Sequence record: NC_104726.1
DNA: 64,000 nt
DNA from: a phage
Reading direction: 5' to 3' (one strand)
Shown here: positions 1 through 64,000 of the stretch, piece after piece
Position numbering within the stretch: position 1 is the first letter of the stretch
How the letters are laid out: the number at the start of each line of letters is the position of its first letter
The notes under the pieces: model-generated
What the model was told of the DNA's origin: nothing
Databases searched by the model: none
Seen by the model: only the letters and a program-made list of their open reading frames with translations
Translations under genes and position numbers: made by a program

Positions 1-5
1 TGGTT

Positions 6-410
6 ATGGAAGGGCTTTCCTTTGGATCACGCGGGGATGCCACACGTGAACTGGCTGGGTTGTTTTACGGTCTTGAAGTTATGCTTTGGGATGCTTTGGC
101 TGATTGTGAAAATGACGGCCTGTTTAAGGTCCACACAGTGACACCAACAACTGCCAAAAAGTTTGCTCGTAGTCATCTTCCTGAGGAACTTGCTTTTGAG
201 GAGAAGAAAAAGCTTGACAAAAAGACAGGTAAAGAGCATACTGTGAAGAAACCTGTTACGATGGATAAAAAGTTGATGGTTAAGGCCTGCGAAGTATCTG
301 AACCAGGGTTCCTAGATGGGATCAATTTGGTACAAGGTAAGGCCGATCTCGCAGATGCTTATTGGATAGGCAGGGCGCATCTGGAGGGATTATCGCAAAG
401 CGTAAAATAA
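6..410 (+). CDS. hypothetical protein, possibly 5'-truncated at window edge
   Basis: Track ORF; frame open to the window start; no recognisable motif. Confidence 0.3.
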   Translation: MEGLSFGSRGDATRELAGLFYGLEVMLWDALADCENDGLFKVHTVTPTTAKKFARSHLPEELAFEEKKKLDKKTGKEHTVKKPVTMDKKLMVKACEVSEPGFLDGINLVQGKADLADAYWIGRAHLEGLSQSVK

Positions 411-967
411 GAAAGAAAGCTGTCAAAGCCCCAGTTCATAACGGGTGGTTAAAAGATTCTAAGGACATAGCCAACTTTCGAAAAGAATTGTCAGAGGAGC
501 AAGATGGTCTTGATCCGATCTTGTGCGAGCCACTTCGTAAGCCTTGTCTAGATCATGATCATCTGACTGGTCGTTGCAGGGGTGTTTTGTCTCAGTGCAC
601 TAATACCTTTGAGGGGTATGTGCTTAAATACTGGATGAAATACTGTAACGAGTATACAGATTGCAGTTTATCAGAGGCGTTGCGCCGGATGGCTGACTAT
701 CTGGAGAAAGACTACAGCGACTTCCCGCTCCACAAAAACTACAGAGATGATATGACAAAGTTCTTGAGGAGATGCTCTAAAGCTACGATCATTGCACGAG
801 CAGAATCAGATCTCAATCTTGTCATTAATCCAGAGTGCACCAAGCATGAGGCTATTGAGTTCTACATGCAGGAGTTTATAAAGAAAACTGAGGAGAGAGA
901 TTTCTATGGGGATGAAAAAGGTATTCAATCCTTGCGATTCAGTTCTGATCAGGATGAAATACCGTAA
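362..967 (+). CDS. endonuclease VII-like Holliday-junction resolvase (T4 gp49-like)
   Basis: Motif ...PCLDHDHLTGRCRGVLSQCTNTFEG... resembles the T4 endo VII metal-binding core; no in-frame ATG, TTG at 362; start uncertain, overlaps upstream ORF. Confidence 0.5.
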   Translation: MDRQGASGGIIAKRKIRKKAVKAPVHNGWLKDSKDIANFRKELSEEQDGLDPILCEPLRKPCLDHDHLTGRCRGVLSQCTNTFEGYVLKYWMKYCNEYTDCSLSEALRRMADYLEKDYSDFPLHKNYRDDMTKFLRRCSKATIIARAESDLNLVINPECTKHEAIEFYMQEFIKKTEERDFYGDEKGIQSLRFSSDQDEIP

Positions 968-1127
968 CTGGAAAGGTGTTGTTGCAGATCGCTGCGTTAC
1001 TGAGCCTAATTTATGGTTTGGCTCTACAGAATATCATAAAGAAGAGCAGTGGTTGATGCATGCCTTCGATGTAGACAAGGGCGAATATCGTGACTTCGCT
1101 TTAAAAGACATTCTTCAGTTTTACTAA
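906..1127 (+). CDS. hypothetical small protein
   Basis: Track ORF overlapping the end of the preceding gene; no motif. Confidence 0.2.
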   Translation: MGMKKVFNPCDSVLIRMKYRNWKGVVADRCVTEPNLWFGSTEYHKEEQWLMHAFDVDKGEYRDFALKDILQFY

Positions 1128-1133
1128 GGAATC

Positions 1134-2123
1134 TTGACGATGATGACAAAGTTAACTCTTGAGCAAATTTTAACACTAAAGCAACAGGGATACACTAATA
1201 GACAAATTGCTCGTGAATTTTTAGGCCGTGAGTCACGTGAGAGCTGGATCCGACTACAGCTTAAACGTGCACAAGAGAATATGTCAGAGATTGTAGGAGA
1301 AGCAACGGAGCGCTTCCTTGAAGAGCACAAAGGCGCTAAAGTTTGGGTGTATGATACAGAGACATCCCCAACAAACGGCTGGTTCTTTGGGCACTATAAG
1401 ACCAACATTCAAACCTGTGGTATTGAAGTTATGCCTTATATGCTAACTTTCGCAGGTAAGTGGTTAGACAGTCCTAGTGTGGTTGACTGCGCTCTTCCCG
1501 ATTACAAAATGTGGGATGAGGATATTCACAATGACCTCGAATTGATTCAGGACTTGTGGTATTATCTGGATAAATGTGATGTCGCAGTAGCCCACAATTC
1601 AGGTTTTGACTGTGGGTGGGCAAACCAACGATTTGCATTTCACGGGTTGCCTCCAACAAGCCCATACAAAGAGGTTGACACCCTTAAAATGATCAAGAAG
1701 GCATTCCGTTTGAATGCAAACACTTTGGAGTATGCATGCAAATACTTCCAACTTGCCAGACAGAAACTGATTGACCACACATTTGAAATGTGGATCAAGT
1801 GTGTTCATGGTGATCTTGAGGCGTTTAAACAGATGCGGGAGTACAATGTTGGTGATATCCTATCTCTGGAAGGCCTGTATTTGCTGGCACGCCCGTTTGC
1901 TAAGCAGCACCCCAACATGTCATTGTACTACCAGGATGAGGAGCCAAAAGTTCGTTGCCCACGCTGCGGTGGAGAACACCTTCACGAGGAAGAAGCTTTG
2001 GCGTATACTCAACTGAGTGCATTTAAAACATATCGCTGCGAAGGTTGTGGATCTGTTGTTCGTGACCGTAACAACATCCGTACCAGAGAAGAAATGAAAA
2101 ACACCCTGATTCAGATAATCTAA
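1134..2123 (+). CDS. HTH plus DnaQ/PolB-exo-like 3'-5' exonuclease with C-terminal zinc ribbon
   Basis: Exo motifs VYDTETSP, VAHNSGFD, YNVGDI; C-terminal CPRCGG...CEGCGS; AAGGA RBS 8 nt upstream of ATG. Confidence 0.6.
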   Translation: MTMMTKLTLEQILTLKQQGYTNRQIAREFLGRESRESWIRLQLKRAQENMSEIVGEATERFLEEHKGAKVWVYDTETSPTNGWFFGHYKTNIQTCGIEVMPYMLTFAGKWLDSPSVVDCALPDYKMWDEDIHNDLELIQDLWYYLDKCDVAVAHNSGFDCGWANQRFAFHGLPPTSPYKEVDTLKMIKKAFRLNANTLEYACKYFQLARQKLIDHTFEMWIKCVHGDLEAFKQMREYNVGDILSLEGLYLLARPFAKQHPNMSLYYQDEEPKVRCPRCGGEHLHEEEALAYTQLSAFKTYRCEGCGSVVRDRNNIRTREEMKNTLIQII

Positions 2124-2133
2124 TCAAGTATAG

Positions 2134-2160
2134 GGAGGCTTGCGCCTCCCTTTTCCTTTT
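2134..2160 (+). terminator. rho-independent terminator
   Basis: GGGAGGC..GCCTCCC hairpin followed by TTTTCCTTTT directly after the stop at 2123. Confidence 0.5.
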
Positions 2161-2169
2161 GGAGGCACT

Positions 2170-2988
2170 TTGAGCAAGAAAGAGTCCAACGACAAATATT
2201 ACACAAACCCTGAGTATGCAGAATATCTTGTTGGTAAAGTAAAAGATAAGTATGGAAATTGTGCATACGTTGAGCCTTCTGCTGGAAGGGGTTCTTTTTC
2301 AAAACTATTTTCAGAGATACTGTCTTACGATCTAGTACCAGATCCTGAATTTGAAGGACCAACACCGTGCATTCAGGCAAACTTCTTGGAGGTGCATCCC
2401 AAGGCAGATGTCTTCATAGGTAACCCACCATTTGGCAAGAATTCATCTTTAGCTTGCAAATTCTTTAACCATTGTGCATCATTGCTAGAGCTTGGAGGGG
2501 CTATAGCCTTCATCTTGCCACGGACATTTGAAAAAATATTTTTTGCAAACAAACTGGACATGTCGATGCACCTTGTCTACAGTGAAAGGTGCCCTAAGAA
2601 CTCGTTTCTACTTAATGGCAAACCTTATGACGTGCCGTGTGTTTTCCAAATTTGGGAGAAAAAGGCGTGCAACAGGGATCCTGTAGAGATTGGGGAGAAT
2701 AAGTTATTTTCTTTTAGCACTCCAGATGACTACGACTTCTGTGTAAGACGTGTTGGGTATAATGCTGGAAAAGTATTGGGGGAGGATGACCCAAAATCTG
2801 AAGAATCTACATATTTCATAAAATCTTTAGTTGACGGTGTTGACAGAGTGTTTGCTGAATGCTATTCTTCTTTTCAAGAAGAAGCAGGTAAGACTGCTGG
2901 AATGAAGAGTATAGGCAAGAAAGAACTACAATACATTTTGGAGACCCGGTATGATCAAAAGCATAGACTTGACCAAAGAACTTACTGA
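2170..2988 (+). CDS. DNA N6-adenine (amino) methyltransferase
   Basis: Motifs YYTNPEYA, EPSAGRGSF (SAM binding), GNPPF (catalytic); no ATG before motif I, TTG start 4 nt after GGAGG. Confidence 0.6.
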   Translation: MSKKESNDKYYTNPEYAEYLVGKVKDKYGNCAYVEPSAGRGSFSKLFSEILSYDLVPDPEFEGPTPCIQANFLEVHPKADVFIGNPPFGKNSSLACKFFNHCASLLELGGAIAFILPRTFEKIFFANKLDMSMHLVYSERCPKNSFLLNGKPYDVPCVFQIWEKKACNRDPVEIGENKLFSFSTPDDYDFCVRRVGYNAGKVLGEDDPKSEESTYFIKSLVDGVDRVFAECYSSFQEEAGKTAGMKSIGKKELQYILETRYDQKHRLDQRTY

Positions 2989-3409
2989 TGCAAAAGCTTT
3001 TGGTGAGACAGCGGTACAAAGAGGCCAGGCTATGGGACTGGCACTACCTTTCGTCTTAAAAGAGCACTTTACAGATTTTCAACTTATCAAGGGTGATAAG
3101 GGAATTCTTATCCTGGAGCATAAGTTGAGTAAGAAACGCTATAAAGTTGTTTTTAATTCTAAAGCTCCAACAAAACTGGGATTCAGAACTTACAATCTTA
3201 ACCCATCCTACACTAAGGGTGTAGGAAGAGTAGAACAACAGCATTTCAGTGCCAGAGCTTCTTTAGCCCCTTTGATGCTAAATTTTTCAGGGGTGGCTTT
3301 AGGATACCTTGACAAGAAAAGAGTTCTTCATGTCCGTTTCACAGACTTTGTAACGCTTTTAGCTAACAATGAGGTAGATGAAAAGGGACGTGTAAAAACA
3401 AACTTCTAA
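2951..3409 (+). CDS. hypothetical protein
   Basis: Track ORF, co-oriented; no motif. Confidence 0.35.
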   Translation: MIKSIDLTKELTDAKAFGETAVQRGQAMGLALPFVLKEHFTDFQLIKGDKGILILEHKLSKKRYKVVFNSKAPTKLGFRTYNLNPSYTKGVGRVEQQHFSARASLAPLMLNFSGVALGYLDKKRVLHVRFTDFVTLLANNEVDEKGRVKTNF

Positions 3410-3436
3410 TAACGCATAGTATGATTGGAGACAGCA

Positions 3437-3628
3437 ATGACACTAAAGTTAACAGTTCCAGACAGCTTTTCAGAAAACTTTATCCCAGAAATGATGGATA
3501 AGATGCGATCATTGCTTGATCAGATTGAAGAGGCTGTTTGGGAAGACGATGCTGTAGTGGCTAACGAGCTGGTAGATAAGTGTAAAAGTATTATTGATGC
3601 AGTTGAAGAATACCACGGAGGTTTTTGA
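3437..3628 (+). CDS. hypothetical small acidic protein
   Basis: ATG at 3437 preceded by GGAGA; in frame with track ORF 3425..3628. Confidence 0.35.
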   Translation: MTLKLTVPDSFSENFIPEMMDKMRSLLDQIEEAVWEDDAVVANELVDKCKSIIDAVEEYHGGF

Positions 3629-4242
3629 TGGATATTATTGTTCTTAACGCCCCACCTAGTAGTGGTAAGGATCACATTGCAGATCTCTTGTTGGAAGCTA
3701 TTCCTAACTCACACCATCATGAGGTTAAGGAGATGCTCTTCAGCGTGGCAATTAAGGCAGCTGGTGTAACTCCTCAACTCTGGAATGCACTTTATGACCG
3801 CCACTACAAAGAAGAGCCTTGCCCTTTCTTAATGATAGACGGTAAGCATGTTTCTCCGCGAGAGTGGATGATCCATTGTAGTGAAAATCTGATTAAACCT
3901 ATCTTTGGTGAAGATGCTTTCGGTAAGGCCGCAGTCACATCCTTGAAGAAAGATTTCCCTAAAGGTAAAGGGGTTGTTGTTTACTCCGATGGTGGATTCA
4001 AAGAGGAGCTGGCATGCCTTAGTGAGTACGCATACAGCACAGGTGGAGATCTGTTGTTGTTCCGTATTCACCGTGTCGGATATGACTGGGGAAATGATTC
4101 CAGAACCTATCTAAGTCTGGAAAAGAACGGAATAAAAGGGATTGAGTTCGATGTTGTAAACCCTGAAGGTGCACCTTGGGAGTGTGCATCGGAGATTGTG
4201 TGCAAGTATATTGATGCTAAAGAGGCCCAAGAAGAATGTTAA
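3625..4242 (+). CDS. P-loop dNMP kinase-like protein
   Basis: N-terminal IIVLNAPPSSGKDHIADLL resembles the T4 gp1 dNMP kinase P-loop; GGAGG RBS. Confidence 0.5.
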   Translation: MMDIIVLNAPPSSGKDHIADLLLEAIPNSHHHEVKEMLFSVAIKAAGVTPQLWNALYDRHYKEEPCPFLMIDGKHVSPREWMIHCSENLIKPIFGEDAFGKAAVTSLKKDFPKGKGVVVYSDGGFKEELACLSEYAYSTGGDLLLFRIHRVGYDWGNDSRTYLSLEKNGIKGIEFDVVNPEGAPWECASEIVCKYIDAKEAQEEC

Positions 4243-4829
4243 TCGGAATTGATGTAGATTTGACACTGGTAGATTCAGGAACAGCATGGTGGGAGTGGTT
4301 GGAGCGTTTGTATGGTCCAGCCAGTAAGACAGTCGCTAAACCTTCTAATGGACTGATGTATTACGATCTGTCAAAGTATTGGCCTGATCGCCCCAAAGAA
4401 AACATCATAGGGCCTTTTGATTTCTGGAGTGACCCATTCCTCTACGACTTTCTTAAGCCTGAAGAGGGGGCTATTGAGGTTATGAAAGATTTGGTGGCTC
4501 GTGGTCACAAGCTTGCATTTATCTCGGTATGCAAGAAAGGTCACCTTGCATCTAAATCAAGGTTCTTAAAGCGTTGGACCAGTGATTTTATGGATCTGGA
4601 CGATCACACCCAGGGTCACGGCTTCTACGCCACACATTTCAAAGGAAATGTGGCTGTAGATGTTATAATTGACGACAGGCATGAATACCTCAACCAATTC
4701 GCTTCACGACCTGAAGTTATTAAAATCCTAAAAGATACGCCTTATGAGCAATTCGAGGAGTTAAAGGTCAGTATTGACTATACCGCCAATAGCTGGTATA
4801 AAATAGGAAAGTTTTTAGAAGGTATTTGA
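4236..4829 (+). CDS. HAD-superfamily 5'(3')-deoxyribonucleotidase-like protein
   Basis: HAD motif I IGIDVDLTLVD at N-terminus and DVIIDDRHEY near C-terminus; start overlaps upstream stop. Confidence 0.5.
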   Translation: MLIGIDVDLTLVDSGTAWWEWLERLYGPASKTVAKPSNGLMYYDLSKYWPDRPKENIIGPFDFWSDPFLYDFLKPEEGAIEVMKDLVARGHKLAFISVCKKGHLASKSRFLKRWTSDFMDLDDHTQGHGFYATHFKGNVAVDVIIDDRHEYLNQFASRPEVIKILKDTPYEQFEELKVSIDYTANSWYKIGKFLEGI

Positions 4830-4830
4830 A

Positions 4831-5031
4831 ATGGGCAGATGTTCTAAAGGTGGCGATCCTGTAGTCAGATACGGAGACTGGCTAGAGGTATATAATCTGG
4901 AGGGAAAGCTAGTGTATGCTTCCAGGATCACCCAGGATATGTGCTCTGATATGTTTAACAGGTACCTTGCATTTAAGGCCAACATAAACCCAGACGAAAT
5001 TTCCAAAATTAAAACAAGGAGAGCTAAATAA
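4831..5031 (+). CDS. hypothetical small protein
   Basis: Track ORF, co-oriented. Confidence 0.3.
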   Translation: MGRCSKGGDPVVRYGDWLEVYNLEGKLVYASRITQDMCSDMFNRYLAFKANINPDEISKIKTRRAK

Positions 5032-6014
5032 TGCTAAAACTGTGCACTGCAAAGATTATTGCTGACAGCATTTCCGAGAAAGGTAAGCGTATAACCACTT
5101 TTGAGCTAGAGTATCCTAGAATCATTCACTCTGAACTCATGACACACCGAGTTTTCAGCAGAAACGCCATGTCCTCTCGTGCAGTACCTGTTAACAAAAT
5201 GCTGCAGCAGGTTGTGGAAAATCCTGCAATGCCAGTTCGTTTTGGTGTAAACCAGCGAGGTATGGAGGATGGTGGCGATCACGATCAGAAGATCCGTGTA
5301 GAGTATACTGATCTTGAGTTCTCTCCTGAAGAGTTCTGGAAAGAAGCTGCCAAAAATGCAGCCTGGCATGCAGAGAAGTTCGCACTTGCTGGTTACCATA
5401 AGCAAGTGTGTAACCGCTTAGTGGAGCCTTTTCAACGCATGAAAACAGTTGTAACAAGCACAGAGTGGAATAATTTTTTCCATCTCCGTTGCTGGCACGA
5501 TGCGGATCCTACGATTCAGATGTTGGCTAATTGTATGTGGGAAGCTCTTGTGAATAGCACTCCTGAAATCCTTAAACCAGGGCAATGGCACACTCCATAT
5601 GTAGAGCACGTTTATTTGGACGGAGAGTTTAACTACGCTGTACTTGACACAGAAGGAAAGCTCTGCATTCTCGATACTAAAGAAGCTCTGTCTATCAGTG
5701 CTAGTTGCTGTGCACAAGTATCTTATCGAAATATTGACAGCACGTTTGAAAAGGCAGACAGTGTGGCTAAAAAATTGATTGGTGGGGATCGTATCCATGC
5801 AAGCCCTTACGAGCACCAGGCAACACCTATGGATCACGATAACGCAATGGAACGTTTAAACTACTACCTGTCTTCATGTGAAATCACACAAGACAGCTGT
5901 GTTTGGCAGGAAGGTGTAACCCATCAAGACCGTGATGGTAAATTCTGGTCTGCCAACTTTTGTGGGTGGGTTCAGCACAGACAACTGCTTAATAACCACT
6001 TCGTGAAATGTTAA
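5031..6014 (+). CDS. ThyX-like (flavin-dependent thymidylate synthase family) protein, divergent
   Basis: THRVFSRNAMSS fits the HR-x7-S part of the ThyX RHR-x7-S signature (first R is T); AAGGAG RBS; sits among nucleotide-metabolism genes. Confidence 0.4.
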   Translation: MLKLCTAKIIADSISEKGKRITTFELEYPRIIHSELMTHRVFSRNAMSSRAVPVNKMLQQVVENPAMPVRFGVNQRGMEDGGDHDQKIRVEYTDLEFSPEEFWKEAAKNAAWHAEKFALAGYHKQVCNRLVEPFQRMKTVVTSTEWNNFFHLRCWHDADPTIQMLANCMWEALVNSTPEILKPGQWHTPYVEHVYLDGEFNYAVLDTEGKLCILDTKEALSISASCCAQVSYRNIDSTFEKADSVAKKLIGGDRIHASPYEHQATPMDHDNAMERLNYYLSSCEITQDSCVWQEGVTHQDRDGKFWSANFCGWVQHRQLLNNHFVKC

Positions 6015-6043
6015 TCCTATCACAGCGATAGGTAACTTTTGTG

Positions 6044-6072
6044 TTGACTAATAGTATCAGATAATCTATAAT
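6044..6072 (+). promoter_or_regulatory. sigma70-like promoter (TTGACT-17-TATAAT)
   Basis: -35 at 6044-6049, -10 at 6067-6072. Confidence 0.55.
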
Positions 6073-6100
6073 AATGGCTCACTTTGTTGGTGAGCCAGAA

Positions 6101-6574
6101 ATGGAGACAGATATGAGTAATGTTATGATTCCTAAAAAGACATTTATTTCAGTTACTTTAGATTTCCTAGCTACCGTCCCTGGGTTTAACGTTCGCACAC
6201 GAAACGGTCTCCGAGCTGCACTCTTTGCCGTAGGGTTTGATTTAAAAAGTATTGATGTTCTTCGTGGAAAAAACGTTCGATGCAAAAATAAGCCAACACA
6301 TTATCGAAAGGCAGATGTATTTGCTGGTGTTATGCGTGCAGACTTTAGATACCCGCAAATGTATAACGGTGTAGATATTTTAGATGTGGATAAAGCACCT
6401 GGTGAGGCAATGCTTGTTCAAGATCTCCCGTATGATATCCCAGTAGAGGATCGTGTTAATGTAAGAAAGTATACAAAACAATCTGAAAAGGCTGAAGATA
6501 TTCATATTGTTGATGAACCTTTCAATTTTGAAGATCTGCATCGCCTGGAAAAATTATTCGGTATTGAAAGCTAA
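6101..6574 (+). CDS. hypothetical protein
   Basis: Track ORF 6074..6574; the ATG at 6074 lies within 2 nt of the -10, so a downstream ATG (6101 or 6113) is the likelier start. Confidence 0.35.
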   Translation: METDMSNVMIPKKTFISVTLDFLATVPGFNVRTRNGLRAALFAVGFDLKSIDVLRGKNVRCKNKPTHYRKADVFAGVMRADFRYPQMYNGVDILDVDKAPGEAMLVQDLPYDIPVEDRVNVRKYTKQSEKAEDIHIVDEPFNFEDLHRLEKLFGIES

Positions 6575-6584
6575 GGTGGTGAAG

Positions 6585-6815
6585 ATGAGTCATAACTCCA
6601 AGTGGAAGGATCTTGGTTTTGCAAGTCGGGCAGAATATGTTGGTTGGCTTTGGTTCAACGGCCTGACAAACGATATTAAAATGTATGATGATGTTTATTA
6701 TGACGAGTATACAGGCAAAATTATAAATATCTCTGTAGAAGAGGATACCTTTATCCAGCAAGATACTGATACCTGCCTTGATAAATACGTTAATGAAGTG
6801 GAGGAAGCAAATTGA
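6585..6815 (+). CDS. hypothetical small protein
   Basis: ATG at 6585 after AAGGTGG; in frame with track ORF 6507..6815. Confidence 0.35.
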   Translation: MSHNSKWKDLGFASRAEYVGWLWFNGLTNDIKMYDDVYYDEYTGKIINISVEEDTFIQQDTDTCLDKYVNEVEEAN

Positions 6816-9127
6816 TCACCAAGGTAATTAAAAGCAACGGATGTGAAGTGGCATTCGATCCAGAACGTTTAAATAAGGCAGCTATTTTCGGTGACGACGG
6901 TAACGGCAATTGGTCACATATTGCACTGGATGCATACAAACGACTGTATGATGGATGCACAACCAAAGAAGTTAACCAAGCTATTATAGACTCCTGTGTT
7001 AGCCGTAAAGACGAAGCACATTCCCGTATGGCTGGTCGTGTTCTTATTGGTCAGATTTATAAAGAGGCTTTTGGAGGGTTTACAAAGATCCCTTCCTTAC
7101 CATCATTTTACAACGACATGGTTGAGAAAGGGTATTGGGAGGATATGGGTTATAGCTTTACCGAGTTAAACACTTTAGGCACTGTTATTGATCACAGTAA
7201 AGATCTCGGTTATGGCTATGCAGTCCTTAAACAGTTTCGCGACAAATACGGGATCAAGGATACTCTTAAAGACACCTTGTTTGAATCTCCTCAGATGATG
7301 TTTATGGGGATAGCAATGGCTGTCATGAAGAATATGCCGAAAGAACGTCGTATCAACGATGTTGTAAAATTATACACTTATCTGTCCGACTTAAAGATCA
7401 ATGCCCCGACACCGTACTTAAACGGTCTGCGCACAGGTAAGACAGGGTATGCATCTTGTTGTGTAATAAAAGCTGACGATACAGCAAAATCTATTGGTGT
7501 GGCACGTGAAGTTGCGTACACAATGACGGTTAACCAAGCAGGTATCGGCTACTACTTATCCTCAAGATCTGCAGGCGATGGTGTTCGTGGTAACACTATT
7601 AAACATATGGGTAAGATTCCATATTATCGAGGTATTGATGCTGGGGTTAAGGAGAACAGACAACAATCACGTGGTGGTTCTGCAACAGTATCATTCCTTG
7701 CACTGGACCCGCAGATTGATGAGCTAATCCGTTTGAGAAACCCTATGACTGTTGCTTCAAAAAGAATCAACACCATGGACTACTCCATCGGTATTAATAG
7801 GTCGTTTATCAACCGTGTGGCTAAGAATTTGGATTGGATGCTTGTTTCTTATAAGCACGCGCCTCAACTGCATGAGGGTATCTTCACCATGTCTATGGAG
7901 GAGTTTGATGCAGAGGTTGATCGTATCGCTAAAGATGACAGTATTCCTAAAACATGGATCCGAGCTAGAGATCTTGCTGTTGAGCTGATCACGCAGCGTA
8001 CCGAGGTGGGAAGACTGTACGTATACTGGACAGATGAGATGAATAGACATACACCTTTTAAAGATGTGATCTATTCAAGTAACCTGTGTGCAGAAATAGC
8101 TCTCCCGACAAAAGGCTATTCAGATATGCGTAATATCTTCAAGCACGATGTTGATGATGGCGAAGTTGCATTGTGCTTCCTGTCATCTCTTGTAGCTGGG
8201 AGGGTTACCCCAGAGGAGTATGAGGATGTTGCATACTACACGGTGCTTATGATTGACAATGTTATGGAAATCATGACATATCCGTATGAAAATATGGAGA
8301 GCACTGTTAAAAAACGCAGATCCATCGGGGTTGGCCTTACCAATGTTGCACATTTTATTGCCAGCCACAAGGTTACTTACGGATCTCCTGAAAGTAAACA
8401 GCTTGTTCACGATCTTGCAGAACTTCACAGCTACAGCTTGCATAAGGCAAGTTTACGGTTGGCAAAAGAGCGTGGTGTCTGCGAGTGGATGCATAAGACA
8501 AAATATCCAGAAGGTTGGTTACCAATCGACACCTATAACAAAGAGGTCGATAGCGTGGTGAAAGATCCTTCTCTTAAACAGGATTGGGAAGGGTTACGTA
8601 AAGAGATCATTGAAAATGGTGGGCTACGTAATAGCGTTCTTGAAGCATATATGCCTAATGAAAGCTCTTCGCTGGCAACAAACACCACTAACGGGGTTTA
8701 TCCTGTCCGTGAGCACATTATCTTTAAAAAGTCGCCACAAGGGCAGGTGCTGTTTATCGTTCCTGACTATGATGAGTTGAAAGAGTATTACACTTCGGCT
8801 TGGGATGTTGATACTAACGACATGATCGATATGTATGCTGTGATTCAAAAATTCACAGGTCAGGCAATCAGCGCGGATTTGTACATAGACTACACCAAGT
8901 TGAAAGATGGTAAAATTTCAATGAAGGAGCAGCTAGGGTACCTTATCCGTGCCACTAAATTCGGAATGAAGACATGGTATTATTTAAACTCTAGGGTTGG
9001 TGCTGGCGACTCCTTGGCAGAGGAACTTCATGCCAAGAAACAGGCTGAAGATGAAACCAGAAAGAACTATCCTTTGAATGCAGATAGTTCAGTTGAAGAT
9101 CAGTATTGCGAAAGTTGTGCACTATAA
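6812..9127 (+). CDS. nrdA: class Ia ribonucleotide reductase alpha subunit
   Basis: N-terminal ATP-cone-like VIKSNGCEVAFDPERL, active-site NLCAEIALPT, C-terminal Cys pair CESC; 771 aa; TTG start after GGAGGAAG. Confidence 0.9.
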   Translation: MITKVIKSNGCEVAFDPERLNKAAIFGDDGNGNWSHIALDAYKRLYDGCTTKEVNQAIIDSCVSRKDEAHSRMAGRVLIGQIYKEAFGGFTKIPSLPSFYNDMVEKGYWEDMGYSFTELNTLGTVIDHSKDLGYGYAVLKQFRDKYGIKDTLKDTLFESPQMMFMGIAMAVMKNMPKERRINDVVKLYTYLSDLKINAPTPYLNGLRTGKTGYASCCVIKADDTAKSIGVAREVAYTMTVNQAGIGYYLSSRSAGDGVRGNTIKHMGKIPYYRGIDAGVKENRQQSRGGSATVSFLALDPQIDELIRLRNPMTVASKRINTMDYSIGINRSFINRVAKNLDWMLVSYKHAPQLHEGIFTMSMEEFDAEVDRIAKDDSIPKTWIRARDLAVELITQRTEVGRLYVYWTDEMNRHTPFKDVIYSSNLCAEIALPTKGYSDMRNIFKHDVDDGEVALCFLSSLVAGRVTPEEYEDVAYYTVLMIDNVMEIMTYPYENMESTVKKRRSIGVGLTNVAHFIASHKVTYGSPESKQLVHDLAELHSYSLHKASLRLAKERGVCEWMHKTKYPEGWLPIDTYNKEVDSVVKDPSLKQDWEGLRKEIIENGGLRNSVLEAYMPNESSSLATNTTNGVYPVREHIIFKKSPQGQVLFIVPDYDELKEYYTSAWDVDTNDMIDMYAVIQKFTGQAISADLYIDYTKLKDGKISMKEQLGYLIRATKFGMKTWYYLNSRVGAGDSLAEELHAKKQAEDETRKNYPLNADSSVEDQYCESCAL

Positions 9128-9134
9128 TTTTAAA

Positions 9135-9155
9135 GGGGCTTCGGCCCCATTTTAG
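9135..9155 (+). terminator. terminator-like hairpin
   Basis: GGGGC-TTCG-GCCCC followed by ATTTT between nrdA and nrdB. Confidence 0.4.
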
Positions 9156-9166
9156 AGGTTAGAATA

Positions 9167-10255
9167 ATGGCTGTATTTAATGCTGAGAACACCGCTCATA
9201 AAACTGGTGACTATCCGCTGTTTCTAGGACAGCAAATGGGTATGTACGACTCTATCAACAAAAAATATCCACAACTGTTTGAACTATACAAAAAACAAAA
9301 AGAGCAAGATTGGGCAGAGGATGAAGTGGATTTGTCGCAATCTATTTCAGATTTTGTAACATGCTCAAAGTCAACTTATGACGTGATGGTGCAGACCTTG
9401 ATGTGGCAATGGGAGGCTGATAGCGTTGCGGCAAGATCGATCATCTGCCTCTTTTCACCATTCATCACTAATAGTGAGCTTTTCACTCTATTGATGAAAC
9501 AGTCAGAGATTGAAGTTCTTCACGCACTAACTTACTCAGAGATTGTTAGACAATGCCTCCCCAATGCCCGTGAGATTATAGAAGAGATTCAGGAAAACCA
9601 AAACGTTCTGAGCAGATCCGGCGTTATTGTCAAATACATGCAAGAGCTTGAGGTTATTGGTGCAAAATACCGCCTGGATCCTTCTAGTGTTGAAGAAGAT
9701 ATTGTGCGGAAATGCATTCTTAGAGCGCTTTTTGCACTTTTAGCCCTGGAAAGTATTGAGTTTATTGCAAGTTTTGCATGCACTTTCGCAGTAGCTGAAC
9801 AGGGTATTTTTGTTCAGGTGGCGCAGCTTGTTCAAAAAATCATGCTTGACGAAATGCTACATTCGAAAGGTGATTTTGCCATCATTGATATCTTGCTTAA
9901 CGATCCCGCATGGGAGAAAAGCTTCCTGGAGATAAAAGGGGAGTTAAAAGAGATTCTTGATGAAGTACGAACCAAAGAGTACGGTTGGAGTGACTATATT
10001 TTCAGCGAAGGAAGAGCGATTATAGGTCTTAACTCACCGTTGCTTAAAGAATGGGTTGACTATAACTGCTCACCGATTTATGATTACTACGACATCGACA
10101 AAGACTTTGTGCCGCCAACAAAGGACCCGCTACCGTTTATGCAGGTGTGGATGAAACCTTCATTGCAACAGACGGCGAACCAAGAAATGTCGAACACTGA
10201 CTACCGCGTCAACACAACTGTTAACGACGCTGAAGAAGAAATTTGGGAGTTTTAA
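9167..10255 (+). CDS. nrdB: class Ia ribonucleotide reductase beta subunit
   Basis: 362 aa ORF directly downstream of nrdA with NrdB-like size and position. Confidence 0.8.
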   Translation: MAVFNAENTAHKTGDYPLFLGQQMGMYDSINKKYPQLFELYKKQKEQDWAEDEVDLSQSISDFVTCSKSTYDVMVQTLMWQWEADSVAARSIICLFSPFITNSELFTLLMKQSEIEVLHALTYSEIVRQCLPNAREIIEEIQENQNVLSRSGVIVKYMQELEVIGAKYRLDPSSVEEDIVRKCILRALFALLALESIEFIASFACTFAVAEQGIFVQVAQLVQKIMLDEMLHSKGDFAIIDILLNDPAWEKSFLEIKGELKEILDEVRTKEYGWSDYIFSEGRAIIGLNSPLLKEWVDYNCSPIYDYYDIDKDFVPPTKDPLPFMQVWMKPSLQQTANQEMSNTDYRVNTTVNDAEEEIWEF

Positions 10256-10258
10256 TAT

Positions 10259-10537
10259 ATGAGCTGCGAAAAATCTTTTTTCATCATCATTTACGGTAAG
10301 GATAACTGCCCACATTGTGTCAGAGCAAAAGAATTTGCAATCAGCAAAGGTCTGCCTTTTGTATATAAGACACTTGGCGAGGGCTACACAAAAGAAGAGC
10401 TTATTGAGAAGTGTAGTCCAATCGTCCCCCGAACGTTGCCGCAGATCTTCTTAGAAAGCGATCTTGACAGTATCCATATAGGCGGTGCCGACGATTTCAT
10501 CTCTTTTGTTAAGAATGGTTTTGGAGAGAAAAAGTGA
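10259..10537 (+). CDS. glutaredoxin (NrdH/NrdC-like redoxin)
   Basis: CPHC active site in a 92 aa thioredoxin-fold ORF between nrdB and nrdD. Confidence 0.75.
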   Translation: MSCEKSFFIIIYGKDNCPHCVRAKEFAISKGLPFVYKTLGEGYTKEELIEKCSPIVPRTLPQIFLESDLDSIHIGGADDFISFVKNGFGEKK

Positions 10538-11394
10538 AAGTTGTAAAACGGGACGGTAGAGAAGAGTTCTATAACGGAATTAAGGTGATCAAGGCGGCAG
10601 AGTCCGCCTTACTTGAGTCTGGACATACTGAAGAAGAAGCTTACCGGATCGCTTGTGCGGTTAATGAAGTTGTTGCTAACAATCTGCCAACCGACCAGTG
10701 CACGATCTCTGTAAAAAATATCCATATCCTTGTTGAAGATGCTCTTATGGATATGGGTTTAAAATGTGCAGCCAGAGAATACATCCAGTATAGACAGACA
10801 AGAGATAATAACAGAGAGGCAGGTGGAAAACTGCTTGCAGATATTAGTGGCTTCTTGGATCGAACTTGTGATGAATTTACAAAAGAAAACGCAAATAAGC
10901 CTACTAATCATGTACACACTCATCGCGACCTGCTTGCAGGTATTCTTAGCAAACACCTTGCATCAACACAGATCCTGCCAGACCGTGTCTCCGAAGAGCA
11001 CAATAAAGGCTTCATCCATGTGCATGATCTTGACTACTTGATCAGTCCGTTAACAAACTGTTGCTTGGTAAATTATCCAGATATGTTGGAAAACGGATTC
11101 AACATTGGTAACGCCCATGTCAGTAAGCCGAAGTCAATAGGGGTTGCAACAACAATCCTTAGCCAAATCTCTAGTGCGGTAGCTAGTGCTCAATATGGTG
11201 GTCAGACTATGAGCCATATTGATCATTATCTGGCACAGTATGCTGAAGCGACCTATGAGAAGAACCTTAAATTTTGCCAGGAACATTGGTTGCCAGATGC
11301 TGAAACTGTTGCAATGCAAATGACAGATAAAGACGTGTTTGACAGCATGCAGACGTTGCTTTATCAGATCAACACACTAACCTCGGTAAACGGT
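10534..11394 (+). CDS. nrdD: anaerobic ribonucleotide reductase, exon 1
   Basis: GTG start overlapping upstream stop; N-terminal ATP-cone-like region; frame closes at a stop inside the intron. Confidence 0.85.
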
Positions 11395-11684
11395 TAACAA
11401 ACTGGCCGTTTTAAAACTCTGCTAACCTTAGTATGAGGGGTCAGCTGATCGCTGGCTAACGGGGAACGCTAAGGCGAAAGCTATGCCAATCCCGTGACTA
11501 GCTTCACAAGGAGTGAGGCGGTTGTAACGACTAACCTTTTGGTGTAGGGATTATGGAAGATTCCGAAACGCAGGGGTCTGATTAAGAATCACACGGTGTG
11601 ATTTCAGGCAAGAGATAGTCTGGCCTTGTGGAAACATAAGGGTGGGGACCGCAAACCCCTTTTATCACATTAAGTTTAGGACTG
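11395..11684 (+). other. group I self-splicing intron in nrdD (no ORF)
   Basis: 290 nt between nrdD halves; P-, Q-, R-, S-like elements (AACGGGGAACGC, CAATCCCGTG, GTAACGACTAA, AAGAGATAGTCT) in order; P1 pairing 11388-11394 with 11405-11411 (U-G at splice site); ends in G at 11684. Confidence 0.8.
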
Positions 11685-12914
11685 GATACCTCGGTCTTTG
11701 GTAGAATGATTACCAAAAATTACTTGAAAGTCCACAAAATGGGTCTTGGTGAAGAACGGATCACACCTGTGTTCCCTAAAGTGCTGTTCTTCCTAGAAGA
11801 GGGTGTCAACATGAACCCTGAGGATCCTAACTATGATTTGAAACGATTAGCTCTGGAATGCTGTGCAGAACGTATCTACCCTGACTTCGTATCTGTACCA
11901 CTAAATAGAAAAGTGACAGGCTCGACAGATGGCAAAGTAACGAGCATGGGTTGCCGGAGTTTTCTTAGCAAATACAGTGACTTGGAAACAGGCGAGGAGA
12001 AATATCTTGGCAGATTTAACTTAGGCGTTGTTAGCCTTAACCTACCAATGATTGCGGCAAAAGCTAAGACGGAAGGTGTTGATTTCTTTGCAGTTCTTGA
12101 CGAATACTTGGATCTTGCATACGAGGCTCACCTTGTAAGGGTTAACCGTCTAAAAGGAACAAAGGCAGGGCAGAACCCCATCATGTGGTGTGAAGGAGCT
12201 CTTGCTCGCCTGGATCCTGAAGAGAGTATTGATAAACTCTTCTATGACGGGTACGCTTCCATCAGCATTGGGTATATTGGTGTGTATGAAACCTGTCAGA
12301 TTTTGGGTAGAGAGGGTGACAAGGCTTTAGCTCTTGGAATCCTTCAGCACATGAGAGATGCTTGTGAGCGATACAAGAAGGAAAGTAGACTAGCGTTTAG
12401 CTTGTACGGCACTCCTTCTGAGAGTCTATGCTATAAAGCTGCAACCTGTCTGGATCGTGAATATCCGGAAGTGTTGAAGCACGAGCATGAATATCTCACC
12501 AACAGTTTCCATCAGCCAGTATGGATCAATAGCTCTCCTTTTGATAAGTGGGAGTATGAGGAAGGTTTTGCTATGATCTCCTCCGGTGGCAACATCGGAT
12601 ACGTAGAGACACCTAACCTGAAAAACAACCTTGATGCTTTAGAGGCTCTTGTTGACTTCGGGTATAAACACATTATGTATTTTGGTATTAACCAACCTGT
12701 GGATAAATGTCTCAAGTGTGGTTTCTCTGGTGAGTTCAGTGCAACAGCTAAAGGGTTCTGCTGCCCTGCGTGCGGATGCCACGATGAACAATATATCTCA
12801 GTGATCCGAAGAGTGTCTGGATACCTTTCCAGTCCTAACTCCCGTCCTTACAATAAAGGTAAGCAAGCGGAAGTTATCGAGCGAGTTAAGCACTACGGAA
12901 GTTGTGGTTGCTGA
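11685..12914 (+). CDS. nrdD: anaerobic ribonucleotide reductase, exon 2
   Basis: In-frame continuation DTSVFGRMITKN...; C-terminal zinc ribbon CLKCG...CPACGC and glycyl-radical motif RVSGY. Confidence 0.85.
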   Translation, partial: DTSVFGRMITKNYLKVHKMGLGEERITPVFPKVLFFLEEGVNMNPEDPNYDLKRLALECCAERIYPDFVSVPLNRKVTGSTDGKVTSMGCRSFLSKYSDLETGEEKYLGRFNLGVVSLNLPMIAAKAKTEGVDFFAVLDEYLDLAYEAHLVRVNRLKGTKAGQNPIMWCEGALARLDPEESIDKLFYDGYASISIGYIGVYETCQILGREGDKALALGILQHMRDACERYKKESRLAFSLYGTPSESLCYKAATCLDREYPEVLKHEHEYLTNSFHQPVWINSSPFDKWEYEEGFAMISSGGNIGYVETPNLKNNLDALEALVDFGYKHIMYFGINQPVDKCLKCGFSGEFSATAKGFCCPACGCHDEQYISVIRRVSGYLSSPNSRPYNKGKQAEVIERVKHYGSCGC

Positions 12915-12980
12915 TACTTGACAAAAGCCACAAGGATGTGGCACCCTTAGTTCAAAGACGAGAACTAAGAGGATTCAGCA

Positions 12981-14141
12981 GTGAGAAAACTTACAACCGA
13001 AGATTTTATAGAGGGGGCGAAAGCAGTTCATGGTGATAAATATGATTATTCCAAAGTCAAATATGTGGGTGCACACACCAAGGTTGTAATTATATGCCCT
13101 GAGCATGGAGAATTTAAGAAAACTCTTGGAGATCACCTCCGTAAAAAACAGGGTTGCCCAAAATGTCAGATTGAAGCAGAAAGAGCGGCTTCTGCTGAAA
13201 AATTTAAAGCGGAGGCCGAGGCTAAGTATAATTATAAATATGATTACTCTAAGGTAGAGTATGTAAATGCTAAAACTAAAGTTGTGATTGTTTGTCCTGT
13301 TCACGGCGAGTTTGAGCAAAAGCCTGATAACCATCTCCGCGAGGGGGGTTGCCGTAAGTGTGGAGGAACTGAGAGAAAGACTACTGAAGAGTGGATCGCT
13401 GAGGCAAAAGCGCTTCATGGCGATAAGTATGATTACTCTCTTGTAAATTATAAAACCGGTAATGATAAAGTGGAGATAATCTGTAATACATGTGGTGCTC
13501 ACTTCCCACAAAGACCTCATGACCATGCACCAAGTGGAAAAGGTTGCCCCGAGTGCGGGAAGAAGAAGGTGGCCGAGGTTAGTAGGAAGACGCAGAGAAA
13601 GAAAGCATCTGAGGTAGCTAAAAGGTTTGAGGCAAGAGCCAGAGCTATCCATAAAGATAAATACGATTATTCCGGGGTGGAATATGTTAATAGGGAGACA
13701 GAGGTCACTATCATCTGTCCGATTCACGGGGAGTTCACACAAAAACCGTTTGTCCACATCAACCAAAAAGCTGGCTGTCAAAAATGTGCTAAAGTCGGCT
13801 TCTTATCTCATGAACATGGTAGCCTTTATATCATGGTTGACGATCTGGAAGTACCAACTATGATGAAAATTGGTGTGAGTGTCCGGGTAGATGAACGAAG
13901 AAAAGATGTGTTAAAAAGAGCTAAAAAAGCTGGTGCTAGATTCTCTGATCTACATGTTATAAAAACTTGGGAAGGAACAACAGACGACATGCAAACTTTA
14001 GAAAAAGCTATGCACCAAGCCTTGAGCCAATACAAAATCAACTTCACAGAGAAGTTTGATGGCTGTCGAGAGTTCTTCTACTACAGACCGGAGGTATTCG
14101 AGCTAGTAGAAGAACATTTGAAGAAATTTGCTAATAAATAA
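12981..14141 (+). CDS. T5orf172-type (GIY-YIG-like) nuclease-domain protein with four tandem zinc-ribbon-like repeats; candidate free-standing homing endonuclease
   Basis: Four repeats of GDKYDYS-V-YV---TKV-I-CP-HGEF---P--H----GCPKC; C-terminal LYIMVDD...IKIGVS...EFFYY resembles the T5orf172 domain; GTG start after TAAGAGGA. Confidence 0.6.
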   Translation: MRKLTTEDFIEGAKAVHGDKYDYSKVKYVGAHTKVVIICPEHGEFKKTLGDHLRKKQGCPKCQIEAERAASAEKFKAEAEAKYNYKYDYSKVEYVNAKTKVVIVCPVHGEFEQKPDNHLREGGCRKCGGTERKTTEEWIAEAKALHGDKYDYSLVNYKTGNDKVEIICNTCGAHFPQRPHDHAPSGKGCPECGKKKVAEVSRKTQRKKASEVAKRFEARARAIHKDKYDYSGVEYVNRETEVTIICPIHGEFTQKPFVHINQKAGCQKCAKVGFLSHEHGSLYIMVDDLEVPTMMKIGVSVRVDERRKDVLKRAKKAGARFSDLHVIKTWEGTTDDMQTLEKAMHQALSQYKINFTEKFDGCREFFYYRPEVFELVEEHLKKFANK

Positions 14142-14202
14142 TAACACACAAAGGGCCAGCTTTATTCTAGCCCTTCAGTCCGTTGTAAATTAAGGAGTTG
14201 TT

Positions 14203-14328
14203 ATGTCATCTGGTGGCTTTAAAGTAAAAATTTGTAAACACTGCGGTTGTAAGTGCAATCTTCGTTGGTGCAAGGCACTGGACGATTTTATTTGGCATTG
14301 CCCTAAATGTGATGCGGAGTATCTATGA
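14203..14328 (+). CDS. small zinc-ribbon protein (41 aa)
   Basis: ATG after AAGGAG; CKHCGC...CPKCD; stop overlaps the nrdG ATG (ATGA). Confidence 0.35.
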   Translation: MSSGGFKVKICKHCGCKCNLRWCKALDDFIWHCPKCDAEYL

Positions 14329-14798
14329 ATATTGCCGGATACACAGAAATATCTTACACCGAAGGGCCAGGTATTAGAACTGCCTTATGGGTATCTGGGT
14401 GCCCACACGCTTGCCCTGGTTGCTTTAATCAGGCATTTTGGTCAAAAGATAAGGGGAGAGAGTTTACTGAAGAAGACTTGCAAAAAATCTTGTCAGATTT
14501 AGATAACCCGTCTGTGTGCGGTATCTCTCTGCTGGGTGGAGAACCCTTAGCATACTATAATGAGCCAGATATTATTAGCCTGATGGAGAAAATTAAGGAA
14601 AAATTTGGTGACAAGAAAACTATTCTTGTATATACTGGGTTCACATTTGACCATATCTCTAGTAATGTTCTTAAACTGGCTGATATCATCATTGACGGTA
14701 AGTATGTAAAAGATTTACCAACCAAGAAACCGTTCCGAGGTAGCGATAACCAAAGAATGTTTAAAAAAGTAGCAGGCGGTTGGGTCCAGGTAGACTAG
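14325..14798 (+). CDS. nrdG: anaerobic ribonucleotide reductase activating protein (radical SAM)
   Basis: CPHACPGC radical-SAM cysteine motif near N-terminus; 157 aa. Confidence 0.85.
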   Translation: MNIAGYTEISYTEGPGIRTALWVSGCPHACPGCFNQAFWSKDKGREFTEEDLQKILSDLDNPSVCGISLLGGEPLAYYNEPDIISLMEKIKEKFGDKKTILVYTGFTFDHISSNVLKLADIIIDGKYVKDLPTKKPFRGSDNQRMFKKVAGGWVQVD

Positions 14799-14802
14799 TT
14801 GT

Positions 14803-14831
14803 TGACAAAGCTTTGTTTAGATAGGTATAAT
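14803..14831 (+). promoter_or_regulatory. sigma70-like promoter (TTGACA-17-TATAAT)
   Basis: -35 at 14803-14808, -10 at 14826-14831. Confidence 0.6.
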
Positions 14832-14862
14832 TATCGTAAAATGAAAGCAGAGGAGGTGCCAA

Positions 14863-14976
14863 ATGGCTAAAAAAGCCTTGAAGAAGGCGTACAAGAAAGA
14901 GATTGCGCTTGAGCTTAAGAAAAAACACAAGCGTGAAAAGAAACATCATGAAGATGAAGAGGGGGTGCAACAGTGA
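14863..14976 (+). CDS. small lysine-rich protein (37 aa)
   Basis: ATG 6 nt after AGGAGG; stop overlaps the GTG of the next ORF (GTGA). Confidence 0.3.
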   Translation: MAKKALKKAYKKEIALELKKKHKREKKHHEDEEGVQQ

Positions 14977-15323
14977 CACAAGAACGTATCGATTTGGCTA
15001 ATAAGTTTGTAGATCTCATTTTGCCACGGTTAGTTACTCAACATGCAGATGCTATTTCTACTAATCTTGATGGCTTACGTCTAATGCTGAATCGCACAGA
15101 TGACCCTCGTATTCGGGCTGATTTAGAAGCCTCTGCCAACAAACTGGAAAAGTTCTTGCAAGTAGGTACGCAAGAAGCCTTACACAAGATTATGGTGGAA
15201 GGTTTCTCTAAAGAATTTACCATTAAAGAGCTTAAGGAGCTGATCCACCAAGAAGAGATGAATATCCGAGTTCAGGCTGTTGCAAGCAGCATGGAAGCGG
15301 CTATTGAAAAACTGTTGCAGTAA
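14973..15323 (+). CDS. hypothetical protein
   Basis: Track ORF, translationally coupled to the upstream small ORF. Confidence 0.4.
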   Translation: MTQERIDLANKFVDLILPRLVTQHADAISTNLDGLRLMLNRTDDPRIRADLEASANKLEKFLQVGTQEALHKIMVEGFSKEFTIKELKELIHQEEMNIRVQAVASSMEAAIEKLLQ

Positions 15324-15361
15324 AAGTTCCAGACACATCTCAATCTGAAAGGAGTCCCAAC

Positions 15362-16156
15362 ATGGGTCGAGCTAAAGAAACAAAACGCATGCGTGATGAA
15401 GCTAAAGAGGCTCGCAAATCTGATCGCCTGCGTAAAGCTGCTGAGAAATTTGCTGAAGAACGAGAGCACACAGCTCCAGCTCTCCGACCGATGAATAAAA
15501 AACAAGAGTATTATCTCCACCTTCTTAAAACTAAACAGTTAGTGATCGCAACAGGGCTGTTTGGCACAGGCAAGTCGTTTATGGCTGCAGCTTATGCTGC
15601 AGACCTGCTTCGTAAGAACGAGATTGATAGAATTATTGTTTGCCGCCCAAATGTTGAATGTGGAAGCCATGGCACGGGGTTCAAACCTGGAGGTGTATTA
15701 CAGAAAAACGAACCTTTCTTAAAATCAATTTTAGAAACTCTCAAAAAACGACTCGGACCTGGTGCTTATAGTACGTTATTGGGAGACGGTCAGACTGGGC
15801 GCATCGAGGTGCAAGAGGTTGCAACAATCCGAGGTCGAGATTTCTCTGATCGTTGCATCATCCTAGTTGATGAGTTTCAGTTGACAACCTGTGCAGAGGC
15901 TTTGGCAATTGCCACACGGCTTGGTGAGCATGCACAAATGATTTGCATGGGAGACTTACGACAGAACGATCTCAAAGGCACCTCAGGACTTCAGTGGCTG
16001 ATCGACTTTGTAACGAGGCACGAAATCAACGGTGTTGGTATCGTAGATTTTGACGAGCCAGAAGATGTGGTTCGCTCAGGTATTGGTAGACTGTTTGCAC
16101 TAGGCCTTATGACTGACCGTAATAAAGGTGTGTGGACCCCTGAGGCAGGTTTATAA
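15362..16156 (+). CDS. phoH: PhoH-family ATPase
   Basis: Walker A GLFGTGKSFMAAAYA and Walker B-like IILVDEFQ; GGAG RBS. Confidence 0.8.
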   Translation: MGRAKETKRMRDEAKEARKSDRLRKAAEKFAEEREHTAPALRPMNKKQEYYLHLLKTKQLVIATGLFGTGKSFMAAAYAADLLRKNEIDRIIVCRPNVECGSHGTGFKPGGVLQKNEPFLKSILETLKKRLGPGAYSTLLGDGQTGRIEVQEVATIRGRDFSDRCIILVDEFQLTTCAEALAIATRLGEHAQMICMGDLRQNDLKGTSGLQWLIDFVTRHEINGVGIVDFDEPEDVVRSGIGRLFALGLMTDRNKGVWTPEAGL

Positions 16157-16168
16157 TATATATAGGAG

Positions 16169-16192
16169 AGAGGGTGATATTATTCACCCTCT
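16169..16192 (+). terminator. terminator-like hairpin after phoH
   Basis: AGAGGGTGA-TATTAT-TCACCCTCT, perfect 9 bp stem, followed by ATTTAAG. Confidence 0.35.
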
Positions 16193-16199
16193 ATTTAAG

Positions 16200-17129
16200 A
16201 TGCGTTTAGGAGAACAGTTATCACGAGAAGAAGTGTTTATCAAGAAAGCTACTGATAAGCATGGTGACAAGTATGATTACTCCAAAGTTGTATACAAAAA
16301 CAACACAACACCTGTGAATATAGTGTGCAACAAGTGTGGTACAGTTTTTAGTAAAACTCCTAAGTCTCACCTTATAGGCGCAGGATGCCCAGATTGTAAG
16401 AACAGGGAGTTAAGTGAGAGATTCCGAATGTCTAAGGAGGAGTTTGTAAAAAGGGCAACAGAACTGCACAAGGGGAAGTATGACTACTCTCTTGTAAAAA
16501 GTTTTTCTAACAGGAACGACACTGTTACTATTATTTGCCCCATCCACGGAGAGTTCAAGCAGACAGTTGCAAATCATTTAGCTGGTGGGTGCTACAAGTG
16601 TGGAAAAAGAGCGACAGCTAAAAAGATGAGGAAGTCTAAAGATAGATTCATAGAGGATGCTACTCAACTACACGGAGACATATATGACTATTCAGAAGTG
16701 AAGTATGTGAATACCCACACTCCTGTAACCATTATCTGCAAGTCTTGCGGGTGTAAGTTTCTTCAACAGCCTGCAAACCACCTGTGCGGTAACGGTTGCC
16801 CAGAATGCTCTACTTCAGGATTCAGGCAGAGTACTAAAGAGAGCTGTCTGTACCTTCTTGTTGATGATCTTACCATTCCCACGGTTATAAAAGTTGGGGT
16901 GACTATCAATCTACAGAGCAGACTATACAACATAAGAAGGAACACAAATTTTCCTGTTCACGTGCTTAAAGTATTTACTTTCGAGCAGGGGTGTGCTACC
17001 ATGCAGATTGAAAAATTGGTGCATAAAGTCTTTGCAGATCGCAACTGCCACTTCGAAGGTTTCGACGGGGCAACGGAGTGGTTCTGGTACTCTCATGATA
17101 TTGTAGAGTTTCTAGAAGACAATTGTTGA
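16200..17129 (+). CDS. T5orf172-type nuclease-domain protein with three tandem zinc-ribbon-like repeats (paralog of 12981..14141)
   Basis: Three GDKYDYS...CP-HGEF...GCP-C repeats plus C-terminal LYLLVDD...IKVGVT...EWFWY; ATG at 16200 in frame with track ORF 16128..17129. Confidence 0.55.
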   Translation: MRLGEQLSREEVFIKKATDKHGDKYDYSKVVYKNNTTPVNIVCNKCGTVFSKTPKSHLIGAGCPDCKNRELSERFRMSKEEFVKRATELHKGKYDYSLVKSFSNRNDTVTIICPIHGEFKQTVANHLAGGCYKCGKRATAKKMRKSKDRFIEDATQLHGDIYDYSEVKYVNTHTPVTIICKSCGCKFLQQPANHLCGNGCPECSTSGFRQSTKESCLYLLVDDLTIPTVIKVGVTINLQSRLYNIRRNTNFPVHVLKVFTFEQGCATMQIEKLVHKVFADRNCHFEGFDGATEWFWYSHDIVEFLEDNC

Positions 17130-17154
17130 CAAACAGATAAGCTTTAGGTATTAT
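17126..17154 (+). promoter_or_regulatory. sigma70-like promoter (TTGACA-17-TATTAT)
   Basis: -35 at 17126-17131, -10 at 17149-17154. Confidence 0.55.
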
Positions 17155-17184
17155 TATCGGACAAAACAAGGAGAAGGAGATAGT

Positions 17185-17496
17185 ATGGCTACAATACAAG
17201 AGAGACTGAATAAAATATACTGCCTGTTTGTCTATAACGGCGAGACAATTTTGGCAAATAAAGGATCCAAGAATGTGTGGATCAAGGACAGTGGTGGTAA
17301 TATAATCAACTTAGCGTTGCTACGTGAGCGCCGACACAGATTCTTTATCGAGTCTCGGATTATTGAAAGCAGCACCTGCTACAGAACAGGCGATAAAGTA
17401 ATTGTTGACAATGATACGTGGTATGTGGTAGACTGGCAATCATTGAGCTGTGATGCTTCTGACAATCGTAAGTATTCCCTAGTGATTGCTAAATAA
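17185..17496 (+). CDS. hypothetical protein
   Basis: ATG after AAGGAGAAGGAGA. Confidence 0.45.
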   Translation: MATIQERLNKIYCLFVYNGETILANKGSKNVWIKDSGGNIINLALLRERRHRFFIESRIIESSTCYRTGDKVIVDNDTWYVVDWQSLSCDASDNRKYSLVIAK

Positions 17497-17556
17497 AGGT
17501 AAATGTGAATCAGTTTTAAATAAATAGCTTTCAACTTCCAATATTAAGGATTTCTC

Positions 17557-18606
17557 ATGAATTTAACACCTCGCAGCACCATGGTACACGGCATGAAAGA
17601 AAAACAGAACGGTTTCGAACCTATGAGTAATAAAATGTTTGGTATGCCGGGTGGTATTATGGAAACATACAGCTACCCAACACCTGTTGTTGACCACGTT
17701 CTTTATATCGACGATTTGGAAGACTTACAAGATCATATGTCTCGTCTGCAGACGATCCGTATGGCTCAGCCAGAAGAAAGTATCCGTGTAATCATTAACA
17801 GTCCTGGTGGTTGCGTTCACATTGCTATGGCGTATTTGCAGGCATTCCGCGAGTCTCAGGCAAGCGTTGTTGCACATGCTGAAGGGATGTGCTGCTCTGC
17901 TGGAACAATCTTATGGCTTGGTTGTAAAGAACGTACTGTGGCTCCGGACACAGAGTTTATGTTCCACTACTATCAAGGTGGCACTTATGGTAACGGTGTG
18001 AACATGAATACTCAGGTCAGCTACTGGAAAAAACGTTTTGAACGCCTGATCGAAAAATACTACGGTGGGGTGCTGACAGAAGATGAGATCGCATCCATCA
18101 CAGCTGGTGGCGAAGTGTGGTTGGACGGAGAAGAGCTGGCAGCACGCACTGGAGCTATTATTCTGGATGAAGGCAACATACAACGCATCCAGAACGGACA
18201 AAAACCGAAAAAGCTTCTGGCAAAAGGTGATGAAGAAGGCGTGTTAGGTGAAGCAGGTCTTCCGGAGATTCACCAGTGCACATCTTTAGATGAGTTAGTT
18301 CATGCTGTTGAATCTGCAAAAGCGGGTGGTTCGAAAGGTGATGTTCACACTGTGTTCCTGAATCTGCAGATGGAGAGTGGCGAGACCGTCAGAATTGCCC
18401 TGGGTGAGATTACTTCAGAAGATCTGCAGAGATTCTCTGTCGTTGAACTTCAGGATATTCTGTCTCAATTGAAGACTACTCTGAACGGCGGTGAAGAGGT
18501 TAAGGTGAAAGATAAGACTCGCAAGCGTCTGGTGGACAATATTATTAAAACAGCAAAAGAGCTCAATGAAAAAATCCTGGGTGCAGGAATTGTCGAAGAA
18601 GCTTAA
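17557..18606 (+). CDS. ClpP-like (S14 family) serine protease-domain protein with C-terminal extension
   Basis: IINSPGG, GMCCSAG (Ser) and FHYYQGG (His) resemble ClpP motifs; AAGGA RBS. Confidence 0.55.
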   Translation: MNLTPRSTMVHGMKEKQNGFEPMSNKMFGMPGGIMETYSYPTPVVDHVLYIDDLEDLQDHMSRLQTIRMAQPEESIRVIINSPGGCVHIAMAYLQAFRESQASVVAHAEGMCCSAGTILWLGCKERTVAPDTEFMFHYYQGGTYGNGVNMNTQVSYWKKRFERLIEKYYGGVLTEDEIASITAGGEVWLDGEELAARTGAIILDEGNIQRIQNGQKPKKLLAKGDEEGVLGEAGLPEIHQCTSLDELVHAVESAKAGGSKGDVHTVFLNLQMESGETVRIALGEITSEDLQRFSVVELQDILSQLKTTLNGGEEVKVKDKTRKRLVDNIIKTAKELNEKILGAGIVEEA

Positions 18607-18619
18607 ACATTAATTCTAA

Positions 18620-18642
18620 AGCCCTCTTCGGAGGGCTTTTAT
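18620..18642 (+). terminator. rho-independent terminator
   Basis: AGCCCTC-TTCG-GAGGGCT followed by TTTAT. Confidence 0.55.
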
Positions 18643-18657
18643 GATCTGGAGATTTGC

Positions 18658-19191
18658 ATGACTTGTGCTAGAAAACCTGATGAACAACGTAACGCCTACG
18701 ATGAGTATGTGACACCGGAGTGGTGTGCAGAAGGGCTGTATGACCTTATTCCGTTCCCAGAAGACTGGACCTACTTAGAGCCTTGCAGGAATAGTGCCTC
18801 AGGTGTGTTCTACTCCCGTATGCCGTTAGGATCTGCATGGGGAGAAATACAAGAAGGTGTTGACTATCTGAATACAGAATACAACCATGTTGACTGTATT
18901 ATCACCAACCCACCATACAGCCTGGCTCGTGAGTTTGTAGACAAGGCGTTGAAAGATGCTGACGTAGTTATTATGCTTTTGCGTCTTAATTTTCTGGAAA
19001 GCAAAGCCAGATTTGAATGGTGGCTTGATAATGCACCTACTACTGTGATCACAATATCTAAGCGTCCATCATTTCAATCAAACGGCAGAACTGACGGGCA
19101 AGCATATGCATATTTTGTGTGGGATAAGAAAAACCGTTTAGACTTGCCGCCGTTTATGTGGTTGGCACCCCCAGAGGTAGACCTGAAATGA
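18658..19191 (+). CDS. small phage Dam-type DNA N6-adenine methyltransferase
   Basis: YVTPEW and DCIITNPPYS motifs; 177 aa, typical of small phage Dam-type MTases. Confidence 0.6.
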   Translation: MTCARKPDEQRNAYDEYVTPEWCAEGLYDLIPFPEDWTYLEPCRNSASGVFYSRMPLGSAWGEIQEGVDYLNTEYNHVDCIITNPPYSLAREFVDKALKDADVVIMLLRLNFLESKARFEWWLDNAPTTVITISKRPSFQSNGRTDGQAYAYFVWDKKNRLDLPPFMWLAPPEVDLK

Positions 19192-19472
19192 AAATGAGTG
19201 CTAAGGACAAATTACACCATCTAGCGCTAAAACGCCCTGTAACGCTCCCTGACGAGCTTAACTCCATTTATGATGCGATTGTAGGGGAGATACAAAATAA
19301 AGCGTTAGCAGGCTTTCTGGGGTGCGGATTTTCGATAAATCTACCCTCGCATCTCTCAGATTACTTCCCGCACATTGTTGGAGATTTAAGGGCAGGAGGT
19401 CTGCAGGTAGATGTTGTTGGGATCTCCCCAGAGAAAAATAATACGGTTGCCTACTTGACAGTAACCTGGTAG
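19188..19472 (+). CDS. hypothetical protein
   Basis: ATG at 19188 after GAGG; in frame with track ORF 19158..19472. Confidence 0.35.
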   Translation: MKMSAKDKLHHLALKRPVTLPDELNSIYDAIVGEIQNKALAGFLGCGFSINLPSHLSDYFPHIVGDLRAGGLQVDVVGISPEKNNTVAYLTVTW

Positions 19473-19483
19473 TTGTGTATTGT
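19455..19483 (+). promoter_or_regulatory. sigma70-like promoter candidate (TTGACA-17-TATTGT)
   Basis: -35 at 19455-19460, -10 at 19478-19483. Confidence 0.4.
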
Positions 19484-19508
19484 TGTTTTCAACAAGAGGG
19501 GGTCATTT

Positions 19509-19748
19509 ATGTACAAGTCATTTTCAATCTACTCAAGACAGGCGAAACACTACACAGAGATCCTGATCACTCAGAAAAAATCTGTGGAAGGTGAGTGGGA
19601 ATATCACCATAAAATGTTGCGTCCAGACTGGGTTTTTGATAGACTTATTGCTATGATCCCTCTCGGAGAAGTATACCCTCTGACAGCCCATCGCGATGCT
19701 TGGGATTTAATTGATTACATAGATTCATTTAAGGAGCCTAGATTATGA
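19509..19748 (+). CDS. hypothetical protein
   Basis: ATG after AGAGGGGG; in frame with track ORF 19473..19748. Confidence 0.35.
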   Translation: MYKSFSIYSRQAKHYTEILITQKKSVEGEWEYHHKMLRPDWVFDRLIAMIPLGEVYPLTAHRDAWDLIDYIDSFKEPRL

Positions 19749-20143
19749 AGATTGAGATTACTAAAGAAGGTAAGAAAGTGTCCGGCAACTATGCAACAGT
19801 AATTCGGGATTTAATGTTTGAAGCCACCAAGATCGGTACATCTAAAGTTGGTCAAACTGTTAGTGTGAAAAGTAATATCTCCACAGGAGAGAAGGTATTC
19901 ATTGTGGTCAAAGGGCAGGATCCCGTGGAAGGAACAGTGGGCCGAGGTGGCTACCTGTGCATTTCTGAAGAGCCGCGTATGTTAGTGGCTGACGCTACTA
20001 TGGGTGGGAAACGTGTGTGCGAGGCGGATGAGGTAATGATTATCCAACCTGTTGATCCAGATGACCCAGCAACTTGGGTGGTAGGAAATGAAATCTTCTC
20101 TTTAGAAGAGTTATCCTTCCCAGCACCGCGCTCTGTTCAGTAA
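19745..20143 (+). CDS. hypothetical protein
   Basis: Track ORF; GGAG RBS. Confidence 0.45.
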   Translation: MKIEITKEGKKVSGNYATVIRDLMFEATKIGTSKVGQTVSVKSNISTGEKVFIVVKGQDPVEGTVGRGGYLCISEEPRMLVADATMGGKRVCEADEVMIIQPVDPDDPATWVVGNEIFSLEELSFPAPRSVQ

Positions 20144-20180
20144 TAATTTATCTTACCAGGGACGGTAGGTAGGAGGTAGC

Positions 20181-20414
20181 ATGAAAGTTAAATTTCTTAC
20201 AGATTTAGGGTACCCTTCCTTGGTTGACTGTGTCGGTAAAATTGTGGAAGCAAAACGGCTATCTGCAAACGAGAATGTTGTCCTGGTTAAAGGGAAGGAT
20301 TTACTAGCTGCAGGTGCAGAGTCTGGCAGGATCTCTCCTGATTATATGTATTACCTATCTTTAAGTAATCTGCCAGAGCGAGGCGGTAAAGGCCTTGAAG
20401 TTGTGGAGGAGTGA
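20181..20414 (+). CDS. small acidic protein, MKVK...VVEE family
   Basis: MKVKFL start, KGKDLLAAGA core, C-terminal LEVVEE; GGAGG RBS. Confidence 0.5.
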   Translation: MKVKFLTDLGYPSLVDCVGKIVEAKRLSANENVVLVKGKDLLAAGAESGRISPDYMYYLSLSNLPERGGKGLEVVEE

Positions 20415-20419
20415 CAGGT

Positions 20420-20944
20420 ATGCTTCTGATTAACTGGGAAGACCTCTATGGGGACAAAGACCCTGTTGCGTTTGTTGATCGTAGGTGGAGATACACTGAA
20501 GAACAACTGGCGGCAAAAAATTTAACTGCAAAACGCAGAAAGATCATCCAGTGCAAGTACAAATACGCACAGTTTGCTGCAAAAGTGTCTCCACAAATCG
20601 AGAGCTTTGTGCTTAAATTGTATGACGAGTACCTCAAATTCAAATTGGATTTTGTGCAGGTGTACCGTGCACAGGTACGACCAGATACCAACATATGTAG
20701 ATGGAAGGTTGTTTGTGAAGGTAAAGATTTGCCGCTCAGCTTGACAATTGAGTGGCGTTATGGGTATCATGAGTGTGGTCTGTATGATATTTGGGATGTC
20801 ATTGTAGATCCTGCTAAGCATCTGAACACAGAGGAGCTGGAATATATCAATAAGGTTATTCTCGATATGTTTTTCAGCTACACACATGAAAACTCTGAGA
20901 AAGAACGGGATAATTTTCTTGACACCCTCAGCGACCATTTGTAG
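20420..20944 (+). CDS. hypothetical protein
   Basis: ATG 10 nt after GGAGG; in frame with track ORF 20411..20944. Confidence 0.45.
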   Translation: MLLINWEDLYGDKDPVAFVDRRWRYTEEQLAAKNLTAKRRKIIQCKYKYAQFAAKVSPQIESFVLKLYDEYLKFKLDFVQVYRAQVRPDTNICRWKVVCEGKDLPLSLTIEWRYGYHECGLYDIWDVIVDPAKHLNTEELEYINKVILDMFFSYTHENSEKERDNFLDTLSDHL

Positions 20945-20947
20945 TAT
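20919..20947 (+). promoter_or_regulatory. sigma70-like promoter (TTGACA-17-TAGTAT)
   Basis: -35 at 20919-20924, -10 at 20942-20947. Confidence 0.5.
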
Positions 20948-20974
20948 ACAATTTAACCTACAAAGGGAGGACCA

Positions 20975-21202
20975 ATGAGTATAAATGTTGTGCTAATAGG
21001 TTACCTGGTAATGTCCGTTATAACAGCGGTATTCTTGACAGGTGTATGCATCGTGTCCAGACGAAGGGTGAAGTTTGATGATTTTATCACCATCATCACT
21101 GCTGCACCTTTTTGGCCTGTTGTTATCTTCATCGTAATAATGTGCCTAGTTGATTACTACAAGAATATCAGGAAGGAGAGTAGGGATGGAGACCGCACCT
21201 AA
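20975..21202 (+). CDS. small membrane protein (two predicted TM segments)
   Basis: Hydrophobic stretches; AGGGAGG RBS. Confidence 0.45.
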   Translation: MSINVVLIGYLVMSVITAVFLTGVCIVSRRRVKFDDFITIITAAPFWPVVIFIVIMCLVDYYKNIRKESRDGDRT

Positions 21203-21338
21203 AACTATCTATACTGTTCTTAAAGAGATTGCGTTCTACGCAGATCTTAGCCAGGCACCTTTATGGGAAAAGAGCATGTATTTAAAATGGTGCGTTAATT
21301 TAGGGAGACCTTCCAGTGTTTCAAGCCATGTTTATTGA
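21186..21338 (+). CDS. hypothetical small protein
   Basis: ATG after AGGAAGGAGAG; in frame with track ORF 21150..21338. Confidence 0.3.
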   Translation: METAPKTIYTVLKEIAFYADLSQAPLWEKSMYLKWCVNLGRPSSVSSHVY

Positions 21339-21421
21339 GATGCTATCTGGGATATTGTTACTAGTAGCCATCTTAGGTGGTGCAGTTCTGATGTATAACT
21401 ATCTTGAAAAAGGAGACAGCA

Positions 21422-21607
21422 ATGGTAAAAAATAAATCTTTAGAGCAGGCTGAAAACCTTCTCCACGAGCTGGTAAAGGAGTGGAAAGTTGAATACTCAG
21501 ATTTTAATGCACGAGAGGGTGAAGATTATTGGCCTACGGAGCGCTCAGAGGGCGAATGGTATCAAGATTTTATAGAGTGGTTATATCAGACGTGCGATGA
21601 GGGGTGA
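21422..21607 (+). CDS. hypothetical small acidic protein
   Basis: ATG after AAAGGAGA; in frame with track ORF 21404..21607. Confidence 0.4.
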   Translation: MVKNKSLEQAENLLHELVKEWKVEYSDFNAREGEDYWPTERSEGEWYQDFIEWLYQTCDEG

Positions 21608-21609
21608 CG

Positions 21610-22074
21610 ATGTTTGTTAAATATGTAAAAACGTGCCTCAACAGTCTTGGCAGAGAGCATTGGTACACCTTGCTTGAAAAAGGGGAAATTTTAACAAAAT
21701 CTGGAAAGATAACTTTGATACCTCTTGATAGTAAAGGTAAAGACCCGTCACGACTTGTTATAGATGATTACGTTACAGGTGTGACGTTCGAGGTCTCTGT
21801 GGAGAGGTTAATACGCAGAGCTGGCGGCCCTTATGACCGAAGAGAGTATGTTTTCGATTCCGTTACAGAGATGGGGGAGCATCCGTCTTTAATGTTCAGG
21901 ATGGTAATCAGAGATATGAGGTCATCTATAGATAGGATCGTAAAGGACATTAAGGAACCTTTTAGAGTAAAAGTTAAGAAGTTTTTCGATTCTAAGATTA
22001 ACATACTCGCCGTTGCACTAGGTGTAGTTCAACTTCTGTTAATTTTGCACTATTTTGAACTACTATTTAAGTAG
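21610..22074 (+). CDS. hypothetical protein with C-terminal hydrophobic anchor
   Basis: ATG after GAGGGG; C-terminal INILAVALGVVQLLLIL. Confidence 0.45.
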   Translation: MFVKYVKTCLNSLGREHWYTLLEKGEILTKSGKITLIPLDSKGKDPSRLVIDDYVTGVTFEVSVERLIRRAGGPYDRREYVFDSVTEMGEHPSLMFRMVIRDMRSSIDRIVKDIKEPFRVKVKKFFDSKINILAVALGVVQLLLILHYFELLFK

Positions 22075-22136
22075 TAGTTGAGATATGGCACAAAGGATGT
22101 GCCATAGTGAAATAAACTAAGAAAGAGGTAGAGAGA

Positions 22137-22484
22137 ATGCCAAAGATTAAAACGTTATTACTGTGGGTAGCTGTTTTAGCTTTTATAGGGTACTGGACTT
22201 GGGAAACTGAATTAAAAGATATCGGATATACCAGTCTTGAGAGCAAGGCGTGCATTGGCATAACCGATGCGTTCAGGCAAAATGCTATGGATCACGAATG
22301 TGTTGATGCAGATATAGATGAGAAACTGTCTAAGGACAAAGATTTTTACCATGGGCATGCTTTACTTGATAGTGGTGACACTGTAGAGTTCTGGTCGTGG
22401 TTTCGTGAAGATGGAACAATAAAAACAGCAGTAAAGATCTCTAACAAAGAGTTAATGCTGTTGCAGCAAAAGGAGGCTCAATGA
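22137..22484 (+). CDS. hypothetical protein with N-terminal signal/anchor
   Basis: N-terminal LLLWVAVLAFIGYW; RBS AGAGGTAGAGAG. Confidence 0.45.
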   Translation: MPKIKTLLLWVAVLAFIGYWTWETELKDIGYTSLESKACIGITDAFRQNAMDHECVDADIDEKLSKDKDFYHGHALLDSGDTVEFWSWFREDGTIKTAVKISNKELMLLQQKEAQ

Positions 22485-22768
22485 TCTGGATATCCTATGC
22501 TGATGGCACCATGCTGTATACTGCAGGTACTAGGTATGAAGTTCAGGAGGACGATAAAAAATTTATCGTAAAAACATTTGACAAGGACGACAACCTTTTG
22601 TTAGAATTGACTTACAAGGTTGGGGAGGTATCTAGCATCCAGTTGGATTGTGGTCATAAAGATAATCCACTCAAAAAACCTGGAGTAGGTAAGGCTTCAG
22701 AAGAACGTCTGTCTCGTATTGCAGAAAGCGTTTCTCCCCAAAAATCTAAGAAGAGGACTAGAAAATGA
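22481..22768 (+). CDS. hypothetical protein
   Basis: Track ORF, overlapping start-stop with neighbours. Confidence 0.4.
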   Translation: MIWISYADGTMLYTAGTRYEVQEDDKKFIVKTFDKDDNLLLELTYKVGEVSSIQLDCGHKDNPLKKPGVGKASEERLSRIAESVSPQKSKKRTRK

Positions 22769-22959
22769 AAAACTTACGTTTTAACACTTATTACTACAAC
22801 ACATTGAATGATTTGTATTATATTGTTCGAAGTAAAAGTCCTGAAACAGTCCTATTCTGCCGCGAACCTTTCAAAGGGGAGGAAGTAGAGTCTGAGATGA
22901 ATGTTAGCCAGATCACCTCTTTGTTGCTCTCAGGCGCAATGGAAGAAGCAATATTCTAA
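22765..22959 (+). CDS. hypothetical small protein
   Basis: Track ORF, ATGA overlap with upstream gene. Confidence 0.35.
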   Translation: MKNLRFNTYYYNTLNDLYYIVRSKSPETVLFCREPFKGEEVESEMNVSQITSLLLSGAMEEAIF

Positions 22960-22977
22960 ACCAGGCAGGAGGGTTTT

Positions 22978-23166
22978 ATGAAGCACTATTGCCTGTCTGG
23001 TAGAATGGGTGCAGATTGTGATTGGGTTTTCTTAAAACTTGTCAGCATTCGAGAGTTCATCCCAGAGGAAGAGCAAGAAAGCGAGCTGATGTCATGGATC
23101 AACCATTACGGTAACACTTTTCGGCATGTTAAGGTAGAAGAGTTGCCAAGCGAGGCTGAATTATGA
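22978..23166 (+). CDS. hypothetical small protein
   Basis: Track ORF; AGGAGGG RBS. Confidence 0.35.
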   Translation: MKHYCLSGRMGADCDWVFLKLVSIREFIPEEEQESELMSWINHYGNTFRHVKVEELPSEAEL

Positions 23167-23459
23167 AACTTTTTGAGTGGTTTAAAAAGTTTAAATATAA
23201 AGCTGTAGCCATCGTGCCGTGGTCCATTCAGTGGGTTGATGAAGGTGGTCTACCGATACCTGGTGACAAAGATACTGGGTACTGGATTATGATGGAGAAC
23301 GGGTTTGGAAAGCGAAAGTATACGTGCACAAACTCTACTCGATCTGCACTTAATAGAGTGCCCGGTTACAAACTTATGGTTGTGTGGAAAATGTCAGGCG
23401 TGCCTCCAGCCAATGCTCAATTTCTTACTGACAATCCGACCACGGTAGAGGGAGATTGA
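23163..23459 (+). CDS. hypothetical protein
   Basis: Track ORF, coupled to neighbours. Confidence 0.4.
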   Translation: MKLFEWFKKFKYKAVAIVPWSIQWVDEGGLPIPGDKDTGYWIMMENGFGKRKYTCTNSTRSALNRVPGYKLMVVWKMSGVPPANAQFLTDNPTTVEGD

Positions 23460-23461
23460 TA

Positions 23462-23743
23462 ATGAAAAAGATTAACAGTAGTGAAGTAGAGTTTAAACTT
23501 GTCGGAAAAGGCACTTACTGGGAAGTTCGTCAAAAGGTATATTTGTTCGGTCTTATTCCCTACTGGTCTAAATTCTACTGGGGAGCTAACGAGTTGGGAA
23601 GATATGCCACCAAATCAATGGCACTTATTGGTATAGCAGAGTACATTGCAGCCCGAGACAGGGTTGGAACCACTTATTACTACACTGCTGACGATATTCG
23701 TAACAGTGTTTACGTCCCACAACCACCTGATGGAGACCGTTGA
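23462..23743 (+). CDS. hypothetical protein
   Basis: ATG after GGAGGGAG; in frame with track ORF 23456..23743. Confidence 0.4.
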   Translation: MKKINSSEVEFKLVGKGTYWEVRQKVYLFGLIPYWSKFYWGANELGRYATKSMALIGIAEYIAARDRVGTTYYYTADDIRNSVYVPQPPDGDR

Positions 23744-23967
23744 TGAAAGTTAAAGTTTTAGATTCAAGCTTCTATATTGGTCAGGAGCCTTTAGTAGGAA
23801 AAGTGTTTACTGCTGTCCCTAACGAAGATTACCCTGACCTTTTAAAAATAAAAGGAGCAGATCTTATTGCCGCTGGTGCATCTCAGGAATGCTTTGACAG
23901 TCAGTGGACCTATAACTTTGCCCTAGGTGAGGATGTAGAGGTAGTGGAGGACGATCATGAAGGTTAA
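23743..23967 (+). CDS. small acidic protein, MKVK...VVEE family
   Basis: MKVKVL start, KGADLIAAGA core, C-terminal VEVVED. Confidence 0.5.
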   Translation: MKVKVLDSSFYIGQEPLVGKVFTAVPNEDYPDLLKIKGADLIAAGASQECFDSQWTYNFALGEDVEVVEDDHEG

Positions 23968-24211
23968 AATTCTTGATTCTAACGTCTACTTGGGACAATC
24001 CTTCCTGAATGGAAAGGTCGTTCCTGCGGTATACTTTGAAGGGTTGCCGTGGGATGATCCTGTGCGGCAACATCACAGTTATGTAGGCCACAACGTGGTG
24101 TTTATCTTGGGATCAGACCTGATCACCGCTGGTGCACCTGAATATTATTTCGGGGAAGAGTCCTACTATGCCTTTGGGGTAGGGTCAGATGCAGATATTG
24201 TAGAGCTGTGA
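23957..24211 (+). CDS. small acidic protein, MKVK...VVEE family
   Basis: MKVKIL start, GSDLITAGA core, C-terminal DIVEL. Confidence 0.5.
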   Translation: MKVKILDSNVYLGQSFLNGKVVPAVYFEGLPWDDPVRQHHSYVGHNVVFILGSDLITAGAPEYYFGEESYYAFGVGSDADIVEL

Positions 24212-24223
24212 TGGGTAACCGTT

Positions 24224-24622
24224 GTGAAAAATAAACTGTTTAAAGTTACAATGAAAATTCGCGGGGCTTGGAGCGTAAAGCAAGGGCGTATTCCAGAATT
24301 TGAGAAAGACTTCTACGTAGTCTCCACCTCGGAGGAGGCTGCATGCTGGCAGGCTGGCTATGCCTATGCAAGAACCTGGTACGAAGGATACCAGACTGGG
24401 GGCTATGACGGAGAAATTATCAGCAAGGGTGTAGAAGAAATTAATGTGTTGACAAGTGAAAAAGTTTTTGTTATAGTGCATCCAGATTCCAGAGTGAAGC
24501 ATTACTGGAATGCCAGAACAAAAACTTGGACACCGTTTGCAGATTCTGCTACGCCACTTTTAAACCAGAAAGCTCTTGACTCTGCCCCAAGTTATGGGGT
24601 TGTTGAAGAAAAGCTAAACTGA
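24224..24622 (+). CDS. hypothetical protein (paralog of 26434..26829)
   Basis: Shares VIVHPDSRVKHYWNARTKTWTPF-like block with 26434..26829; GTG start. Confidence 0.45.
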   Translation: MKNKLFKVTMKIRGAWSVKQGRIPEFEKDFYVVSTSEEAACWQAGYAYARTWYEGYQTGGYDGEIISKGVEEINVLTSEKVFVIVHPDSRVKHYWNARTKTWTPFADSATPLLNQKALDSAPSYGVVEEKLN

Positions 24623-24639
24623 AACAGTGAGGTGTCACC

Positions 24640-24930
24640 ATGATGGATTTAATTCTAAATATTGATAACGCAGGAGAGTTTAAAGACGATGGTGTAACAA
24701 GCATGGACAAACCCTGCTCTGCTAAGGTTGACTCAAAATGGACCTACAAGTTTGACGGAGAGACCTTCGCAAATGATGAGAAGGTTGTAGATGCTGCAGC
24801 CATTTTAAACGCTCTAGGGTACGACCCTGTGAATTCTTTGATCAAGGATCCTGTTGAGTTTGCAGAGTATGTTCGAAAAATGGCAGATCTTGCTGTGGAT
24901 ATTTTAAAAACTATCGACAACAAGCTGTAA
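24640..24930 (+). CDS. hypothetical acidic protein
   Basis: Track ORF; GAGGTG RBS. Confidence 0.4.
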   Translation: MMDLILNIDNAGEFKDDGVTSMDKPCSAKVDSKWTYKFDGETFANDEKVVDAAAILNALGYDPVNSLIKDPVEFAEYVRKMADLAVDILKTIDNKL

Positions 24931-24936
24931 AAACTG

Positions 24937-24965
24937 TTGACACAACGCTTCAGATTTAGTATCAT
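24937..24965 (+). promoter_or_regulatory. sigma70-like promoter (TTGACA-17-TATCAT)
   Basis: -35 at 24937-24942, -10 at 24960-24965, about 50 nt upstream of the HPF gene. Confidence 0.55.
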
Positions 24966-25014
24966 TGTTTTCAAAGAGAGATAGTTATTCCCTCTTCCTT
25001 AAAAGGAACACGTT

Positions 25015-25335
25015 ATGCAAATTGAAATCACTGGCAACAATGTAGAAATCACAGAAGGTATGGTATCTTTTATTTCCCGCAAAATGTCCAAGCTGGAGCG
25101 TTTACATCCCTCTGTTAACTATGCACGTGTGAGTGTAAAAGTTGAAAATGATCACCAGGAAGTTATGGCGTTCATTTTTGACAATTCTGGAAAAGAAGTT
25201 ATTGCCAAGGCTAAAGGCAGTGATGCTTACGAGGCAACTGACCGTATGGTAGATGTTGCAGCACGTCAGCTGGCTAAATGCGGTGGAAAGAAAGGTAAGG
25301 GGAAAGGCAAAGTAAAGATTGACTTTGGAGAATGA
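25015..25335 (+). CDS. hpf: ribosome hibernation promoting factor / RaiA-family protein
   Basis: MQIEITGNNVEITEGM...VKVEN...AKAKGSDAYEATDRMVDVAARQLAK closely matches bacterial HPF/YfiA (MQLNITGNNVEITEAL...AEGQDMYAAIDGLIDKLARQL); AAAGGA RBS. Confidence 0.85.
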   Translation: MQIEITGNNVEITEGMVSFISRKMSKLERLHPSVNYARVSVKVENDHQEVMAFIFDNSGKEVIAKAKGSDAYEATDRMVDVAARQLAKCGGKKGKGKGKVKIDFGE

Positions 25336-25344
25336 GGTGCTACA

Positions 25345-25446
25345 ATGGGTGTGATTAAGAAATTAGTCCCAAATGTAGAGATTGCATGCTTTGAAATTAT
25401 GTTTGCAATCGCAGTTGTAGTTAATGTGTTAGGTTACGGCTATTAA
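25345..25446 (+). CDS. small hydrophobic peptide (33 aa)
   Basis: ATG after GAGGTG; single predicted TM helix; below the track length cutoff. Confidence 0.3.
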   Translation: MGVIKKLVPNVEIACFEIMFAIAVVVNVLGYGY

Positions 25447-25472
25447 TATCAAATAATTGAGGAGACCTCTAA

Positions 25473-25742
25473 ATGAAAATTAAATTATTCCAAACTGAGC
25501 TGGCAGACAAAAATTGTGGACTGGTTGAAGGCATGATTGTTGAAGCACAACCAGTGGACTATATGAAGGTGGTTCGTGATGCCCTAGGTGAAGGTTTTGA
25601 TCTGATGGAGCCAGCTCTGCGAGAAGATGTTATCGAGATGGCTAAAAAGCACACACCTGAAGGTTTGGTGGTGTTTGTTGCACCGGGTAACGGAGAAGAG
25701 TTGATTGTAACTCCTGATGTGTATGAGATTGTAGAGGAATAA
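25473..25742 (+). CDS. small acidic protein, MKIK...IVEE family
   Basis: MKIKLF start, C-terminal YEIVEE; GAGGAG RBS. Confidence 0.45.
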   Translation: MKIKLFQTELADKNCGLVEGMIVEAQPVDYMKVVRDALGEGFDLMEPALREDVIEMAKKHTPEGLVVFVAPGNGEELIVTPDVYEIVEE

Positions 25743-25761
25743 TCCTGCTTGGATTAGCATA

Positions 25762-25795
25762 CTTCCTCGCTAAGGAAGATTTGTAATTATTTGTG
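25762..25795 (+). terminator. terminator-like hairpin
   Basis: CTTCC-TCGCTAA-GGAAG followed by a T-rich tract. Confidence 0.4.
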
Positions 25796-25833
25796 GGAAA
25801 GGAGTCCCAATCTCTTACCAGAGGTGATACTAT

Positions 25834-26097
25834 ATGATTGTTTATTTTAAAACTTCAGGTGGATACCCTGATTCTCAAAGCTTGATCGGAAAAACGTGCA
25901 CAGCATACTCACCTCTTGATGAGGAGGTAAGCGATATTTTACGAAATATGTATCGGATTGACCCCCAAGAAGCCTTTGATCAAAACCTTGTATTTGTCAA
26001 GGGCTCAGATATGAAGTCTTTGGGAGCATTCCCTGAAGCAGATGATGATGCCGTTTATTCGTTCATGACTCCTTTTGAAGCTATGGTTGTTGGGTGA
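25834..26097 (+). CDS. small acidic protein, related to the MKVK family
   Basis: LVFVKGSDMKSLGA core aligns with the family motif. Confidence 0.45.
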   Translation: MIVYFKTSGGYPDSQSLIGKTCTAYSPLDEEVSDILRNMYRIDPQEAFDQNLVFVKGSDMKSLGAFPEADDDAVYSFMTPFEAMVVG

Positions 26098-26101
26098 TAA
26101 T

Positions 26102-26434
26102 ATGAAAGTACGCTTTATTGGTGAAACAATTCCTGTGCATCTCCGGTCGCCTGAGGATTCTGCAGATCTTGCATCTCAAAAGGCGAGAGGTTATGATAAG
26201 AAAGTAACCTCAACCGATGTAGTGCTTGAGGCTACTAGTCTACCTGACCCTGCTGCATTCTTTAATCATTATGGGTACTATTTCAGCAATCTGATGAATA
26301 TCGGTGAGCTTGTGTTTATTAGTGGTGGAGAAATTGTTAGCAAGCTTGGCGGCGATCCGGATATCTTTCATGAAACCTGTCCTTTTGCATTTGTGGTAGG
26401 TTCAGATGTGGAAGTTATTGAGGAGGTGCGGTAA
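26102..26434 (+). CDS. small acidic protein, MKVR...VIEE family
   Basis: MKVRFI start, C-terminal GSDVEVIEE; in frame with track ORF 26075..26434. Confidence 0.45.
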   Translation: MKVRFIGETIPVHLRSPEDSADLASQKARGYDKKVTSTDVVLEATSLPDPAAFFNHYGYYFSNLMNIGELVFISGGEIVSKLGGDPDIFHETCPFAFVVGSDVEVIEEVR

Positions 26435-26829
26435 TGGTAAGCCTATACCGTGTTGAGTATAGCTCAGATACTGTATACAACGTAAGAAGCAAAGATCGCA
26501 GCGACAGAGTGCAAGAAATGTATGTTCTTGCCGACAGTCCGTTATCTGCAGCGTTCAAGGCAGGGGCTCTTGCATCTCGTTGGAAATTTGAAGGTGGATC
26601 TTTCTATGAAGAAACCCTTGAAGATTCTGTTGTTATTTCTTCTGTAGAGGTTTCAGATGACTACGAAGGGAAAAAGTTCGTAATGCGGCACCCACACAGC
26701 AACATTGCGTACTACTGGGATGTTCTGAACAACGAGTGGACCCCAGATCTTCAGAAGGCTACTGTGCTAACACCGTTTTTGGCAGATAAGTTCCCACCAG
26801 AAGGTAATTTATCCGCACTGTTTCAGTAA
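26434..26829 (+). CDS. hypothetical protein (paralog of 24224..24622)
   Basis: Shares FVMRHPHSNIAYYWDVLNNEWTPD block. Confidence 0.45.
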   Translation: MVSLYRVEYSSDTVYNVRSKDRSDRVQEMYVLADSPLSAAFKAGALASRWKFEGGSFYEETLEDSVVISSVEVSDDYEGKKFVMRHPHSNIAYYWDVLNNEWTPDLQKATVLTPFLADKFPPEGNLSALFQ

Positions 26830-26847
26830 TTTTCTTGCACACAGGTG

Positions 26848-26876
26848 TTGACAACGCCAACCCTGTGTGAAATAAT
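26848..26876 (+). promoter_or_regulatory. sigma70-like promoter (TTGACA-17-AATAAT) flanked by an 8 bp inverted repeat
   Basis: -35 at 26848-26853; CACACAGG (26838-26845) and CCTGTGTG (26862-26869) flank the -35 and spacer. Confidence 0.5.
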
Positions 26877-26908
26877 ACCTTCATCTTAACAAGACAGGGG
26901 ACCGATTG

Positions 26909-27166
26909 ATGAAGATTAAATTGAAAAACCTTGAAACGGCAGAGATTCAGGACGGTGTTGATTTCCGTTCTAAAGATGGTGACATCTTAGAGGTAAATAT
27001 TCCAACCTACGAGCTGATTAAAGGTTTTGGCAACGTTCCGGAAGAGGATATTACAGAAATTCTTATGATGTTGATTCTTGACGGAACTGTGTTTGTAGGT
27101 GAAGGTGAGAACGCTATTGCAATCCCAGGCCATTTTTATGAAGTAGTTGACGAAGAGGTGCTGTAA
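26909..27166 (+). CDS. small acidic protein, MKIK...VVDEE family
   Basis: MKIKLK start, C-terminal YEVVDEE. Confidence 0.45.
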   Translation: MKIKLKNLETAEIQDGVDFRSKDGDILEVNIPTYELIKGFGNVPEEDITEILMMLILDGTVFVGEGENAIAIPGHFYEVVDEEVL

Positions 27167-27517
27167 ATGAAAGTAGAAATTACCGGTTTTGATGTGAATG
27201 TGGTTCCGGAAGATATTTTAGCTAAACTTCCAGAAGGTTTTGGTAACGGCGTTGTGGTGGATGCTGTTCCTCCTACCAAAGACATTCTGCTGCAGTATGG
27301 TGTAGCAGAGGAAGATGTCGATAAAGTTCTTACAATGATGGCAATCGATCGTGTTGTCGTTGTTAAAGGTCTCGATAATTTTGAGAGTGATCCCCTGATT
27401 ATTCGTGGAGATGACTACAAAATCATCGATAATGAAGGCCAAGAGTTCTATGAACCTTGTGCAGAAGATATTCTTAACTTATTACTGGAAGCAGGTACCG
27501 AAGAGGAGGACGAATAA
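27167..27517 (+). CDS. hypothetical acidic protein
   Basis: Track ORF, ATGA overlaps. Confidence 0.45.
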   Translation: MKVEITGFDVNVVPEDILAKLPEGFGNGVVVDAVPPTKDILLQYGVAEEDVDKVLTMMAIDRVVVVKGLDNFESDPLIIRGDDYKIIDNEGQEFYEPCAEDILNLLLEAGTEEEDE

Positions 27518-27846
27518 TGAAGATTGACCCGTTACTGAAGGCTCGTGCAGAAAAAGCGTACACCATTAAGCTGACCAACCTGGTTCCTACTTGTCATCCA
27601 GATGTAGGTTGGCCTGAAGGTCTGGTAGAGGGGACTGTAACAGCTGCATACCTCCCTAACATCAAATACCTTATGGAAATCTTGGAGCTGGATGAGGAAA
27701 CGGCAGAAGAGTTACAGTTGGACATGAAACAAAGTGGGACTCTGGTTATTCACGGGTGGTATAATACTAAAGACGCAGAAGACCCTCTTGTAACTTCTAA
27801 TCTGGCATATGAAATCTTAGGACCTTTGAACCTGGGGGAAGACTAA
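27517..27846 (+). CDS. hypothetical acidic protein
   Basis: Track ORF, coupled. Confidence 0.45.
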   Translation: MKIDPLLKARAEKAYTIKLTNLVPTCHPDVGWPEGLVEGTVTAAYLPNIKYLMEILELDEETAEELQLDMKQSGTLVIHGWYNTKDAEDPLVTSNLAYEILGPLNLGED

Positions 27847-28133
27847 TGAAAGATCTGGTTAAGATTAAGATTAAAGATACCAACGGCGAACTCAGCCATT
27901 TTGGAATTAATGATGGTGACGAGCTGATCGCACACCTGCCTACCAAGGAAGTTGTAAGCAAAGCAGTTGCCGGAGAAGAAGATGCAATGCAGGCTGCAGG
28001 TGTGGATGAAAACTATGTAGCCATGTGCATGTGCCGAGACCAGGTTGTTCTGTATAAAGCGTATCGACCAAACGGAGCCACGGAGTGGCTTGTATTCCGA
28101 CCCGAAGGATATGAAATCTTAGAGGCACTATGA
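27846..28133 (+). CDS. hypothetical acidic protein
   Basis: Track ORF, coupled; C-terminal YEILEAL. Confidence 0.45.
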   Translation: MKDLVKIKIKDTNGELSHFGINDGDELIAHLPTKEVVSKAVAGEEDAMQAAGVDENYVAMCMCRDQVVLYKAYRPNGATEWLVFRPEGYEILEAL

Positions 28134-28222
28134 TAAATCTTGCCAAGGTTGCAACGGCACTGTTAATTATTTGCTGGTCAGTAACCTTAACACTGTGTCT
28201 TGTATTTCGGTAAGGTGCTTAT

Positions 28223-28486
28223 ATGAACATCCTGATGTGGGTTGTAGCAGTGGCGTTTGTTGCATGTTTTTGCTGCTGGGTTGCGGTGAGGATTTCTGTA
28301 GCTACCCTTCGGAAGTTGGGGTTCTCAGAGTGGGATATTAATATCCTTTCTTTTCGCAATGAAACAATCTCAGCCGCCCTGCTCTGTAAGAAATTCAAGT
28401 GGGAACCTTGCGAGGTCATGAACTATCTAAGAACGGGAGATATCCCTGAAAGATTTAAAAAAGTTCTTGACGACAAGGATAAATGA
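28223..28486 (+). CDS. small membrane protein
   Basis: N-terminal WVVAVAFVACFCCWVAV. Confidence 0.4.
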   Translation: MNILMWVVAVAFVACFCCWVAVRISVATLRKLGFSEWDINILSFRNETISAALLCKKFKWEPCEVMNYLRTGDIPERFKKVLDDKDK

Positions 28487-28514
28487 TAGTATAGTGACTA
28501 ACAAGAGGTGAGGA

Positions 28515-28655
28515 ATGACTGATTTTACTGAAGCTTTAATGATGGCCTTGTCTGTTTTAGCGCTATCGGTGTGTTTTGGGGCGTTATTCACATCTCTGGT
28601 TAAAGTTTTACATACAGTATTATTACCCAAGGAGCGCAGTAATGACGAAGATTGA
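28515..28655 (+). CDS. small membrane peptide (46 aa)
   Basis: ATG after AGGTGAGG; hydrophobic core; overlaps start of next gene. Confidence 0.3.
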   Translation: MTDFTEALMMALSVLALSVCFGALFTSLVKVLHTVLLPKERSNDED

Positions 28656-28893
28656 CTTAAATGCTGGAGACCATGTTGTTGTCAAATGCATCGGAGATTA
28701 TCTTGGATTCACAATCGGCAATACTTACGAGGCGGTAGTGGCGAAGGTTTACCATGATAAAGTCCTCAGTCTTGTATTTGACTGCGATGATGATGGGGAT
28801 GACCGATACGTCTGTGAGGTGCTGGCACGAGACGATAGTGAAGACCAGAAATTCCTGGTTATTGAACTGAACGGTATTTTTGTAGAACGTTAA
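28642..28893 (+). CDS. hypothetical protein
   Basis: ATG after AAGGAG; in frame with track ORF 28576..28893. Confidence 0.45.
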   Translation: MTKIDLNAGDHVVVKCIGDYLGFTIGNTYEAVVAKVYHDKVLSLVFDCDDDGDDRYVCEVLARDDSEDQKFLVIELNGIFVER

Positions 28894-28921
28894 TTTAAAA
28901 CAACATAAGGAGACTCTCACT

Positions 28922-29227
28922 ATGGCTAAATCTAAAGTTGAACTGTTCACCTCTCTTCCTTCTGACACTGCAGAGCGTGATCGCCTTCGCAAAACAATCG
29001 AAGAACTGGTAGAACTCCAACTTCAGATTAAAGATCTGAAAGATGCCATTAAGGATATCATTCTCGTTGAGAAGCAGGATCACCTGTATTCTCCTAAATT
29101 CATCAAATCTCTGGTGGCTACCGAGTTCGATATTCGCTATGAGGCTGAAAAACGTCGCGCTAAAATCGAAGAAGAGGTTGAGCACATGTCTGAGGCAGAC
29201 ATTCTGTTCAAACGCTCTGTAGAATAA
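28922..29227 (+). CDS. hypothetical coiled-coil protein
   Basis: AAGGAGA RBS; charged helical sequence. Confidence 0.45.
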   Translation: MAKSKVELFTSLPSDTAERDRLRKTIEELVELQLQIKDLKDAIKDIILVEKQDHLYSPKFIKSLVATEFDIRYEAEKRRAKIEEEVEHMSEADILFKRSVE

Positions 29228-29233
29228 TGACAA

Positions 29234-29259
29234 AGAGGGGGGCTTGGGCCCCTCTTTTT
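29234..29259 (+). terminator. rho-independent terminator
   Basis: AGAGGGG...CCCCTCT stem followed by TTTTACT. Confidence 0.5.
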
Positions 29260-29282
29260 ACTATCTATGAAGGAGATTTGAG

Positions 29283-29609
29283 ATGGGTATACCGATTACT
29301 GTAAAAGAGCTAAATGAACGTGATGCAGGTGGTCTATGGCCTGCACGAAAAATCCGCTGCGTCTATATGAAAGAGAATCTTGAACATCTTGATCAACAGA
29401 TAAAGGTCGGCGATATTTTCGAGGTCTTCTATTCCAATCGGCGCAACTGGGAAACCATTCAGCCTTCTGGTTTTGTTCTTGCCAAACTTGACACTGGAGA
29501 AGTGATTATCCCTGGGTTGGATATTGTCTTCGAAATTATCCAAGAGTGGGATCCGGATAAGATTAGATACGAAGAATTATTCGGTAAAGGTATTATCAAA
29601 CCTGTGTGA
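29283..29609 (+). CDS. hypothetical protein
   Basis: GAAGGAGA RBS. Confidence 0.45.
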   Translation: MGIPITVKELNERDAGGLWPARKIRCVYMKENLEHLDQQIKVGDIFEVFYSNRRNWETIQPSGFVLAKLDTGEVIIPGLDIVFEIIQEWDPDKIRYEELFGKGIIKPV

Positions 29610-29617
29610 GGTGGATT

Positions 29618-29920
29618 ATGTCTACAAAGGCGGCTAAATACTCCTATATGCCATCAACCTCTGCAGAGGTAGACTTTAGTTTCGATGTGTTTCCACTGTT
29701 TGAGGTGATTCTGGCATACCCAACAATACTATCTACTCCTGAATCACTTGTACCTGTTAAGTTGCAGAACGCTATGCATTCTATGCACTACAACAATAAT
29801 AAATGTAGGCACAGATGGTGTCAGGACGAGGAAAAAGATTTGGATAGTTTGAGGGATTTTGACAGTCACCTTTTGACACCTTTCAGCTACTCCAACCTTG
29901 ATAAGCCCTCATGGGTATAG
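29618..29920 (+). CDS. hypothetical protein
   Basis: ATG after GTGAGGTGG; in frame with track ORF 29606..29920. Confidence 0.4.
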   Translation: MSTKAAKYSYMPSTSAEVDFSFDVFPLFEVILAYPTILSTPESLVPVKLQNAMHSMHYNNNKCRHRWCQDEEKDLDSLRDFDSHLLTPFSYSNLDKPSWV

Positions 29921-29945
29921 CAAAATATCAAATTTAAGACACCTA

Positions 29946-29971
29946 GGACGCTCTGTGGCGTCCTTTTCTTT
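29946..29971 (+). terminator. rho-independent terminator
   Basis: GGACGC-TCTGTG-GCGTCC followed by TTTTCTTT. Confidence 0.55.
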
Positions 29972-30133
29972 ATCTGGTGCACGATTGCATACCTTGGACA
30001 GATAATCTCGTTACAGAGCGTTTAAGAGCTTTCTACAAACAAGTCTCTCTTTCGAGCGTAGCGAGAACGCACGTCCGTTTTGACCAAAATCACCATACGC
30101 TCGGATTTTAACCAAACCCTCGCGGCGTTTCTG

Positions 30134-30162
30134 TTGACACATTGCCGCTCCAGTGATAGTAT
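30134..30162 (+). promoter_or_regulatory. sigma70-like promoter (TTGACA-17-TAGTAT) overlapping a DnaA-box-like GTATCCACA
   Basis: -35 at 30134-30139, -10 at 30157-30162; TATCCACA at 30160-30167. Confidence 0.55.
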
Positions 30163-30182
30163 CCACACATCGTTTGGAGAAT

Positions 30183-30284
30183 ATGGGATACACAATGAAA
30201 ACATTGTCAGAGGTTTTGGTGGTGATCCTGATGATCATTACGTCCATAGTGGCTGTTGCCGGAATACTCACGGGTGGAACATGA
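30183..30284 (+). CDS. small membrane peptide (33 aa)
   Basis: Hydrophobic VLVVILMIITSIVAVAGIL; stop overlaps the next ATG (ATGA); below the track length cutoff. Confidence 0.3.
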   Translation: MGYTMKTLSEVLVVILMIITSIVAVAGILTGGT

Positions 30285-30493
30285 TCAACACACATGCATC
30301 TGAAGAGACATCCGAAGGAGTGACCATATGTCCCTTGGATGAGCCAGTTAAAGAGGAAAACTTAGATTCTGAGGACTATTCATCTTCGTCCCAGACAGAT
30401 CCTGAGGCTGATGACCTAACGTGGGAAGACATCGTAGACATCTGGTTCTCCATTATGCCTGAGCACGAAGAGTTCAGAGGTGGTAGACTATGA
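30281..30493 (+). CDS. small acidic protein
   Basis: ATG at 30281 in frame with track ORF 30080..30493, whose upstream part overlaps the promoter. Confidence 0.4.
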   Translation: MINTHASEETSEGVTICPLDEPVKEENLDSEDYSSSSQTDPEADDLTWEDIVDIWFSIMPEHEEFRGGRL

Positions 30494-30613
30494 AGCACCG
30501 AGCCCACACAGGTTCCTCATGCTAAAGCATGGCCTGAAGAGGCAAACGTGCATAATTCCTGTGCATTGTGACGTATAAAACCCGTTCACACTCTCATTTC
30601 CAGAGGAGATTTC

Positions 30614-30829
30614 ATGAAGATAGAAATATTTGGTGGAGCTGACAACACTCGTGGCCTGATTTACCTTGAATTCGATGAATCATACCTGCCAGAGGTGTTA
30701 AATATAGGCTCTGTTGCTGAGGCTTTGGGAGTAAACCCTAAAGAACTCCACTCTTGTGCTGAGATCGATGGTTGGGAAGAGACCATGAACATTGATTTCA
30801 GTGAAGTAGAGGATGAACCGCTTGACTGA
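30614..30829 (+). CDS. small acidic protein
   Basis: GAGGAG RBS; last + strand gene before the non-coding region. Confidence 0.4.
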   Translation: MKIEIFGGADNTRGLIYLEFDESYLPEVLNIGSVAEALGVNPKELHSCAEIDGWEETMNIDFSEVEDEPLD

Positions 30830-31670
30830 CACACAATTAGCTGCCCGGCTAAAGTGCTGGAAGCACCTATAACACATCTTTCAACTAAATTTCCTACCAC
30901 CACAATCACTTACCTCCCACACATGACTGTTTGCTTGTTTAGTGAGCAGTCATGCCTTGACATTCTTGCCTATCCTGATAAAATTAAGTTCTTCTCTTTT
31001 CTTTTACCGAGTAATTCGGGTTTTCTGTTCTCTTCGGTTTGAAGGGGTATGGAGATACACCTGAGTGAACAGGGTGAACAACCGAACATTTGGCTATGGC
31101 ATTAGCATGGCGAAGCGGACGGGTGACGAAAGAGGGGCCGGAGGACACCAGTCACTGCCATATGATATATGGGTGATAACCTGAAGAGTCTGAATAAGTG
31201 TTTAAGTACCAGTCAGAGGAAAAGGTGAATGGTAGCCGAAGGGGGAGGGGGGTTTCTTGTATCTTTAATTTGTATATTATGTATACACTCGTAAACCAAT
31301 CTCATCTGAATCTGTTTACCACACAAAGTAGATAGGGACAAATATCACCTATTAAACTTGAATTATTTATAGAAAATACCACAACACCACTTAAGTCTTT
31401 GATTTTACACACAAATCCTACAGATATTCAACCTCTATATTTAACATATTCATAACATATTCCATACTCTACCTGTCTGATCAATTTACCCAACCACATC
31501 CTCCATATTTTCCCTGTCTGTACTACCCCTGCCCCGCCGGGAGTCCCGTCATATCTGGCTTTCCAGCAAATATCACACCCACAAATATCATTACCTGAAG
31601 AGGGTTTCATCCCATAATACCTGCCTTACCTGAAGAGCGCTTCATATACCCCGTAAATTTTTTAATTGAC

Positions 31671-31700
31671 CCCCTCCCCGCCGCCGGAGGGGTCGGCTTT
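31671..31700 (+). terminator. GC-rich hairpin, terminator-like
   Basis: CCCCTCC-CCGCCGCC-GGAGGGG followed by TCGGCTTTT. Confidence 0.3.
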
Positions 31701-32289
31701 TCCCACACAGGCCTGAAGAGTCAGCCAGAAATATCTGAACAGGTCCAGTTATACCACGATTTTGACCTGACCGACAGGAGTGCTGCCAGGCGGACGAAAT
31801 GGGAATCATTCTCATTCTTATAACAATTCTCAAATATCGAGGCAGTGAGGCAAATTAATAGGTGAGGCCGTTCACACAATGGCACAACATTTGCAACCTA
31901 TCTTGTGGGAGTGAATGAGAATACCTATCATTGTGAGAATAGTTATCATTACGGGCAATTTAACATAATACCCATTATGCGCACCACTGGCGATCCATAC
32001 AGGGATTGATAACATGAGTTACCGTTTACGCACATAACAATTATATTTCTTACTATTTGTGTGGGATATAGTTAGCAGCCAATAGATTAGATATTAACCT
32101 GCGGACTTCTGACCGTCCAGACGTCTAAACGCCCACACAACAAGGGTTATACATACACAACTGAATGTAAACAGGGCCGCAAAAATGCTACCATACCAGT
32201 TTGTAAATTTTCATGCAGCACTTGACAAAGAGGAGAAAAACTTGTCTGACACCTTATACACTTTCGACACAATAACGACTGTTATTATT

Positions 32290-32640
32290 TCATGTTTCAC
32301 TGTTCACGTATAGATTGTTCCCGCATAGACTGTTTACGCCTGGATAGTTTACACCTTAACTGTTTACACAGATAGGATAAGCCATGACATTCGTTTGCAT
32401 GAAAACAATTAGCAAGTTAACAATTAACAAGTTAATAATATATGACATAATATAAAAGCAGGGCAACTATTAGCAGATCTATAGTTGCCTTGCTTGTTAT
32501 GTCATGATTAACTGAATACAAGGCAACTATGATCTGATTAATAGATTGCAGACAAACTATCACGGGGGTGATGGTTACTGCTTTTATATTATGTCGCGAC
32601 TCCGTCGCGCCATGCCATTCGTTTGCATAGTTGCCTTATT
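32290..32640. repeat. iteron and nested-palindrome cluster in the non-coding region
   Basis: TGTTTAC-like iterons every 14-16 bp (32294-32368); GGCAACTAT/ATAGTTGCC inverted pairs; 18 bp inverted repeat 32444-32461 vs 32579-32596; direct repeat CCATTCGTTTGCAT at 32388 and 32614. Confidence 0.5.
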
Positions 32641-33242
32641 GTTACGAATAAAACAATTGCATTGTTAATGATTTCTTATCTTTCTCTTAGTCATCTAATG
32701 ATTACAGTCAGTATAGTTATGTACAGTAAACATTAGACGACTAAAGATTTCTCTGTTTATTATAACTTACCATTACAATTTCGGACTGTTTACCAAGAAT
32801 GTTGACACATAAGCTGATTTATGTTATGCAGTTTACACGAATAATTATTTTATGCAGGTATTGACTATTCCGTTATTCTATGGTTGGAATAAATACTTAG
32901 CAGACTATAGAATGGTGAGCGTACGTAAATTCTGAGATCTGGCGGCTATAGTTATACTCGATTTTTCACGTAGAACACGCTTTTGTGGTTGTGTAAGTGT
33001 ATGACTTATAAAGATTTTTAGTTGTTGACAAGACACTGAAGATATGCATCAGGTTAAATTTTGTGCAATAGCTGCATTACGTGCACTTTTGGGAGAGAAA
33101 ACGGGTAAAAATGGGCCTGCTACCACACAATGAAAGATTATGCAATAGTTATTTTCCATGTATATTTGTACAGTATGTGGAATTGATGGCTAGTCAATTA
33201 TTCCACTTGCCAGGTAGGGCCGTTTATGGTAGGAGAAGAGCA

Positions 33243-33270
33243 GACAAAAAGAAAGGGGCCTTTAAGCCCC
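33243..33270 (-). terminator. rho-independent terminator for the leftward gene array
   Basis: On the minus strand GGGGC...GCCCC hairpin followed by TTTCTTTTTGT, just downstream of the stop at 33291. Confidence 0.5.
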
Positions 33271-33290
33271 TTGATAATTCAGTTAAGAAA

Positions 33291-33710
33291 TTATAATGAT
33301 TCGTATATTTCAAAAATCCGATTTGCCAGGTCGTTACGGTAGCGGAATTTTTCCTCACGTTTGATCATCAGATCTTTAAAGCCATATTCTTTAAGCACTT
33401 CATTAACTTTATGGCGGCATACCTTCATATTATCTTGAGCGTCACCAATAAACTTGTTGCTGTGGTGCATTGCTTTAATTTCTTCTTCCAGGACCAGGGC
33501 AACCACCCGGACCGGATCAAGCTGGTAGGCGGTAACATCGATGCGGCATTGTAGACGGCTTTTAACGTCTGCCACCGGATATACTGCAACCTCTTCCCCG
33601 TCAACATTGACAATAACTAGTTTACCATCGATTTCGAATCCTTTCGCCGCCGGACCGTGACAAAAAGCGTTATCAAAGCTATATGCCGGATTATTAGATT
33701 TAATGTTCAT
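33291..33710 (-). CDS. hypothetical protein
   Basis: Track ORF; last gene of the minus-strand array. Confidence 0.4.
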   Translation of the reverse strand: MNIKSNNPAYSFDNAFCHGPAAKGFEIDGKLVIVNVDGEEVAVYPVADVKSRLQCRIDVTAYQLDPVRVVALVLEEEIKAMHHSNKFIGDAQDNMKVCRHKVNEVLKEYGFKDLMIKREEKFRYRNDLANRIFEIYESL

Positions 33711-33854
33711 GGTGTTTTTACCTCTTAGTTAATTTTCTTACAACTTCCCTTCAAAAAGAATATAGCAAAACTGCCGATCCTTGTCAACCAAGGATAGCAT
33801 AATTTTTATGTGATCAAGGGGCTTTATTGCCCCCTGATCGTGCAACTTGTTGTA

Positions 33855-34118
33855 TTATTTGTTGCTCATCCAGTTTTCCCAGGCTGCCTGATAATCTGCC
33901 TCACTGCGGCGGATCTCTTCTTGCTCTTCAAGTCGGATCTCTTCTTCCAGGTACCCCAGTATATCGGCTTTTTTGGTCTGGCGTAACATCCAATCATCTT
34001 TTTTACGGGTAAAGATCTTATATGCTTTCTCGCAAACCTCTTTTTTGCTACCTTTTTGGACTTCAAGAACTTTGTAGGCCATGTACTGAACTAGTTTGAG
34101 CTGATCAAGACGTTTCAT
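33855..34118 (-). CDS. hypothetical charged protein
   Basis: Track ORF, co-oriented. Confidence 0.4.
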   Translation of the reverse strand: MKRLDQLKLVQYMAYKVLEVQKGSKKEVCEKAYKIFTRKKDDWMLRQTKKADILGYLEEEIRLEEQEEIRRSEADYQAAWENWMSNK

Positions 34119-34178
34119 GATGTTTACCTCTTTATGCGGTTCTGATTAGTGGGCCTTTTGGCCCGTGTCATTATCTTA

Positions 34179-34451
34179 TTACTTATGGCGGCAGAATTCA
34201 AGCGTTTTTAATTGATAATCTTCCTCAGCCTGGAGTACGACCGCCTCGATCATTTCGTTGGCATTGTTAAAGCCATAACCTTTAGCGAAATCATCCGCGC
34301 CACCTTCGTGATCATGTTCTGCGTTCATCGCTTCCACAAAATGGAATTCAAGATTATTGAGGTAAGGGCTTGATGTTCCGTCCTCTTTTTCGATGAGATC
34401 CCAAATAGCATTAAAACGTGATTCGACTTCTTGATTAATCCAGCTTGACAT
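34179..34451 (-). CDS. hypothetical acidic protein
   Basis: Track ORF, co-oriented. Confidence 0.4.
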   Translation of the reverse strand: MSSWINQEVESRFNAIWDLIEKEDGTSSPYLNNLEFHFVEAMNAEHDHEGGADDFAKGYGFNNANEMIEAVVLQAEEDYQLKTLEFCRHK

Positions 34452-34661
34452 AATGTTTTCCTCCCTTCTGGTTGTTGTGTGGGCACTTTTGCCCCTTCAA
34501 GATAATGTTACCCCACCCCCTGGCAGATGTCAACGGTTTTTATAGTTCTTATATGATAGGCAGGCCCGGTGATTGTCTCCCCCCGTCGCCAGGTGCCTGC
34601 CGTGTAATAAGTATAACAAAAAACAGGACCATTGCAAGCCCTGTTTTGTAGTTTATAAATA

Positions 34662-34853
34662 TTATATTTTTTCGCCTATGTAGTCCGGTCGGTTTTTCTC
34701 TGTCATGCGCTTAAGCAATTCTTGCATGTTGCTTATGGCTTGTAGTGTATCCTCTTCAAGGGATGAATCAAGATAATCAGGATCATTCTTCACCTTGCAA
34801 TGATTATGATAACGCAGTACCGCCAGTACTTTTTTAACTTCTTCCGCTGTCAT
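34662..34853 (-). CDS. hypothetical small protein
   Basis: Track ORF, co-oriented. Confidence 0.35.
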   Translation of the reverse strand: MTAEEVKKVLAVLRYHNHCKVKNDPDYLDSSLEEDTLQAISNMQELLKRMTEKNRPDYIGEKI

Positions 34854-34998
34854 TATCGCGCCTAAAACAATGAGTTAATATATAACACCAGATCGCTGAC
34901 TACCAGGACAACATTAATCAGCACATACCTAACCATAAAGGGAAAGATCGCCAACATTGCCGCCACGATCCCCATGGTAATAATTATCTTTCTCATGG

Positions 34999-35283
34999 TT
35001 AACGGTTCACGTAAGTTTTCCCGTTCACGGTTATGGGCAGATCCTCCAGGTCTGGATCTTCCTTAAGGTCGCGAGCAAGCTCACCGCACCGGATACCCTC
35101 GAATCCGTAGTACTCTGTTGTGCCGTCCTTAAAAGTTTTAGCGGCAAGGCATAAGCGATAAGTAACCCCGATTTGATTGACGGCATGAATATCCGTTAGA
35201 TTAACCTCTTTTGCCAGCTCTTTAGCCATTACAGGCGCATTAAGTCCAACAACCAGGGTAACCACTGCGATCATCTTTTTCAT
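34999..35283 (-). CDS. secreted or periplasmic small protein (signal peptide)
   Basis: N-terminal MKKMIAVVTLVVGLNAPVMA signal-peptide-like. Confidence 0.45.
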   Translation of the reverse strand: MKKMIAVVTLVVGLNAPVMAKELAKEVNLTDIHAVNQIGVTYRLCLAAKTFKDGTTEYYGFEGIRCGELARDLKEDPDLEDLPITVNGKTYVNR

Positions 35284-35374
35284 TGTGTCTATCCTCTTTC
35301 TGCTACGTTTAAGGCGGCGGTAACCGCCTGTTTATGCTTTGTTGGTTAATTTTCAGGTATCTGTGTAAATTAAA

Positions 35375-35590
35375 CTATGCTGTACGCTCAACTATAACAA
35401 CGGTTTGGGGGATCTCCCCTTCCACCACTAGTAAGGCCTTTTTCTGCGTGATAGATATCTTTACCCGTTGCAGCGTGGCGGTGAAGTCTTTCATTTCGTC
35501 ACGCGGTGTTTTAGTGCAGTACCAGATCTCAGGCTTGCCGATCTGTAAGTTGCGTAAAAATTCCGTTTTGCCTGTTTTGTTAGTGATCAT
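35375..35590 (-). CDS. hypothetical small protein
   Basis: Track ORF, co-oriented. Confidence 0.35.
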   Translation of the reverse strand: MITNKTGKTEFLRNLQIGKPEIWYCTKTPRDEMKDFTATLQRVKISITQKKALLVVEGEIPQTVVIVERTA

Positions 35591-35781
35591 TTGCCAACCT
35601 CACCCGATACCGTTGGAAGACAAGATCATATTAGACATGGTTGCAATCAGGCCAATACCCAGGGCAATAACCAAGATCACTGCATCGATTAATTTCTGTT
35701 TCATGGTGTTTATTCTCTTCTGTTAGTAACCTTATTCATGGGGCCGCTACCACAGCCCCAGGGTAAGGCAGCTATGTGCTT

Positions 35782-36108
35782 TTAGTGTTTCATTCCAACC
35801 ATCGCGGCACGGATCGCCGTAGTGCTGTACTTGAAGCCGTCCGGGGTCTTATCTTGTCCGGTTAGCTCCAGAAAAAGCATCATATCCCGCGCCGCATCAT
35901 TACGATTAGCATTGGCGTTAATAAAGCCTTGGGCCAACCGGTACAATGACTCATCGTTATTAATCCAAAGGCTTACATTCCAATGAGTTTTGTTTTTGTA
36001 ACCGTTATAACCTTTATTGCTTTTCATGATGTTTACCTCTTCTTTGTTCCAGGTGGCGGACCATTCCACCGCCTTATGTATTATGCTTTGTAAGATGGCT
36101 GTTGTCAA
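35782..36108 (-). CDS. hypothetical protein
   Basis: Track ORF; true start may be internal. Confidence 0.35.
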   Translation of the reverse strand: MTTAILQSIIHKAVEWSATWNKEEVNIMKSNKGYNGYKNKTHWNVSLWINNDESLYRLAQGFINANANRNDAARDMMLFLELTGQDKTPDGFKYSTTAIRAAMVGMKH

Positions 36109-36369
36109 ACTATTTTAACGATAATCATCGTACGCTTTATTAACCTGGCGGATATAACATTCAAAAGCCAGATCAATAGATTTATATTCACGGATATACT
36201 CACCATAGGAAACCACATACATTTCTATAGCTTCCTCATATGCGAGGAGAATAGAATCTAAGCCTACGATCTCAGTCTTTGCAATAATAGCCATGATTTT
36301 TATCCTCTTTGTAGTTGGTGGGGTTCGTTGCCCCCTCTGATTTATATATTACAGTCTTATATGGTCATG

Positions 36370-36603
36370 TCAACTATTTTCAAAAAATTTTTCTGCTGTG
36401 ATATTCTTCCCGGTAGGGTTCGCTACTTTCAAAATTTTATCATGCACTGGACGCCCAAAAGAATAAGCGCCGTACACAGTAAACCAATAATCGCCGTCAG
36501 GTTGTACTATTACTGCCGCATATGGTACGCCTTTTTCGTTTTTGCTGACAAAATAGATCACGTTGCCATTAATAGCCTCGGCGCGTTTAATTTGTTCCAT
36601 CAT
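36370..36603 (-). CDS. hypothetical small protein
   Basis: Track ORF, co-oriented. Confidence 0.4.
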   Translation of the reverse strand: MMEQIKRAEAINGNVIYFVSKNEKGVPYAAVIVQPDGDYWFTVYGAYSFGRPVHDKILKVANPTGKNITAEKFFENS

Positions 36604-36658
36604 GATGATTTGCCTCTCTTTATTTTCATAATTGGGGGCCTTTTCGGCCCCGCCAGGT

Positions 36659-36943
36659 TTATTTATTGATAGCGTGCAGCGGGAAAGCTACGCCAGGTTG
36701 ATAAATAACCTTTACAACCTCATCAGGACAAAAGAAGTTGCAGAACTCACCGCAATAGGCCTCATCCTCTTTCAACTCTTCATCAACATACTCAAAAAAG
36801 TAGTCGATGCTTGGATAATCCTGGCCGTGATTATAGTCAACCATCGTTAATAATAACTCTTGATCATTCCGTAGGATGTGCATACCCGCTTTTAAGTATT
36901 TTGCTTCCATTTCTACTACATCGCCAGCGGTAATAATAGCCAT
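36659..36943 (-). CDS. hypothetical acidic protein
   Basis: Track ORF, co-oriented. Confidence 0.4.
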   Translation of the reverse strand: MAIITAGDVVEMEAKYLKAGMHILRNDQELLLTMVDYNHGQDYPSIDYFFEYVDEELKEDEAYCGEFCNFFCPDEVVKVIYQPGVAFPLHAINK

Positions 36944-37145
36944 GATTTTAACTCCTATCTATCTGGTCAACGATTGGGGGCCTCCCCCTCGACAACTCTT
37001 ATTATCCATATTGTCGGGAATGATGCAAGTACTTCTTTAAAAATTTTTTAAGCGCCCCGTATGCCGTTGTAACGCCAAAATAATAAAGGCCATGCAACCG
37101 CATGGCCTTTATGTGATTATATTGCTGCAGGCCCTGCTAGGGGCC

Positions 37146-37496
37146 TTATTTTGCATTCTTGCCTGTATTGCCGCCACGGTACCAGCGTTTGCGGTGAAAA
37201 TGGTAATAATCACCCTCGGCATTAAACATCAGATGATTTTCAATAACCAGCTTACGAAGGTGGGCCGGATCTTGTTCCATTCTTGCCAGATTCCGGCGGC
37301 TGTTACGTAAGCGTATAAATTCCATATTCAGGCCGTTGATTGCAGCATGGATGTCAAAGTAACCGCCTTTGAGACGTTCACGCATGGCGTTAAGCTCAAC
37401 ACAATATACAGATTTCTCACAAATCAAGGCATTAGCTAGGGCGCGGACCTGGGCAAGGGGGTTAAGCTCATTAAGGTAATATAGTTTGACTTTCAT
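37146..37496 (-). CDS. hypothetical protein
   Basis: Track ORF, co-oriented. Confidence 0.4.
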   Translation of the reverse strand: MKVKLYYLNELNPLAQVRALANALICEKSVYCVELNAMRERLKGGYFDIHAAINGLNMEFIRLRNSRRNLARMEQDPAHLRKLVIENHLMFNAEGDYYHFHRKRWYRGGNTGKNAK

Positions 37497-37513
37497 AAAA
37501 TCGCCTGCTGAAA

Positions 37514-37822
37514 TTAGTTTGAGAAAACATCGTTCACAATAGCGATCACAATGCCGCCCACCTTGTCACGGTCAACAATGCACAAATCACCATGGATCAT
37601 GCGGTAGTCTGGATGATCTTTCACAGAATAGTCAATAAGTGTTTTCTTGTCGTCCAGCTTCGTAACTTCCATTCTCATAACGATATGAGAATCATCAAAG
37701 GCATTATTCCGAAAAGTCATAGCCTGACCGCCAGGGCACCCGGTGATCTCCACTTCCACACCATCTACGATCTGACCATCAAAGAAATAAAGATTATTAG
37801 CCTGGATAAACATGTCTATCAC
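37514..37822 (-). CDS. hypothetical protein
   Basis: Track ORF; AAGGAG-like RBS. Confidence 0.4.
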   Translation of the reverse strand: MIDMFIQANNLYFFDGQIVDGVEVEITGCPGGQAMTFRNNAFDDSHIVMRMEVTKLDDKKTLIDYSVKDHPDYRMIHGDLCIVDRDKVGGIVIAIVNDVFSN

Positions 37823-37858
37823 TCCTTGTTAACTGCGTAGTATTTTAACAGGGTTTAA

Positions 37859-37894
37859 ATTTACTTTATTGATGGCCCTGGAGTCAAGGCCATC
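37859..37894 (-). promoter_or_regulatory. recurrent dyad-symmetric intergenic element, copy 1 (promoter/operator candidate)
   Basis: Minus strand GATGGCC-TTGACTCCAG-GGCCATC with TTGACT in the loop, then AATAAAGTAAAT; about 40 nt upstream of the 37822 start. Confidence 0.35.
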
Positions 37895-37906
37895 TAAAAA
37901 TAAATT

Positions 37907-38107
37907 TTACAGGCCTACAATCTCTTTGATTCGTTTTACTGCTGCCTCAGCGCCTTGGGGGTAGAAATTATGGTAACCGATCACGCGAGTGATACTAATC
38001 GCAGTTTGATGATCTTCATAATAGCCCTTGAAGATTTCTTGACCGTCAATCAGCACGGCAATTTTTTCTTCTTTTTTGAAGTTAATAACGCGGATATTGT
38101 TGCTCAT
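37907..38107 (-). CDS. hypothetical small protein
   Basis: Track ORF, co-oriented. Confidence 0.35.
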   Translation of the reverse strand: MSNNIRVINFKKEEKIAVLIDGQEIFKGYYEDHQTAISITRVIGYHNFYPQGAEAAVKRIKEIVGL

Positions 38108-38587
38108 TTTGTTTCTCCTTTCTGGTTTTTGTGTTGGTGGGGATTAGCTCCCCGTTGATTATTATTATCCATATTTCGGACCGGATTGCAACACCCCGGA
38201 AGAAAAATTTTTTGAAAAAGTTAGGCCCCCAGGGATCGGGGGCCGTTATCAGTTACTTACAGCGATAAAATACATCCCTACGCCTAACAATATTTCAAGG
38301 GCGATGATCTCAAGCCATACCATAACCCGGCGCACCTTATCGGTGCGGGGCTTATCCTTGGTTGTCATCGTCTCCCCCTTTCATCCTGGTAGTAGTGACG
38401 TGGTTTACAATGGCCCCCAGGAGTACCATCACCACGCACATCACAAGAAAAATTATCTCTGTCGTTGTTCGATCCATTGTTATAAAATTCCTTAAGATCA
38501 GGCCTGAAAATAAAGCGTTCGTTATTGAATCCATCACGCCAGGCGGCTGGCTTCAAATCTTCATCAAAGGGATTAATTAACGTGGTA

Positions 38588-38992
38588 TTATTTAAACGGC
38601 TGGCCCACATATTTTCTATTCCTCTCAAATAGGCGATCCGCCTCAGTTAAACAAATCTCATGGGCGTGATCTCTGGTTTTAGCTTCATCGAAAACCTGTT
38701 GTGCAAGGCTGCAGCGTAGGGAGACTGGAAGATCACTATAATAGGCGTTGACAAATGTTTGCGCGTCATACAGGTCGGAAAATACTTTACCCTTTCTATT
38801 ATCGCCTTTGTCAACAATTGCAAGGATAACAAGTACAATAGTTGCAACCACCCCCAGGAAAATAGATATAATAAACCATAAAAAGGCGGATCTACCCATC
38901 TTGCCAGCGATCCAGGCGTTAAACAAGGCAACTAATACGGCCAAAATAATAAATTCCATTCTATGTACCTCTTTTGCAGTTCTGTTTAACAA
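38588..38992 (-). CDS. membrane protein (two predicted TM helices)
   Basis: Hydrophobic N-terminal half; true start may be the internal MEFIILAV. Confidence 0.4.
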   Translation of the reverse strand: MLNRTAKEVHRMEFIILAVLVALFNAWIAGKMGRSAFLWFIISIFLGVVATIVLVILAIVDKGDNRKGKVFSDLYDAQTFVNAYYSDLPVSLRCSLAQQVFDEAKTRDHAHEICLTEADRLFERNRKYVGQPFK

Positions 38993-39023
38993 TAAGGCGG
39001 CAAATATGCCGCCTGTTACCTGA

Positions 39024-39404
39024 TTAAAAATTATCGCCGTAAATCTTTCCGCTTTCTGCCCACACCACCACGCGGGGCATACTATCCCACACGTCTTGTT
39101 TTAGATTGAGCGCGTGCAATTCTTCAGTGGTGCCCATACCAGGCACGGGCTGATTGTATACTGCAAAACGACCACCTGCATAATCATAGGCCAGGGTTAA
39201 ATCACACTGAATCATCTTTTTGATCATGGCGTTGAGCATAGCGTTAGCCGCATACTGGTCACGTTTTAAAGGCAACTCTTTGATTAGTTTGCGATAGTTT
39301 TCAATGTGATCGCACACTGTTTCACGTGGAAGATCTTTCATATCCTCGCGAAAGGTAACCAGGTTAAACATAACGGTGTCAATAGCTTTAGTAGTGTTTT
39401 TCAT
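39024..39404 (-). CDS. hypothetical protein
   Basis: Track ORF, co-oriented. Confidence 0.4.
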   Translation of the reverse strand: MKNTTKAIDTVMFNLVTFREDMKDLPRETVCDHIENYRKLIKELPLKRDQYAANAMLNAMIKKMIQCDLTLAYDYAGGRFAVYNQPVPGMGTTEELHALNLKQDVWDSMPRVVVWAESGKIYGDNF

Positions 39405-39494
39405 AATGTTTTCCTCTTTGTTTTGTGTGGGGCAAACGTCTTGCCCCCCTTGAGTTTTAATATAGCAGGTTTTTAGATTATTGCAACACTTTAT

Positions 39495-40118
39495 TTATGA
39501 AAAACTCATCTCTCCATATTCATCCACATCAAACCGCCAATCATTGGCCTCAATAAGGCCGATCAGGTTTTCGGTAGTGAACTGTTCTAGATAGGCCTCC
39601 TCCAGGTCTACGTAAACCTTGCGGGATAGCTCCCGTACCGTCTCGGTGATCAGCTCTTCCAGGTCTTCCACTTTGTTTTCTTGTTTGGCGGTCAGATCTA
39701 GCCAGGTGGTATCAATGTATCCGCTTACAGTGTTTTCATGGCTGTAATGGCTGTACTTGTCGCGTTCAACACTGGCTGATAACTCGCCATCGTGCATTGT
39801 GCCGAACAAGTGACGAATTGATCGGAACTTGGTCAGGGCCTTTACTTTACGCAAAAATTTTTCTAAATCCACGTTTTCAGCACTGATTGACGCGCCGTCA
39901 CCCTGGCACCAAAAGCCGGACCAATGTACTTTGGTATCTTCAAGGCCGTACTCTGGAAAGATATATTCTTTGTAGTGTTCAATTACACTTTCTGCAAAAA
40001 AGTCATCCCCGCTGTGTTCTTCTCTTTCGCGTACCATTTCAATGGCTTTTTCTTTTTGTTCGTCGGTCAGCACGTCGAAAGATAAATTGTAACCTGTGGT
40101 AATGTTAACGGTGGTCAT
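39495..40118 (-). CDS. hypothetical acidic protein
   Basis: Track ORF (207 aa); HWSGFWCQGDGASI motif, family not recognised. Confidence 0.45.
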   Translation of the reverse strand: MTTVNITTGYNLSFDVLTDEQKEKAIEMVREREEHSGDDFFAESVIEHYKEYIFPEYGLEDTKVHWSGFWCQGDGASISAENVDLEKFLRKVKALTKFRSIRHLFGTMHDGELSASVERDKYSHYSHENTVSGYIDTTWLDLTAKQENKVEDLEELITETVRELSRKVYVDLEEAYLEQFTTENLIGLIEANDWRFDVDEYGEMSFS

Positions 40119-40192
40119 GATATTTTCTCCTGTTTTCTTTGTTAGTGGCGGTAAGTTTTCCCGCCTGTGTGTTTAATTATACTTATTGAGAT

Positions 40193-40453
40193 TTACTTGT
40201 CAACACTATTTTTTAAATTATTGTGGCGCAAAATGTTTAAAATCTCCTCAACGTCATCAACACGGCGGCAATTTTTAAACGCTACCAATTGCCCCATGAT
40301 TTTAATCACTGGGCGGCCTTGCCAGTGCCCCTGGAGAAAGCGCGCCTTGACTTTATCGGTGGAACTATCACGCCACCAAATGGCCTTGTTGTTGCAGTAG
40401 TAAAAATTATTCAGGACAACATCAACTTTATCAAAATTTTTTAATTTACGCAT
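40193..40453 (-). CDS. hypothetical small protein
   Basis: Track ORF, co-oriented. Confidence 0.35.
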   Translation of the reverse strand: MRKLKNFDKVDVVLNNFYYCNNKAIWWRDSSTDKVKARFLQGHWQGRPVIKIMGQLVAFKNCRRVDDVEEILNILRHNNLKNSVDK

Positions 40454-40694
40454 GGCGTTTACGCCTTTCTCTCTTTGATGTGGTTAGTATAGCTAACCTG
40501 TTTAAGATGTCAAGCTTTAAATAAAATCACTGTCAATGATATTTTTAACGCCATAAAACGGCCCTAAGCGATGTTTTCAGGTTAAAGGGGGGCGATTGCA
40601 TAGGTGGGGCCTTTTTGGCGCTTACAGGGCCAACCAGGGGCGCTATTCGTAGGATAGAAATAAAAAGCCCCGCACAATGGCGGGGCGTTGGTTG

Positions 40695-40916
40695 TTATTT
40701 GTCTTTATGGCGGTATCGTTCTGCCTGTCGTTCACGTTCCAAAAGTAGGCCAGGCAATTTACGATCATAATGATTTCGCCAGATCTTTCCAAATCTTTTT
40801 GGCTTATTCAGTTTATTGTTACGCTGGCGTCGTTCCGGCAGCTCTTCGGAATCATGAGATCGCTTTACAATCTTCTCAAAATTAATCTTCATATATTCCC
40901 CCCTTGCTAACTTCAA
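40695..40916 (-). CDS. hypothetical basic small protein
   Basis: Track ORF; arginine/lysine-rich. Confidence 0.3.
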   Translation of the reverse strand: MKLARGEYMKINFEKIVKRSHDSEELPERRQRNNKLNKPKRFGKIWRNHYDRKLPGLLLERERQAERYRHKDK

Positions 40917-41253
40917 TATTGGCCTGAATCGCCCGGATACGCCGTTTTATAACCTCCTGATCCTTGCAATCATATCCCCAAAAGTCTACGATTTTTGCGC
41001 CTCCAGCCTTTAGGCGGTATAGTGTTTCTTGCATCTTGTAAGCCGGGATCGGTCGCGGTGTTACCTGGTCTCCTTTCTCATCCTTGTACTTGATAATATA
41101 GTCTTCATTGTCGTTGAATACCCAAAATGGGTATTCTGTGAGCGCGTTGCTCTCTTTCTCGTTTTTAGATTGGATCTTGTTTACAATTAAAGCCGTAGCA
41201 ATAGCGCCAATAATAAAACTAGCCCCGCTGATCATGTTACTTTCTCCTTTCAT
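40882..41253 (-). CDS. membrane-anchored protein
   Basis: N-terminal hydrophobic segment ISGASFIIGAIATALIV. Confidence 0.4.
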   Translation of the reverse strand: MKGESNMISGASFIIGAIATALIVNKIQSKNEKESNALTEYPFWVFNDNEDYIIKYKDEKGDQVTPRPIPAYKMQETLYRLKAGGAKIVDFWGYDCKDQEVIKRRIRAIQANIEVSKGGIYED

Positions 41254-41311
41254 GGTGTTAATAAACTATCTTTATAGATGGCCCTGCCACCAGGGCCACC
41301 GAAAAAACAGC

Positions 41312-41557
41312 TTATTTGACAATACCGACAAAACAGATCCCACCTTCCCCAACATAGGCGATGTCGGTAACCTTATAATTGGTTAAGATCTGCTTATTTA
41401 GTTCATTAATAAAATCGGTCATCGCGTTGGTGTAGTTGTCTTCCATGTCTAGGGAATAATCCCAGGTGTAAACCTTTTTACGTCCGAAGCCTTTTACCAT
41501 GATACGGGCGCTTTTGGTGTTGGTAGGGGCGTAATATTTGGTAATTAGTGCGGCCAT
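41312..41557 (-). CDS. hypothetical small protein
   Basis: Track ORF, co-oriented. Confidence 0.35.
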   Translation of the reverse strand: MAALITKYYAPTNTKSARIMVKGFGRKKVYTWDYSLDMEDNYTNAMTDFINELNKQILTNYKVTDIAYVGEGGICFVGIVK

Positions 41558-41598
41558 GGTTTTAACTCCTATGCATTAGTTCAGTGTTAACAGTATAA

Positions 41599-41635
41599 AG
41601 TTTACTTTATTGATGGCCCTGGTGTCAAGGCCATC
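41599..41635 (-). promoter_or_regulatory. recurrent dyad-symmetric intergenic element, copy 2
   Basis: GATGGCCCTGGTGTCAAGGCCATC at 41612-41635 with the same flanks as copies 1 and 3. Confidence 0.35.
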
Positions 41636-41646
41636 TAAAAATAATC

Positions 41647-41988
41647 TTACTCGTTTTCTTCCAGCTCCGCAAGCTCTTCTTTTGCTTCTTCCAACTCTGT
41701 CTGTAATTCCTGGTATTCTTCATCGTCCTCAATATCCAGGCTGTCGATGTAGTCGCTAAATCCGCAGCGGTAAGCGATAGGATCTAGCTCCTTGAGGATA
41801 CGCGACGGAAGAAAAGAAATGTTTCCGATCATAATTTCGCCGTAGATCTCGTCTAACCATTCATCATAGTTTTCGTCGTACTTGTCCTCGTCGATTTCAA
41901 AGTTATCGATCTTGTTCTCAAGGTCTGCGATCTGTTTTTTCAGCGCGGCGATCTGCATAGCTTTATCTGCGGCGGTCATAGTAGTCAT
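41647..41988 (-). CDS. hypothetical acidic coiled-coil protein
   Basis: Track ORF; very acidic C-terminus. Confidence 0.4.
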   Translation of the reverse strand: MTTMTAADKAMQIAALKKQIADLENKIDNFEIDEDKYDENYDEWLDEIYGEIMIGNISFLPSRILKELDPIAYRCGFSDYIDSLDIEDDEEYQELQTELEEAKEELAELEENE

Positions 41989-42218
41989 GGTGTTTTCTCC
42001 TTTTGTGTGTTCTGGGAAGTTTTCCCGTTTATGTGGTTAGTATACTGATCTAAGTTAGCTTGTCAATTAAAAGTTTAAGAAAAATTTTGCGATACCGTTG
42101 GCGCTACCCATCAACATTTGCGCCAGGATGTAACCAATGATGCAAACGATAATAGTTACCTTTGTGTGCTGGCGTGTAGTACTCATCTTTAAGCCCCCTT
42201 TCCGCTCAACTGTGGTTA

Positions 42219-42254
42219 GTTTACTTTATTGATGGCCCTGGAGTCAAGGCCATC
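42219..42254 (-). promoter_or_regulatory. recurrent dyad-symmetric intergenic element, copy 3
   Basis: GATGGCCCTGGAGTCAAGGCCATC at 42231-42254, identical to copy 1. Confidence 0.35.
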
Positions 42255-42265
42255 TAAAAATAAAC

Positions 42266-42661
42266 TCAGTAAGTTTTCAGTACTTTCCCGTCCAATCTGT
42301 CAAGCTGGATCTCGATAGCTGCAGAAAACCTATTATAAACCACATCGCCCATGGAGTCCAGCCAATCTATGACGTTATACACCTGCTCTTTATTCTTGCA
42401 AGTCCGGATCCGTTTCATTACGTAAGACGGATCAATATTAGTGCTCTCGTTGTTGTGGTCATGCGCCTGGCCTGCTGCATTAGCTATAGATTTTACAACC
42501 ACCTGAAAGGGCTTTAAGGTGCCTTTTGCGTTCATCTCACGCGCTTTTGCGGCGCGGTTGTTATATGTTACACAACGGCGGCAAATGTTGACCAAATGCA
42601 TATCAATAATTTTTTCATCGTTTGCCAGTTCGTTCATGATGCGGCGTACGTTCTTATTCAT
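42266..42661 (-). CDS. hypothetical protein
   Basis: Track ORF, co-oriented. Confidence 0.4.
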   Translation of the reverse strand: MNKNVRRIMNELANDEKIIDMHLVNICRRCVTYNNRAAKAREMNAKGTLKPFQVVVKSIANAAGQAHDHNNESTNIDPSYVMKRIRTCKNKEQVYNVIDWLDSMGDVVYNRFSAAIEIQLDRLDGKVLKTY

Positions 42662-42745
42662 GATCTTTTTCCTTTGTGTTGGCGGGAAACATTCCCGCCT
42701 TTTGTGTCTAGTTTACTTTAATTTTGCAGCGTGTCAATAATTTTT

Positions 42746-43144
42746 TTATTCGTGGGCACATGTTACAATGTGCTTTTTATAGCCTAGGTGGTTAGCAAGT
42801 GCCGACAAAAACTCTTCTTCATAGATCCAGCCGTTGGCAGTGATCCCCATAGCATTTAATGCGCTCTCAAGTGCTGCGTTAGCTTTATCATAACCGTGAC
42901 CGCTCGCCTTGCCGCCAGTATAACCGTACTTATTGTTCTTGTTGTCGTGCATCCAAAAAACGCAGTAGTTAGTGTTACCGCTGGCGGCGGCATAGTACCG
43001 GATCTCCGCTACTTCGTGCAAATTATTATCATCGTCCAGGCCAACCAGATTATAAGCCTTGTAAAATCCACGATCACGGCGGCAGTTCTTGACATCAGAA
43101 AAAGAGAAGTCGGCATTATCAAAATTAAAGGTAGTGGTTTTCAT
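42746..43144 (-). CDS. hypothetical protein
   Basis: Track ORF, co-oriented. Confidence 0.4.
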   Translation of the reverse strand: MKTTTFNFDNADFSFSDVKNCRRDRGFYKAYNLVGLDDDNNLHEVAEIRYYAAASGNTNYCVFWMHDNKNNKYGYTGGKASGHGYDKANAALESALNAMGITANGWIYEEEFLSALANHLGYKKHIVTCAHE

Positions 43145-43207
43145 GATTTTATCCTCTTAGTGTCTTTTGCGATTTCAGTATATTTTGTGTCAGACCATAT
43201 GTCAACA

Positions 43208-43405
43208 TTATTTTTTATTAAACCAGTGGTTGATCTGACCTTTTGTCAGGGCGCAACGGTTAAGCTGTTGCAGGGTATAGCTATGACCGCGACGAAATTT
43301 ATAAAGGCCTTGCCCGTTGTTGATGGTTACATCCACCCGGCAAATCACTTGATTGGTGACCACCTGGCGAGTGTTGCGACGTACTTTAATTCCGTAGGCG
43401 TTCAT
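43208..43405 (-). CDS. hypothetical small basic protein
   Basis: Track ORF, co-oriented. Confidence 0.3.
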   Translation of the reverse strand: MNAYGIKVRRNTRQVVTNQVICRVDVTINNGQGLYKFRRGHSYTLQQLNRCALTKGQINHWFNKK

Positions 43406-43483
43406 GATTTTTTATCCTCTCTGTTAATTGGTGTGGTGTTGTTCACCTTGCGAGGATAAGAATAACAAGAACTGTCCGAGCTG

Positions 43484-43666
43484 TCAACCATTAGTTAAAA
43501 TTATTTTTGGGTAGAATTCTCCAGCCGCCGCCCCTGCCAGGTTAACCATCATTTTTTCGTACTCTTCTTTATGTTCCAACGCTCCCGCCATAGCCTTTTC
43601 AACCAGGGCGATAGCCTCAGCGTCATTAATAGCTACATTTTCCAGGGGGATCATATTACCTTCCAT
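43484..43666 (-). CDS. hypothetical small protein
   Basis: GAGGAGG RBS 8 nt upstream on the minus strand. Confidence 0.35.
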   Translation of the reverse strand: MEGNMIPLENVAINDAEAIALVEKAMAGALEHKEEYEKMMVNLAGAAAGEFYPKIILTNG

Positions 43667-43696
43667 TTTTGTACCTCCTCTTCAATTGTTACCTAT

Positions 43697-43725
43697 CCTA
43701 TAGCATAGGCCCACCAGGTTTGCAA
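43697..43725 (-). promoter_or_regulatory. sigma70-like promoter candidate for the leftward array (TTGCAA-17-TATAGG)
   Basis: Minus-strand -35 at 43720-43725, -10 at 43697-43702, about 30 nt upstream of the 43666 start. Confidence 0.3.
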
Positions 43726-43879
43726 GCCTTCATTATCTCCTACCTGGTCAGTTAGGCCCTGCCAGGCTGGCCCCGCCAGGTTGCAGCGGTCAGCGCATCA
43801 GGTTAGAATTTTTTTTTTGAAAAGTGTTGACAGCGGCCCCGCCAGGTGGCAAAATATACCTATCGAAAGGACGGCAGGC

Positions 43880-44100
43880 ACCGGTGACGGGGGAGACAAC
43901 CACCGGGGATGGGCGCTGCATGAAATGAGAACGATTATCATTATCGTCTAAAAATTTATGCAAAAACTTCTTGCTTTCTTTGTCCTGTGTGTTACTATAA
44001 TAACAAGCCGGGGCAGTAGGGGCCGGGAGACAATCACCGGGCCTGCCCGTTATTCTGCAAACGAGAATGATTATCATTCAAAATTCTAAATGAGAACTCC
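43880..44100. repeat. two GC-rich direct repeats with an operator-like palindrome
   Basis: GGGAGACAACCACCGGGG...AAATGAGAACGATTATCATT (43891-43942) vs GGGAGACAATCACCGGG...AAACGAGAATGATTATCATT (44024-44079); palindrome GAATGAT-T-ATCATTC at 44064-44078. Confidence 0.45.
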
Positions 44101-44189
44101 TCGCATTTAATAAATTTAATTAGCACGCTAATTACCCTCCGTAACAATTTCCTATAAAATAGTATCCACTAAAATATTCCCATATAGAA

Positions 44190-44640
44190 ATTTTAAAAAT
44201 CCATTTCTGAAAACGAAAAATCGATTTCGTCCCCAAAAATTTCAGGCCAAGAGCCGGAGCGATTTCCAGAAAATCCGATTCAGAAAACGAAAAACAGATC
44301 AAGTACTGAGAAATTTATCGAGAAAAATTTTCAGAAAATCCAAGCCCTGAAATGAAAAGTAGATCGAGTACCTGGAAAGCTGCACCGCAACTTCAAGATA
44401 GTGGTTAGATTGTTACCATAGAAGGTCAAGGGTAAGTGGAGGAAGTTCTAGTAGAGGGAGGTTAGCATGTGTGGGAAATCTATAATGGTGGCCTGGAATA
44501 TGGTGCAAACGATAGGATGAGTTATTCAGCTTGTCGCGCCTACTCTGAAAAATCCATTTTAGTTTTCGATCCATTTTCTGATTTTCTAAGAATTTTAAAA
44601 TATCTGGCCCGGTGAAATATCAAAAGGAGGAAATCCATTT
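44190..44640. repeat. degenerate tandem repeats of about 65-72 bp, each with a GATC
   Basis: Three adjacent copies of AGAAAATCC...CTGAAAACGAAAAA..GATC.AGTAC (44196, 44268, 44333) plus AAATCCATTTTAG remnants at 44540 and 44611. Confidence 0.45.
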
Positions 44641-44683
44641 TAGAAATCCCCCTTATACTTGATATGCCAGGAATTTTCAAGTA

Positions 44684-45013
44684 TCAGCTGTCTTTGTTTT
44701 TAGGTTTGTACATGCGCAGAGGTATGGTCTTTGTAACATTCCATTTCCTCAACCCTTCCCAGCTCCAGTTGTGGGCGTGATACCCGGTTATGCATGCACT
44801 GCTGGCGTGATCATAAGCATAAGAGAACGCTATGTGCACCAGGTGGGGCCAGTCCTTCCACGGCTGTGGACCGTAAGCCTTTCTCCAACACCGACACAAA
44901 CTAATTGTCTCAAGAATAGGGAGAATAACAATTCCATATACCACCACCAGAATGGTCAGTGCAATGATTGTCAGGAACACATACCCTGCAGTTGAAATGA
45001 TGATCTCTGTCAT
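44684..45013 (-). CDS. membrane protein
   Basis: N-terminal hydrophobic helices. Confidence 0.4.
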   Translation of the reverse strand: MTEIIISTAGYVFLTIIALTILVVVYGIVILPILETISLCRCWRKAYGPQPWKDWPHLVHIAFSYAYDHASSACITGYHAHNWSWEGLRKWNVTKTIPLRMYKPKNKDS

Positions 45014-45213
45014 TTGTCGTCCCCTTTCTTACGAATATAGATGTGAGAGCCTGCCTGTATATAAATTTCTCGACCATCCTCTGCAAAGATATGAAATACA
45101 CGATCACCTTCGTACTCGATACGAGATATCTTCATAATGGTCTTTCCACCTGGGATACGGATCTCGTCCCCCACAGCGATGTTCCATGCAGATTTAAGCT
45201 TAAACATCTGCAC
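45010..45213 (-). CDS. hypothetical small protein
   Basis: Track ORF, ATGA-type overlap. Confidence 0.35.
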   Translation of the reverse strand: MQMFKLKSAWNIAVGDEIRIPGGKTIMKISRIEYEGDRVFHIFAEDGREIYIQAGSHIYIRKKGDDK

Positions 45214-45445
45214 CCTCCTTTGGGAACTTGAACTCTGGCATAGCCATATACGCTACAACAGGGTTGTGATCAAAGTAGAACTGACCGTTAATTATCCCGG
45301 TTTTGTCCACATAGTTACCAGATCCTGCAAGAACAACCTCGCAAGCTCCGAAATCCACATTGCCATCCTCATCAGCCATGGCTACGATATACTTTCCAAG
45401 AGGCATGTTTTTAACGCCGTCTACAAATGTCCACTCTGTGTTCAT
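45200..45445 (-). CDS. hypothetical small protein
   Basis: Track ORF, co-oriented. Confidence 0.35.
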   Translation of the reverse strand: MNTEWTFVDGVKNMPLGKYIVAMADEDGNVDFGACEVVLAGSGNYVDKTGIINGQFYFDHNPVVAYMAMPEFKFPKEGADV

Positions 45446-45454
45446 ACTTTACCC

Positions 45455-45787
45455 TTAAGGTAGCCAGTAAACAATCTCGCCTTTCAGCTTCATATCGTTT
45501 CCAACATAAATTTCCCAGCCATCCATCTTAGCAACTGTAGGCCCAAAGTCATCCGCACCCCTTACCTCTTTCCAGGCTCCGTAGTCAGGTTGCCAGATAT
45601 AGAATCCACCTTCTTTGTCCCATGCTCCGTACACTACGTTTAACAGGTTTCCCATTGCAACAATGGTGGGCCGTGGGAATAATACATCTACAGATGCGCC
45701 ACAATTTCGGGTATCTTTTAAGTTGCAATCCCAAAAGATGTCTGCCAGTGTGGCGGCGATAGCTTTACGTCTTTCCAAAGTTACCAT
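45455..45787 (-). CDS. hypothetical protein
   Basis: Track ORF, co-oriented. Confidence 0.4.
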   Translation of the reverse strand: MVTLERRKAIAATLADIFWDCNLKDTRNCGASVDVLFPRPTIVAMGNLLNVVYGAWDKEGGFYIWQPDYGAWKEVRGADDFGPTVAKMDGWEIYVGNDMKLKGEIVYWLP

Positions 45788-45797
45788 GGCACGATAC

Positions 45798-45989
45798 TCA
45801 CTTGTTGTTAAGAAGTTCTAAAACTTTCTGTTTTACTTTATCAAGATCTGTTGATTCAAAAACTGTGCGATATCCCCAACTTTGCCCGTAGGAGTGACTG
45901 CAATCCCCGTAGCACCATTGCTCAATTTGATAGTATTCAAGGAAGGGGTGCTGTCTAACTATGATACCATCCCGGTTAAAAATTACCAT
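45798..45989 (-). CDS. hypothetical small protein
   Basis: Track ORF, co-oriented. Confidence 0.3.
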   Translation of the reverse strand: MVIFNRDGIIVRQHPFLEYYQIEQWCYGDCSHSYGQSWGYRTVFESTDLDKVKQKVLELLNNK

Positions 45990-46052
45990 AATACATCACT
46001 CTCTGTTAGTTTATGCATATATTATACACTGCAGTTTTCAGATGTCAATCTT

Positions 46053-46304
46053 TTACAGGTTACTCCAGTATAATCGGCATTTACATTTTGGGCAATGAGG
46101 TTCTTTTATGTAATAACCATCAGTCTTTGGAACACTTTTTGGTGCAGTTTTAAGATTGTACCGAGTAAAACACCGGAAGCAGGTTACCTCTCCAACCTGT
46201 TGATCGTTTATCCACTCGCCAGAGTAAAGCTCTCTCTTGTTTCTCATAATTCTCTCCCAAATCCTCTGCAATCTTATACCAAAATCTCCAGCCAGAAAGC
46301 ACAC
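46053..46304 (-). CDS. small zinc-ribbon protein
   Basis: CFRC...CPKCKC cysteine pairs. Confidence 0.35.
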   Translation of the reverse strand: MCFLAGDFGIRLQRIWERIMRNKRELYSGEWINDQQVGEVTCFRCFTRYNLKTAPKSVPKTDGYYIKEPHCPKCKCRLYWSNL

Positions 46305-46498
46305 GGGAACATTTTGATGATTGAATCTTTACCTGGTTCAGTAGTTCTTTTTCCGTATGGTAGGTAGAAATACACTCCTGCAGATTCGAACACAGCCCCT
46401 TCGGTCGTATCTATCACAGCCAGAATTAAGATTTTAGTCTCCACAGCGCTCTCCTCTCTTAGTCGTTGTGGAAACTATATCACCTCAGAAGATGGTCG

Positions 46499-46957
46499 TC
46501 AACACTTTTTATACTCTACTACAACCACATCAATATCTGCAGTTGCAAGATTAATTACATCTTCTACGTGTTCCCACTTTAGACCGCCAATACCGCATCC
46601 GATTTTAGGAATGTAGAACGGCAATGACACACCTTTGAATACCTCGTTGACTCGCTCAAAACCTTTCATTATTGAGAAGTATTCAGCATTGGGCCCTGGG
46701 TAGAACTGGGTATACAGGTTGATTCCATATACGACCCTGTTCTTGGCAAAATGCTCCCAACAAGAAAACATACCCAGCTTGTCCAGATTACCATAGGCAG
46801 TCTCTTTGTCGGCTGCCAGTGCTTGAGGGAACTCACGGGCAATATCTTTCGCTATGCCTGCACCCATTGTATGAAAGCAGTTACAACCGTGGATCAGGTG
46901 ACCAGCACCGCTCTTAAAAAGGGAGATTAAATCTCCACCTACAGTATCAATAATCAC
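46499..46957 (-). CDS. macrodomain protein (ADP-ribose binding/processing)
   Basis: HGCNCFHTMGAGIAKDIAREFP and IGCGIGGLKWEHV resemble the two macrodomain glycine-rich motifs. Confidence 0.55.
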   Translation of the reverse strand: MIIDTVGGDLISLFKSGAGHLIHGCNCFHTMGAGIAKDIAREFPQALAADKETAYGNLDKLGMFSCWEHFAKNRVVYGINLYTQFYPGPNAEYFSIMKGFERVNEVFKGVSLPFYIPKIGCGIGGLKWEHVEDVINLATADIDVVVVEYKKC

Positions 46958-47372
46958 GGTATGTCAGCTCCTCTTCCGCAATTTCAAAAAACTCATCCCA
47001 ACCTTGTGGCATATTTGAGTTGCCGAAGTGGCTTTCATAGTAAAGGTTCTCACCACTTGGGAGATAGAAATCTGTTACCTCGTAGAATCCACAATCGTCG
47101 CACTCGCCTTCTTCAAACTTGGCCTCAACCTTAATACCTAGGAAGGTGAAAAGTTTATGGATATCTTCAGTTTCGAACTCCCAGCAGATATTGTTTTCCG
47201 CATCGGTGTAGAACTGGATCAGCAGACCATTATCCAGTTTACCAAAATATTCTGTGAAGTAACTACCTTCCCAGAAATCTTTATGACAAATAATATCCAT
47301 GCGCTTGCCCATGATAAAGGTGTGGGCGTTTTGGGCATCGTCACGAATCAGTTTTGGCATTTCATAGATCAT
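46947..47372 (-). CDS. hypothetical acidic protein
   Basis: Track ORF, overlaps neighbour. Confidence 0.4.
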   Translation of the reverse strand: MIYEMPKLIRDDAQNAHTFIMGKRMDIICHKDFWEGSYFTEYFGKLDNGLLIQFYTDAENNICWEFETEDIHKLFTFLGIKVEAKFEEGECDDCGFYEVTDFYLPSGENLYYESHFGNSNMPQGWDEFFEIAEEELTYRDY

Positions 47373-47440
47373 CTTAGTTCTCCGGGTTCAACAGGTGGTG
47401 GTGCTACAGGAAGATCATAAAACATGGCTATCACAGTCTC

Positions 47441-47638
47441 TTACACAGGAATTGCTTCAAATAGACCGTTATCTATACCGTCCTTCAGATAGAGATTATA
47501 TTCTATGTCGGTATCTGTATAAAGGGCAGCATCCAGCATTCTATCTGTGAGTCCATCCATTGGGTGGAGAAACCACCACCCACGCCAGTCAAAGTAACAG
47601 CCTGGTGCATCTTCTCTTACACGGATTCGATAAATCAT
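47441..47638 (-). CDS. hypothetical small protein
   Basis: Track ORF, co-oriented. Confidence 0.3.
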   Translation of the reverse strand: MIYRIRVREDAPGCYFDWRGWWFLHPMDGLTDRMLDAALYTDTDIEYNLYLKDGIDNGLFEAIPV

Positions 47639-47734
47639 GGGCAGTGGTCTCCTGTTAGTTATACATCCCAGTTTTCTTCGTTCATCGCGTCCTCCCGTTT
47701 TATGAAGTTATAATTGCACACCTTTCAACCTGTG

Positions 47735-48151
47735 TCAACAGAAAACTTCAACAAATTCTTCCACAGTTTTAATGTCATGGGAAAAAGGTTTACGGCTATA
47801 ACGGGCAATAGCACTATCAACCACCGCCCGATACTCAAGATCTTCAGAATATTTCATGAAGCATTGCAGCGTCTCTGGGCAGATAGCTAAATAGCTCCAC
47901 CACCCTTCTTCAGATTGGTAGTCGAATCCCATACTTTCCAACCATGAAGCATATACTCCTGCACCCTCAAGCCAGTGAGTATTTTCATCCAGAAACTTGT
48001 TAATAGACATGTGAGCTTCTAAGCATTTATCCAGCTCTTTTCCGTTAACCAGCCACGCACTGACCGTGGCGCATCCAAGGTCTACAGATTGAGTTGACAG
48101 GTTGTATTGGTCATAGTTCTCAGGTTTAACAATGATATCTTCTAATGTCAT
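47735..48151 (-). CDS. hypothetical protein
   Basis: AAGGAGA RBS on the minus strand. Confidence 0.4.
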   Translation of the reverse strand: MTLEDIIVKPENYDQYNLSTQSVDLGCATVSAWLVNGKELDKCLEAHMSINKFLDENTHWLEGAGVYASWLESMGFDYQSEEGWWSYLAICPETLQCFMKYSEDLEYRAVVDSAIARYSRKPFSHDIKTVEEFVEVFC

Positions 48152-48170
48152 TTTTCAGATCTCCTTATAC

Positions 48171-48198
48171 AAAAATGCCCCACCCTTTCGGGCAGGGC
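48171..48198 (-). terminator. rho-independent terminator (element also found at 59792..59818)
   Basis: Minus strand GCCCTGCCC-GAAA-GGGTGGGGC followed by ATTTTTG. Confidence 0.5.
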
Positions 48199-48213
48199 TA
48201 TGTTAACTAGGTG

Positions 48214-48837
48214 CTAAAAGTATTCGTAGAGGTATCCATCGGGGGCTGGAATTTTTTCATGAATGTAGTAATCAACACATATTCCGGTTTCTCTTCTACA
48301 AGAATTGTGGGATACCCATTCTTTAAGAACGTTTCCATTCATGTCCAGCCTCCTTACATTTTTACACCGTCTACCGCTGGTGCTTCTATGCAATAGAATA
48401 TCCTCCGTCTGCTTGTCTTTATTTTCTCCCCAGGTCGTTAAACGGATATTATCAAAAGAGTACCCTTTGAAATCATCTATCCTGTCACAAGAAGGCTTTT
48501 TCCTTTTGTCGTATCCGCTGGCTACCCACTGATCATACAACTCTTTGTAACCGTTCAGGTATAGCCACTCCTTAAACTCTTTTTTGGTGTAAGTCGGAGG
48601 CGGGTGACCTCTTTGCTTGCTGTTGCACTTTTGAGCCTTGTACAGCACGCGTATTACACCTTTTTCTGAAGAGTCGTGGGAAAATTGGTCAGCCTCCCTG
48701 CTGGCCTTCTTGCAACACTCTTTGCACTTATTAAGATGACCGTCAGACATCTTTGGGTGTTTGTAGAACTCGGAGAGGTTTTTCACCTCTCCGCACTTGA
48801 TGCACCTCTTACAATGCGTGGATTCTACTTTTGCCAT
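48214..48837 (-). CDS. HNH_3-like endonuclease-fold protein with zinc finger; first His of the motif replaced by Arg
   Basis: [23 protein letters not shown] aligns to the HNH_3 pattern (DHIDGN...NLRLVT..EN); N-terminal CKRCIKCG; start taken at MAKVESTHC. Confidence 0.45.
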
Positions 48838-50080
48838 ATTGCAAACCCACCGGAGCGAAAGGTATGTCATCACAGAACTCATACTGTGCTGGATTCTGAT
48901 CCATTGGGTCATCTTCCTCATCATTTACAGGAGGAGCGTCTACAGTGTTTTGCTGTGGAGCTGCTTCCTGTTTGGCAGCCTGAGGTTCTTGATGGTCAGT
49001 GGACTCAGCACCGTTCTTGATCCAATCGTACAACGGCTCAGCCAGATTAGTCAAGACATCTTTTGCTTCTGCAGTAATTGCCGCTGCAAAATCATCAACT
49101 TTCGTTTTCTTGTCAATACGGCGACAAGCGTTCAACACCGCATTACCGACACTGGCACCTACTTCATCTTCAGTTCGGTTGGTGGCTTGAGCATACTCTT
49201 TCTTAAGCTCAATAGTGACTACGTGTAGTGTTTTAGCCACTCCTAGTGGGTCGTCTACCTTAAACCCGCGATCCAGGATGATTTGCAACGCATTGATGCT
49301 ATGCCCCGTTTCCACACCGATAGGGTCGTAAGAGGATTTACGCTTGCCACCAGAGCCTTGAGTACCGTTCTCTGCCTTAGGAGGATAGGCTTTGAAACCA
49401 CTGATAATGTTTCCGGTGTCTTTGTCAACAATGGCTGCAACACGACCACCTACCACCAGGTCTTTAAGCTGCTCATCAGTTACAACCATAGCACCTTCGC
49501 CAATCTTGTGGTCATTAACAGTAACCACGTTGCCAACAATCTGAGTCACATCACCATAGATGCGTAAAACGTCCTGATTGGCATTCTGCTGAGGTTTCTG
49601 CTTCTGGCCTTGTGATTGTGCACCTTGTTGCTGTTTTTGCTGCTGAGTCGCTGCTGGAGCCTCTCCTGCACCCAGCTTAACCATCTTAGCCAGTGAGCCT
49701 TTGTAGTAGGTCTTACCGTTATGCTCGTTTGCCTTCAAAGGGATATTTACGATCCATCCTGGCGTTACGGTTTCCCACTTGTCATCAATTTTAACAGAGA
49801 CAGAGTCTTGATGACCCGGTTTAAGCAGCTTATCGCCCATACTGATCCAAACTTCTTCACCACCTTGAAGTAGGTTATCAGAGGAATCCAGTTCAGAAAT
49901 CAGTAAAGAGATGGTGTGGCTGGACTCAATTTTCTTACCTTGCCACACAGTGGTTTTAATACCTGTTGTAGGATCAGCACCTTTGATAGGCTTGATGCTG
50001 ACGCGTTTAATCATGCCGTGAGCCAGTAAAACAGTTTCACGCGGATTCATCGGGTTAGCGAATTGTTGAATAACGCTCAT
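48809..50080 (-). CDS. putative ssDNA-binding protein
   Basis: Gln/Ala-rich linker and acidic tail ...[23 protein letters not shown] like the bacterial SSB C-terminal DDIPF; position next to replication genes. Confidence 0.4.
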
Positions 50081-50445
50081 TCTTTGTCTCCTTGTTCTTC
50101 GTTAGTGTTTGCCGTGTGTGCAAACCCTGCTTGAATTAATTTGTCCTGAACTTGAGCCAACAGGCCCATTGCAAAACTTGTGGTCCCAGAGAGGGCCATC
50201 AACATATCTCGTTGTTGAGCTACCCAACCTAAGGCATAGTCCAAACGACGATATTTTTCTTCTTCACGCAGAGCCTGAAATAATTGTTCAGCCTCCGGTT
50301 GTTGTGTGAGCTCCTGAAGTCTTCCCATGAAAGAAGAAAGCACTAGCAAAAGAGACACTTGATCTTTACTTAACCCTAAGAAAAATTCTTGAGGTTGTTC
50401 TTGCTCGTTCATCGCAACCGACTCTTGATCGTTCATTTGTTCCAT
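50077..50445 (-). CDS. hypothetical protein
   Basis: Track ORF, overlapping stop-start. Confidence 0.4.
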   Translation of the reverse strand: MEQMNDQESVAMNEQEQPQEFFLGLSKDQVSLLLVLSSFMGRLQELTQQPEAEQLFQALREEEKYRRLDYALGWVAQQRDMLMALSGTTSFAMGLLAQVQDKLIQAGFAHTANTNEEQGDKE

Positions 50446-50528
50446 TATGGAATCTCCGATTTTATTTGAACAACATAGAAGGAGACACTATTTTAGCATC
50501 CCCTTCTGTAAATTACAATAGGTATTTG

Positions 50529-50774
50529 TTAGCCAATCACTTCGAAAGTTCCCCAATTCCCGTCCAGCAGGCAGGTGATCGGATCCCCATCGTCGTCAAA
50601 GATTTCAAAGTTTTCAGCATCCAGGATGTGGCCCTCGAACACAATACTTTCGTCGCCACCGCCAGAGATAACAGCATATTCCTTGCCTTGAGTCAAGTTT
50701 TGACACCCTTTGCCACCAAAACCTACTTCAACACAACGTACTTTCTGTCCTGCGCGAGCAACTGCTTCAGTCAT
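50529..50774 (-). CDS. hypothetical small protein
   Basis: Track ORF, co-oriented. Confidence 0.35.
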   Translation of the reverse strand: MTEAVARAGQKVRCVEVGFGGKGCQNLTQGKEYAVISGGGDESIVFEGHILDAENFEIFDDDGDPITCLLDGNWGTFEVIG

Positions 50775-50791
50775 CTTAAGGTCTCCTGATA

Positions 50792-51112
50792 TTAATCGTC
50801 AAGTTCAAAATAGATTTTAACAGCTTCATCAAAGATTGGAATCCCGATGTTGTTGATAAGCTGCCAAACTACCATATCTTTACCTGGGTCTGGGAGAATG
50901 TCAACCTTTCTCCATGCGCTGTATATCCAGTTTGGACCACCTTCTGCACTAACTGGCAGATTTTCACCAGCCTCCTGCAGATACTTATACAGCAAAAGAT
51001 ATTCTGGATACTCTAGAACACTGTCCTCTGTAGTATATAGCAGTTCACGGTATACTTTTAAGAACCCTGCTGGGGTGATGTTTTCAGTCTTCATTTGCTG
51101 CTTCTCCTGCAT
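50792..51112 (-). CDS. hypothetical protein
   Basis: Track ORF, co-oriented. Confidence 0.35.
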   Translation of the reverse strand: MQEKQQMKTENITPAGFLKVYRELLYTTEDSVLEYPEYLLLYKYLQEAGENLPVSAEGGPNWIYSAWRKVDILPDPGKDMVVWQLINNIGIPIFDEAVKIYFELDD

Positions 51113-51476
51113 TCATCAGATCTGCCATAGCGTCACCCACGAAGAGAACAACCACATCGTTGACCGCGTCAGCATCATCTTTGTTGACGTTGCTGAATTT
51201 AGGACACACAGCAATAATCATATAGACACCGTTACCAACCTGAACTGTCCGTGTGGTGCACATCATGGCTGTATTTGTACCTTCTTTGAAAGCGAATCCT
51301 TGAAGACGCTCCTCCAAAGTGTTACCGGTAGATTTCAGAAGCGCCAGCTCGTCCAAGGCATAGATGATATCTCCGGAAGTTAGTGTTGCCTTGCCATCAG
51401 ACACCATAATCACTCCATCAGCACCGTCAAGCTTAGAGGCTTCAAAGATATCGATATCCCAAATATTTTTCATCAC
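51084..51476 (-). CDS. hypothetical protein
   Basis: Track ORF, co-oriented. Confidence 0.35.
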   Translation of the reverse strand: MMKNIWDIDIFEASKLDGADGVIMVSDGKATLTSGDIIYALDELALLKSTGNTLEERLQGFAFKEGTNTAMMCTTRTVQVGNGVYMIIAVCPKFSNVNKDDADAVNDVVVLFVGDAMADLMNAGEAANED

Positions 51477-51793
51477 GCTTCCTCGTCGTCTAAGGAGTTG
51501 AAGATTTCACCGAAATATTCTAAGACTTCTAGCTCTCGTGTGGTGCAGAAAACACAGTCACCGTTGTCATCCTCGATAACGGCCTCTTTACCCAGCACAT
51601 CTACTTCAAGTTTATCGTTCAACAGGACGGCCCCTGTGTAAACTTTGTCAGCTGTGCAGTCCCGAAAAGCAGAGTCCTTCTCTAGATAGTCTGGCTTAAC
51701 CTTGGCTTTAATTCGTTGATATTGTTTGGTCATTGCTGTGGTCCCCTTTCGTTTTGATAGGACCATTGTATTAGGTCCTATCGCTGTTGTCAA
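51473..51793 (-). CDS. hypothetical protein (tandem paralog of 51797..52051)
   Basis: Shares KPDYLEKDSAFRDCT and DDNGDCVFCT blocks with the neighbour. Confidence 0.4.
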   Translation of the reverse strand: MTTAIGPNTMVLSKRKGTTAMTKQYQRIKAKVKPDYLEKDSAFRDCTADKVYTGAVLLNDKLEVDVLGKEAVIEDDNGDCVFCTTRELEVLEYFGEIFNSLDDEEA

Positions 51794-51796
51794 GTA

Positions 51797-52051
51797 TTAA
51801 TGTTCAGTTTTTACAAAAACTACTTCGTTAACAGTGCACCAGACAGAGTCTCCTTCATCATCTTTAAAGGTAAGGCACTGTGCTGAGTTTTCCAGCTCAT
51901 CAAGCTCTTCTTGTGATAGAGGGGCCCCTTCTTCCAAAAGGGCTTTTACCAAAGGGTTCTCACAAAACTCTGCTTCATAAGTAGCGCCAAGTGTGCAATC
52001 TTTAAAAGCTCGGTCGTTTGCAACGCATTCTGGTTTCAACATGATTTTCAT
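51797..52051 (-). CDS. hypothetical protein (tandem paralog of 51473..51793)
   Basis: KPECVANDRAFKDCT and DDEGDSVWCT blocks. Confidence 0.4.
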   Translation of the reverse strand: MKIMLKPECVANDRAFKDCTLGATYEAEFCENPLVKALLEEGAPLSQEELDELENSAQCLTFKDDEGDSVWCTVNEVVFVKTEH

Positions 52052-52127
52052 CTTAGAGGTCTCCTTAATTATTTAACAATCAATACTCTGTTTGTGAGGA
52101 GTATCTTACATCTAACCTTACTTCTTG

Positions 52128-52526
52128 TCAACGACTATTTTCAATCAGCCACACAGGGTCTAGGTAAATTTGTTGGCGTGTTGCCCAATGACAAACTTCA
52201 TTGTACATCTGAATCTCTTTGTCCGTCAGTTCACGAATAGGCTCATCTATACCCTCATTTTTGTGGTAATCCCAGTCGGCATCGATCTCCCACAACCACG
52301 ACTTGTTGTCACCACGCTTACGCACACAGAAGTCACCGGGACGGCCTGCCAATGCATTTAAGAACTCGTTCTCCGCTCGCTCCTGAAGAATACTAAGGAG
52401 CAAAACGTTGGAGCATGACCGTAAAATATGCTTCAGCTCACAATCATCAATCTCAACTTCAATACGTTGTTTGACTGTGTGGGTACCTTTTACTAACATC
52501 CTACCTCCTCTAAACGAACTCTGCAA
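52128..52526 (-). CDS. hypothetical protein
   Basis: Track ORF, co-oriented. Confidence 0.4.
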   Translation of the reverse strand: MQSSFRGGRMLVKGTHTVKQRIEVEIDDCELKHILRSCSNVLLLSILQERAENEFLNALAGRPGDFCVRKRGDNKSWLWEIDADWDYHKNEGIDEPIRELTDKEIQMYNEVCHWATRQQIYLDPVWLIENSR

Positions 52527-52704
52527 GAGTTGTGTTGTTCACTGCACCGCAGTAAATGGAGTATCCCAGCCCATTAGAGTGCAGAAACCACGGCGTGCCG
52601 AAATTATCTTTCACGTAGACATCGCCGTTGTTTGTAAAGGGCCAATATTCTTCACCAAGGGTAAAATACCTATTCATACCTTCAGCAAGATACTTTACTT
52701 TCAT
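52510..52704 (-). CDS. hypothetical small protein (paralog group with 52701 and 52925)
   Basis: FTLGEEY...G.PWFL pattern shared with the next two genes. Confidence 0.3.
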   Translation of the reverse strand: MKVKYLAEGMNRYFTLGEEYWPFTNNGDVYVKDNFGTPWFLHSNGLGYSIYCGAVNNTTLAEFV

Positions 52705-52928
52705 AGGTCCTCTTCAACAACTACAAACTTGGCAAGCAAAGTGGTTCCGTAGATATGATACTCACCGTTTGCCAGGTGAGAGATATACCAGTCAACCCCT
52801 TCCTCGTCTTTAATCATTTTGTTTGCACGAGCTTTATCGTAATAAACCTCGTAGGTCTTTCCTTCTTTAAAGAATGACATGTCTGTCATCTTTTCTTCTA
52901 CAAAGGTGGCTTTAACCAAAGTCGTCAT
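52701..52928 (-). CDS. hypothetical small protein (paralog group)
   Basis: FFKEGKTYEV...GVDWYISHL pattern. Confidence 0.35.
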   Translation of the reverse strand: MTTLVKATFVEEKMTDMSFFKEGKTYEVYYDKARANKMIKDEEGVDWYISHLANGEYHIYGTTLLAKFVVVEEDL

Positions 52929-53242
52929 TGATCGGTCTCCTTCTTGTTAAGTCTGAATACTGCAATAATAGCATTCCCAAGGTGCAGTGTCAAGTCATTT
53001 CCAAGATACCACAGCATCCCACGGTCATCTTTAATGAAAGGGTAACAATCTGGTGCCTTCCAGACATTGTACACTTTCCCAACCTGAAAGAAATCAGGCC
53101 CTGTTGGGATTTTGGTGCCAGGCCACACTTGAGATACCTGAACACACTCCACCTGCATAATAACAGGGATAGTCATGGATGTAAATGTTTTTGTTGGTTC
53201 TACTACCATAAAAGTCTCCTCTTTGCTCAACAACACTTCCAT
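52925..53242 (-). CDS. hypothetical protein (paralog group)
   Basis: FFQVGKVYNV...GMLWYLGNDL pattern; start taken at the internal Met to avoid overlap with the polymerase exon 2. Confidence 0.35.
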   Translation of the reverse strand: MEVLLSKEETFMVVEPTKTFTSMTIPVIMQVECVQVSQVWPGTKIPTGPDFFQVGKVYNVWKAPDCYPFIKDDRGMLWYLGNDLTLHLGNAIIAVFRLNKKETDQ

Positions 53243-53258
53243 GTGTTGATAGTTTACA

Positions 53259-53612
53259 TTAGTGACAATCACCCCAATTACGACCACACAAGTATTCACC
53301 TGTGATCTGGAACGGGACGCCCATCATTTTAGAAGCTTGCCAGAAGCAATGCACCACCATTTCACCCACAGGGCTCCAGATAAGTTCAAGCTTTCCGTCA
53401 TCATTCAGGATAGGATCGTACACCGTGTTTCCGTCTCTGTCAACCACTTCGTTTCCGTCCTCATCCTTGCGTGCCTTTTTGTACTTATGACCGTCGAACA
53501 CATGAAGTTTGGCCTCCTGCTCTGCCTTAAATGCTTCCAGTTCTTCGATTGTGTCGAAGGTGTACACAGTCTTATACTTCGGTGTGTCAGGGACTTGAAG
53601 TTGGTACTCATC
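53259..53612 (-). CDS. family A DNA polymerase, exon 2 (motif C and C-terminus)
   Basis: Begins DEYQLQV (completes the HDE motif when joined to exon 1); C-terminal ...VPFQITGEYLCGRNWGDCH resembles the Pol I terminus ...VPLLVEVGSGENWDQAH; intron upstream ends in G. Confidence 0.7.
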   Translation of the reverse strand, partial: DEYQLQVPDTPKYKTVYTFDTIEELEAFKAEQEAKLHVFDGHKYKKARKDEDGNEVVDRDGNTVYDPILNDDGKLELIWSPVGEMVVHCFWQASKMMGVPFQITGEYLCGRNWGDCH

Positions 53613-54514
53613 CAATAGTTCAGGTAGGTCGTTAAGCTACCCCGCACCATTACGTGCACAGCCATACAGTTTCCTGTATGGATCGGACTATCTCACTACC
53701 TTGTTACCAAGGCACCTCCCATTTCGACCGCACTTGCTGGCCTACTCTACTCGCTTCTTCGCACCAATTTATGTTGGCGCTATGCTTTCGATAGTCTCTG
53801 AACGTTACTACCAGGTGTAGTTTTTAGAGATATGTTTCCACTGTCTTCTTTGCTTTATGGCTCTGACCGTCTCATAAGGGTACCCAAGATCCCTAATCTC
53901 GCATTGTCGTAGACCACTCTGTAACAGTTCGCAAATCTCCGTTACCTCATCCTCGGTCAGCACAGCGTTGGCATTATACTCACCGACTGGCCTTACTCTG
54001 AGGTCATTATCATAAGCGTGTTTGATATTTCCCCCAGGGGTGGTCCATTCAAGGTTCCAGTATGCATTGTTGTATTTGTTTCCGTCCTTATGGTTCACCC
54101 ATGTGAGCCTTTCAGGATCAGGGTTTGATACAAAGCATTCGGCAACCAAGTGGTGGACACCTTTTGTGCACTGCTTCCCTTCGATGAACATGGTTACGCA
54201 AAGGTAACCTCGACCATTATCAAAACAAAACATTGTTGTATGATCACGTTTCGATAAAGGTATTGTTCCATCATCAAACACGGTATATCCGTGATAATCA
54301 ACTGATCTAGCCATTTTAACTACACCCCTTTAGTCTTCGCTGCGGATTAGCATATTGAGCTTTTACCATGTTTAGGTGTAAAAGTCAACTTAGCCTTCCC
54401 GTCAATTAAAGAGGTTTTCGACGTGCATCACTGCACGAAGCCACAATGTTATTTATGGTAATAGATAATACGACGGACACCTTCATCGTACCACCCACGC
54501 TTCACCATTTGGTG
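53613..54514 (-). other. group I intron in the DNA polymerase gene carrying an HNH endonuclease ORF
   Basis: On the minus strand: P-like AATTGACGGGAAGG (54406-54393), Q-like TAATCCGCAGCG (54349-54338), ORF, R-like GTTCAGAGACTATCG (53803-53784), S-like GAGATAGTCC (53694-53680); terminal G at 53613; exact 5' junction uncertain by one codon. Confidence 0.7.
53808..54314 (-). CDS. intron-encoded HNH homing endonuclease
   Basis: HHLVAECF...VNHKDGNKYNNAYWNLEWTTPGGN is a canonical HNH_3 motif; lies between the Q and R intron elements. Confidence 0.8.
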   Translation of the reverse strand: MARSVDYHGYTVFDDGTIPLSKRDHTTMFCFDNGRGYLCVTMFIEGKQCTKGVHHLVAECFVSNPDPERLTWVNHKDGNKYNNAYWNLEWTTPGGNIKHAYDNDLRVRPVGEYNANAVLTEDEVTEICELLQSGLRQCEIRDLGYPYETVRAIKQRRQWKHISKNYTW

Positions 54515-56878
54515 GTGCATGAGTATCCCAACTAAGTCACACAACGATGCACCACCATTCTGTTGGTATGCATTAAGTAAAGAGTGTTTAGATCGGGTCC
54601 AGATAGCATGACCATCAAAAGAGTAGATAAACTTCTTACCCGTTGCTTCCCAGAATTTCTCCAGATCTTCTTTACGCCCCTTAAGACCAGGGTTGGCATC
54701 CCAGAGTGCATCGATTACCCTTTGTCCCAACTCTGGAGAGATGTCCAGCATATCTGCAACTTTATCTTTTTGTGCCCCATACATAACCCCATACGTGATA
54801 GGTTTACCGTCGTTACGAGACACCTCTCTACCTGCTACTTTTGTATATGCCTCAGCATTGTTTTGGTGTGCGTCCCCGTTACTTACAACATCGTAATACA
54901 GGCCGTTGTCGAACTCAAAGGCACCCCAAGCCCCGATAAGCTGCTCTAAGTTGGACCCGTCAATACCGATCTCAAAGTATCCTGGAGGAACACCCCACAG
55001 ACTACGCATCTCTTTACCCATAACCACTTTAGGAGATGGTTTAGGCATGTTTGCACAAATGCTGTGTTTCTGTCTGGAAGTGTTTGTTAATCCGGAGCTT
55101 TTAGCAGGAAGCTTATGGTCAATCTTCAAGCGTGGGTGATTAAGAAGACCAGTATCAACCTTATCCTCCTTGATTGGATCAAGGACCGATCTGCGGTTTC
55201 GCAATGATAACCACAAGACGATATCTTTAGCCATCTCTCCGTTCAATTTTTCAAGATTCGGACATAGGTGTCCAAACGTATCTTTCAGTTGCGGAGAAGT
55301 AATAAGTGCCCTAGCTTTTCTACGTATTTTCCCGAATACTTCCTTTTTAATCCTTTCGGAGTTAGGAAAGCTTCGGAACTTGTGTACTGTTGTCTGAAAC
55401 TTAGCATCAGTTTTGTTCCAGAAGTTGATAATTAGGTCACAATACTCTGACTCTAAAAGCTCGTCCATATATGCATATACTCGTGCATCAACATCTGCAT
55501 CAGGTAAAGCTTTCTTCTTGCTGTCTTTAGTTACATCTTTAGTTCTCCACATTGTTGGGAGCCAACCAGCACTGATTAGGTATCGCTTGATGTCGTCCTG
55601 ATTGCTGATTTTCATAGGTATCTTGCAGTCAGGCATTCGCTTCTGCTGCAGATCACTTATTGCCTGATCCATCAGCTCTTTAGGTAAGGGTTGTGGTGTG
55701 GAGGTGCCCTTAATATAGCCTCTCAAGAAATCAGCCATCTTATCGGGGTCTTTGCAGCCCATCTCTTCACACCATTTTATCCCCATCTTGCTGACATCTC
55801 CTGTAGAGGTAAATGCTCGCTTAGGCGGGGCTTTGAACTCTAAAGCACTCATGTCCACAGGGTAGCCAAGCTTGTCTTTTAACCATTTCCAACCATTATT
55901 GGAGATTGTCCCATCCTGGTTAAACGGCTTTTCAGGGAACTTAGGCCGCTGAGACATTGATAACTCTTTTAAAGGAAGTTGTGGTTCAACACGATCAGCG
56001 ATCTCTTTCATCCACGCATCGCAGCGGTCACGTAAAGCAATAGCCCCATCTATGTCGAAATACACACCCTGTCGAGCCTGCAGCTCCATCAGGAAATGCT
56101 GCAGCATGCCTCGGCGTAATGCATTCTTCCAGGTAATCTTCTTGAACCCTTTCGGCTTCTCTTTGGCTGGATCGTACATAAAGTTCTGCATGTCAGATTT
56201 GCCGTAGAATACACCTTTTGATTCCGCTACCAGCTCTTTCCAGAGCAGCTCCTGGATGATAACGTCCTCGAATACACGATCAACATACTTCCACAGAGGT
56301 AAATTTCTCCAGTCATCAATTTTAACCTTCTGGTTTCCTAAAGCGTACCCCCACGCCATTAGGCCATGAGGACCTACCTGCTGCATACGTTTTGTAACAG
56401 GATTGTATACAGAATCAGGGCATCCTTTAGGTAACGGTCTGTCGGGCCATAGTATACGACTCATTGGCAGAGTGTCGAACAGGTTCACCTGATGATTATT
56501 GATTGTCCCCATACACTTGGGATCACGGAACATATCAAAATGAATACCAGACAGCTTCTCCATCAAGATAAAGTCATAACTAAAACAGTTGTGACAACTT
56601 AATGATGTGGGTGACCAATCGGAGTTCCCGGTTAACCACCATTCAAGCTGGCTGAAATCCGCAATACGGACAGAGCAGCTAGGATAGATATCTTGCTTTG
56701 CCAGCATAAATTGTTTTGCTTTTTCAACCTCCTCTTCACTGTAATGAGATCTATCATTGATAGGCAAAAACAACATAAAATTATTTTTATTCAACTCTTT
56801 AAACAGGCCACAATGGTAGTAAAGATCTTCCTCGTCCAGAAGACCTGAGGCCTCAAAGTCAAAATTCCACATACTCAT
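54515..56878 (-). CDS. family A DNA polymerase, exon 1 (3'-5' exo and polymerase motifs A/B)
   Basis: N-terminal FDFEASGL (exo I); motif B ...KPITYGVMYGAQ; frame runs on 21 codons into the intron after ...GILMH; AAGGAGA RBS. Confidence 0.85.
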
Positions 56879-56940
56879 AGTATAAACGTTCTCCTTAAAG
56901 GGGAGGCGGTTGTACTACCCCTCCCACTCTTTGTTAAACA

Positions 56941-59019
56941 TTAAAAAGGCGTTTCATCATCCTCAAAACCAGGGACCGGGTCAGAGGATGGATCATCGTA
57001 CTGGAGGTCTTCCTGCGTGTCAACAGGCTTAACAGTAGGAGTTACAACCTTATCAGCCACAACCTTGCCCATAGGTGTTTCTACAACTGCATGCTCCTGA
57101 TCCTCAAACATAGCCTGAGGTCTCCAAACAACCTCCCCACCTTCTCCGTCTGTAAACATTTGCATTTCTTTGTCCCAGTACCAATTACTGGCATCATGGA
57201 ACTTACCTGTGTGCGGGTCCATAACCAAAGTGTCAGCAATACCTAGAGTTTTTGCTGGACGGTTTTTAAGACCTACCAGACGGACACGTCCACGAGAACG
57301 ATCCACCATTTCTTCGGCCTCGACACCTATGACTACCCAACTCAACTGTTCAAGCCCCGCCGATCCTCGCAAATTCTCTTTTCGCACAGGATACCAGAAA
57401 GGTAACGGGTTACCATCCTTGTCCTTAGGAGGCACAATCTCTGTACGTTTGAGGTGAGCGATCACCAAGATAAACACGTTAAACTGCTTACAAAACGCAG
57501 CCAGCTGAGTCATAGCCATGTCCAGTTCTTTTCGCTCATCCTTAACATTAAGCCCTGAAATTACCATGGACAGGTGATCCAGCACAATATAACGGCAATG
57601 GTACAGGCAAACCATTTGCTTAAGCTTGGTAATCAACTCGTCCACCGGAATAGATCCGAAATGTTTGAACACTTTGATTTTTCCAGCTTTTGCCCATGAT
57701 TGGTGAATCTCTGCGTGTTCTTGATCAGTTAAAAACTGGCTAGGATCTTCAACAAACTCTTTAACATCAAACCCTAACTGGTTTGCATACAAGGAGTTAA
57801 TTGCTTCCTCTGGGTCCTCCTCAAGATGGATCATACATAGACGATCATCCTCTTCATAGTCATCAGCCTTCGGGCATGTCGGGTCCATTAGGTATCTTGC
57901 AATACAATGTTCCAGTTTTTTAGCTACAGTTGTTTTACCGCCCCCTGATGGCCCTGTAAGCATTACGAGTGTCCCTTTGTGCAAGCCTTTTAGCATTTTT
58001 TGCAGTTTTGGGAACTCTGCGCTGATATCTACCCCGTTGGAAGTCTTTTTCCGCAAAGACTCGATAGAGAAGTCTTCTAAATCCGACACAGCATCAGGCA
58101 CATATTTAACAGGGTGCCGGAACATGTTGACAATATCTTCCAGCTTTTTAGCCTTCAGCATGTCACGGATATCTTTTACCCCGTCAGGGTCATTTACTTC
58201 ACCAGGGTATTCTACGTGGTAAACGTTATCAGCCATCAAAAATGCTGCGATATTGTGCGTGGCCTCAACACCTTTAATGACGTGTTTTTGCTTCTCTACC
58301 TCGTTAGCTGCATCGTTATCCATTGCCAGCACAACTGTTCCATAGCTACGGATAAACTTCTCATTGTTTGCAAAAGTATCTACTGCGTTTGCACATCCAC
58401 AGTTAATTCCAACAAAAGGCAGGCAGGGTTTTCCTGCCAGATCACCACCGTTGATAACTGCGTCGATCCCGTCCTGGACCTCTTTAGCCCACTGCTTCAC
58501 CTTTGCCGGGGCTTTAGCGTTGGTGAGAATCCCTTTTACTTGTATCTGATATGCAGCCTGCCATGCTGCAATAACATCACCTTCTCCCTCACAAACGTTA
58601 ATCTGCTTACGGTTGTTGGAAGATGCACACAGCTTTTGACCAAACATCTGGGAGTTGGCCTTTACGATGCCAACAACGGAGAAGTGGCCCCTTTGTTCTT
58701 TAGGAATAGTCCAGTCACGCTTTTTGAAACCGGACAGATTTCCGTAGCGGTCGTAATATGGGAAATATGTTGCAGTGACTGTCACACCGTCTTCTTGTGA
58801 CAATGCTGATCGCACACCAAAATATTGTGCAGCCATCAGACCGATATTTTGTTGTGGGACAGGGACAATTTTAGTATTTTCTAAAACAGTCTCTACAGTT
58901 TCAACCTCTTTTTCATCACGATAGTCTCGTTTCACACTTCCCCCACTTTTATACTTAGTTGCTTTCGGGTTTGGCTCACCGAAACGGTTGTATGCAGATG
59001 CCATAAATTTACTTCCCAT
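56941..59019 (-). CDS. primase-helicase (TOPRIM primase fused to DnaB-like helicase)
   Basis: TOPRIM-like VCEGEGDVIAAW and LAMDNDAANE; Walker A GPSGGGKTT and Walker B IVLDHL; AAGGAG RBS. Confidence 0.8.
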   Translation of the reverse strand: MGSKFMASAYNRFGEPNPKATKYKSGGSVKRDYRDEKEVETVETVLENTKIVPVPQQNIGLMAAQYFGVRSALSQEDGVTVTATYFPYYDRYGNLSGFKKRDWTIPKEQRGHFSVVGIVKANSQMFGQKLCASSNNRKQINVCEGEGDVIAAWQAAYQIQVKGILTNAKAPAKVKQWAKEVQDGIDAVINGGDLAGKPCLPFVGINCGCANAVDTFANNEKFIRSYGTVVLAMDNDAANEVEKQKHVIKGVEATHNIAAFLMADNVYHVEYPGEVNDPDGVKDIRDMLKAKKLEDIVNMFRHPVKYVPDAVSDLEDFSIESLRKKTSNGVDISAEFPKLQKMLKGLHKGTLVMLTGPSGGGKTTVAKKLEHCIARYLMDPTCPKADDYEEDDRLCMIHLEEDPEEAINSLYANQLGFDVKEFVEDPSQFLTDQEHAEIHQSWAKAGKIKVFKHFGSIPVDELITKLKQMVCLYHCRYIVLDHLSMVISGLNVKDERKELDMAMTQLAAFCKQFNVFILVIAHLKRTEIVPPKDKDGNPLPFWYPVRKENLRGSAGLEQLSWVVIGVEAEEMVDRSRGRVRLVGLKNRPAKTLGIADTLVMDPHTGKFHDASNWYWDKEMQMFTDGEGGEVVWRPQAMFEDQEHAVVETPMGKVVADKVVTPTVKPVDTQEDLQYDDPSSDPVPGFEDDETPF

Positions 59020-59773
59020 TAATTCTGCTCCTTACTACAGGCTCGTTTGCTAAGAATACGGCTTTTGCCCAGCCACGTGGCGTGAGGCTTCGGATCATCT
59101 TCGTTCTTGCACTCTTTCCACCCAGCTTGGCGTGTTGCATGGAATACCCGCTAACCGCGTCAACTATTTGCGGGACAGGTTTTGTGGCCGGGATTATAAA
59201 TCCATTGCCTATCCAGCCGCAAGTTATTTTTGGATAGGCATCACGTGGAGCTATAAATTCAGGAAACCAGGGGTTTACATCATCCTCCGGTAAATACCCA
59301 CCATAATCCGAAGGATGAAAACGGTAATCAGGTTTTCGCCACAGTGTGGACATAACCCCTACAGGATTCTCTACATGCCACGGGCAATCGTAAATCTCTC
59401 CCAACTCTTCCGCAACCCGAGCATCCTTTACAGCATTAATTTGGATCAAAGGATCCTTAGCCAGCTTTTTCTTAAAATGTGCAGCACCTGATACCGCTAA
59501 ATGCGTGCACGGAGGAAATGCAAGAATAAAGTCTGGAGCTGGATACATGCAAAAAGTTTCCTGAGGGAACCATGGGTCAATCCAATAATCCACATAGTGA
59601 ATGTTAGGATGATCGGTTATCACCTCTGCATAACTGCCGTGGTCAGCACCTTCTGCATTAAAGCACAGGCACAGGTACCCAGCTTTTGCCCAGTCAATAA
59701 CTGCACCACCAGACCCGTCAAATAGACTCCACACAACACCTTTGTGGTAGTGTTCTTTGTAGATGAATTTCAA
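59009..59773 (-). CDS. DNA cytosine-5 methyltransferase (compact)
   Basis: Motif I LFDGSGGA, motif IV FPPCTHLAVSG, motif VI HVENPVGV; TTG start 7 nt after AGGAGA (track start 59803 lies inside the hairpin). Confidence 0.55.
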   Translation of the reverse strand: MKFIYKEHYHKGVVWSLFDGSGGAVIDWAKAGYLCLCFNAEGADHGSYAEVITDHPNIHYVDYWIDPWFPQETFCMYPAPDFILAFPPCTHLAVSGAAHFKKKLAKDPLIQINAVKDARVAEELGEIYDCPWHVENPVGVMSTLWRKPDYRFHPSDYGGYLPEDDVNPWFPEFIAPRDAYPKITCGWIGNGFIIPATKPVPQIVDAVSGYSMQHAKLGGKSARTKMIRSLTPRGWAKAVFLANEPVVRSRINGK

Positions 59774-59791
59774 TTTGCTGTCTCCTAATGC

Positions 59792-59818
59792 AAAAAGCCC
59801 CACCCTTTCGGGCAGGGC
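59792..59818 (-). terminator. rho-independent terminator (same hairpin as at 48171..48198)
   Basis: Minus strand GCCCTGCCC-GAAA-GGGTGGGGC followed by TTTTTGC. Confidence 0.5.
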
Positions 59819-59824
59819 CTAGTG

Positions 59825-60307
59825 TTAAACCCGGATACCTATTGTATACTCGGTGGATACCAATGTCAAATCTAAATTTAAAATTTCTTGCATCTCATAA
59901 TATGCGTCCAGGGTTAGGTACATTTCCCCATCCTTTTCTACATACTTGTCCAAGTGCTTGAGGCATTTCGGATAACTATCAAGTGCAGCTTTCAGGCACT
60001 CAAACTCTGTGCTGTTTATGAATCCTTCCATCTTGGCTACCCGTTCTGGGGTAATGATAGCACTGTAGTGAGATTTAGCTTCCTGAATGCAATGGGTCCA
60101 AGCATCAACCTTCTCTTCGAAAAGTCCAAAGAACTTCTTTTTGGTGAGCTTCAGATTCTTTAAGTGCTTAAGCACTCGGTTGCCGATTACAGCCACATCA
60201 CGAAACTTAAGAATCACTTTGTCGATATCCTCGCGACCTATTTTCACAAAACAGGCCTTACACATTTCAGGGGAGGAATAACCAACTTTCCACATAAAAT
60301 CTGACAT
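59825..60307 (-). CDS. hypothetical protein
   Basis: Track ORF, co-oriented. Confidence 0.4.
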   Translation of the reverse strand: MSDFMWKVGYSSPEMCKACFVKIGREDIDKVILKFRDVAVIGNRVLKHLKNLKLTKKKFFGLFEEKVDAWTHCIQEAKSHYSAIITPERVAKMEGFINSTEFECLKAALDSYPKCLKHLDKYVEKDGEMYLTLDAYYEMQEILNLDLTLVSTEYTIGIRV

Positions 60308-60319
60308 ACCACCTTCTCC

Positions 60320-60715
60320 TTATTCCTTAAAAGCTATGATATCATAGGAACTTGCAGATGATTCTGGTGAAGAATGACTCCAGTCCAGGTCATCAGAATA
60401 GTCAGCGTACTGTGCGCCACTACGCAGTTTGTATTTTACCCACTTACCTGGTGCAGGGTTTTCACCACCTTCCCATACTTCCCAGCCTTCTGGCAGGCCG
60501 TCCTGAGCGTAGTCATCCACCTCACTAATGATCTTAGGGTTTGGCACCAAGATCCCCGCAGGCTCTTCCTTCCGGATAAGTGTCCACACAGCGTATGTGT
60601 CTGAGCAGGCGCATGATAGCAAAGTATATCCACTATTCAGAACTTCTGCAAGCTCTTTTTCAGCATCTTCCAATTTGGTTAAGTGGTATTGGATAATCTT
60701 CACACCTGTAATCAT
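60320..60715 (-). CDS. hypothetical protein
   Basis: Track ORF, co-oriented. Confidence 0.4.
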   Translation of the reverse strand: MITGVKIIQYHLTKLEDAEKELAEVLNSGYTLLSCACSDTYAVWTLIRKEEPAGILVPNPKIISEVDDYAQDGLPEGWEVWEGGENPAPGKWVKYKLRSGAQYADYSDDLDWSHSSPESSASSYDIIAFKE

Positions 60716-61017
60716 CAGAAACCTCCCACTTCTTCAGCAAATGCAGCTGCTGTCGTCGCTGCATCCAGATAGGACTCTAGTTCACGGGCTGCACGTTTGT
60801 AAATTGAGTGGCGCATATCGTTTGGCAGTTGGTGGAAGTCCACCTCTTCACCGTTGTGGTAAACACGCACATCGGTAATTTGTCTAAACCCGTAATAGTC
60901 AACATCAGAGTCACGGCACTCCGAGTCTGGCAACTGGACAACTGCCTGAGCTTCCACAGTAAACATATCGTCAAGTTCGAAATCGATTTCAAAAGTGTAT
61001 GGTTTATAACGTTTCAT
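60715..61017 (-). CDS. hypothetical protein
   Basis: Track ORF, start-stop overlap. Confidence 0.35.
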   Translation of the reverse strand: MKRYKPYTFEIDFELDDMFTVEAQAVVQLPDSECRDSDVDYYGFRQITDVRVYHNGEEVDFHQLPNDMRHSIYKRAARELESYLDAATTAAAFAEEVGGF

Positions 61018-61077
61018 CGTTTAGTGCTTCCTTAGTTTTTGTGGGGAGGAGTGCCTCCCCTTTATACTCACATCTTA

Positions 61078-61419
61078 CTACTCAAGGTCTTCAGAGTCAA
61101 GCTCAAAAAGAATCAAACTGTGCATGCCTGCAGAGAGATCAACACACCCTGCAACAATAAGGGTTTGATAGTAAGGTTCAGCACCCTCAATGTCTTCGTT
61201 AAAATCCACAACAAGGTAGTCACCTTTGTTAAAGGTGTATTTGTCCGATGTAAACGCAAAACCTGCCCAGTCCCCTACTGCAGGATCTTTATCGGTCACC
61301 TTTGTTAGCAGTAGATCTTTTTCACGAGATCTTTTAGTAAAATCGTGAATCACAACATCCTTCTCTTCAGGAGTTGGATTGCCGCACACGTAGTTAACGA
61401 TATTTCTCCACAAACTCAT
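61078..61419 (-). CDS. hypothetical protein
   Basis: Track ORF, overlaps the helicase stop. Confidence 0.35.
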   Translation of the reverse strand: MSLWRNIVNYVCGNPTPEEKDVVIHDFTKRSREKDLLLTKVTDKDPAVGDWAGFAFTSDKYTFNKGDYLVVDFNEDIEGAEPYYQTLIVAGCVDLSAGMHSLILFELDSEDLE

Positions 61420-62786
61420 ACGTCCCCCTCTTCTGCTCTGGTTTCAAAATCTTTCCTGACAATTTTGTCTAAGTCAGGGAATGTTGTATTGTAAAACTCT
61501 ACGACTCGCGGGTCAACAATAATGTCAACTTCTCTTAGTGGACGCAACAAGTTTATTCCTTGTATTGTCTTAACTCTACTCAAAGCGACATACGTCATCC
61601 CAGGAGAGAAAGCTCCGTTCTTTCCAAGGTCTAGGTTGTAACAATCTAGTGTAAGTCCTTGACTTTTATGAGATGTTACGGCGTACCCAGATTTCAGAGG
61701 AAGTTGCCTGTATGACCCAATCACTACCCTCTCTATAAACTTCTCCATCTTCCTTTCTGCAATGTTGTATCTCTGAGATGGCTTATACTCGTTATTCTCC
61801 CACAACCTCTGCTCTATGTCAACCTGTGTTCCATCTTCAAGCTCTACCACCACCGCCTTGTTCTTAAATTTAACAATTGTGGCACGTGTTCCGTTAACAT
61901 AATAAGGTACTTTGTGCGTCGGGTCAACATCGTTGGCGGTTATCATAACTTTCATGCCAATTTTCAACTTCATCTCCTGCTCAACTGGCAGGGTGGAGGG
62001 AAACTTACCCTTCATTTCACCAGTGTATACCTTCTCTGGGGCGTTGATGGCATCATAGAACCTTCTGTTCACTTCCTCTGCTTGTTTGTTGGTGGCGCAA
62101 ATTGTGAGAGCGTCTGTTGGTACACCTCCTTTGTAACAGCGAGCATTAAGTTCTGCTACAACCTCTTTTATGCGACGACCCTCACGAACACAGTTGAGCA
62201 TTGTAGCAAATCGAATAGACTCCTGTCGGAACTGATCTATTAGGGCTATGTTGTGGAGGTCAAGCTCTTTCCAAGATTCGGTATAGCAACACAGGTCCGT
62301 ATGGTAGAAGTTGAAGTAGGCTTCCTTCTCCATAGAAGAGACAACAGGAGGTGCCTGGTAAAAATCGCCAAACAATATGACCTGTATGCCTCCGAAAGGT
62401 TTGTCATTTTTTCGAAGGAAGCGGAGTTTCCTATCCATCTCTATAAACTTATCAGCACGGATCATAGAGATTTCATCGATAATTAGGATGGTAAATGCCT
62501 TGCTTTTCAAAGGCTTTGCTGTTTTTGCCCTTATTGCGGTCCAGTCTGACTCCATGCTCACACCTGCTGCAAGATCGAAGGTTCGGTGTGCTGTTGCTCC
62601 ATTAACGTTTAAAGCGGCTACCCCTGTCGGGGCAACCGTTATGCAAGAGTCTCCATACATCGACTGGATCATGTTGATGAGATACGTCTTCCCACAACCT
62701 GCAGGTCCTGAAACGAAGACATTCTCACCGCTCATGATTGCAACGAGGGCAGCATCTGTGCCTACATCATACTGCCCTTTTTCCAT
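61416..62786 (-). CDS. PIF1/Dda/RecD-like SF1B DNA helicase
   Basis: Walker A GPAGCGKT, Walker B IIDEISM, FGDFYQAPPV, C-terminal VTSHKSQGLTLD. Confidence 0.75.
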   Translation of the reverse strand: MEKGQYDVGTDAALVAIMSGENVFVSGPAGCGKTYLINMIQSMYGDSCITVAPTGVAALNVNGATAHRTFDLAAGVSMESDWTAIRAKTAKPLKSKAFTILIIDEISMIRADKFIEMDRKLRFLRKNDKPFGGIQVILFGDFYQAPPVVSSMEKEAYFNFYHTDLCCYTESWKELDLHNIALIDQFRQESIRFATMLNCVREGRRIKEVVAELNARCYKGGVPTDALTICATNKQAEEVNRRFYDAINAPEKVYTGEMKGKFPSTLPVEQEMKLKIGMKVMITANDVDPTHKVPYYVNGTRATIVKFKNKAVVVELEDGTQVDIEQRLWENNEYKPSQRYNIAERKMEKFIERVVIGSYRQLPLKSGYAVTSHKSQGLTLDCYNLDLGKNGAFSPGMTYVALSRVKTIQGINLLRPLREVDIIVDPRVVEFYNTTFPDLDKIVRKDFETRAEEGDV

Positions 62787-63991
62787 TACGCCTCCTCGTA
62801 AAGAATGTCGATAGTGTTACCGTCACGATCAACTACATATTCAATAGGGTCTCCATCTTTGCGTGCTTCCGGAGCTACCACAATCTCATAGCGGCATGCA
62901 CGGCACTTGGCGCTATTGTGTTGGTATGGCACACTAACCACATCTGCAGGGTCAACCATGACAGTCATTACAGTGCCGTAGCTCTTTGCATACTCTTTGC
63001 TGGCGCAGTGTAAGCCATAGGAGCACGCAGCTTCCGGATCATCCTCTACAAAGTTACGAGGCATGGATACAAAAGCACCCTGGTATTGTGGAACTTTACC
63101 ACTGTGCCAATCTACCCACTTGCTGCCGTTAAACTGAACCCCTTTGTAGCAAATGATTCGACCATCTTCTGCAATCTGGATATCGTTGGCCTGCATAAAA
63201 TCGTAGAGCATGTTTACAGATTTTGCAGAAGGATTGCGTAGCAGGCGAACGAGGAATTTCACATAGCGGTCATCCAGCGTTCCGTCTGCATAATCTTTCT
63301 CAATTTTCTTTGCAATGGTGGATCGCATCTCTACACCGTAGTAGTAGAGCTTACCATCTTTCATGATCAGGTTGTCTGCAAGTGTGGTGAACTCATTCTT
63401 GCGTTCCAGCCAGACAAGGATTTCACCAATTGCCTCATCATATTCCTGAACAGAGATATGGTCGAAGACTTTCTGGTAAACTTCCTCACTTTCGCTGCGG
63501 CGAATTTCAAAAATGCCTTCGTTGCAGGTGATCTGGAGGAGTTCCTCACAAATAACTACTAAAGGCTCGATGCTTCGAGTCTGTTGCTGAGACACACTGC
63601 TCACCACCTCCAGCACCGGGTCTTTGACTTCTACTAAAGGTTCTTCTGACTTGATTGCCACCCCAGTGAACCCCACACCGTGAACAACACACAGTGGGTA
63701 TACCACGCCCCAACGTTTAACGGAACCTTCGCCTAAGTCTAAGATCATGGCGTACTTACCATTATCTTCCAGCCCATATCGAAATAGACGGGCCTCTTCA
63801 CGGGTTTCAAAATCCTCACGGGTGTAGCAGACGCTGTCACGGTCAGGATCGAACAACTCTGGGGCACCAACTGCCAGTGTCCAGGTTGTGTCGCCTTTCT
63901 CAATGGCACATGTGAAACCCTTCTTCTCAAGTTCTGCACGGCGGTCGCGTGCTTCTTTACGAGTTTTGAAGTGTTCGTAGATGAAAATCAT
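62786..63991 (-). CDS. hypothetical protein (401 aa)
   Basis: Track ORF; start near the window edge; no motif recognised. Confidence 0.4.
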   Translation of the reverse strand: MIFIYEHFKTRKEARDRRAELEKKGFTCAIEKGDTTWTLAVGAPELFDPDRDSVCYTREDFETREEARLFRYGLEDNGKYAMILDLGEGSVKRWGVVYPLCVVHGVGFTGVAIKSEEPLVEVKDPVLEVVSSVSQQQTRSIEPLVVICEELLQITCNEGIFEIRRSESEEVYQKVFDHISVQEYDEAIGEILVWLERKNEFTTLADNLIMKDGKLYYYGVEMRSTIAKKIEKDYADGTLDDRYVKFLVRLLRNPSAKSVNMLYDFMQANDIQIAEDGRIICYKGVQFNGSKWVDWHSGKVPQYQGAFVSMPRNFVEDDPEAACSYGLHCASKEYAKSYGTVMTVMVDPADVVSVPYQHNSAKCRACRYEIVVAPEARKDGDPIEYVVDRDGNTIDILYEEA

Positions 63992-64000
63992 AACTGTCTC

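Follow-up and report, generated by a model that had tools for sequence, protein, structure and literature searches.

A circularly permuted, probable ThyX-type thymidylate synthase in the nucleotide-metabolism genes of an rV5-like phage

The ThyX-like protein encoded by this rV5-like phage is a circularly permuted form of the ThyX fold, with the break at the position of T. maritima residue 60/61. It belongs to a branch of ThyX, marked by THR in place of the RHR of the ThyX motif, that is large and occurs almost exclusively in phages of Gram-negative hosts. ThyX enzymes provide a second, independent route to thymidylate, are an antimicrobial target, and build their active site from three subunits of a tetramer. 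We consider it probable that this undescribed, essentially phage-restricted topology serves the ordinary supply of dTMP, and not a modified-base pathway.

The window, a 64,000-nucleotide stretch of DNA (sequence record NC_104726.1), comes from a Vequintavirus, and its positions 3625-6014 hold four tightly packed genes on the + strand, in the order dNMP-kinase-like gene, HAD/NT5C 5'-nucleotidase gene, 66-aa ORF and 327-aa ThyX-like gene. Positions 3000-7000 matched 117 phage records with at least 80% coverage at >90% identity, all of them rV5-like, and since the locus is 97-98% identical to >100 rV5-like phage genomes, the gene calls are not due to chance. The ThyX-like gene corresponds to rV5 gp102/ORF106, annotated 'FAD-dependent thymidylate synthase' and listed simply as thymidylate synthase in the rV5 genome paper (PMC3606486). 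RNR-type genes adjoin it, with nrdA, nrdB, grx (glutaredoxin), nrdD and nrdG nearby in the window; Rfam and tRNA scans of the window returned nothing at gathering thresholds. As a separate observation, the nrdD splice junction is predicted to join 11394 to 11652, and an alternative joining 11387 to 11696 leaves a 17-residue gap against T4 NrdD. The features of the locus, all on the + strand, are as follows.

3628..4242, + strand: dNMP-kinase-like P-loop kinase, 204 aa from the ATG at 3628 (PHROG 139, fold match)
4236..4829, + strand: HAD-superfamily 5'(3')-deoxyribonucleotidase-like protein, 197 aa (Pfam, PHROG, motifs)
4831..5031, + strand: conserved 66-aa ORF of unknown function (PHROG 4903, E 3.5e-35)
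5031..6014, + strand: ThyX-like flavin-dependent thymidylate synthase of the circularly permuted type, 327 aa (profile and fold evidence)
5091..5564, + strand: segment B (residues 21-178), the counterpart of canonical 61-199 (hhalign), which takes in beta3, the ThyX motif and the helical core as well as R153, equivalent to R174; the only part matched by Pfam and TIGR02170
5142..5180, + strand: ThyX motif variant THRVFSRNAMSSR, with THR-x7-S instead of RHR-x7-S (translation)
5565..5819, + strand: segment A (residues 179-263), the counterpart of canonical ~1-60, placed behind the canonical C-terminus (hhalign, doubled profile, shuffle control); holds HASPYEH along with a beta hairpin and two helices
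5796..5816, + strand: HASPYEH, equivalent to canonical H53-E-T-P-F-E58-H59, a flavin/folate-side motif (translation)
5820..6011, + strand: C-terminal tail (residues 264-327), variable in its middle part and closing with the invariant SxNFxGWxQxRQ
6016..6032, + strand: weak terminator-like hairpin directly 3' of the ThyX stop codon (pattern scan, consensus match only)
6044..6072, + strand: strong sigma-70-like promoter, TTGACT-17-TATAAT (scan, 11/12), which starts the next transcription unit

The relationship to ThyX emerges from structure and profiles. The AF2 model of the protein (pLDDT 82.7, pTM 0.82) has the ThyX fold, and its top Foldseek matches are all ThyX or PolB. Searches of the PDB sequences with phmmer and with a 28-sequence profile gave no match at E<=1, so that the relationship to ThyX of solved structure shows up only when folds are compared or profiles are aligned with profiles. 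The earlier note had remarked on the unusual length, and at 327 aa the protein indeed exceeds canonical ThyX (220 aa in T. maritima) by ~100 aa. The profile search that the same note had proposed gave a partial match: the score against Pfam PF02511 was 38.6 bits, above the cut-off of 24.8, but the match covered only model positions 60-190. Against the NCBIfam equivalog TIGR02170 the score was 39 for a cut-off of 87.9, and this match also begins at model position 60. The move of the canonical N-terminal 60 residues to the C-terminal half explains the extra length as well as the weakness of the match to ThyX.

That move is seen directly in profile-profile alignments. With hhalign, residues 21-178 align to T. 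maritima ThyX 61-199 (P 89%, E 2.2e-6) and residues 221-263, with HASPYEH, to 20-60 (P 91.5%, E 8.7e-7), in two non-overlapping alignments that stand in swapped order. When the ThyX profile was doubled in tandem, the pieces, scoring 52 and 49 on their own, merged into one contiguous alignment over residues 21-263 with a score of 85 (E 5.6e-11), and artificially re-permuting the family likewise produced a single alignment (E 7e-10). In a column-shuffle control the real score was 51.6, against shuffled scores that averaged 10.4 +/- 2.3 and reached at most 16.7 (~18 sd), the C-terminal half alone gave E 1.3e-9 as a profile query, and the order of DSSP elements in the AF2 model agrees with the swapped order.

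Might the C-terminal 150 residues instead be an unrelated accessory domain, with a merely fortuitous likeness to the ThyX N-terminus and no true permutation? Pfam reports no Thy1 in the isolated C-terminal 147 aa or in the artificially re-permuted single sequence, the match being extended in neither, and AF2 confidence is lowest in the relocated C-terminal part, with pLDDT only 53-68 over the helices at residues 221-260. The single-sequence signal is too weak for such searches, so that profiles are needed, and it is the profiles that make an accessory domain quite improbable: the profile-profile E-value, the separation of the C-terminal half from column shuffles, and the rise from ~50 to 85 on joining the pieces all speak against it. 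Moreover, only 20 residues precede beta3, so that the canonical alpha1-alpha2/HxxPxEH element would otherwise be missing, and the relocated HxSPxEH is both invariant and a target of inteins. The permuted chain would accordingly be read as beta3, ThyX motif and core, then the beta hairpin, two helices and HxSPxEH, and finally the conserved GWxQxR tail.

The ThyX motif itself reads T38-H39-R40-V-F-S-R-N-A-M-S48-S49-R50, so that the departure from RHR-x7-S first noticed in the bare translation (T38-H39-R40-x7-S48) is real, and it extends to the whole family. Mapped onto canonical ThyX, T38 corresponds to R78, H39 to H79, R40 to R80, R44 to Y84, N45 to N85, A46 to E86, S48 to S88 and R50 to R90. 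Across 247 family members, H39 and R50 are present in all, S48 in 246, T38 in 242 and R40 in 226; in the relocated motif, H256 is present in 247/247, H262 in 246/247 and E261 in 243/247. The uracil/phosphate-binding equivalents R40, S48, R50, R129 and R153 are present and nearly invariant, with T38 standing at R78. We take R147 and R174 of T. maritima ThyX, to which R129 and R153 correspond, to be dUMP-binding residues. R78, R80, S88 and R90 of the same enzyme are among the residues that hydrogen-bond dUMP (PMC3498832).

Compared with canonical ThyX/Thy1 (PF02511; TM0449, PBCV-1 A674R, M. tuberculosis ThyX), the phage type keeps the equivalents of H79, R80, N85, S88, R90, R147, N169, L173 and R174 and, in the relocated segment, of H53, T/S55, P56, E58 and H59, and it sits beside RNR genes in the same genomic role. 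It differs in having residues 1-60 after 61-220, THR for RHR, ~100 extra aa, a further strand at the N-terminus and, at the C-terminus, a conserved tail (GNFxGWxQxR). It also replaces, with other invariant residues, E86, Y91, E144, N163, R165 and H178, all invariant in the canonical sample, although such invariance is overstated, since the canonical profile comprises Thermotoga-type ThyX only, at least 57% identical to TM0449. R78, E86, Y91, R165 and H178 are invariantly replaced (R78T, E86A, Y91A, R165T, H178D), and R30, R44, K124 and R317 are new invariant basic residues.

The tail ends in WVQHR (5967-5981), and its N309, Q315 and R317 are invariant even at 35-45% identity. The overlap between the N-terminal THR and the C-terminal QxR hints at a possible origin by duplication and truncation. 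An explicit reading of the tail as a vestigial second beta3-alpha3-RHR was set aside, as the likeness of WVQHR to canonical WFRHR is not significant (5 columns, E 0.31) and serves as a lead only. Homologues of 520-680 aa, considered as tandem duplications, proved to be intein-containing precursors. Inteins occupy five or more sites in the homologues, among them after R40, between S48 and S49, and directly after H256, and all lie within conserved motifs, the relocated HxSPxEH included.

These patterns bear on whether the protein is an enzyme at all. A ThyX relic that has lost catalysis and serves in regulation or structure would fit the lack of a textbook RHR and the score below the TIGR02170 equivalog cut-off, but ~50 columns are invariant even among members at 35-57% identity, the catalytic equivalents included, inteins have inserted at conserved motifs, and the gene keeps its place in nucleotide-metabolism operons; we regard a relic as extremely unlikely.

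The permuted THR family occurs in 1035 of 50,697 phage records (~2%), including rV5, phi92, PVP-SE1, ICP1, N4, PAK_P and others, and a motif-based scan of 185,579 species genomes found only 7 cellular loci. Its surroundings in distant phages are again those of nucleotide metabolism: N4 gp30, of the permuted type, lies ~1 kb downstream of the dCTP deaminase gp26, CcrSwift has a dNMP kinase gene directly upstream of the ThyX-like gene, and in a phi92-like phage the ThyX-like gene is flanked by HAD and RNR genes. The Rheinheimera phages Barba18A and Barba8S (Barbavirus) are 99.8% and 98.8% identical in the two flanks of a slot that holds different ThyX genes, of normal order in Barba18A (with KHK, not RHR) and of the permuted type in the other. 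This exchange suggests that the permuted type may be interchangeable in situ with normal-order ThyX.

Because of the replaced canonical positions, together with R78 to Thr, the handling of substrate or cofactor may differ from that of canonical ThyX. One form of this idea retains flavin-dependent C5 methylation to thymine nucleotides and changes the specificity, with dUDP, dUTP or UMP (as in PolB) as the substrate or with different flavin binding. It arises from the replacement of residues contacting the phosphate and, as we presume for those on the cofactor side, the ADP part of FAD, and it draws on the invariant changes R78T, E86A, R165T and H178D and the four new invariant basic residues. 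PolB (PDB 4p5a), which methylates UMP/dUMP at C5 in polyoxin biosynthesis, is one of the fold matches and shows that the ThyX fold can diverge in substrate and shift its sugar specificity; it differs in having the normal chain order and sequence similarity to T. maritima ThyX (E 3.7e-34), and the window protein resembles it no more closely than it does ordinary ThyX. Changed specificity of this kind is nonetheless unlikely, given that the equivalents of R80, S88, R90, R147 and R174 are kept, that a dNMP kinase gene conserved beside the ThyX-like gene in distant phages fits a monophosphate product, and that the Barba swap suggests interchangeability with normal ThyX. A broader version, resting on the five invariant replacements (R78, E86, Y91, R165, H178) and the new R30, R44, K124 and R317, takes the permuted THR enzyme to be a functionally diverged class, with altered nucleotide or flavin binding (a di- or triphosphate substrate, FMN), insensitivity to inhibitors or defence factors directed against cellular thymidylate synthases, or a non-methyl C5 product in some lineages; we hold this to be rather unlikely, if somewhat less so.

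The neighbouring genes are in keeping with nucleotide metabolism, and the identities proposed for two of them on first reading have stood up. The kinase matches PHROG 139 'deoxynucleoside monophosphate kinase' (E 1.3e-44), is annotated as deoxynucleoside monophosphate kinase in relatives, and carries a Walker-A-like APPSSGKD; Pfam and NCBIfam gave no match. It would have 205 aa if started at TTG 3625, as in the ORF list, but relatives use ATG 3628, upstream of which GGAGG is found. The best PDB fold match of its AF2 model (pLDDT 90.7) by Foldseek is T4 dNMP kinase, gp1 (1DEK; E 5.7e-6, TMq 0.51-0.57), with which it also shares a GKD-type P-loop. It differs from T4 gp1 in lacking detectable sequence similarity (no match to 1DEK with phmmer or with a 22-sequence profile against the PDB), in a TM-score of only ~0.5, and in having Ala for the first Walker-A Gly. 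The PDB matches that the kinase profile did return were weak adenylate-kinase P-loops and a spurious Argonaute, T4 gp1 being absent, and they were discarded.

The HAD gene, which the kinase gene overlaps by 7 nt, encodes a protein that passes the cut-off of Pfam NT5C PF06941 (E 5.1e-6; 26.9 bits against 24.8), matches PHROG 420 (E 3e-47), and keeps HAD motif I (D6-V-D8-L-T) and motif IV (IIDD) intact. Some relatives annotate it 'putative 5'(3')-deoxyribonucleotidase', and the likeness to NT5C deoxyribonucleotidases such as human cdN/mdN is that of a weak match, so that the activity is putative; sequence search gave no solved relative. Between it and the ThyX gene lies the 66-aa ORF, passed over in the earlier note, whose stop codon overlaps the ThyX ATG by 1 nt and which is a hypothetical protein in rV5 and Mangalyan.

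Does the altered motif, in such company, point to modified DNA, as had been raised alongside an ordinary thymidylate pathway? In the SPO1-type hmU pathway, a ThyA-like dUMP hydroxymethylase, a dTMP phosphatase and a dNMP kinase are encoded close together, and the kinase, 5'-nucleotidase and thymidylate-synthase homologue seen here are the same three kinds of activity and resemble the enzyme set of hmU phages. By analogy, the product of the ThyX-like enzyme would be 5-hydroxymethyl-dUMP or a dUMP with some other C5 substituent, the HAD protein would remove dTMP, and the kinase would phosphorylate the unusual dNMP. However, T5-type phages, whose DNA is canonical, have the same gene trio, and the THR that prompted the idea is a family-wide trait of ~1000 phages including N4, ICP1 and PAK_P-like phages, for which we know of no report of modified thymine. 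The substrate loop is altered (R78T, E86A, Y91A) and the exocyclic methylene intermediate of ThyX could be trapped by a nucleophile (PMC8989533), yet known hmU pathways use ThyA-family enzymes (PMC8989533), whereas here the one-carbon transferase is of the ThyX fold. A normal-order ThyX fills the same slot in a near-identical Barba phage, no downstream hypermodification genes are annotated nearby, and the Vequintavirinae are reported to be 'exceptionally susceptible' to RM systems (PMC8594841). Taken with its points in favour, these make a modified-pyrimidine pathway very unlikely, and the suggestion is unsupported. Restriction sensitivity is, as such, compatible with a small modification such as 5-hmU. 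Our literature search found no description of a permuted ThyX or of its THR variant, no biochemical or structural work on any family member, and no nucleoside analysis of Vequintavirus DNA.

The ordinary thymidylate pathway, which we prefer, is supported by the core residues, the RNR-gene context, the dCTP deaminase of N4 and the Barba swap. By the established mechanism of ThyX, the enzyme would be a flavin-containing oligomer in which NAD(P)H reduces the flavin and flavin N5 takes up the methylene from CH2-H4folate; the methylene would pass to C5 of dUMP, polarised by R153 (the equivalent of R174), and reduction would yield dTMP and H4folate. The phosphate contact lost with R78 may be replaced by a family-specific invariant Arg, either R44 of the substrate loop or the tail residue R317. 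The T4-gp1-like kinase would convert dTMP and other dNMPs to dNDPs, and the NT5C-like HAD phosphatase would remove the phosphate from pyrimidine dNMPs, either to balance the pools or as part of a substrate cycle. Since the promoter at 6044..6072, which matches the position of the annotated promoter P106 of rV5, opens the next unit, the ThyX gene is the last in its own. Most likely the locus forms the 3' end of an early/middle operon whose products increase the supply of the normal precursors of DNA.

The operon of this phage thus looks like one for ordinary dNTP supply, and we found nothing that points to modified DNA. The name 'FAD-dependent thymidylate synthase' in ~1000 database entries derives from a profile that matches only part of the protein, whose topology is uncharacterised and whose carriers include the model phages N4, ICP1, rV5/phi92 and PAK_P. 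As a natural circular permutant with an altered motif, the family would offer a ready-made test of which contacts are essential in the composite active site of ThyX.

The gene for the ThyX-like protein closes a compact block of four abutting or overlapping + strand ORFs. An earlier note, made from the sequence alone, had described the kinase-like, HAD and ThyX-like genes correctly, as ORFs, Pfam and PHROG matches and the translated motif attest, but had passed over a conserved 66-aa ORF that lies between the latter two, starting 2 nt past the HAD stop codon and ending with a stop codon that overlaps the ThyX ATG. The features are:

3625/3628-4242, +, dNMP-kinase-like gene (ORF and PHROG 139)
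4236-4829, +, HAD/NT5C gene (ORF and Pfam NT5C)
4831-5031, +, conserved 66-aa ORF (PHROG 4903, unknown function)
5031-6014, +, ThyX-like gene, 327 aa (Pfam Thy1, PHROG 85)
6016-6032, weak hairpin directly beyond the ThyX-like gene
6044-6072, strong sigma-70-like promoter (11/12 consensus positions)

Because the hairpin and then the promoter, which has an annotated counterpart at the equivalent position in rV5, lie 3' of the ThyX-like gene, this gene ends the transcription unit. Just upstream of the operon is a putative N6-adenine DNA methyltransferase gene (2140-2988, +, PHROG 5172), an annotation given to its counterparts in rV5, Mangalyan and nom. The rV5 genome encodes several other DNA methyltransferases as well, yet this phage group is reported to be restriction-sensitive.

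More than 100 rV5-like coliphage genomes (Vequintavirus), Escherichia phage V5/rV5 among them, match window 3000-7000 over its full length at 97-98% identity. There the gene is annotated 'FAD-dependent thymidylate synthase' (rV5 gp102/ORF106), and in the rV5 genome paper it appears under the plain name thymidylate synthase, in the company of ordinary genes of nucleotide metabolism (PMC3606486). About 20 'Campylobacter phage' records (MG0656xx; C15, A12a, D1, A147 and others), with Campylobacter jejuni as stated host, are 97% identical to the E. coli rV5-like phages over this whole query and are probably wrongly labelled or come from contamination. Around window 30 kb the GC skew switches sign, with + strand genes before and - strand genes after, in agreement with the convergent gene arrangement annotated in rV5.

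The 327-aa product matches PHROG 85 'thymidylate synthase' (E 4.6e-112) and Pfam Thy1 (E 1.3e-9), and nucleotides 5142-5180 translate to THRVFSRNAMSSR, the THR-x7-S motif. The Pfam and TIGR02170 matches begin only at model position 60, covering window residues 22-180, and only 20 residues precede the match. What explains so partial a match in so long a protein? We compared a family profile of 247 sequences with a canonical profile of Thermotoga maritima ThyX (TM0449, sequence 100% identical to PDB 1kq4) and 120 relatives. hhalign returned two non-overlapping alignments in swapped order, residues 21-178 with TM0449 61-199 (P 89%, E 2.2e-6) and residues 221-263 with TM0449 20-60 (P 91.5%, E 8.7e-7). 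Against a self-concatenated canonical profile the pieces fuse, residues 21-263 running through TM0449 61-220 and then 1-60 (P 97.1%, E 5.6e-11; score 85, versus 52 and 49 for the pieces), and the re-permuted family alignment gives a single alignment to the normal profile (E 7e-10). Against the C-terminal half of the family, the columns of TM0449 1-60 score 51.6, versus 10.4 +/- 2.3 (maximum 16.7) in 100 shuffles and 13.4 in reversed order. On these comparisons, the partial match and the extra length are a circular permutation of ThyX, and an artefact is unlikely in view of the hhalign, doubled-profile, re-permutation and shuffle controls.

The family alignment likewise indicates that Thr in the motif is a trait of the whole family, being present in 242 of the 247 members, among which H39, R50, A51, R153, H187, H256 and R317 are invariant. 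The same conserved set is kept in members at only 35-45% identity, including N4 gp30, ICP1 gp193 and proteins of Caulobacter phage CcrSwift, Rheinheimera phage Barba8S and Cellulophaga phage phiST. The N4 gene is annotated merely 'gp30', in a block (L003 2477-4948) that also holds the dCTP deaminase gp26. At least 7616 relatives came up in a word-indexed search; when representatives at 50% identity were searched exhaustively, 5034 clusters passed E<=1e-3, of which 2011 passed E<=1e-30. By tblastn, 1035 of 50,697 phage records carry the permuted family, among them Vequintavirinae, phi92/phAPEC8-like, PVP-SE1-like, ICP1, N4-like, PAK_P/KIL-like Pseudomonas and phiCbK-like phages; normal-order ThyX occurs in 2142, mostly cyanophages and actinophages. 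The permuted family is clearly rare in cells, with seven loci confirmed, a lower bound from a motif-based scan of one genome per species across 185,579 bacterial and archaeal species. The annotation as 'thymidylate synthase' is already known; a literature search, incomplete and with some key ThyX papers outside it, found no description of the permuted topology or the family-wide THR, and PDB sequence searches found no solved structure of any member.

Profile alignments and family column counts map the T. maritima residues onto the window protein. Kept are H79 and R80 (H39, R40), N85 (N45), S88 (S48), R90 (R50), R147 (R129), N169, L173 and R174 (N148, L152, R153) and, in the relocated segment, H53, T55, P56, E58 and H59 (H256, S258, P259, E261, H262). 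Replaced are R78 (T38), E86 (A46), Y91 (A51), E144 (Q125), N163 (T142), R165 (T144) and H178 (D157). The substituted residues are themselves nearly invariant in the permuted family. Conservation across the family makes a dead enzyme very unlikely. New invariant basic residues are R30, R44 (in the loop between the motif and S48), K124 and R317. R78, R80, S88 and R90 are the dUMP hydrogen-bonding residues (PMC3498832), so with T38 one of four contacts is lost, for which R44 and R317 are candidate stand-ins. With these contacts replaced, the enzyme may handle its substrate or cofactor differently while the chemistry stays the same. The tail ends in an invariant GNFxGWxQxR that resembles the canonical W-F-R-H-R, although not significantly (E 0.31); an origin in which a tandem duplication was later truncated at both ends would fit.

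Inteins characteristically target catalytic motifs. Many metagenomic homologues are 520-680 aa long because they are intein-containing precursors (P0125, P0135, P0136, P0149, P0152, P0160, P0182, P0208, P0211, P0216, P0217, P0219, P0236, P0249, P0264), with C/S at +1 and HN or GN at the intein end. At least five different sites occur, all within catalytic motifs: after H33; after R40, M41 or F42 of THR(xx); between S48 and S49; directly after H256 of HxSPxEH; and within LRxxH/DA(D/Q)P, following the position that aligns with H156. That inteins also occur in the relocated HxSPxEH supports a functional role for this motif, and the sites are an independent sign that the conserved motifs form the active site.

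The neighbours point to nucleotide supply. The kinase-like product matches PHROG 139 'dNMP kinase' (E 1.3e-44) and, by sequence, nothing in Pfam, NCBIfam or the PDB; among PDB folds, its AF2 model (pLDDT 90.7) comes closest to T4 dNMP kinase 1DEK (E 5.7e-6), and the family occurs in 1524 phage records, T1-like phages included. It likely phosphorylates dNMP to dNDP. The HAD product exceeds the Pfam NT5C cut-off (26.9 versus 24.8 bits), has HAD motifs I and IV, belongs to a family found in 664 phage records and likely dephosphorylates pyrimidine dNMPs, balancing pools. In ICP1 the two genes are also close together, apparently adjacent.

Beyond the operon lie nrdA, nrdB, glutaredoxin, nrdD and nrdG. 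The anaerobic ribonucleotide reductase gene nrdD (10534-12914, +) is split by a 257-nt group I intron (11395-11651) that matches Rfam RF00028 over its full length (29.8 bits, below the gathering score of 50; E 9e-6). Splicing at 11394|11652 (after a U, after a G) gives a single 707-aa NrdD that aligns colinearly with T4 NrdD; of 41 residues spanning the junction, 22 are identical. The rV5 nrdD is uninterrupted; in phage Mangalyan the same gap holds an HNH endonuclease ORF, and the nrdD halves are separate genes in GenBank. No tRNA genes or gathering-level Rfam matches occur anywhere in the window.

The ThyX-type gene has a nucleotide-supply context in every lineage examined: N4 gp30 lies about 1 kb downstream of gp26, a phi92-like phage carries kinase, HAD, ThyX-like and RNR genes in that order, and in CcrSwift a dNMP kinase gene sits immediately upstream. 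The strongest argument for shared function comes from two Rheinheimera phages, whose thymidylate synthase slot, between a glutaredoxin-like gene and an RNR gene, holds different cassettes:

Barba18A, L017 2497-3145, 222-aa normal-order ThyX (HWTPFGH ... KHK-x7-S)
Barba8S, L018 2481-3813, 303-aa THR-type permuted protein and two small ORFs

The enzymes lack BLASTP similarity (E 0.47), and the flanks are 99.8% identical over 2480 bp and 98.8% over 1949 bp. Replacement of one cassette by the other between near-identical flanks implies the same job for both, and the KHK of Barba18A means that RHR is not universal in normal-order ThyX either. The earlier note had weighed ordinary thymidylate supply against a pathway to a modified pyrimidine. 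The lineage-wide context and the Barba swap favour the former, and the distribution of the family, that same swap and a fold that is ThyX, not ThyA, make the latter unlikely. Vequintavirinae are 'exceptionally susceptible' to restriction-modification systems and 'lack any effective protection' (PMC8594841), although DNA carrying a modification as small as 5-hmU could still be sensitive, so that this sensitivity alone is not decisive; the annotation of rV5 50,000-137,947 includes no ThyA, DHFR or hypermodification gene. From nucleotide-supply context, Barba swap, restriction sensitivity and the lack of annotated hypermodification genes in that interval, we infer that the window enzyme is a dTMP synthase. 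By established ThyX chemistry (summarised in PMC8989533), it would pass the methylene of CH2-H4folate to flavin N5 and on to C5 of dUMP, with subsequent reduction to dTMP.

Follow-up and report, generated by a model that had tools for sequence, protein, structure and literature searches.

A predicted ORF-less group I intron of 257 nucleotides in the nrdD gene of a Vequintavirus coliphage

Introduction

Group I introns have been known in phage ribonucleotide reductase genes since T4. The T4 nrdD (sunY) intron is 1033 nt long, combines a subgroup IA core lacking P2 with an in-frame stop codon near its start, and carries the ORF for the GIY-YIG enzyme I-TevII downstream of the core. Mobility can also depend on a separate gene, as in collaborative homing, where an ORF-less intron is accompanied by a neighbouring free-standing endonuclease that cuts its insertion site (PMC3984707). 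For the rV5-like phages, introns are mentioned in the rV5 genome paper for the terminase gene only. For the BASEL collection, the authors state that comparative genomics was used to place the intron boundaries (PMC8594841), and nrdD is annotated as a two-piece join in their phages HeinrichReichert (MZ501073), AlexBoehm (MZ501048) and RudolfGeigy (MZ501102).

The window analyzed here is the whole 64,000-nt stretch of phage DNA in sequence record NC_104726.1. The intron that interrupts its nrdD gene is 100% identical to the 257-nt intron of the three BASEL phages; it is thus already annotated in GenBank and is an unremarkable example of a familiar type of element. The BASEL records are silent on the class and structure of the RNA, and a literature search found no published description of the RNA of this intron. 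A second close relative is a 797-nt intron found at the same NG|Q site in other vequintaviruses, which shows about 86% identity across P1-P7 and J8/7-P9 and shares the same architecture, including two hairpins between P3 and P4. It differs by a 177-aa HNH_3 ORF in the P8 loop, by longer P7.1 and P7.2 helices and by compensatory changes in P1, P3, P9 and P9.0.

The T4 nrdD intron shares with the window intron the host gene, the conserved protein segment, the subgroup IA core, the in-frame stop near the start and the absence of P2; it differs in its length, its I-TevII ORF and its lack of hairpins between P3 and P4. A common insertion site was considered and rejected, as the T4 intron interrupts a Tyr codon 32 nt upstream (AYE-Y|EVNTLFSSNG), which corresponds to window 11362|11363. 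The two introns are not detectably of the same lineage.

Results and Discussion

The nrdD locus

The source phage is a Vequintavirus (rV5-like) coliphage, and its nrdD stretch is 99.6% identical to that of Escherichia phage HeinrichReichert. The gene order in the region from 6.8 to 14.8 kb is nrdA, nrdB, glutaredoxin, nrdD, a 386-aa ORF, a 41-aa ORF and nrdG. The nrdD reading frame runs through ...NTLTSVNG and then meets a TAA codon. The following features were assigned around this point:

10534-11394, + strand: nrdD exon 1, 287 codons, with the ATP-cone and the N-terminal part of the NRDD domain (ORF list and Pfam)
11395-11397, + strand: in-frame UAA, the first three bases of the intron
11395-11651, + strand: group I intron, ORF-less, subgroup IA-like, 257 nt (intron-less alleles, GenBank join product, RF00028 and covariation)
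11652-11684, + strand: exon segment formerly assigned to the intron, 33 nt, encoding QTPFITLSLGL
11652-12914, + strand: nrdD exon 2, starting CAA ACC CCT TTT (QTPF), with the glycyl-radical domain and including the stop codon
12981-14141, + strand: 386-aa ORF between nrdD and nrdG (Pfam)

The GTG start codon of nrdD at 10534 overlaps the stop codon of the glutaredoxin gene, and the same start is used in rV5 (ABI79178.1). With this start the protein has a full ATP-cone (Pfam, residues 1-91), which is lost in the BASEL records, where nrdD begins at an internal ATG equivalent to window position 10747.

Intron boundaries

The preliminary description of this locus had placed an intron of 290 nt at 11395-11684. 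Its 5' boundary was borne out, with exon 1 ending in U11394, while its 3' splice site proved to be 33 nt too far downstream. Excision of 11395-11651 yields a CDS of 2124 nt, which is the length of the uninterrupted nrdD gene of rV5. The encoded NrdD of 707 codons reads ...NTLTSVNG-QTPFITLSLGL... across the junction, i.e. ...TLTSVNG|QTPFITLSLGLDTSVFG..., and the QTPF of exon 2 extends the NG of exon 1 into a conserved NGQTPF motif. Translation of the exon 2 frame upstream of 11685 gives GWGP-QTPFITLSLGLDTSVFG. The Pfam NRDD profile is covered by positions 1-154 on the exon 1 piece and 179-562 on the piece from 11685, so that about 24 profile positions are missing if exon 2 begins at 11685. Alignment of the spliced protein to T4 NrdD (PDB 1h78) and to 9d3x, the former a comparison that had been proposed for the 290-nt insert, is gapless at the 257-nt junction and contradicts the downstream end.

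Intron-less alleles define the insertion site directly. The nrdD gene is uninterrupted in rV5, naam and O157 typing phage 14 (2124 nt in rV5 and typing phage 14), and a spliced query of 400 nt (200 nt on each side of the junction) matched the intron-less alleles of rV5, naam, JohannBauhin and others over 400/400 nt. The DNA at the site reads ...GTCAACGGG|CAAACTCC... in the intron-less allele and ...GTAAACGGT (TAAC...GACCG) CAAACCCC... in the intron-bearing allele, which gives the spliced junction GTAAACGGT|CAAACCCC. Because the bases at the boundaries differ (exon ...GGT, intron T...G, exon C...), the intron ends cannot slide. The ends of the 257-nt insert are identical in loci L001 and L002, and the insert is absent from rV5 and naam. 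Finally, the 636-aa product obtained with the BASEL start codon and the 257-nt splice equals GenBank QXV79969.1, QXV75731.1 and QXV84261.1, all identical. Since the BASEL join product is the product of the 257-nt splice, the exact intron and its boundaries are already public. By these sequence comparisons the predicted intron is 257 nt long, spans 11395-11651 and ends in G11651.

The longer insert has practically no probability of being the intron. There is indeed a G at 11684, and the ligation ...VNG|DTSVFG... that was proposed is in frame, as had been stated, but its product is not the correct one: QTPFITLSLGL (11 residues), which is kept in every intron-less allele and in T4 and 9d3x NrdD, would be deleted. 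The Pfam NRDD score is 532.8 bits (profile 1-562) with the 257-nt splice and 498.6 bits with the 290-nt splice, a loss of 34 bits. A search of about 15 billion proteins recovered the product of the 257-nt splice but not that of the 290-nt splice. The RF00028 match and P9 described below both stop at 11641, and P9.0 (CC 11649-50 with GG 11622-23) sets the omega-G at 11651. Homologs that align only upon translation of the insert had been named in advance as evidence against an intron; this was found for the terminal 33 nt of the 290-nt stretch, whereas no part of the 257-nt intron behaves in this way.

Ribozyme structure and covariation

A secondary structure of the 257-nt intron was built by hand and placed on the coordinates of the window:

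11388-11411, + strand: P1, AAACGGU (11388-94) with the guide GCCGUUU (11405-11), U11394.G11405 at the splice site
11417-22 (CUCUGC) with 11570-75 (GCAGGG), + strand: P3, in a pseudoknot with P7
11426-11455, + strand: two extra hairpins in the P3-P4 junction, provisionally named P3.1 (11426-29/11435-38) and P3.2 (11441-45/11451-55)
11459-11495, + strand: P4 (ACGGGG/UCCCGU, 11459-64/11490-95), P5, and P5a with a GAAA loop
11496-11523, + strand: P6 (GAC/GUU) and P6a (CUUCAC/GUGAGG)
11529-33 (GACUA) with 11616-20 (UAGUC), + strand: P7, the guanosine-binding helix, matching the RF00028 consensus AGACUA...AUAGUC
11534-43 and 11547-64, + strand: P7.1 (ACC/GGU) and P7.2 (GGGAUU/GAUUCC)
11576-11609, + strand: P8 (GUCUGA/UCAGGC) and its extension P8a
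11624-11641, + strand: P9, CCUUGUG-GAAA-CAUAAGG
11622-23 (GG) with 11649-50 (CC), + strand: P9.0, followed by the omega-G at 11651 (read from the sequence)

The P1 helix with its U.G pair at the splice site is the one already given in the preliminary description, and the P, Q, R and S-type elements claimed there were recovered as P4 and P7. The insert was also confirmed to be ORF-less: no + strand ORF of at least 40 aa lies within it, hence no homing endonuclease, and each of the three frames is riddled with stop codons. The position of the omega-G is fixed by comparison with the intron-less alleles, and P10 comprises only 2 base pairs in the window allele. The minimum free energy fold (z = -3.6) is better than that of all 200 shuffled sequences and recovers P1, both extra hairpins, P4-P5, P6a, P8a and P9.

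Relatives were drawn from IMG/VR with a P4-P5-P4' pattern taken from the window intron, and ten sequences were aligned (seven full-length ORF-less IMG/VR introns and three vequintavirus variants). Over 15 helices, 83% of the cells formed standard pairs, compared with 38-48% when the partners were slid by 1-3 columns; the derivation of the structure from one of the aligned sequences inflates this figure of paired cells, though not the count of double changes, and the seeding of the alignment with a pattern from the window intron favours the figure too. Changes on both sides were present in 33 of the 76 pairs, and the observed values were reached in 0/500 shuffles. P3 was paired in 100% of the cells with both-side changes in 4/6 pairs, P6 was likewise 100% paired with covariation in two of its three pairs, and P6a showed both-side changes in 5/6 pairs. 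P5a, P7.1, P7.2 and both extra hairpins covary as well, P7.1 and P7.2 each with both-side changes. P4 and P7 are invariant across the ten sequences and hence uninformative; for P4 this follows from its inclusion in the search pattern. P3 was also tried with GCUGGC as its 5' strand, which directly precedes J3/4-P4, the arrangement seen in T4 and Listeria phage LP-114; this placement was discarded, since that strand has no 3' partner and CUCUGC/GCAGGG covaries in the family.

The precisely restored frame, the intron-less sister alleles, the covarying core, the compensatory P1 and the significant though sub-threshold RF00028 match uphold the assignment to the group I class. The segment 11395-11651 is very probably a group I intron that lacks an ORF, of subgroup IA with a T4-td-like core in a Vequintavirus nrdD gene, for which splicing is predicted. 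We take the P4 and P6 sequences (ACGGGGAAC...CAAUCCCGUG) to resemble the T4 td type. Compared with the IA2 consensus, P2 is absent and two hairpins interrupt the P3-P4 junction. The placement in subgroup IA follows from the presence of P7.1 and P7.2, helices that are named criteria of this subgroup (PMC3984707).

These data also bear on the idea that there is no splicing and that NrdD consists of two polypeptides, of 287 aa and a C-terminal piece from ATG 11706, which assemble after translation. In many GenBank records nrdD is split into two distinct CDSs, the ORF at 11706-12914 does have an ATG start, and a precedent is reported for the Aeh1 NrdA protein split by mobE (PMC7344957). A start at 11706 would, however, drop 18 conserved residues (QTPFITLSLGLDTSVFGR), a conserved and covarying group I core would be left without a role, and both P1 and P9.0 show covariation that involves the exon and the intron ends. 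A split NrdD is therefore very improbable, and the excised 257-nt intron is retained as the reading.

Rfam score and the hairpins between P3 and P4

At the Rfam gathering threshold no match was obtained in the whole window, so the 257-nt intron is missed at this setting. The Rfam search suggested in the preliminary description gave a match in E-value mode only, where RF00028 matched 11385-11641 over the full model length (E = 9e-6 for 501 nt); the score of 29.8 bits stays below the gathering cut-off of 50. The T4 nrdD intron reached 105 bits in the same test. The RF00028 model lacks positions for P7.1/P7.2 and for the two hairpins in the P3-P4 junction; these two hairpins probably account for the sub-threshold score.

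The layout in the window is P3-AA-hairpin-GUGU-hairpin-GCUAA-P4. Two hairpins in this arrangement were present in 33 of the 68 distinct introns collected from viral metagenomes with the P4-P5 pattern, and also in Bacillus phage S4-2; the loci with this layout include L008, L010, L013, L014, L021, L025, L028, L029, L084 and L093. In a literature search for a name or description of these hairpins, only 'P3.1' was found, listed among the optional group I helices (PMC3873408). It is conceivable, albeit rather unlikely, that the intron belongs to a structurally distinct and widespread phage IA subfamily defined by the two covarying hairpins between P3 and P4 and by a hairpin that pairs the intron end with codons 2-3 of exon 2. 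If so, this subfamily would be under-annotated across phage genomes because its members fall below the Rfam gathering cut-off.

The pairing at the intron end was seen at window 11645-11659, across the 3' splice site, where the 3' tail of the intron can pair with exon 2 codons 2-3 (GGGG-ACCG|CAAA-CCCC). It is kept through both-side changes in three variants, the other two being the EmilHeitz 797-nt intron (GGAG-ACAG|CAGA-CUCC) and the intron of the IMG/VR contig L081 (GGCUG-G|CAG-CAGCC). Such a hairpin might serve to mask the 3' splice site or to present it.

Predicted splicing and mobility

A conventional two-step transesterification is inferred from the structure. The exon end AAACGGU would pair with the guide GCCGUUU to form P1, and an external guanosine bound in P7 would attack after U11394. 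The terminal G11651, placed by P9.0 and the weak P10, would then take the same site, and the exons would be ligated as GGU|CAA to give the 707-codon NrdD. The UAA at 11395-97 is expected to halt ribosomes on the unspliced RNA. As no endonuclease is encoded, the intron is presumably not mobile on its own, and the HNH enzyme of the 797-nt sister intron is an obvious candidate to mobilize the ORF-less form in a mixed infection.

Alleles among vequintaviruses

Of the 120 phage records matched by the nrdD stretch, nearly all are Vequintavirus. The 257-nt intron is found in 13/120 records at no less than 98.8% identity (nine at 99.6-100%, including seven at 100%, and four at 98.8%) and the 797-nt HNH form in about 31/120; the remaining records, which are the majority, have no match to the intron. 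The 797-nt form occurs in EmilHeitz, FV3, FFH2, slur16, isim and some 25 other vequintaviruses. In EmilHeitz the intron lies at 3362-4158 of locus L003, with the HNH_3 ORF inside the P8 loop. A homologous HNH intron is also found in L081, where it occupies this NG| site in a much more divergent nrdD gene and has fitting P1, P3 and P9.0 and in addition a P10 of 6 bp. The helices of these introns compare as follows:

P1: 257-nt intron AAACGGU/GCCGUUU; EmilHeitz CAACGGU/GCCGUUG (A-U to C-G, compensatory)
P3: 257-nt intron CUCUGC/GCAGGG; EmilHeitz CUCUCC/GGAGAG; L081 CUCUUC/GGAGAG
P9: 257-nt intron CCUUGUG/CAUAAGG; EmilHeitz CCCUGUG/CACAGGG (compensatory, GAAA loop in both)
P9.0: 257-nt intron GG/CC; EmilHeitz UG/CA; L081 CA/UG

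A simple deletion of the HNH ORF was considered as a possible origin of the ORF-less P8. When P8 of the window intron was compared with the HNH ORF, the computed alignment fell on the 3' end of the ORF in short blocks (83-100% identity over 2-18 nt), whereas by eye P8 resembles the start of the ORF.

Between -40 and +12 nt of the insertion site, the window nrdD gene differs from the intron-less alleles at 13 positions, all of them synonymous, against a background of about one difference per 60 nt. Two of these differences build P1: GGG to GGT supplies the splice-site U, and GTC to GTA provides the pairing partner of a guide U. Such a clustered synonymous flank is the signature expected of an intron imported by recombination together with exon sequence of the donor.

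The same adjustment of the exon, which keeps P1 intact, speaks against the intron being a decayed remnant that has lost both endonuclease and splicing, with nrdD a pseudogene in this lineage. The missing ORF, the weak P10 and the RF00028 score under the gathering cut-off would fit such decay. Moreover, nrdD is dispensable under aerobic laboratory growth, and a splicing-defective intron would therefore not be purged quickly. On the other hand, all core helices are intact, 13 records keep the intron at 98.8-100% identity, and both exons are open with only synonymous changes near the site. Decay is accordingly improbable, and an intact intron with predicted splicing remains the preferred reading.

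The three alleles (no intron, ORF-less intron, HNH intron) with their clear synonymous flank form a natural system for intron gain, endonuclease loss and co-conversion, and the coliphages that carry them are easy to grow. For annotation, the many vequintavirus records that list nrdD as two or three genes could be amended with the help of the structure and the corrected boundaries, 11395-11651.

The downstream 386-aa ORF

The ORF directly downstream of nrdD encodes four treble-clef or DUF723-type zinc-finger repeats and a C-terminal T5orf172/MUG113 domain of the GIY-YIG superfamily, and its product looks like a free-standing homing endonuclease. An ORF-less intron with such a nuclease-like gene next to its host gene resembles the arrangement of collaborative homing. 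Within the phage collection, the ORF was found elsewhere only in O157 typing phage 14 (KP869112, 99.4%), whose nrdD gene is intron-less with an ordinary junction and is identical around the site to the genes of nuclease-free phages. Collaborative homing with this ORF was rejected as a working model because the two elements are not co-inherited: typing phage 14 has the ORF without the intron, and HeinrichReichert, like the other BASEL phages, has the intron without the ORF. As each occurs without the other, the intron and the ORF look independent. The 3' end of the window nrdD gene is HeinrichReichert-like and the adjoining ORF is typing phage 14-like, which points to a recombination joint near the nrdD stop codon.

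Further observations

Some relatives have a second nrdD intron, located between Gly and Cys of MG|CRSFL (window equivalent 11951|11952); in L002, which is phage 241Ecol014PP, it spans about 3929-4677. The Cys at this site is presumably the catalytic cysteine. A similarly sized extra insertion is present in nrdD of A135, A147 and navn. The core of the L002 intron at MG|CRSFL shares about 80% identity with the T4 nrdD intron, from which it differs in its site and in having an HNH ORF in P6 rather than I-TevII; it scores 35 bits against RF00028. Its guide GCUCAUG is the same as in T4; the pairing partner of this guide is CAUGGGU here and UAUGAGU in T4. The element looks like a relocated T4-type intron whose new site offers a similar P1 target.

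About 19 records named 'Campylobacter phage' (MG0656xx; among them A135, A147 and C2) share 95-96% identity with E. coli vequintaviruses over nrdD; they carry the same introns and lack annotation. Their 'Campylobacter' host label looks doubtful.

On the opposite strand of the window, P8-P9 and the 3' splice site are covered by a 44-aa ORF with a TTG start codon (11582-11716, - strand), which has most probably arisen by chance.

Follow-up and report, generated by a model that had tools for sequence, protein, structure and literature searches.

Two putative free-standing homing endonuclease genes of the T5orf172 family in an rV5-like Vequintavirus, one of them linked to a foreign phoH allele

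Two finger-array genes beside nrdG and phoH

The window, a 64-kb stretch of DNA (record NC_104726.1), comes from an rV5-like Vequintavirus, an rV5-like coliphage. It carries two genes that combine tandem zinc-finger repeats with a C-terminal T5orf172 domain, and a six-frame profile search of the whole window found this domain confined to these two ORFs. The first, hereafter HEG1 (protein P1, ORF 12981..14141), lies between nrdD and a small ORF preceding nrdG; the second, HEG2 (protein P2, ORF 16200..17129), directly follows phoH, both as an earlier note on this DNA had placed them. P1 matches PHROG 681, annotated as “endonuclease” (E=5e-81). The two loci contain the following features:

12944..14226, + strand: whole inserted segment with HEG1, which takes the place of 52 bp at the empty site (aligned by blastn with JeffSchatz, phiWec191, and EmilHeitz)
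12981..14141, + strand: HEG1, 386 aa, GTG start with an AGAGGA ribosome-binding site upstream; four zinc-finger repeats and a C-terminal T5orf172 domain
12999..13793, + strand: HEG1 zinc-finger array, four ~58-aa cores (12999-13172, 13197-13370, 13386-13559, and 13620-13793)
13815..14138, + strand: HEG1 T5orf172 (GIY-YIG-fold) predicted nuclease domain
14203..14328, + strand: 41-aa four-Cys zinc-ribbon ORF, its stop overlapping the nrdG start
15502..16156, + strand: diverged part of phoH linked to HEG2, from codon ~47 through the stop
16169..16192, + strand: hairpin with a 9-bp stem, downstream of the phoH stop and ahead of the HEG2 ATG (RNA fold z = -2.2)
16200..17129, + strand: HEG2, 309 aa, ATG start; three zinc-finger repeats and a T5orf172 domain
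16230-16403, 16437-16610, and 16641-16814, + strand: HEG2 zinc-finger cores
16842-17126, + strand: HEG2 T5orf172 domain, with conserved Y218, K231, G233, R241, E271, G290, E293, and F295
17116..17154, + strand: right junction of the HEG2 cassette, where the match to gene-free phages restarts 14 nt before the HEG2 stop

Besides HEG1, the inserted segment 12944..14226 contains its leader, its trailer, and the start of the small ORF in a recoded form, and is immediately preceded by a hairpin (GCCACAAGGATGTGGC, 12927-12942). HEG1 is located at a hairpin/promoter-like region. The ATG of HEG2 is nested in a longer ORF that opens with a GTG at 16128, and agrees with the GenBank orthologues of navn and phiWec191 (930-bp CDS) and with the N-termini of homologues. 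Inspection of the sequence revealed no Shine-Dalgarno motif before this ATG and, since the hairpin at 16169..16192 also stands just upstream of it, expression of HEG2 may be low or conditional. At its other end, the HEG2 stop codon shares bases with the -35 box of a promoter-like site (TTGACA-17-TATTAT) serving the next gene.

Finger arrays and a C-terminal GIY-YIG-type domain

P1 contains four YDYS-centred modules and P2 three, in agreement with the three to four copies counted in the earlier note. The length of about 55 aa given there equals the conserved core (about 55-58 aa), but the true repeat period is 63-78 aa (189-234 nt), ~65 aa. The repeats are 42-58% identical among themselves and all seven keep the metal ligands C-x2-(H/C)...C-x2-C. 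They match the Pfam families DUF723 (54.1 bits in P1, E=1.4e-14; 26.4 bits in P2) and DUF4379 (46.3 and 39.8 bits, respectively), always above the gathering scores of 20.9 and 24.5. The CapR homology domain (PF21817), with 15.9 bits in P1 and 10.8 in P2, remains below its gathering score of 24.2; judged by sequence, the repeats are related to CapR, yet are not classed as CapR. They are modelled with a pLDDT of about 85-92 and have the DUF4379 protein 6sga_Fd as structural neighbour (prob 0.82). Because the CapR finger has been shown experimentally to require its four Cys for sequence-specific DNA binding (PMC8096241), we consider the P1 and P2 fingers, by analogy, as probable DNA-binding modules. 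The AF2 model of P2 (pLDDT 82.8, pTM 0.38) has independent domains.

The C-terminal regions score above the Pfam cut-offs for T5orf172 (PF10544; 27.1 bits in P1 and 37.7 in P2 versus 20) and for its sister model MUG113 (30.7 and 33.4 bits versus 22.3), and that of P1 yields a confident model with the GIY-YIG fold (beta-beta-alpha-beta-alpha core). Both ORFs have, therefore, the composition first noticed by eye, namely tandem repeats (DUF723/DUF4379) followed by a T5orf172/GIY-YIG-type domain, and their C-termini do show nuclease homology. The K-x-G, R, and E columns are invariant over 22 homologues (R306, E341, and E364 in P1; R241, E271, and E293 in P2), and P1 possesses the residues Y283, K296, G298, R306, E341, H345, G361, E364, and F366 conserved across the family. 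The R306 column pairs with R27 of I-TevI in a weak, non-significant hhalign alignment (E 0.12), and a Glu would, from its position only, be equivalent to I-TevI E75 and Odn E180.

The UniProt name “T5 Orf172 DNA-binding domain”, together with the statement by Netter et al. that DNA binding by T5orf172 is predicted by association (PMC8096241), could suggest that the domain is just another DNA-binding module, P1 and P2 being multi-finger DNA-binding proteins devoid of nuclease activity. We regard this as extremely improbable in view of the GIY-YIG fold and the conserved Arg and Glu, and of the Glu-dependent cleavage of DNA by a T5orf172 protein: Odn (ICP1 gp88, the origin-directed nuclease), the only member of the family found with in vitro cleavage in the literature examined, loses this activity upon E180A mutation (PMC8263062). 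P1 and P2 most likely are nucleases and, by analogy with Odn, would cleave DNA. They share with Odn the T5orf172 domain with conserved Arg and Glu, but Odn is an anti-satellite weapon that carries a RepA_N DNA-binding domain acquired from a satellite, whereas P1 and P2 combine zinc-finger arrays with homing-type genomic signatures. We discarded an Odn-type anti-satellite identity for P1 and P2, as a Pfam search admitting E values up to 1 gave no RepA_N domain.

The order of domains is the reverse of that in I-TevI and SegA-G of phage T4, where the nuclease is N-terminal and is accompanied by NUMOD/helix-turn-helix elements and a single structural zinc finger instead of three to four tandem treble-clef-type fingers; in addition, P1 and P2 have K-[IV]-G in place of the YIG motif of the T4 GIY-YIG enzymes. 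The classical T4-type layout was thus rejected for P1 and P2, whose nuclease is C-terminal and for which neither Pfam nor the structure models gave any NUMOD or helix-turn-helix match. The remark in the earlier note that this is not a standard homing-endonuclease layout holds with respect to I-TevI and Seg but is outdated for the T5orf172 family, where it is usual: Barth, Dunham & Seed (2023) found CapR/DUF723/DUF4379-type zinc fingers in 200 of 229 T5orf172 HEGs, many of them repeated as “beads on a string” (PMC10448857), and our BFVD fold search retrieved 170 viral proteins with matching predicted structure. Among the structural neighbours of the finger-plus-nuclease model is a protein of phage mar003J3 (E 2.6e-9) annotated as “Hef-like homing endonuclease”. 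According to the papers through which we cite Sandegren et al. (2005) (PMC2988022, PMC3296691), Hef of phage U5 is reported to cut nrdB and would therefore, like HEG1, be situated in a ribonucleotide reductase cluster, and Hef-like enzymes occur in T4-related and ViI-like phages. Homology of P1 and P2 to Hef itself is a lead suggested by this labelled neighbour of a structural model.

P1 and P2 are related (37% identity by BLASTP, E=6e-55), which agrees with their earlier description as paralogous as far as common ancestry goes, but their nuclease domains have closer matches elsewhere. That of P1 shares 57-74% identity with short proteins from lambdoid phages and Escherichia coli that have a single finger, and the P2 region is, by eye, much closer to the metagenomic protein P0067 (45% identity overall) than to P1. 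From their sequences, the two genes look like independent acquisitions and not like a duplication inside this genome.

Sporadic distribution and diverged flanks

Far from being present in all relatives, HEG1 occurs in a single record and HEG2 in six, out of 124 from related phages. Intact gene-free sites occur in JeffSchatz, phiWec191, and EmilHeitz, and comparison with gene-free relatives, as proposed in the earlier note, defined both insertion sites, with the empty sites aligned to the base. The sole match of HEG1, and of the whole inserted segment, is in O157 typing phage 14, with 99.6% identity compared with 94.9% and 97.7% for the flanks. Relative to gene-free phages, the 41-aa ORF downstream has its first ~18 codons recoded and 3 extra codons, and the segment comprising this recoded 5′ end (14142-14268) exists elsewhere only in the single other HEG1-carrying record. 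The recoded 5′ region is likely the HEG1 target region and the recoded form of the ORF, likely, the immune allele.

HEG2 is as strictly linked to a diverged flank, in this case most of phoH. The diverged block extends from ~15502 on the left to exactly the end of HEG2 on the right; positions 15502..16156 show ~55% nucleotide identity with the resident phoH, compared with 95-98% in the rest of the genome. The phoH segment 15707-16156 is restricted to the six HEG2-carrying records, and the next-best match of the window PhoH among 50,697 phage records has ~52% amino-acid identity. HEG2 and the foreign phoH allele form one 1.6-kb cassette. The window is 99-100% identical to navn and phiWec191 over 14227-18000; because this near-identity reaches far past the cassette limits, it gives no independent sign of a recent transfer of the cassette alone.

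A phoH-HEG2 block with such a distant closest relative could also be a single module received from an unsampled phage, and both genes might be intact-looking relics of mosaic exchange with a divergent phage, having lost their cutting activity or never had any target in Vequintavirus. Decay is part of the HEG life cycle, as the frameshifted copy in the nrdD-nrdG slot of PMBT16 attests, and HEG2 has no visible ribosome-binding site. Nevertheless, neither ORF is truncated or lacks an invariant residue, the copies carried by different phages share 98.3-99.9% identity, HEG1 has diverged less than its flanks between two backbones, and the exchange boundary coincides exactly with the HEG end, a pattern ascribed to HEG-driven exchange (PMC10448857), which makes relics very unlikely.

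The nrdD-nrdG slot itself turns over. In other phages it is occupied by further finger arrays joined to a related nuclease, in at least three variants (310 aa in navn/inoa, 375 aa in ECML-10, and a WalterGehring/nom type), so that at least four arrays are associated with closely related T5orf172 domains: four DUF723; two DUF723 and one short finger; one DUF723 and four short fingers; and a further type. The flank diverges downstream in the window type and upstream in the navn type, on opposite sides of the slot, which suggests, as far as sequence can tell, that the two nucleases have different targets within about 150 bp.

Homing and its implications

Since sporadic presence, linked diverged flanks, and slot turnover are HEG signatures, and ICP1 T5orf172 HEGs are described as behaving in the same way (PMC10448857), HEG1 and HEG2 are likely to be free-standing homing endonuclease genes of the T5orf172 branch of the GIY-YIG superfamily in this rV5-like Vequintavirus; the homing-endonuclease reading of the earlier note thus appears well supported by the genome comparison. 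From these patterns we infer both homing and the positions of the targets. When a gene-free relative infects the same cell, the array of three or four zinc-finger modules, each folded independently, would attach the protein to a long asymmetric site of the gene-free allele, and the C-terminal GIY-YIG-type domain would cleave close by. Repair of the break from the HEG-carrying genome would copy in the HEG with flanking donor sequence, and the carrier genome would be immune because the flank containing the target has been recoded or replaced. The HEG1 target would likely lie in the ~72 bp that differ between occupied and empty sites, comprising intergenic sequence and the 5′ end of the zinc-ribbon ORF before nrdG, and that of HEG2 on the left side of HEG2, within phoH or the phoH terminator.

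Alternatively, HEG-derived genes might have been domesticated to the benefit of the phage, either as nucleases directed at a competing element, in the way Odn of ICP1 acts on PLE satellites, or as DNA-binding regulators, for which the PLE protein CapR and I-TevI autorepression provide models. Both fates are on record in the T5orf172 family (PMC8263062; PMC8096241; PMC10448857). Binding of the proteins to their own loci could affect transcription, given the -35 box overlapped by the HEG2 stop and the hairpin/promoter-like region at HEG1, and PADLOC finds a weak match to the candidate defence family PDC-S57 (E 7e-4 and 9e-5). However, this match covers only the shared nuclease domain, and Odn-type nucleases carry the RepA_N domain (PMC10448857) not found in P1 and P2. 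CapR, with a related zinc-finger module, represses transcription of the ICP1 capsid operon (PMC8096241) and has no nuclease role, whereas P1 and P2 keep all conserved motif residues. Were the genes useful to the phage, more than 1 or 6 of the 124 close relatives would be expected to carry them, and linkage to recoded flanks fits the prediction of homing, not of defence. Domestication seems, therefore, unlikely.

As homing endonuclease genes, HEG1 and HEG2 join a phage family described before and illustrate it clearly, if in an ordinary way. Like the ICP1-type T5orf172 HEGs (PHROG 681), they have an N-terminal finger array followed by T5orf172, are free-standing next to conserved genes, variable among relatives, and located at the boundary of diverged sequence, and differ in repeat number between alleles. 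They differ in their host genome (an E. coli rV5-like Vequintavirus), in their sites (between nrdD and nrdG, and 3′ of phoH), and in their DUF723/DUF4379 fingers, with CapR proper below the cut-off. The exception to this ordinariness is the nearly whole foreign phoH copy that HEG2 brought along.

Ordinary as a catalogue entry of two more T5orf172 homing endonuclease genes, the system is a clean test bed, with isolates that carry or lack the genes (BASEL phage JeffSchatz; navn and phiWec191), sites defined to the base, and several array variants in one slot. Because Barth et al. (2023) describe homing of the ICP1 T5orf172 HEGs as not yet verified by experiment (PMC10448857), it offers a practical system for a first direct homing test, and is also suited to the question of how multi-finger arrays determine target specificity. 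A doubtful further idea is that DUF723/DUF4379 repeats constitute a naturally modular form of DNA recognition, in which every ~65-aa finger would read a few base pairs. In that case, one and the same nuclease could be directed to new targets by swapping fingers or changing their number, nature would have run this experiment in the nrdD-nrdG slot and, with a readable finger-to-sequence code, a new class of compact programmable nucleases would follow. As the phoH case indicates, most of a conserved phage gene can be exchanged through a gene of this type for a copy about half identical in protein, which is relevant wherever phoH or nrd genes serve as markers in phage phylogeny.

Two T5orf172 genes with zinc-finger arrays

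The window is part of an rV5-like E. coli myophage of the genus Vequintavirus, and its stretch 10500-17600 is matched by 124 phage records at 92-99% identity, with coverage of at most 81% in each. The genes follow the order nrdA, nrdB, glutaredoxin, nrdD, a first ORF, a small ORF, nrdG, two small genes, phoH, a second ORF, one further gene and then a ClpP-like protease. The earlier note had described the first and second ORFs as repeat proteins with T5orf172 C-termini; both are present, and repeats and C-termini were found in each. We refer to them as HEG1 and HEG2 (for homing endonuclease gene) and to their products as P1 and P2:

11395-11651, ORF-less group I intron of 257 nt splitting nrdD
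12981-14141, plus strand, HEG1 in the nrdD-nrdG gap, encoding P1 (386 aa)
14203-14328, small zinc-ribbon ORF
15502-17115, 1.6-kb cassette including most of phoH
16200-17129, plus strand, HEG2 directly 3' of phoH, encoding P2 (309 aa)

PHROG family 681, 'endonuclease', takes both P1 (E=5e-81) and P2 (E=1e-66), and a profile scan of the 64-kb window found no T5orf172 family members besides these two. No NCBIfam family was found for P1, P2 or the small ORF.

P1 contains four modules centred on a KYDYS motif, with a period of 63-78 aa, and P2 contains three; they are 42-58% identical to one another, and all seven carry four metal ligands, C-x2-(H or C) ... C-x2-C. Pfam assigns them, above curated thresholds, to DUF723 and DUF4379 ('probable treble clef zinc finger'), with only a below-threshold match to the model of CapR, the zinc-finger repressor of the PLE satellite. 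In the full-length P2 model the domains are confident (pLDDT 82.8) and the pTM is low (0.38), which indicates independently folded beads on flexible linkers. Within a bead, a helix and a short pair of strands are followed by a beta hairpin that bears the first two ligands, and the other two lie at the entrance to a further helix; in the PDB, the sole meaningful neighbour of a bead belongs to the trypanosome mitoribosome assemblosome and is a DUF4379 protein. For the full-length P2 model, Foldseek found nothing significant in the PDB because of the flexible links between domains; the meaningful neighbours were only a DUF4379 protein and Slx1. Solved structures searched by sequence, using either the complete protein or a profile, likewise gave nothing significant for the finger or the nuclease domain. 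By analogy, such fingers may bind DNA specifically, as is known from the related CapR, which needs its four Cys to bind a defined DNA site (PMC8096241).

With at least 7,788 matching clusters the module is very common, and many of its best matches have longer arrays. The best metagenomic matches to the array (P0002-P0120) are mostly 450-540 aa long and have no detectable T5orf172 domain; in one of them, P0091, a DUF559 (Vsr-like) C-terminal domain stands in place of T5orf172, as it does in P0119 according to the precomputed Pfam list. Since array homologues carry DUF559 or lack T5orf172, the array seems to have been combined with more than one nuclease type.

The C-termini of P1 and P2 are T5orf172/MUG113 domains (Pfam, above curated thresholds). 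When the last finger and C-terminal domain of P1 were aligned with 21 homologues, K296, G298, R306, E341, G361, E364 and F366 were invariant and V299, H345 and F359 nearly so; the residues equivalent to the invariant ones were likewise invariant in a P2-based alignment. A non-significant profile alignment (E 0.12) to the I-TevI catalytic domain, whose sequence was checked against 1mk0/1ln0, has the expected register and places Y283, G298 and R306 opposite I-TevI Y6, G19 and the catalytic residue R27. DNA cutting by a T5orf172-type domain has been reported for Odn, the origin-directed nuclease of ICP1, whose cleavage is abolished by E180A (PMC8263062).

The P1 nuclease domain is 57-74% identical to that of short proteins (about 105-200 aa, P0121-P0135) with one finger or none, whose named sources are the lambdoid phage mEp013 (gp12) and an E. 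coli chromosome. Temperate siphophages and virulent rV5-like myophages thus seem to have exchanged the domain. An origin of P1 and P2 by recent duplication in this genome can be rejected: they are only 37% identical, and the P1 nuclease domain has clearly closer relatives elsewhere.

HEG1, the nrdD-nrdG slot and interruptions of nrdD

Apart from the window, a single record, that of E. coli O157 typing phage 14, has an intact HEG1 segment; the two are 99.6% identical there, against 94.9% and 97.7% in the flanks. In the empty sites of JeffSchatz, phiWec191 and EmilHeitz, 138 bp separate the nrdD stop from the conserved part of the small ORF; the same distance is 1372 bp in the window and typing phage 14. 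The insertion starts directly 3' of a hairpin (12927-12942). At its other end, HEG1 carriers have a small ORF that is recoded over its first ~18 codons and three codons longer, and the segment 14142-14268 is confined to these carriers. The small ORF itself encodes 41 aa with a four-Cys zinc ribbon (MSSGGFKVKICKHCGCKCNLRWCKALDDFIWHCPKCDAEYL) and ends in a stop that shares bases with the start codon of nrdG. All relatives inspected retain it, at 38 aa in JeffSchatz, and it gave no family match; its product may assist the anaerobic reductase.

In about two dozen relatives, the same slot is occupied by a different T5orf172 allele:

T5orf172 alleles in the nrdD-nrdG slot of relatives
navn/inoa: 310 aa; two DUF723 fingers and one shorter
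ECML-10 (OL631479, L007 1536-2663): 375 aa; one DUF723 finger and four shorter; without GenBank annotation
WalterGehring: a further type; annotated 'putative homing endonuclease'
PMBT16 (PP554575, L008 1818-2845): navn-type; frameshifted into ORFs of 68 aa and 285 aa

With the navn type it is the upstream side that diverges, in the 3' end of nrdD, and the small ORF has its empty-site form, which suggests a target different from that of HEG1. The frameshifted PMBT16 gene is a decaying copy.

Rfam's Intron_gpI model aligns end to end with the nrdD intron, scoring 29.8 bits (E=1.4e-4) where the gathering score is 50. The intron is preceded by U and ends in G, and its removal leaves a 708-codon ORF, stop included, with 705 positions as in JeffSchatz. 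The same intron is present in thirteen relatives; in about 29 others the similarity is limited to its first 142 nt (86% identity). EmilHeitz, the one inspected among the latter, has at this site an interruption with an ORF annotated 'putative homing endonuclease'. Collaborative homing of HEG1 with the intron can be dismissed: at least 10 of the 13 intron-bearing records show either no HEG in the gap or a T5orf172 allele other than HEG1, and typing phage 14 combines HEG1 with an nrdD free of interruptions.

A second nrdD insertion of ~770 bp (at window positions 11951-11961; L001 1953-2722, L002 1696-2465) occurs in navn and phiWec191 and is missing from the window. It carries a 510-bp ORF, annotated 'endonuclease' in phiWec191 and 'hypothetical protein' in navn, and is probably another intron; besides the group I intron, it gives nrdD at least two invasion sites in Vequintavirus.

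HEG2 and a foreign phoH

HEG2 is found in six records: navn, phiWec191, YP-6, a 1.9-kb fragment, and records labelled Campylobacter phage C2 and C5. The latter belong to a set of GenBank MG0656xx records (e.g. MG065655 C2, MG065659 C5, A135, A147) named 'Campylobacter phage' with Campylobacter jejuni as host, a label that looks doubtful: over the HEG region they are 98-99% identical to E. coli rV5-like phages.

HEG2 is missing from JeffSchatz and other relatives. Alignment with them picks up again at 17116, 14 nt short of the HEG2 stop codon; this codon overlaps a promoter-like -35 box. In the phoH of carriers, nucleotide identity drops at ~15502 (codon ~47) from 94-98% to ~55% and stays there down to the stop; this divergent allele occurs only in the six HEG2 records. 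The switch within phoH and the exclusive linkage of the allele to HEG2 argue that HEG2 is the right end of a 1.6-kb cassette that replaced most of phoH. No donor was found among 50,697 phage records; the best PhoH without HEG2 linkage is only 52% identical at the protein level, so the donor is unsampled. Immediately 5' of the HEG2 ATG lies a hairpin with a 9-bp stem, and no Shine-Dalgarno sequence was seen before this ATG; this arrangement may parallel the restraint on translation described for free-standing endonuclease genes of the T4 type.

Proposed homing and known T5orf172 systems

Intron-less homing is the best-supported reading for both genes. The earlier note had proposed homing endonucleases, and the sporadic distribution (HEG1 in one other record, HEG2 in six, gene-free relatives at both sites), empty sites, linked flank divergence, slot turnover and the conservation of HEG1 above its flanks speak in favour of this. 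The window's set of elements occurs together in no single record. A defence or anti-satellite role was also considered and rejected: PADLOC gave only weak matches to PDC-S57 over the nuclease domain, and there is no RepA_N domain.

In I-TevI and the Seg proteins the nuclease is N-terminal, whereas in P1 and P2 it is C-terminal. The same note had called this a non-standard homing-endonuclease layout, which does not hold: it is the usual one for T5orf172 HEGs, with CapR/DUF723/DUF4379-type fingers, often repeated, in 200 of 229 such genes (Barth et al. 2023, PMC10448857). These authors also describe array recombination and T5orf172 HEGs at boundaries of genetic exchange, and state that homing of the ICP1 T5orf172 genes lacks experimental verification (PMC10448857). 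Our search of viral protein folds gave 170 matches, including the navn orthologue of P2, with annotations such as Hef-like homing endonuclease, CapR homology domain protein and GIY-YIG nuclease.

A five-finger T5orf172 protein, P0019, occurs in unrelated large phage contigs (L009, L010, L011; Logan contigs, 42-148 kb), and the 5-kb flanks of its gene contain a terminase in L010 and L011 and a DNA ligase in L009. In these metagenomic phage contigs of ~146 kb, a second DUF723-T5orf172 gene (455-459 aa) lies ~1.6 kb downstream in two, and the third lacks it at the corresponding position.

HEG1 and HEG2 add to an already described type of T5orf172 HEG. Their value is slightly raised by the replacement of most of phoH and by the several array variants in one slot, and array variants that share a slot make specificity testable.

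Follow-up and report, generated by a model that had tools for sequence, protein, structure and literature searches.

The open reading frame at positions 25015–25335 (+) of the window, which is the whole stretch of 64,000 nucleotides analysed here (NC_104726.1), encodes a 106-aa protein that is, by its sequence and predicted fold, a true member of the HPF/YfiA family of ribosome hibernation factors and stands nearer to the short HPF than to YfiA. The gene is under strong purifying selection and is clearly functional in the phage. We see an even chance that its product still binds idle ribosomes of the host in their decoding channel through weaker, salt-labile contacts, helped by a basic tail, and so parks, protects or tunes the vacant ribosome pool. 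Both the gene and its promoter were already known from the rV5 annotation and from a publication of 2019. Added here are the limits of its distribution, the purifying selection, the identity of about 42% to E. coli HPF, the failure to reach the equivalog cut-offs, an audit of the ribosome-contact residues and the lineage-specific tail.

The window comes from the rV5-like Vequintavirus Escherichia phage navn (100% identity to MN850642.1), whereby a window position equals the position in the MN850642.1 record minus 54052. The sequence of the 106-aa frame was exactly as quoted in the initial annotation of this DNA. The features of the locus are listed in Table 1.

Table 1. Features of the hpf locus and its immediate surroundings in the window.
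Feature	Position	Strand	Basis
Sigma70-type promoter TTGACA-17-TATCAT (= rV5 P144)	24937..24965	+	11/12 consensus; rV5 annotation
5′ leader	24966..25014	+	AAGGA Shine-Dalgarno at 25003-25007, 7 nt before ATG
HPF/YfiA-fold core, aa 1-89	25015..25281	+	PF02482 and AF2 model
Lys/Gly-rich tail, aa 90-106, GGKKGKGKGKVKIDFGE, with stop codon	25282..25335	+	Disorder prediction; charge
33-aa hydrophobic ORF (rV5 ORF145), MGVIKKLVPNVEIACFEIMFAIAVVVNVLGYGY	25345..25446	+	ORF list; annotated in rV5, JES2013, YN3 and Murica
89-aa ORF (rV5 ORF146, navn_114)	25473..25742	+	Annotation; syntenic in L002 at 60% identity
Weak terminator-like hairpin after ORF146	25762..25778	+	Pattern scan only; without annotation in rV5

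Family membership and predicted structure

A phage-encoded HPF/RaiA homolog had been proposed from the letters of the sequence, and the family search bore this out. The PF02482 profile (Ribosomal_S30AE) matched residues 3–89 at 56.7 bits (gathering score 23.7; E = 4.2e-15), and the NCBIfam profile TIGR00741 scored 56.8 bits against a cut-off of 40.9. The further wording that the product aligns closely with HPF/YfiA is right as regards homology and overstated as regards closeness: identity to E. coli HPF is 41–44%, and the RaiA/YfiA equivalog profile NF007654 gave only 22.8 bits, below its cut-off of 158. With the short HPF equivalog (NF007780) the score was 65.2 bits, again below the cut-off (125). 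By its profile scores, the phage protein is neither an HPF nor a RaiA equivalog, and its RefSeq name 'RaiA' is without specific support.

All of the best sequence matches with a solved structure were E. coli or Vibrio HPFs, the E. coli HPF entries 2rql, 4v8h and 6h4n being the top structural relatives by sequence (E about 1e-15), and E. coli YfiA chains were absent from the PDB sequence matches at E ≤ 0.01. With the phage protein as query, a word-indexed search recovered its own clade only; the cellular relatives came to light in an exhaustive HMMER search across 1.84 billion representatives, in which the own clade (P0004, 66% identity) was followed by an HPF from an enterobacterium (44% identity, E = 6e-10). 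Typical cellular HPFs were 30–40% identical in the same search. The protein is rather isolated in sequence space, and it is not a recent copy.

Structure prediction, which had been suggested as a check, agreed with the assignment. The AF2 model reached a mean pLDDT of 83 (about 90 across residues 1–90), its predicted elements (E2-8, H14-30, E34-44, E47-56, E61-68, H71-90) follow the canonical beta-alpha-beta-beta-beta-alpha order, and it superimposes on HPF at about 1 Å. The best Foldseek matches in the PDB were 4hei and 6h4n_x (Vibrio and E. coli HPF, rmsd 1.0–1.1 Å), and the first 36 PDB matches were HPF, YfiA or pY chains, every one. The long HPFs of the Gram-positive type carry an additional folded dimerisation domain of about 60 aa at the C-terminus. 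The phage protein has none: PF02482 is the only domain detected, and residues 91–106 are predicted to be disordered. Compared with cellular relatives, the phage protein is the more basic (pI 9.0, versus 6.5 for E. coli HPF).

Residues in contact with the ribosome

The phage protein was aligned with 138 diverse cellular representatives and with E. coli HPF and YfiA, and a list of ribosome contacts from a structural preprint (10.1101/2025.10.07.680626) was mapped onto the alignment. According to this source, K80, R83, K87 and K91 are the four basic ribosome contacts identical in E. coli HPF and YfiA; R83 contacts m4C1402, Y30 stacks on A790, and E51, T53 and residue 62 make up the m2G966 patch. 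Three of the four common basic contacts are kept in the phage protein, namely R84 (=R83), K88 (=K87) and K92 (=K91), while K80 is replaced by V (K in 70% of the cellular homologs). The ARQLxK motif of alpha-2 is intact, including Q85 and L86, and K23, K26, R29, E44, G59, D70, Y72, D76 (=D75) and D80 are likewise kept. In E. coli HPF numbering, the replaced positions comprise R17→V (R/K in 85% of the cellular homologs), Y30→L, E51→M (E in 73%), T53→F, H62→I, which is the residue 62 of the m2G966 patch, and K89→G (K/R in 89%).

Basic C-terminal tail

The lysine/glycine-rich tail described in the initial annotation exists (CGGKKGKGKGKVKIDFGE, counted from C89, with a net charge of +4 on the same count) and is predicted to be disordered, the pLDDT of residues 91–106 in the AF2 model being below 50. 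After K88 there are 18 residues in the phage protein, 8 in HPF and 26 in YfiA; the tail exceeds that of E. coli HPF by about 10 residues and falls 8 short of that of YfiA. A KG-repeat tail was found in none of the 260 cellular homologs retrieved. The corresponding tail of the divergent lineage described below has 16 aa, is also basic and has a different sequence, its length and charge being similar to those of the Vequintavirus tail. In terms of the sequences compared, the basic disordered tail is lineage-specific.

The tail is encoded by an A/G-rich run (window 25294–25312, GGTAAGGGGAAAGGCAAAG). In phage Murica (L010, 601-900), a 1-nt deletion within this run truncates the tail, and phage YN3 has a 6-nt deletion in it. 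The protein alignment of APECc02 ends at residue 89, and this phage probably has a lesion similar to that of Murica. The tail lesions of Murica, APECc02 and YN3 could result from slippage or from sequencing error.

Distribution, alleles and selection

The protein was found in 118 of 50,697 phage records, all of them Vequintavirus, with an amino acid identity of 93–100% and with an intact reading frame in every one of the 118. A version with about 64% identity in a syntenic neighbourhood is present in uncultured contigs of about 126–137 kb (L002–L004). The gene is confined to Vequintavirus and this one syntenic divergent lineage.

Within Vequintavirus, pairwise dN/dS values were 0.04–0.11, and the pooled pN/pS came to 0.068 in the core and 0.16 in the tail. 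In the comparison with the divergent lineage, synonymous divergence has reached saturation, with the protein still 63% identical and so better kept than its upstream neighbour (40%). An extra AAT codon in navn and about 20 other records gives the sequence G-N-N-V, as in E. coli HPF, at the beta1-alpha1 loop. Since both rV5 and the outgroup carry G-N-V at this place, the 106-aa allele is derived, with the cellular loop length restored.

Among the records, 18 UNVERIFIED GenBank entries named 'Campylobacter phage' (H2, H3, H11, H16, H17, L012 etc.; stated host C. jejuni) are Vequintavirus genomes with 96–100% identity to coliphages over the hpf region, which suggests mislabelling or contamination.

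Promoter, leader and transcription unit

The claim that the hpf gene has a promoter of its own was well founded: the upstream site matches the consensus at 11 of 12 positions, is conserved, belongs to an enriched class of sites and is annotated as P144 in rV5. The -35 hexamer TTGACA (24937–24942) and the -10 hexamer TATCAT (24960–24965) are separated by a 17-nt spacer, with 49 nt from the -10 hexamer to the ATG, and the promoter is placed in the 84-nt gap that runs from the upstream stop codon (24930) to the ATG. Sigma70 sites with at least 11/12 matches numbered 19 in the window (9 on the plus and 10 on the minus strand) versus 0.84 per strand in dinucleotide shuffles; with such an enrichment (19 versus about 1.7), the match is not a chance one. 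Both hexamers of the promoter are conserved throughout the genus, and the -35 hexamer with its context, AAACTGTTGACA, is invariant in the L002/L004 lineage despite a protein identity of only about 64%. From the promoter type, expression might be early, as the initial annotation had it.

A hairpin at about 24974–24996 of the leader has a perfect stem of 7–8 bp in rV5 and Aya and a weaker one in navn. It was considered as a regulatory 5′-UTR element and rejected, the folding being no better than that of shuffled sequences (z -0.5 to -1.7) and the hairpin being absent in L002 as well as weakened in navn.

ORF145 and ORF146 are probably co-transcribed with hpf. At the position of ORF145, the divergent lineage (L002) has just an 84-nt gap, too short for this ORF. 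A promoter-like site with 10/12 matches (25319–25346) overlaps the ORF145 start codon. The next terminator annotated in rV5 follows ORF158, at the equivalent of window ~29237–29253. The transcription unit probably spans ORF145–149 to P150 (window 26848) and continues to the terminator after ORF158 (window ~29237).

The product of ORF146, navn_114, was examined as a second HPF copy and rejected, having no Pfam match and no similarity to the HPF ORF. Two records, MN850642 and MN850646, call it a 'sigma 54 modulation factor', a name that seems to have been shifted from the adjacent gene, and the hpf gene itself is wrongly named 'ATP-dependent protease La Type I' in other records.

Surrounding region

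The hpf cassette is flanked by an old segmental duplication, at window 23740–24622 and 25834–26829. Family A ORFs lie at 23740–23967, 23957–24211, 25834–26097 and 26075–26434, and family B ORFs at 24224–24622 and 26434–26829, in the order A-A-B, [ORF143-hpf-ORF145-ORF146], A-A-B (blastp E 1e-14 to 9e-3). Many further small ORFs up to 28133 have similar acidic C-terminal motifs of the type Y-E-I/V-V/L-E.

On the scale of the window, the 19 near-consensus promoter sites are split strictly by strand, those on the plus strand lying at 6044–30984 and those on the minus strand at 33759–59869, as two convergent arms of small genes. The arms are separated by an ORF-poor stretch at ~31000–33100 with short direct repeats and, at 32381–32673, a perfect inverted repeat of 18 nt. 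It corresponds to the 'non-coding' region 104013–106618 of rV5 (PMC3606486). Rfam and tRNA scans of the window, including this stretch, gave no match.

Earlier work on the rV5 protein

In the rV5 RefSeq record (NC_011041), the annotation of ORF144 notes a similarity to the sigma(54) modulation protein of Klebsiella, with the Sigma70-type promoter P144 directly upstream. Kropinski et al. (2013) described 33 sigma70-like promoters in rV5, and the gene is within a block of 88 small ORFs (PMC3606486). The proteins of the rV5 group were named phage HPFs by Mizuno et al. (2019, Nat Commun), who proposed competition with the host hibernation factors (PMC6375957), and Mathieu et al. (2020) saw hpf again in five new rV5 phages (PMC6969025). 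In the literature on hibernation in Vequintavirus/Vequintavirinae, phage-encoded HPF and transcriptomes, nothing was found beyond these two papers.

When expressed from pBAD24 in E. coli, the rV5 protein was present in the crude extract (PMC6375957). It was absent from high-salt-purified 70S and 100S ribosomes, and the 100S levels of the growing cells did not change (PMC6375957). The authors offered three possible causes, namely the growth phase, a genuine loss of binding and stripping by salt, and called the result inconclusive (PMC6375957). The initial annotation had named a lack of ribosome association of the expressed protein as an observation that would speak against its reading, and this is what the only published ribosome-association experiment, made with the 97%-identical rV5 ortholog, reported (PMC6375957). 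The protein in that experiment was the 105-aa allele. Washing at high salt also takes the cellular factors HPF, YfiA and RMF off the ribosomes. Because cellular HPF and YfiA are also lost in this way, the published negative is weak evidence against binding.

Proposed role and alternative explanations

For ribosome binding, its site and affinity, the timing of expression and the physiological effect, we infer the following scheme. The gene is a vertically inherited and selectively maintained homolog of the gammaproteobacterial short hibernation-promoting factor and would be transcribed by the host RNA polymerase from the near-consensus sigma70 promoter within the rV5-like array of small non-structural genes. 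Its product would dock onto vacant 30S/70S ribosomes of the host, within their mRNA/tRNA channel, via the basic track of alpha-2 (R84, K88, K92) and the alpha-1 lysines K23 and K26, with assistance from the extra basic tail. Since several conserved contacts are lost, the binding should be weaker and salt-labile. As a result, idle ribosomes might be parked or protected during infection, or their availability adjusted, rather than the host being strictly shut off. The kept contacts, the HPF-like fold, the basic charge, the selection and the promoter count in favour of idle-ribosome binding. Counted against it are the lost conserved contacts, the low equivalog score (65 versus 125) and the negative rV5 experiment; moreover, a factor of this kind blocks the A and P sites, from which a lytic phage in need of translation gains no obvious benefit.

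The same tail and the same lost contacts might be read in another way, namely that the protein is a YfiA-like competitor acting against hibernation, which occupies the HPF/YfiA site with its tail reaching toward the RMF site. It would prevent the locking of 100S ribosomes by host RMF and HPF, the weak contacts would let initiation factors displace it, and the ribosomes of starved or stationary hosts would stay available to phage translation. We consider such a role unlikely, albeit with several points to its credit: the tail is disordered, basic and about 10 residues longer than that of E. coli HPF, it is under purifying selection, several contacts contributing to affinity are lost, and exactly such competition was proposed by Mizuno et al. 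(PMC6375957). In YfiA, the C-terminal tail blocks RMF binding (PMC7764885; 10.1101/2025.10.07.680626). However, 100S did not discernibly change when the rV5 protein was expressed, though the cells had few 100S initially (PMC6375957), the tail is unrelated to that of YfiA, with only length and charge conserved in the divergent lineage, and Murica and APECc02 carry tail-truncated alleles. Alternatively, the fold could have been kept and ribosome binding lost, the protein being repurposed for another RNA or protein target. The negative published association test (PMC6375957) would fit this, as would the replacement of six conserved surface positions, including two of the three m2G966-patch residues and the A790-stacking aromatic, and the combination of an isolated sequence (next match after the own clade at E = 6e-10) with strong purifying selection. 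Yet R84, K88, K92, K23, K26 and the ARQL motif are kept, high-salt stripping makes the negative test weak evidence, and no alternative target is indicated by any data, which leaves repurposing doubtful.

Two further explanations are extremely improbable. The GenBank label 'sigma 54 modulation factor' would make the protein a modulator of sigma-54-dependent transcription, the sole support being the historical family name, which comes from a Klebsiella ORF downstream of rpoN; all solved structures of the family are ribosome-bound, the phage promoters are of the sigma70 type, without sigma54 context, and family knowledge effectively refutes this reading. That the gene is a decaying, functionless remnant of captured host DNA might be suggested by its divergence of about 58% from the host HPF and by occasional tail frameshifts, but it is contradicted by the selection (pN/pS about 0.07–0.16), the 118 intact frames, the retention in the divergent syntenic lineage and the conserved promoter, and has next to no credit with us.

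A more specific possibility, which we rate as quite unlikely, is that the protein is a weakened, basic-tailed HPF which contends with the host's HPF, YfiA and RMF for idle ribosomes, blocks stable 100S formation or protects rRNA from nucleases, and is readily displaced at initiation. Were this the case, these gut coliphages could replicate in starved or stationary-phase hosts, and the NN/N loop polymorphism and the tail would tune the affinity. Manipulation of ribosome hibernation by a phage would be a distinct strategy of host takeover, with a bearing on lytic phages that face slow-growing or dormant hosts, e.g., in the gut or during phage therapy. The main use of the residue audit, the analysis of the tail and the difference between the alleles lies in the design of a better binding experiment.

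Comparison with known systems

The closest counterpart is rV5 ORF144/gp139 (YP_002003641, ABI79209), which is the same gene, 97% identical, syntenic and with the same annotated promoter P144. The navn protein differs from it by the one-codon insertion in navn and two substitutions, H22R and A34V.

Of the cellular factors, the E. coli short HPF (YhbH; 2rql, 4v8h, 6h4n) resembles the phage protein in fold (rmsd about 1.1–1.5 Å), in the first 16 residues, 12 of which are identical, and in the common ARQLxK motif of alpha-2. Short HPF promotes the RMF-dependent step from 90S to 100S dimers. The phage protein differs by a one-residue insertion at D56 and by its phage context instead of the rpoN operon. 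E. coli YfiA/RaiA (protein Y) belongs to the same superfamily, with the same fold and a C-terminal extension past the length of HPF. In contrast to the YfiA tail, which ends in an acidic stretch, the phage tail is basic, Gly-rich and of unrelated sequence.

PF02482 homologs also occur in large myoviruses or jumbo phages, as in Cronobacter phage GAP32 and Xanthomonas phage XaC1 (PHROG 8990), and GAP32 was listed by Mizuno et al. as an HPF-carrying phage (PMC6375957). A tblastn search with the navn protein (E ≤ 1e-3) did not pick up these phages. The Vequintavirus proteins have a PHROG to themselves, 12469 (E = 1e-69), versus 1e-07 to PHROG 8990. The HPF-like genes of other phages were apparently acquired separately.
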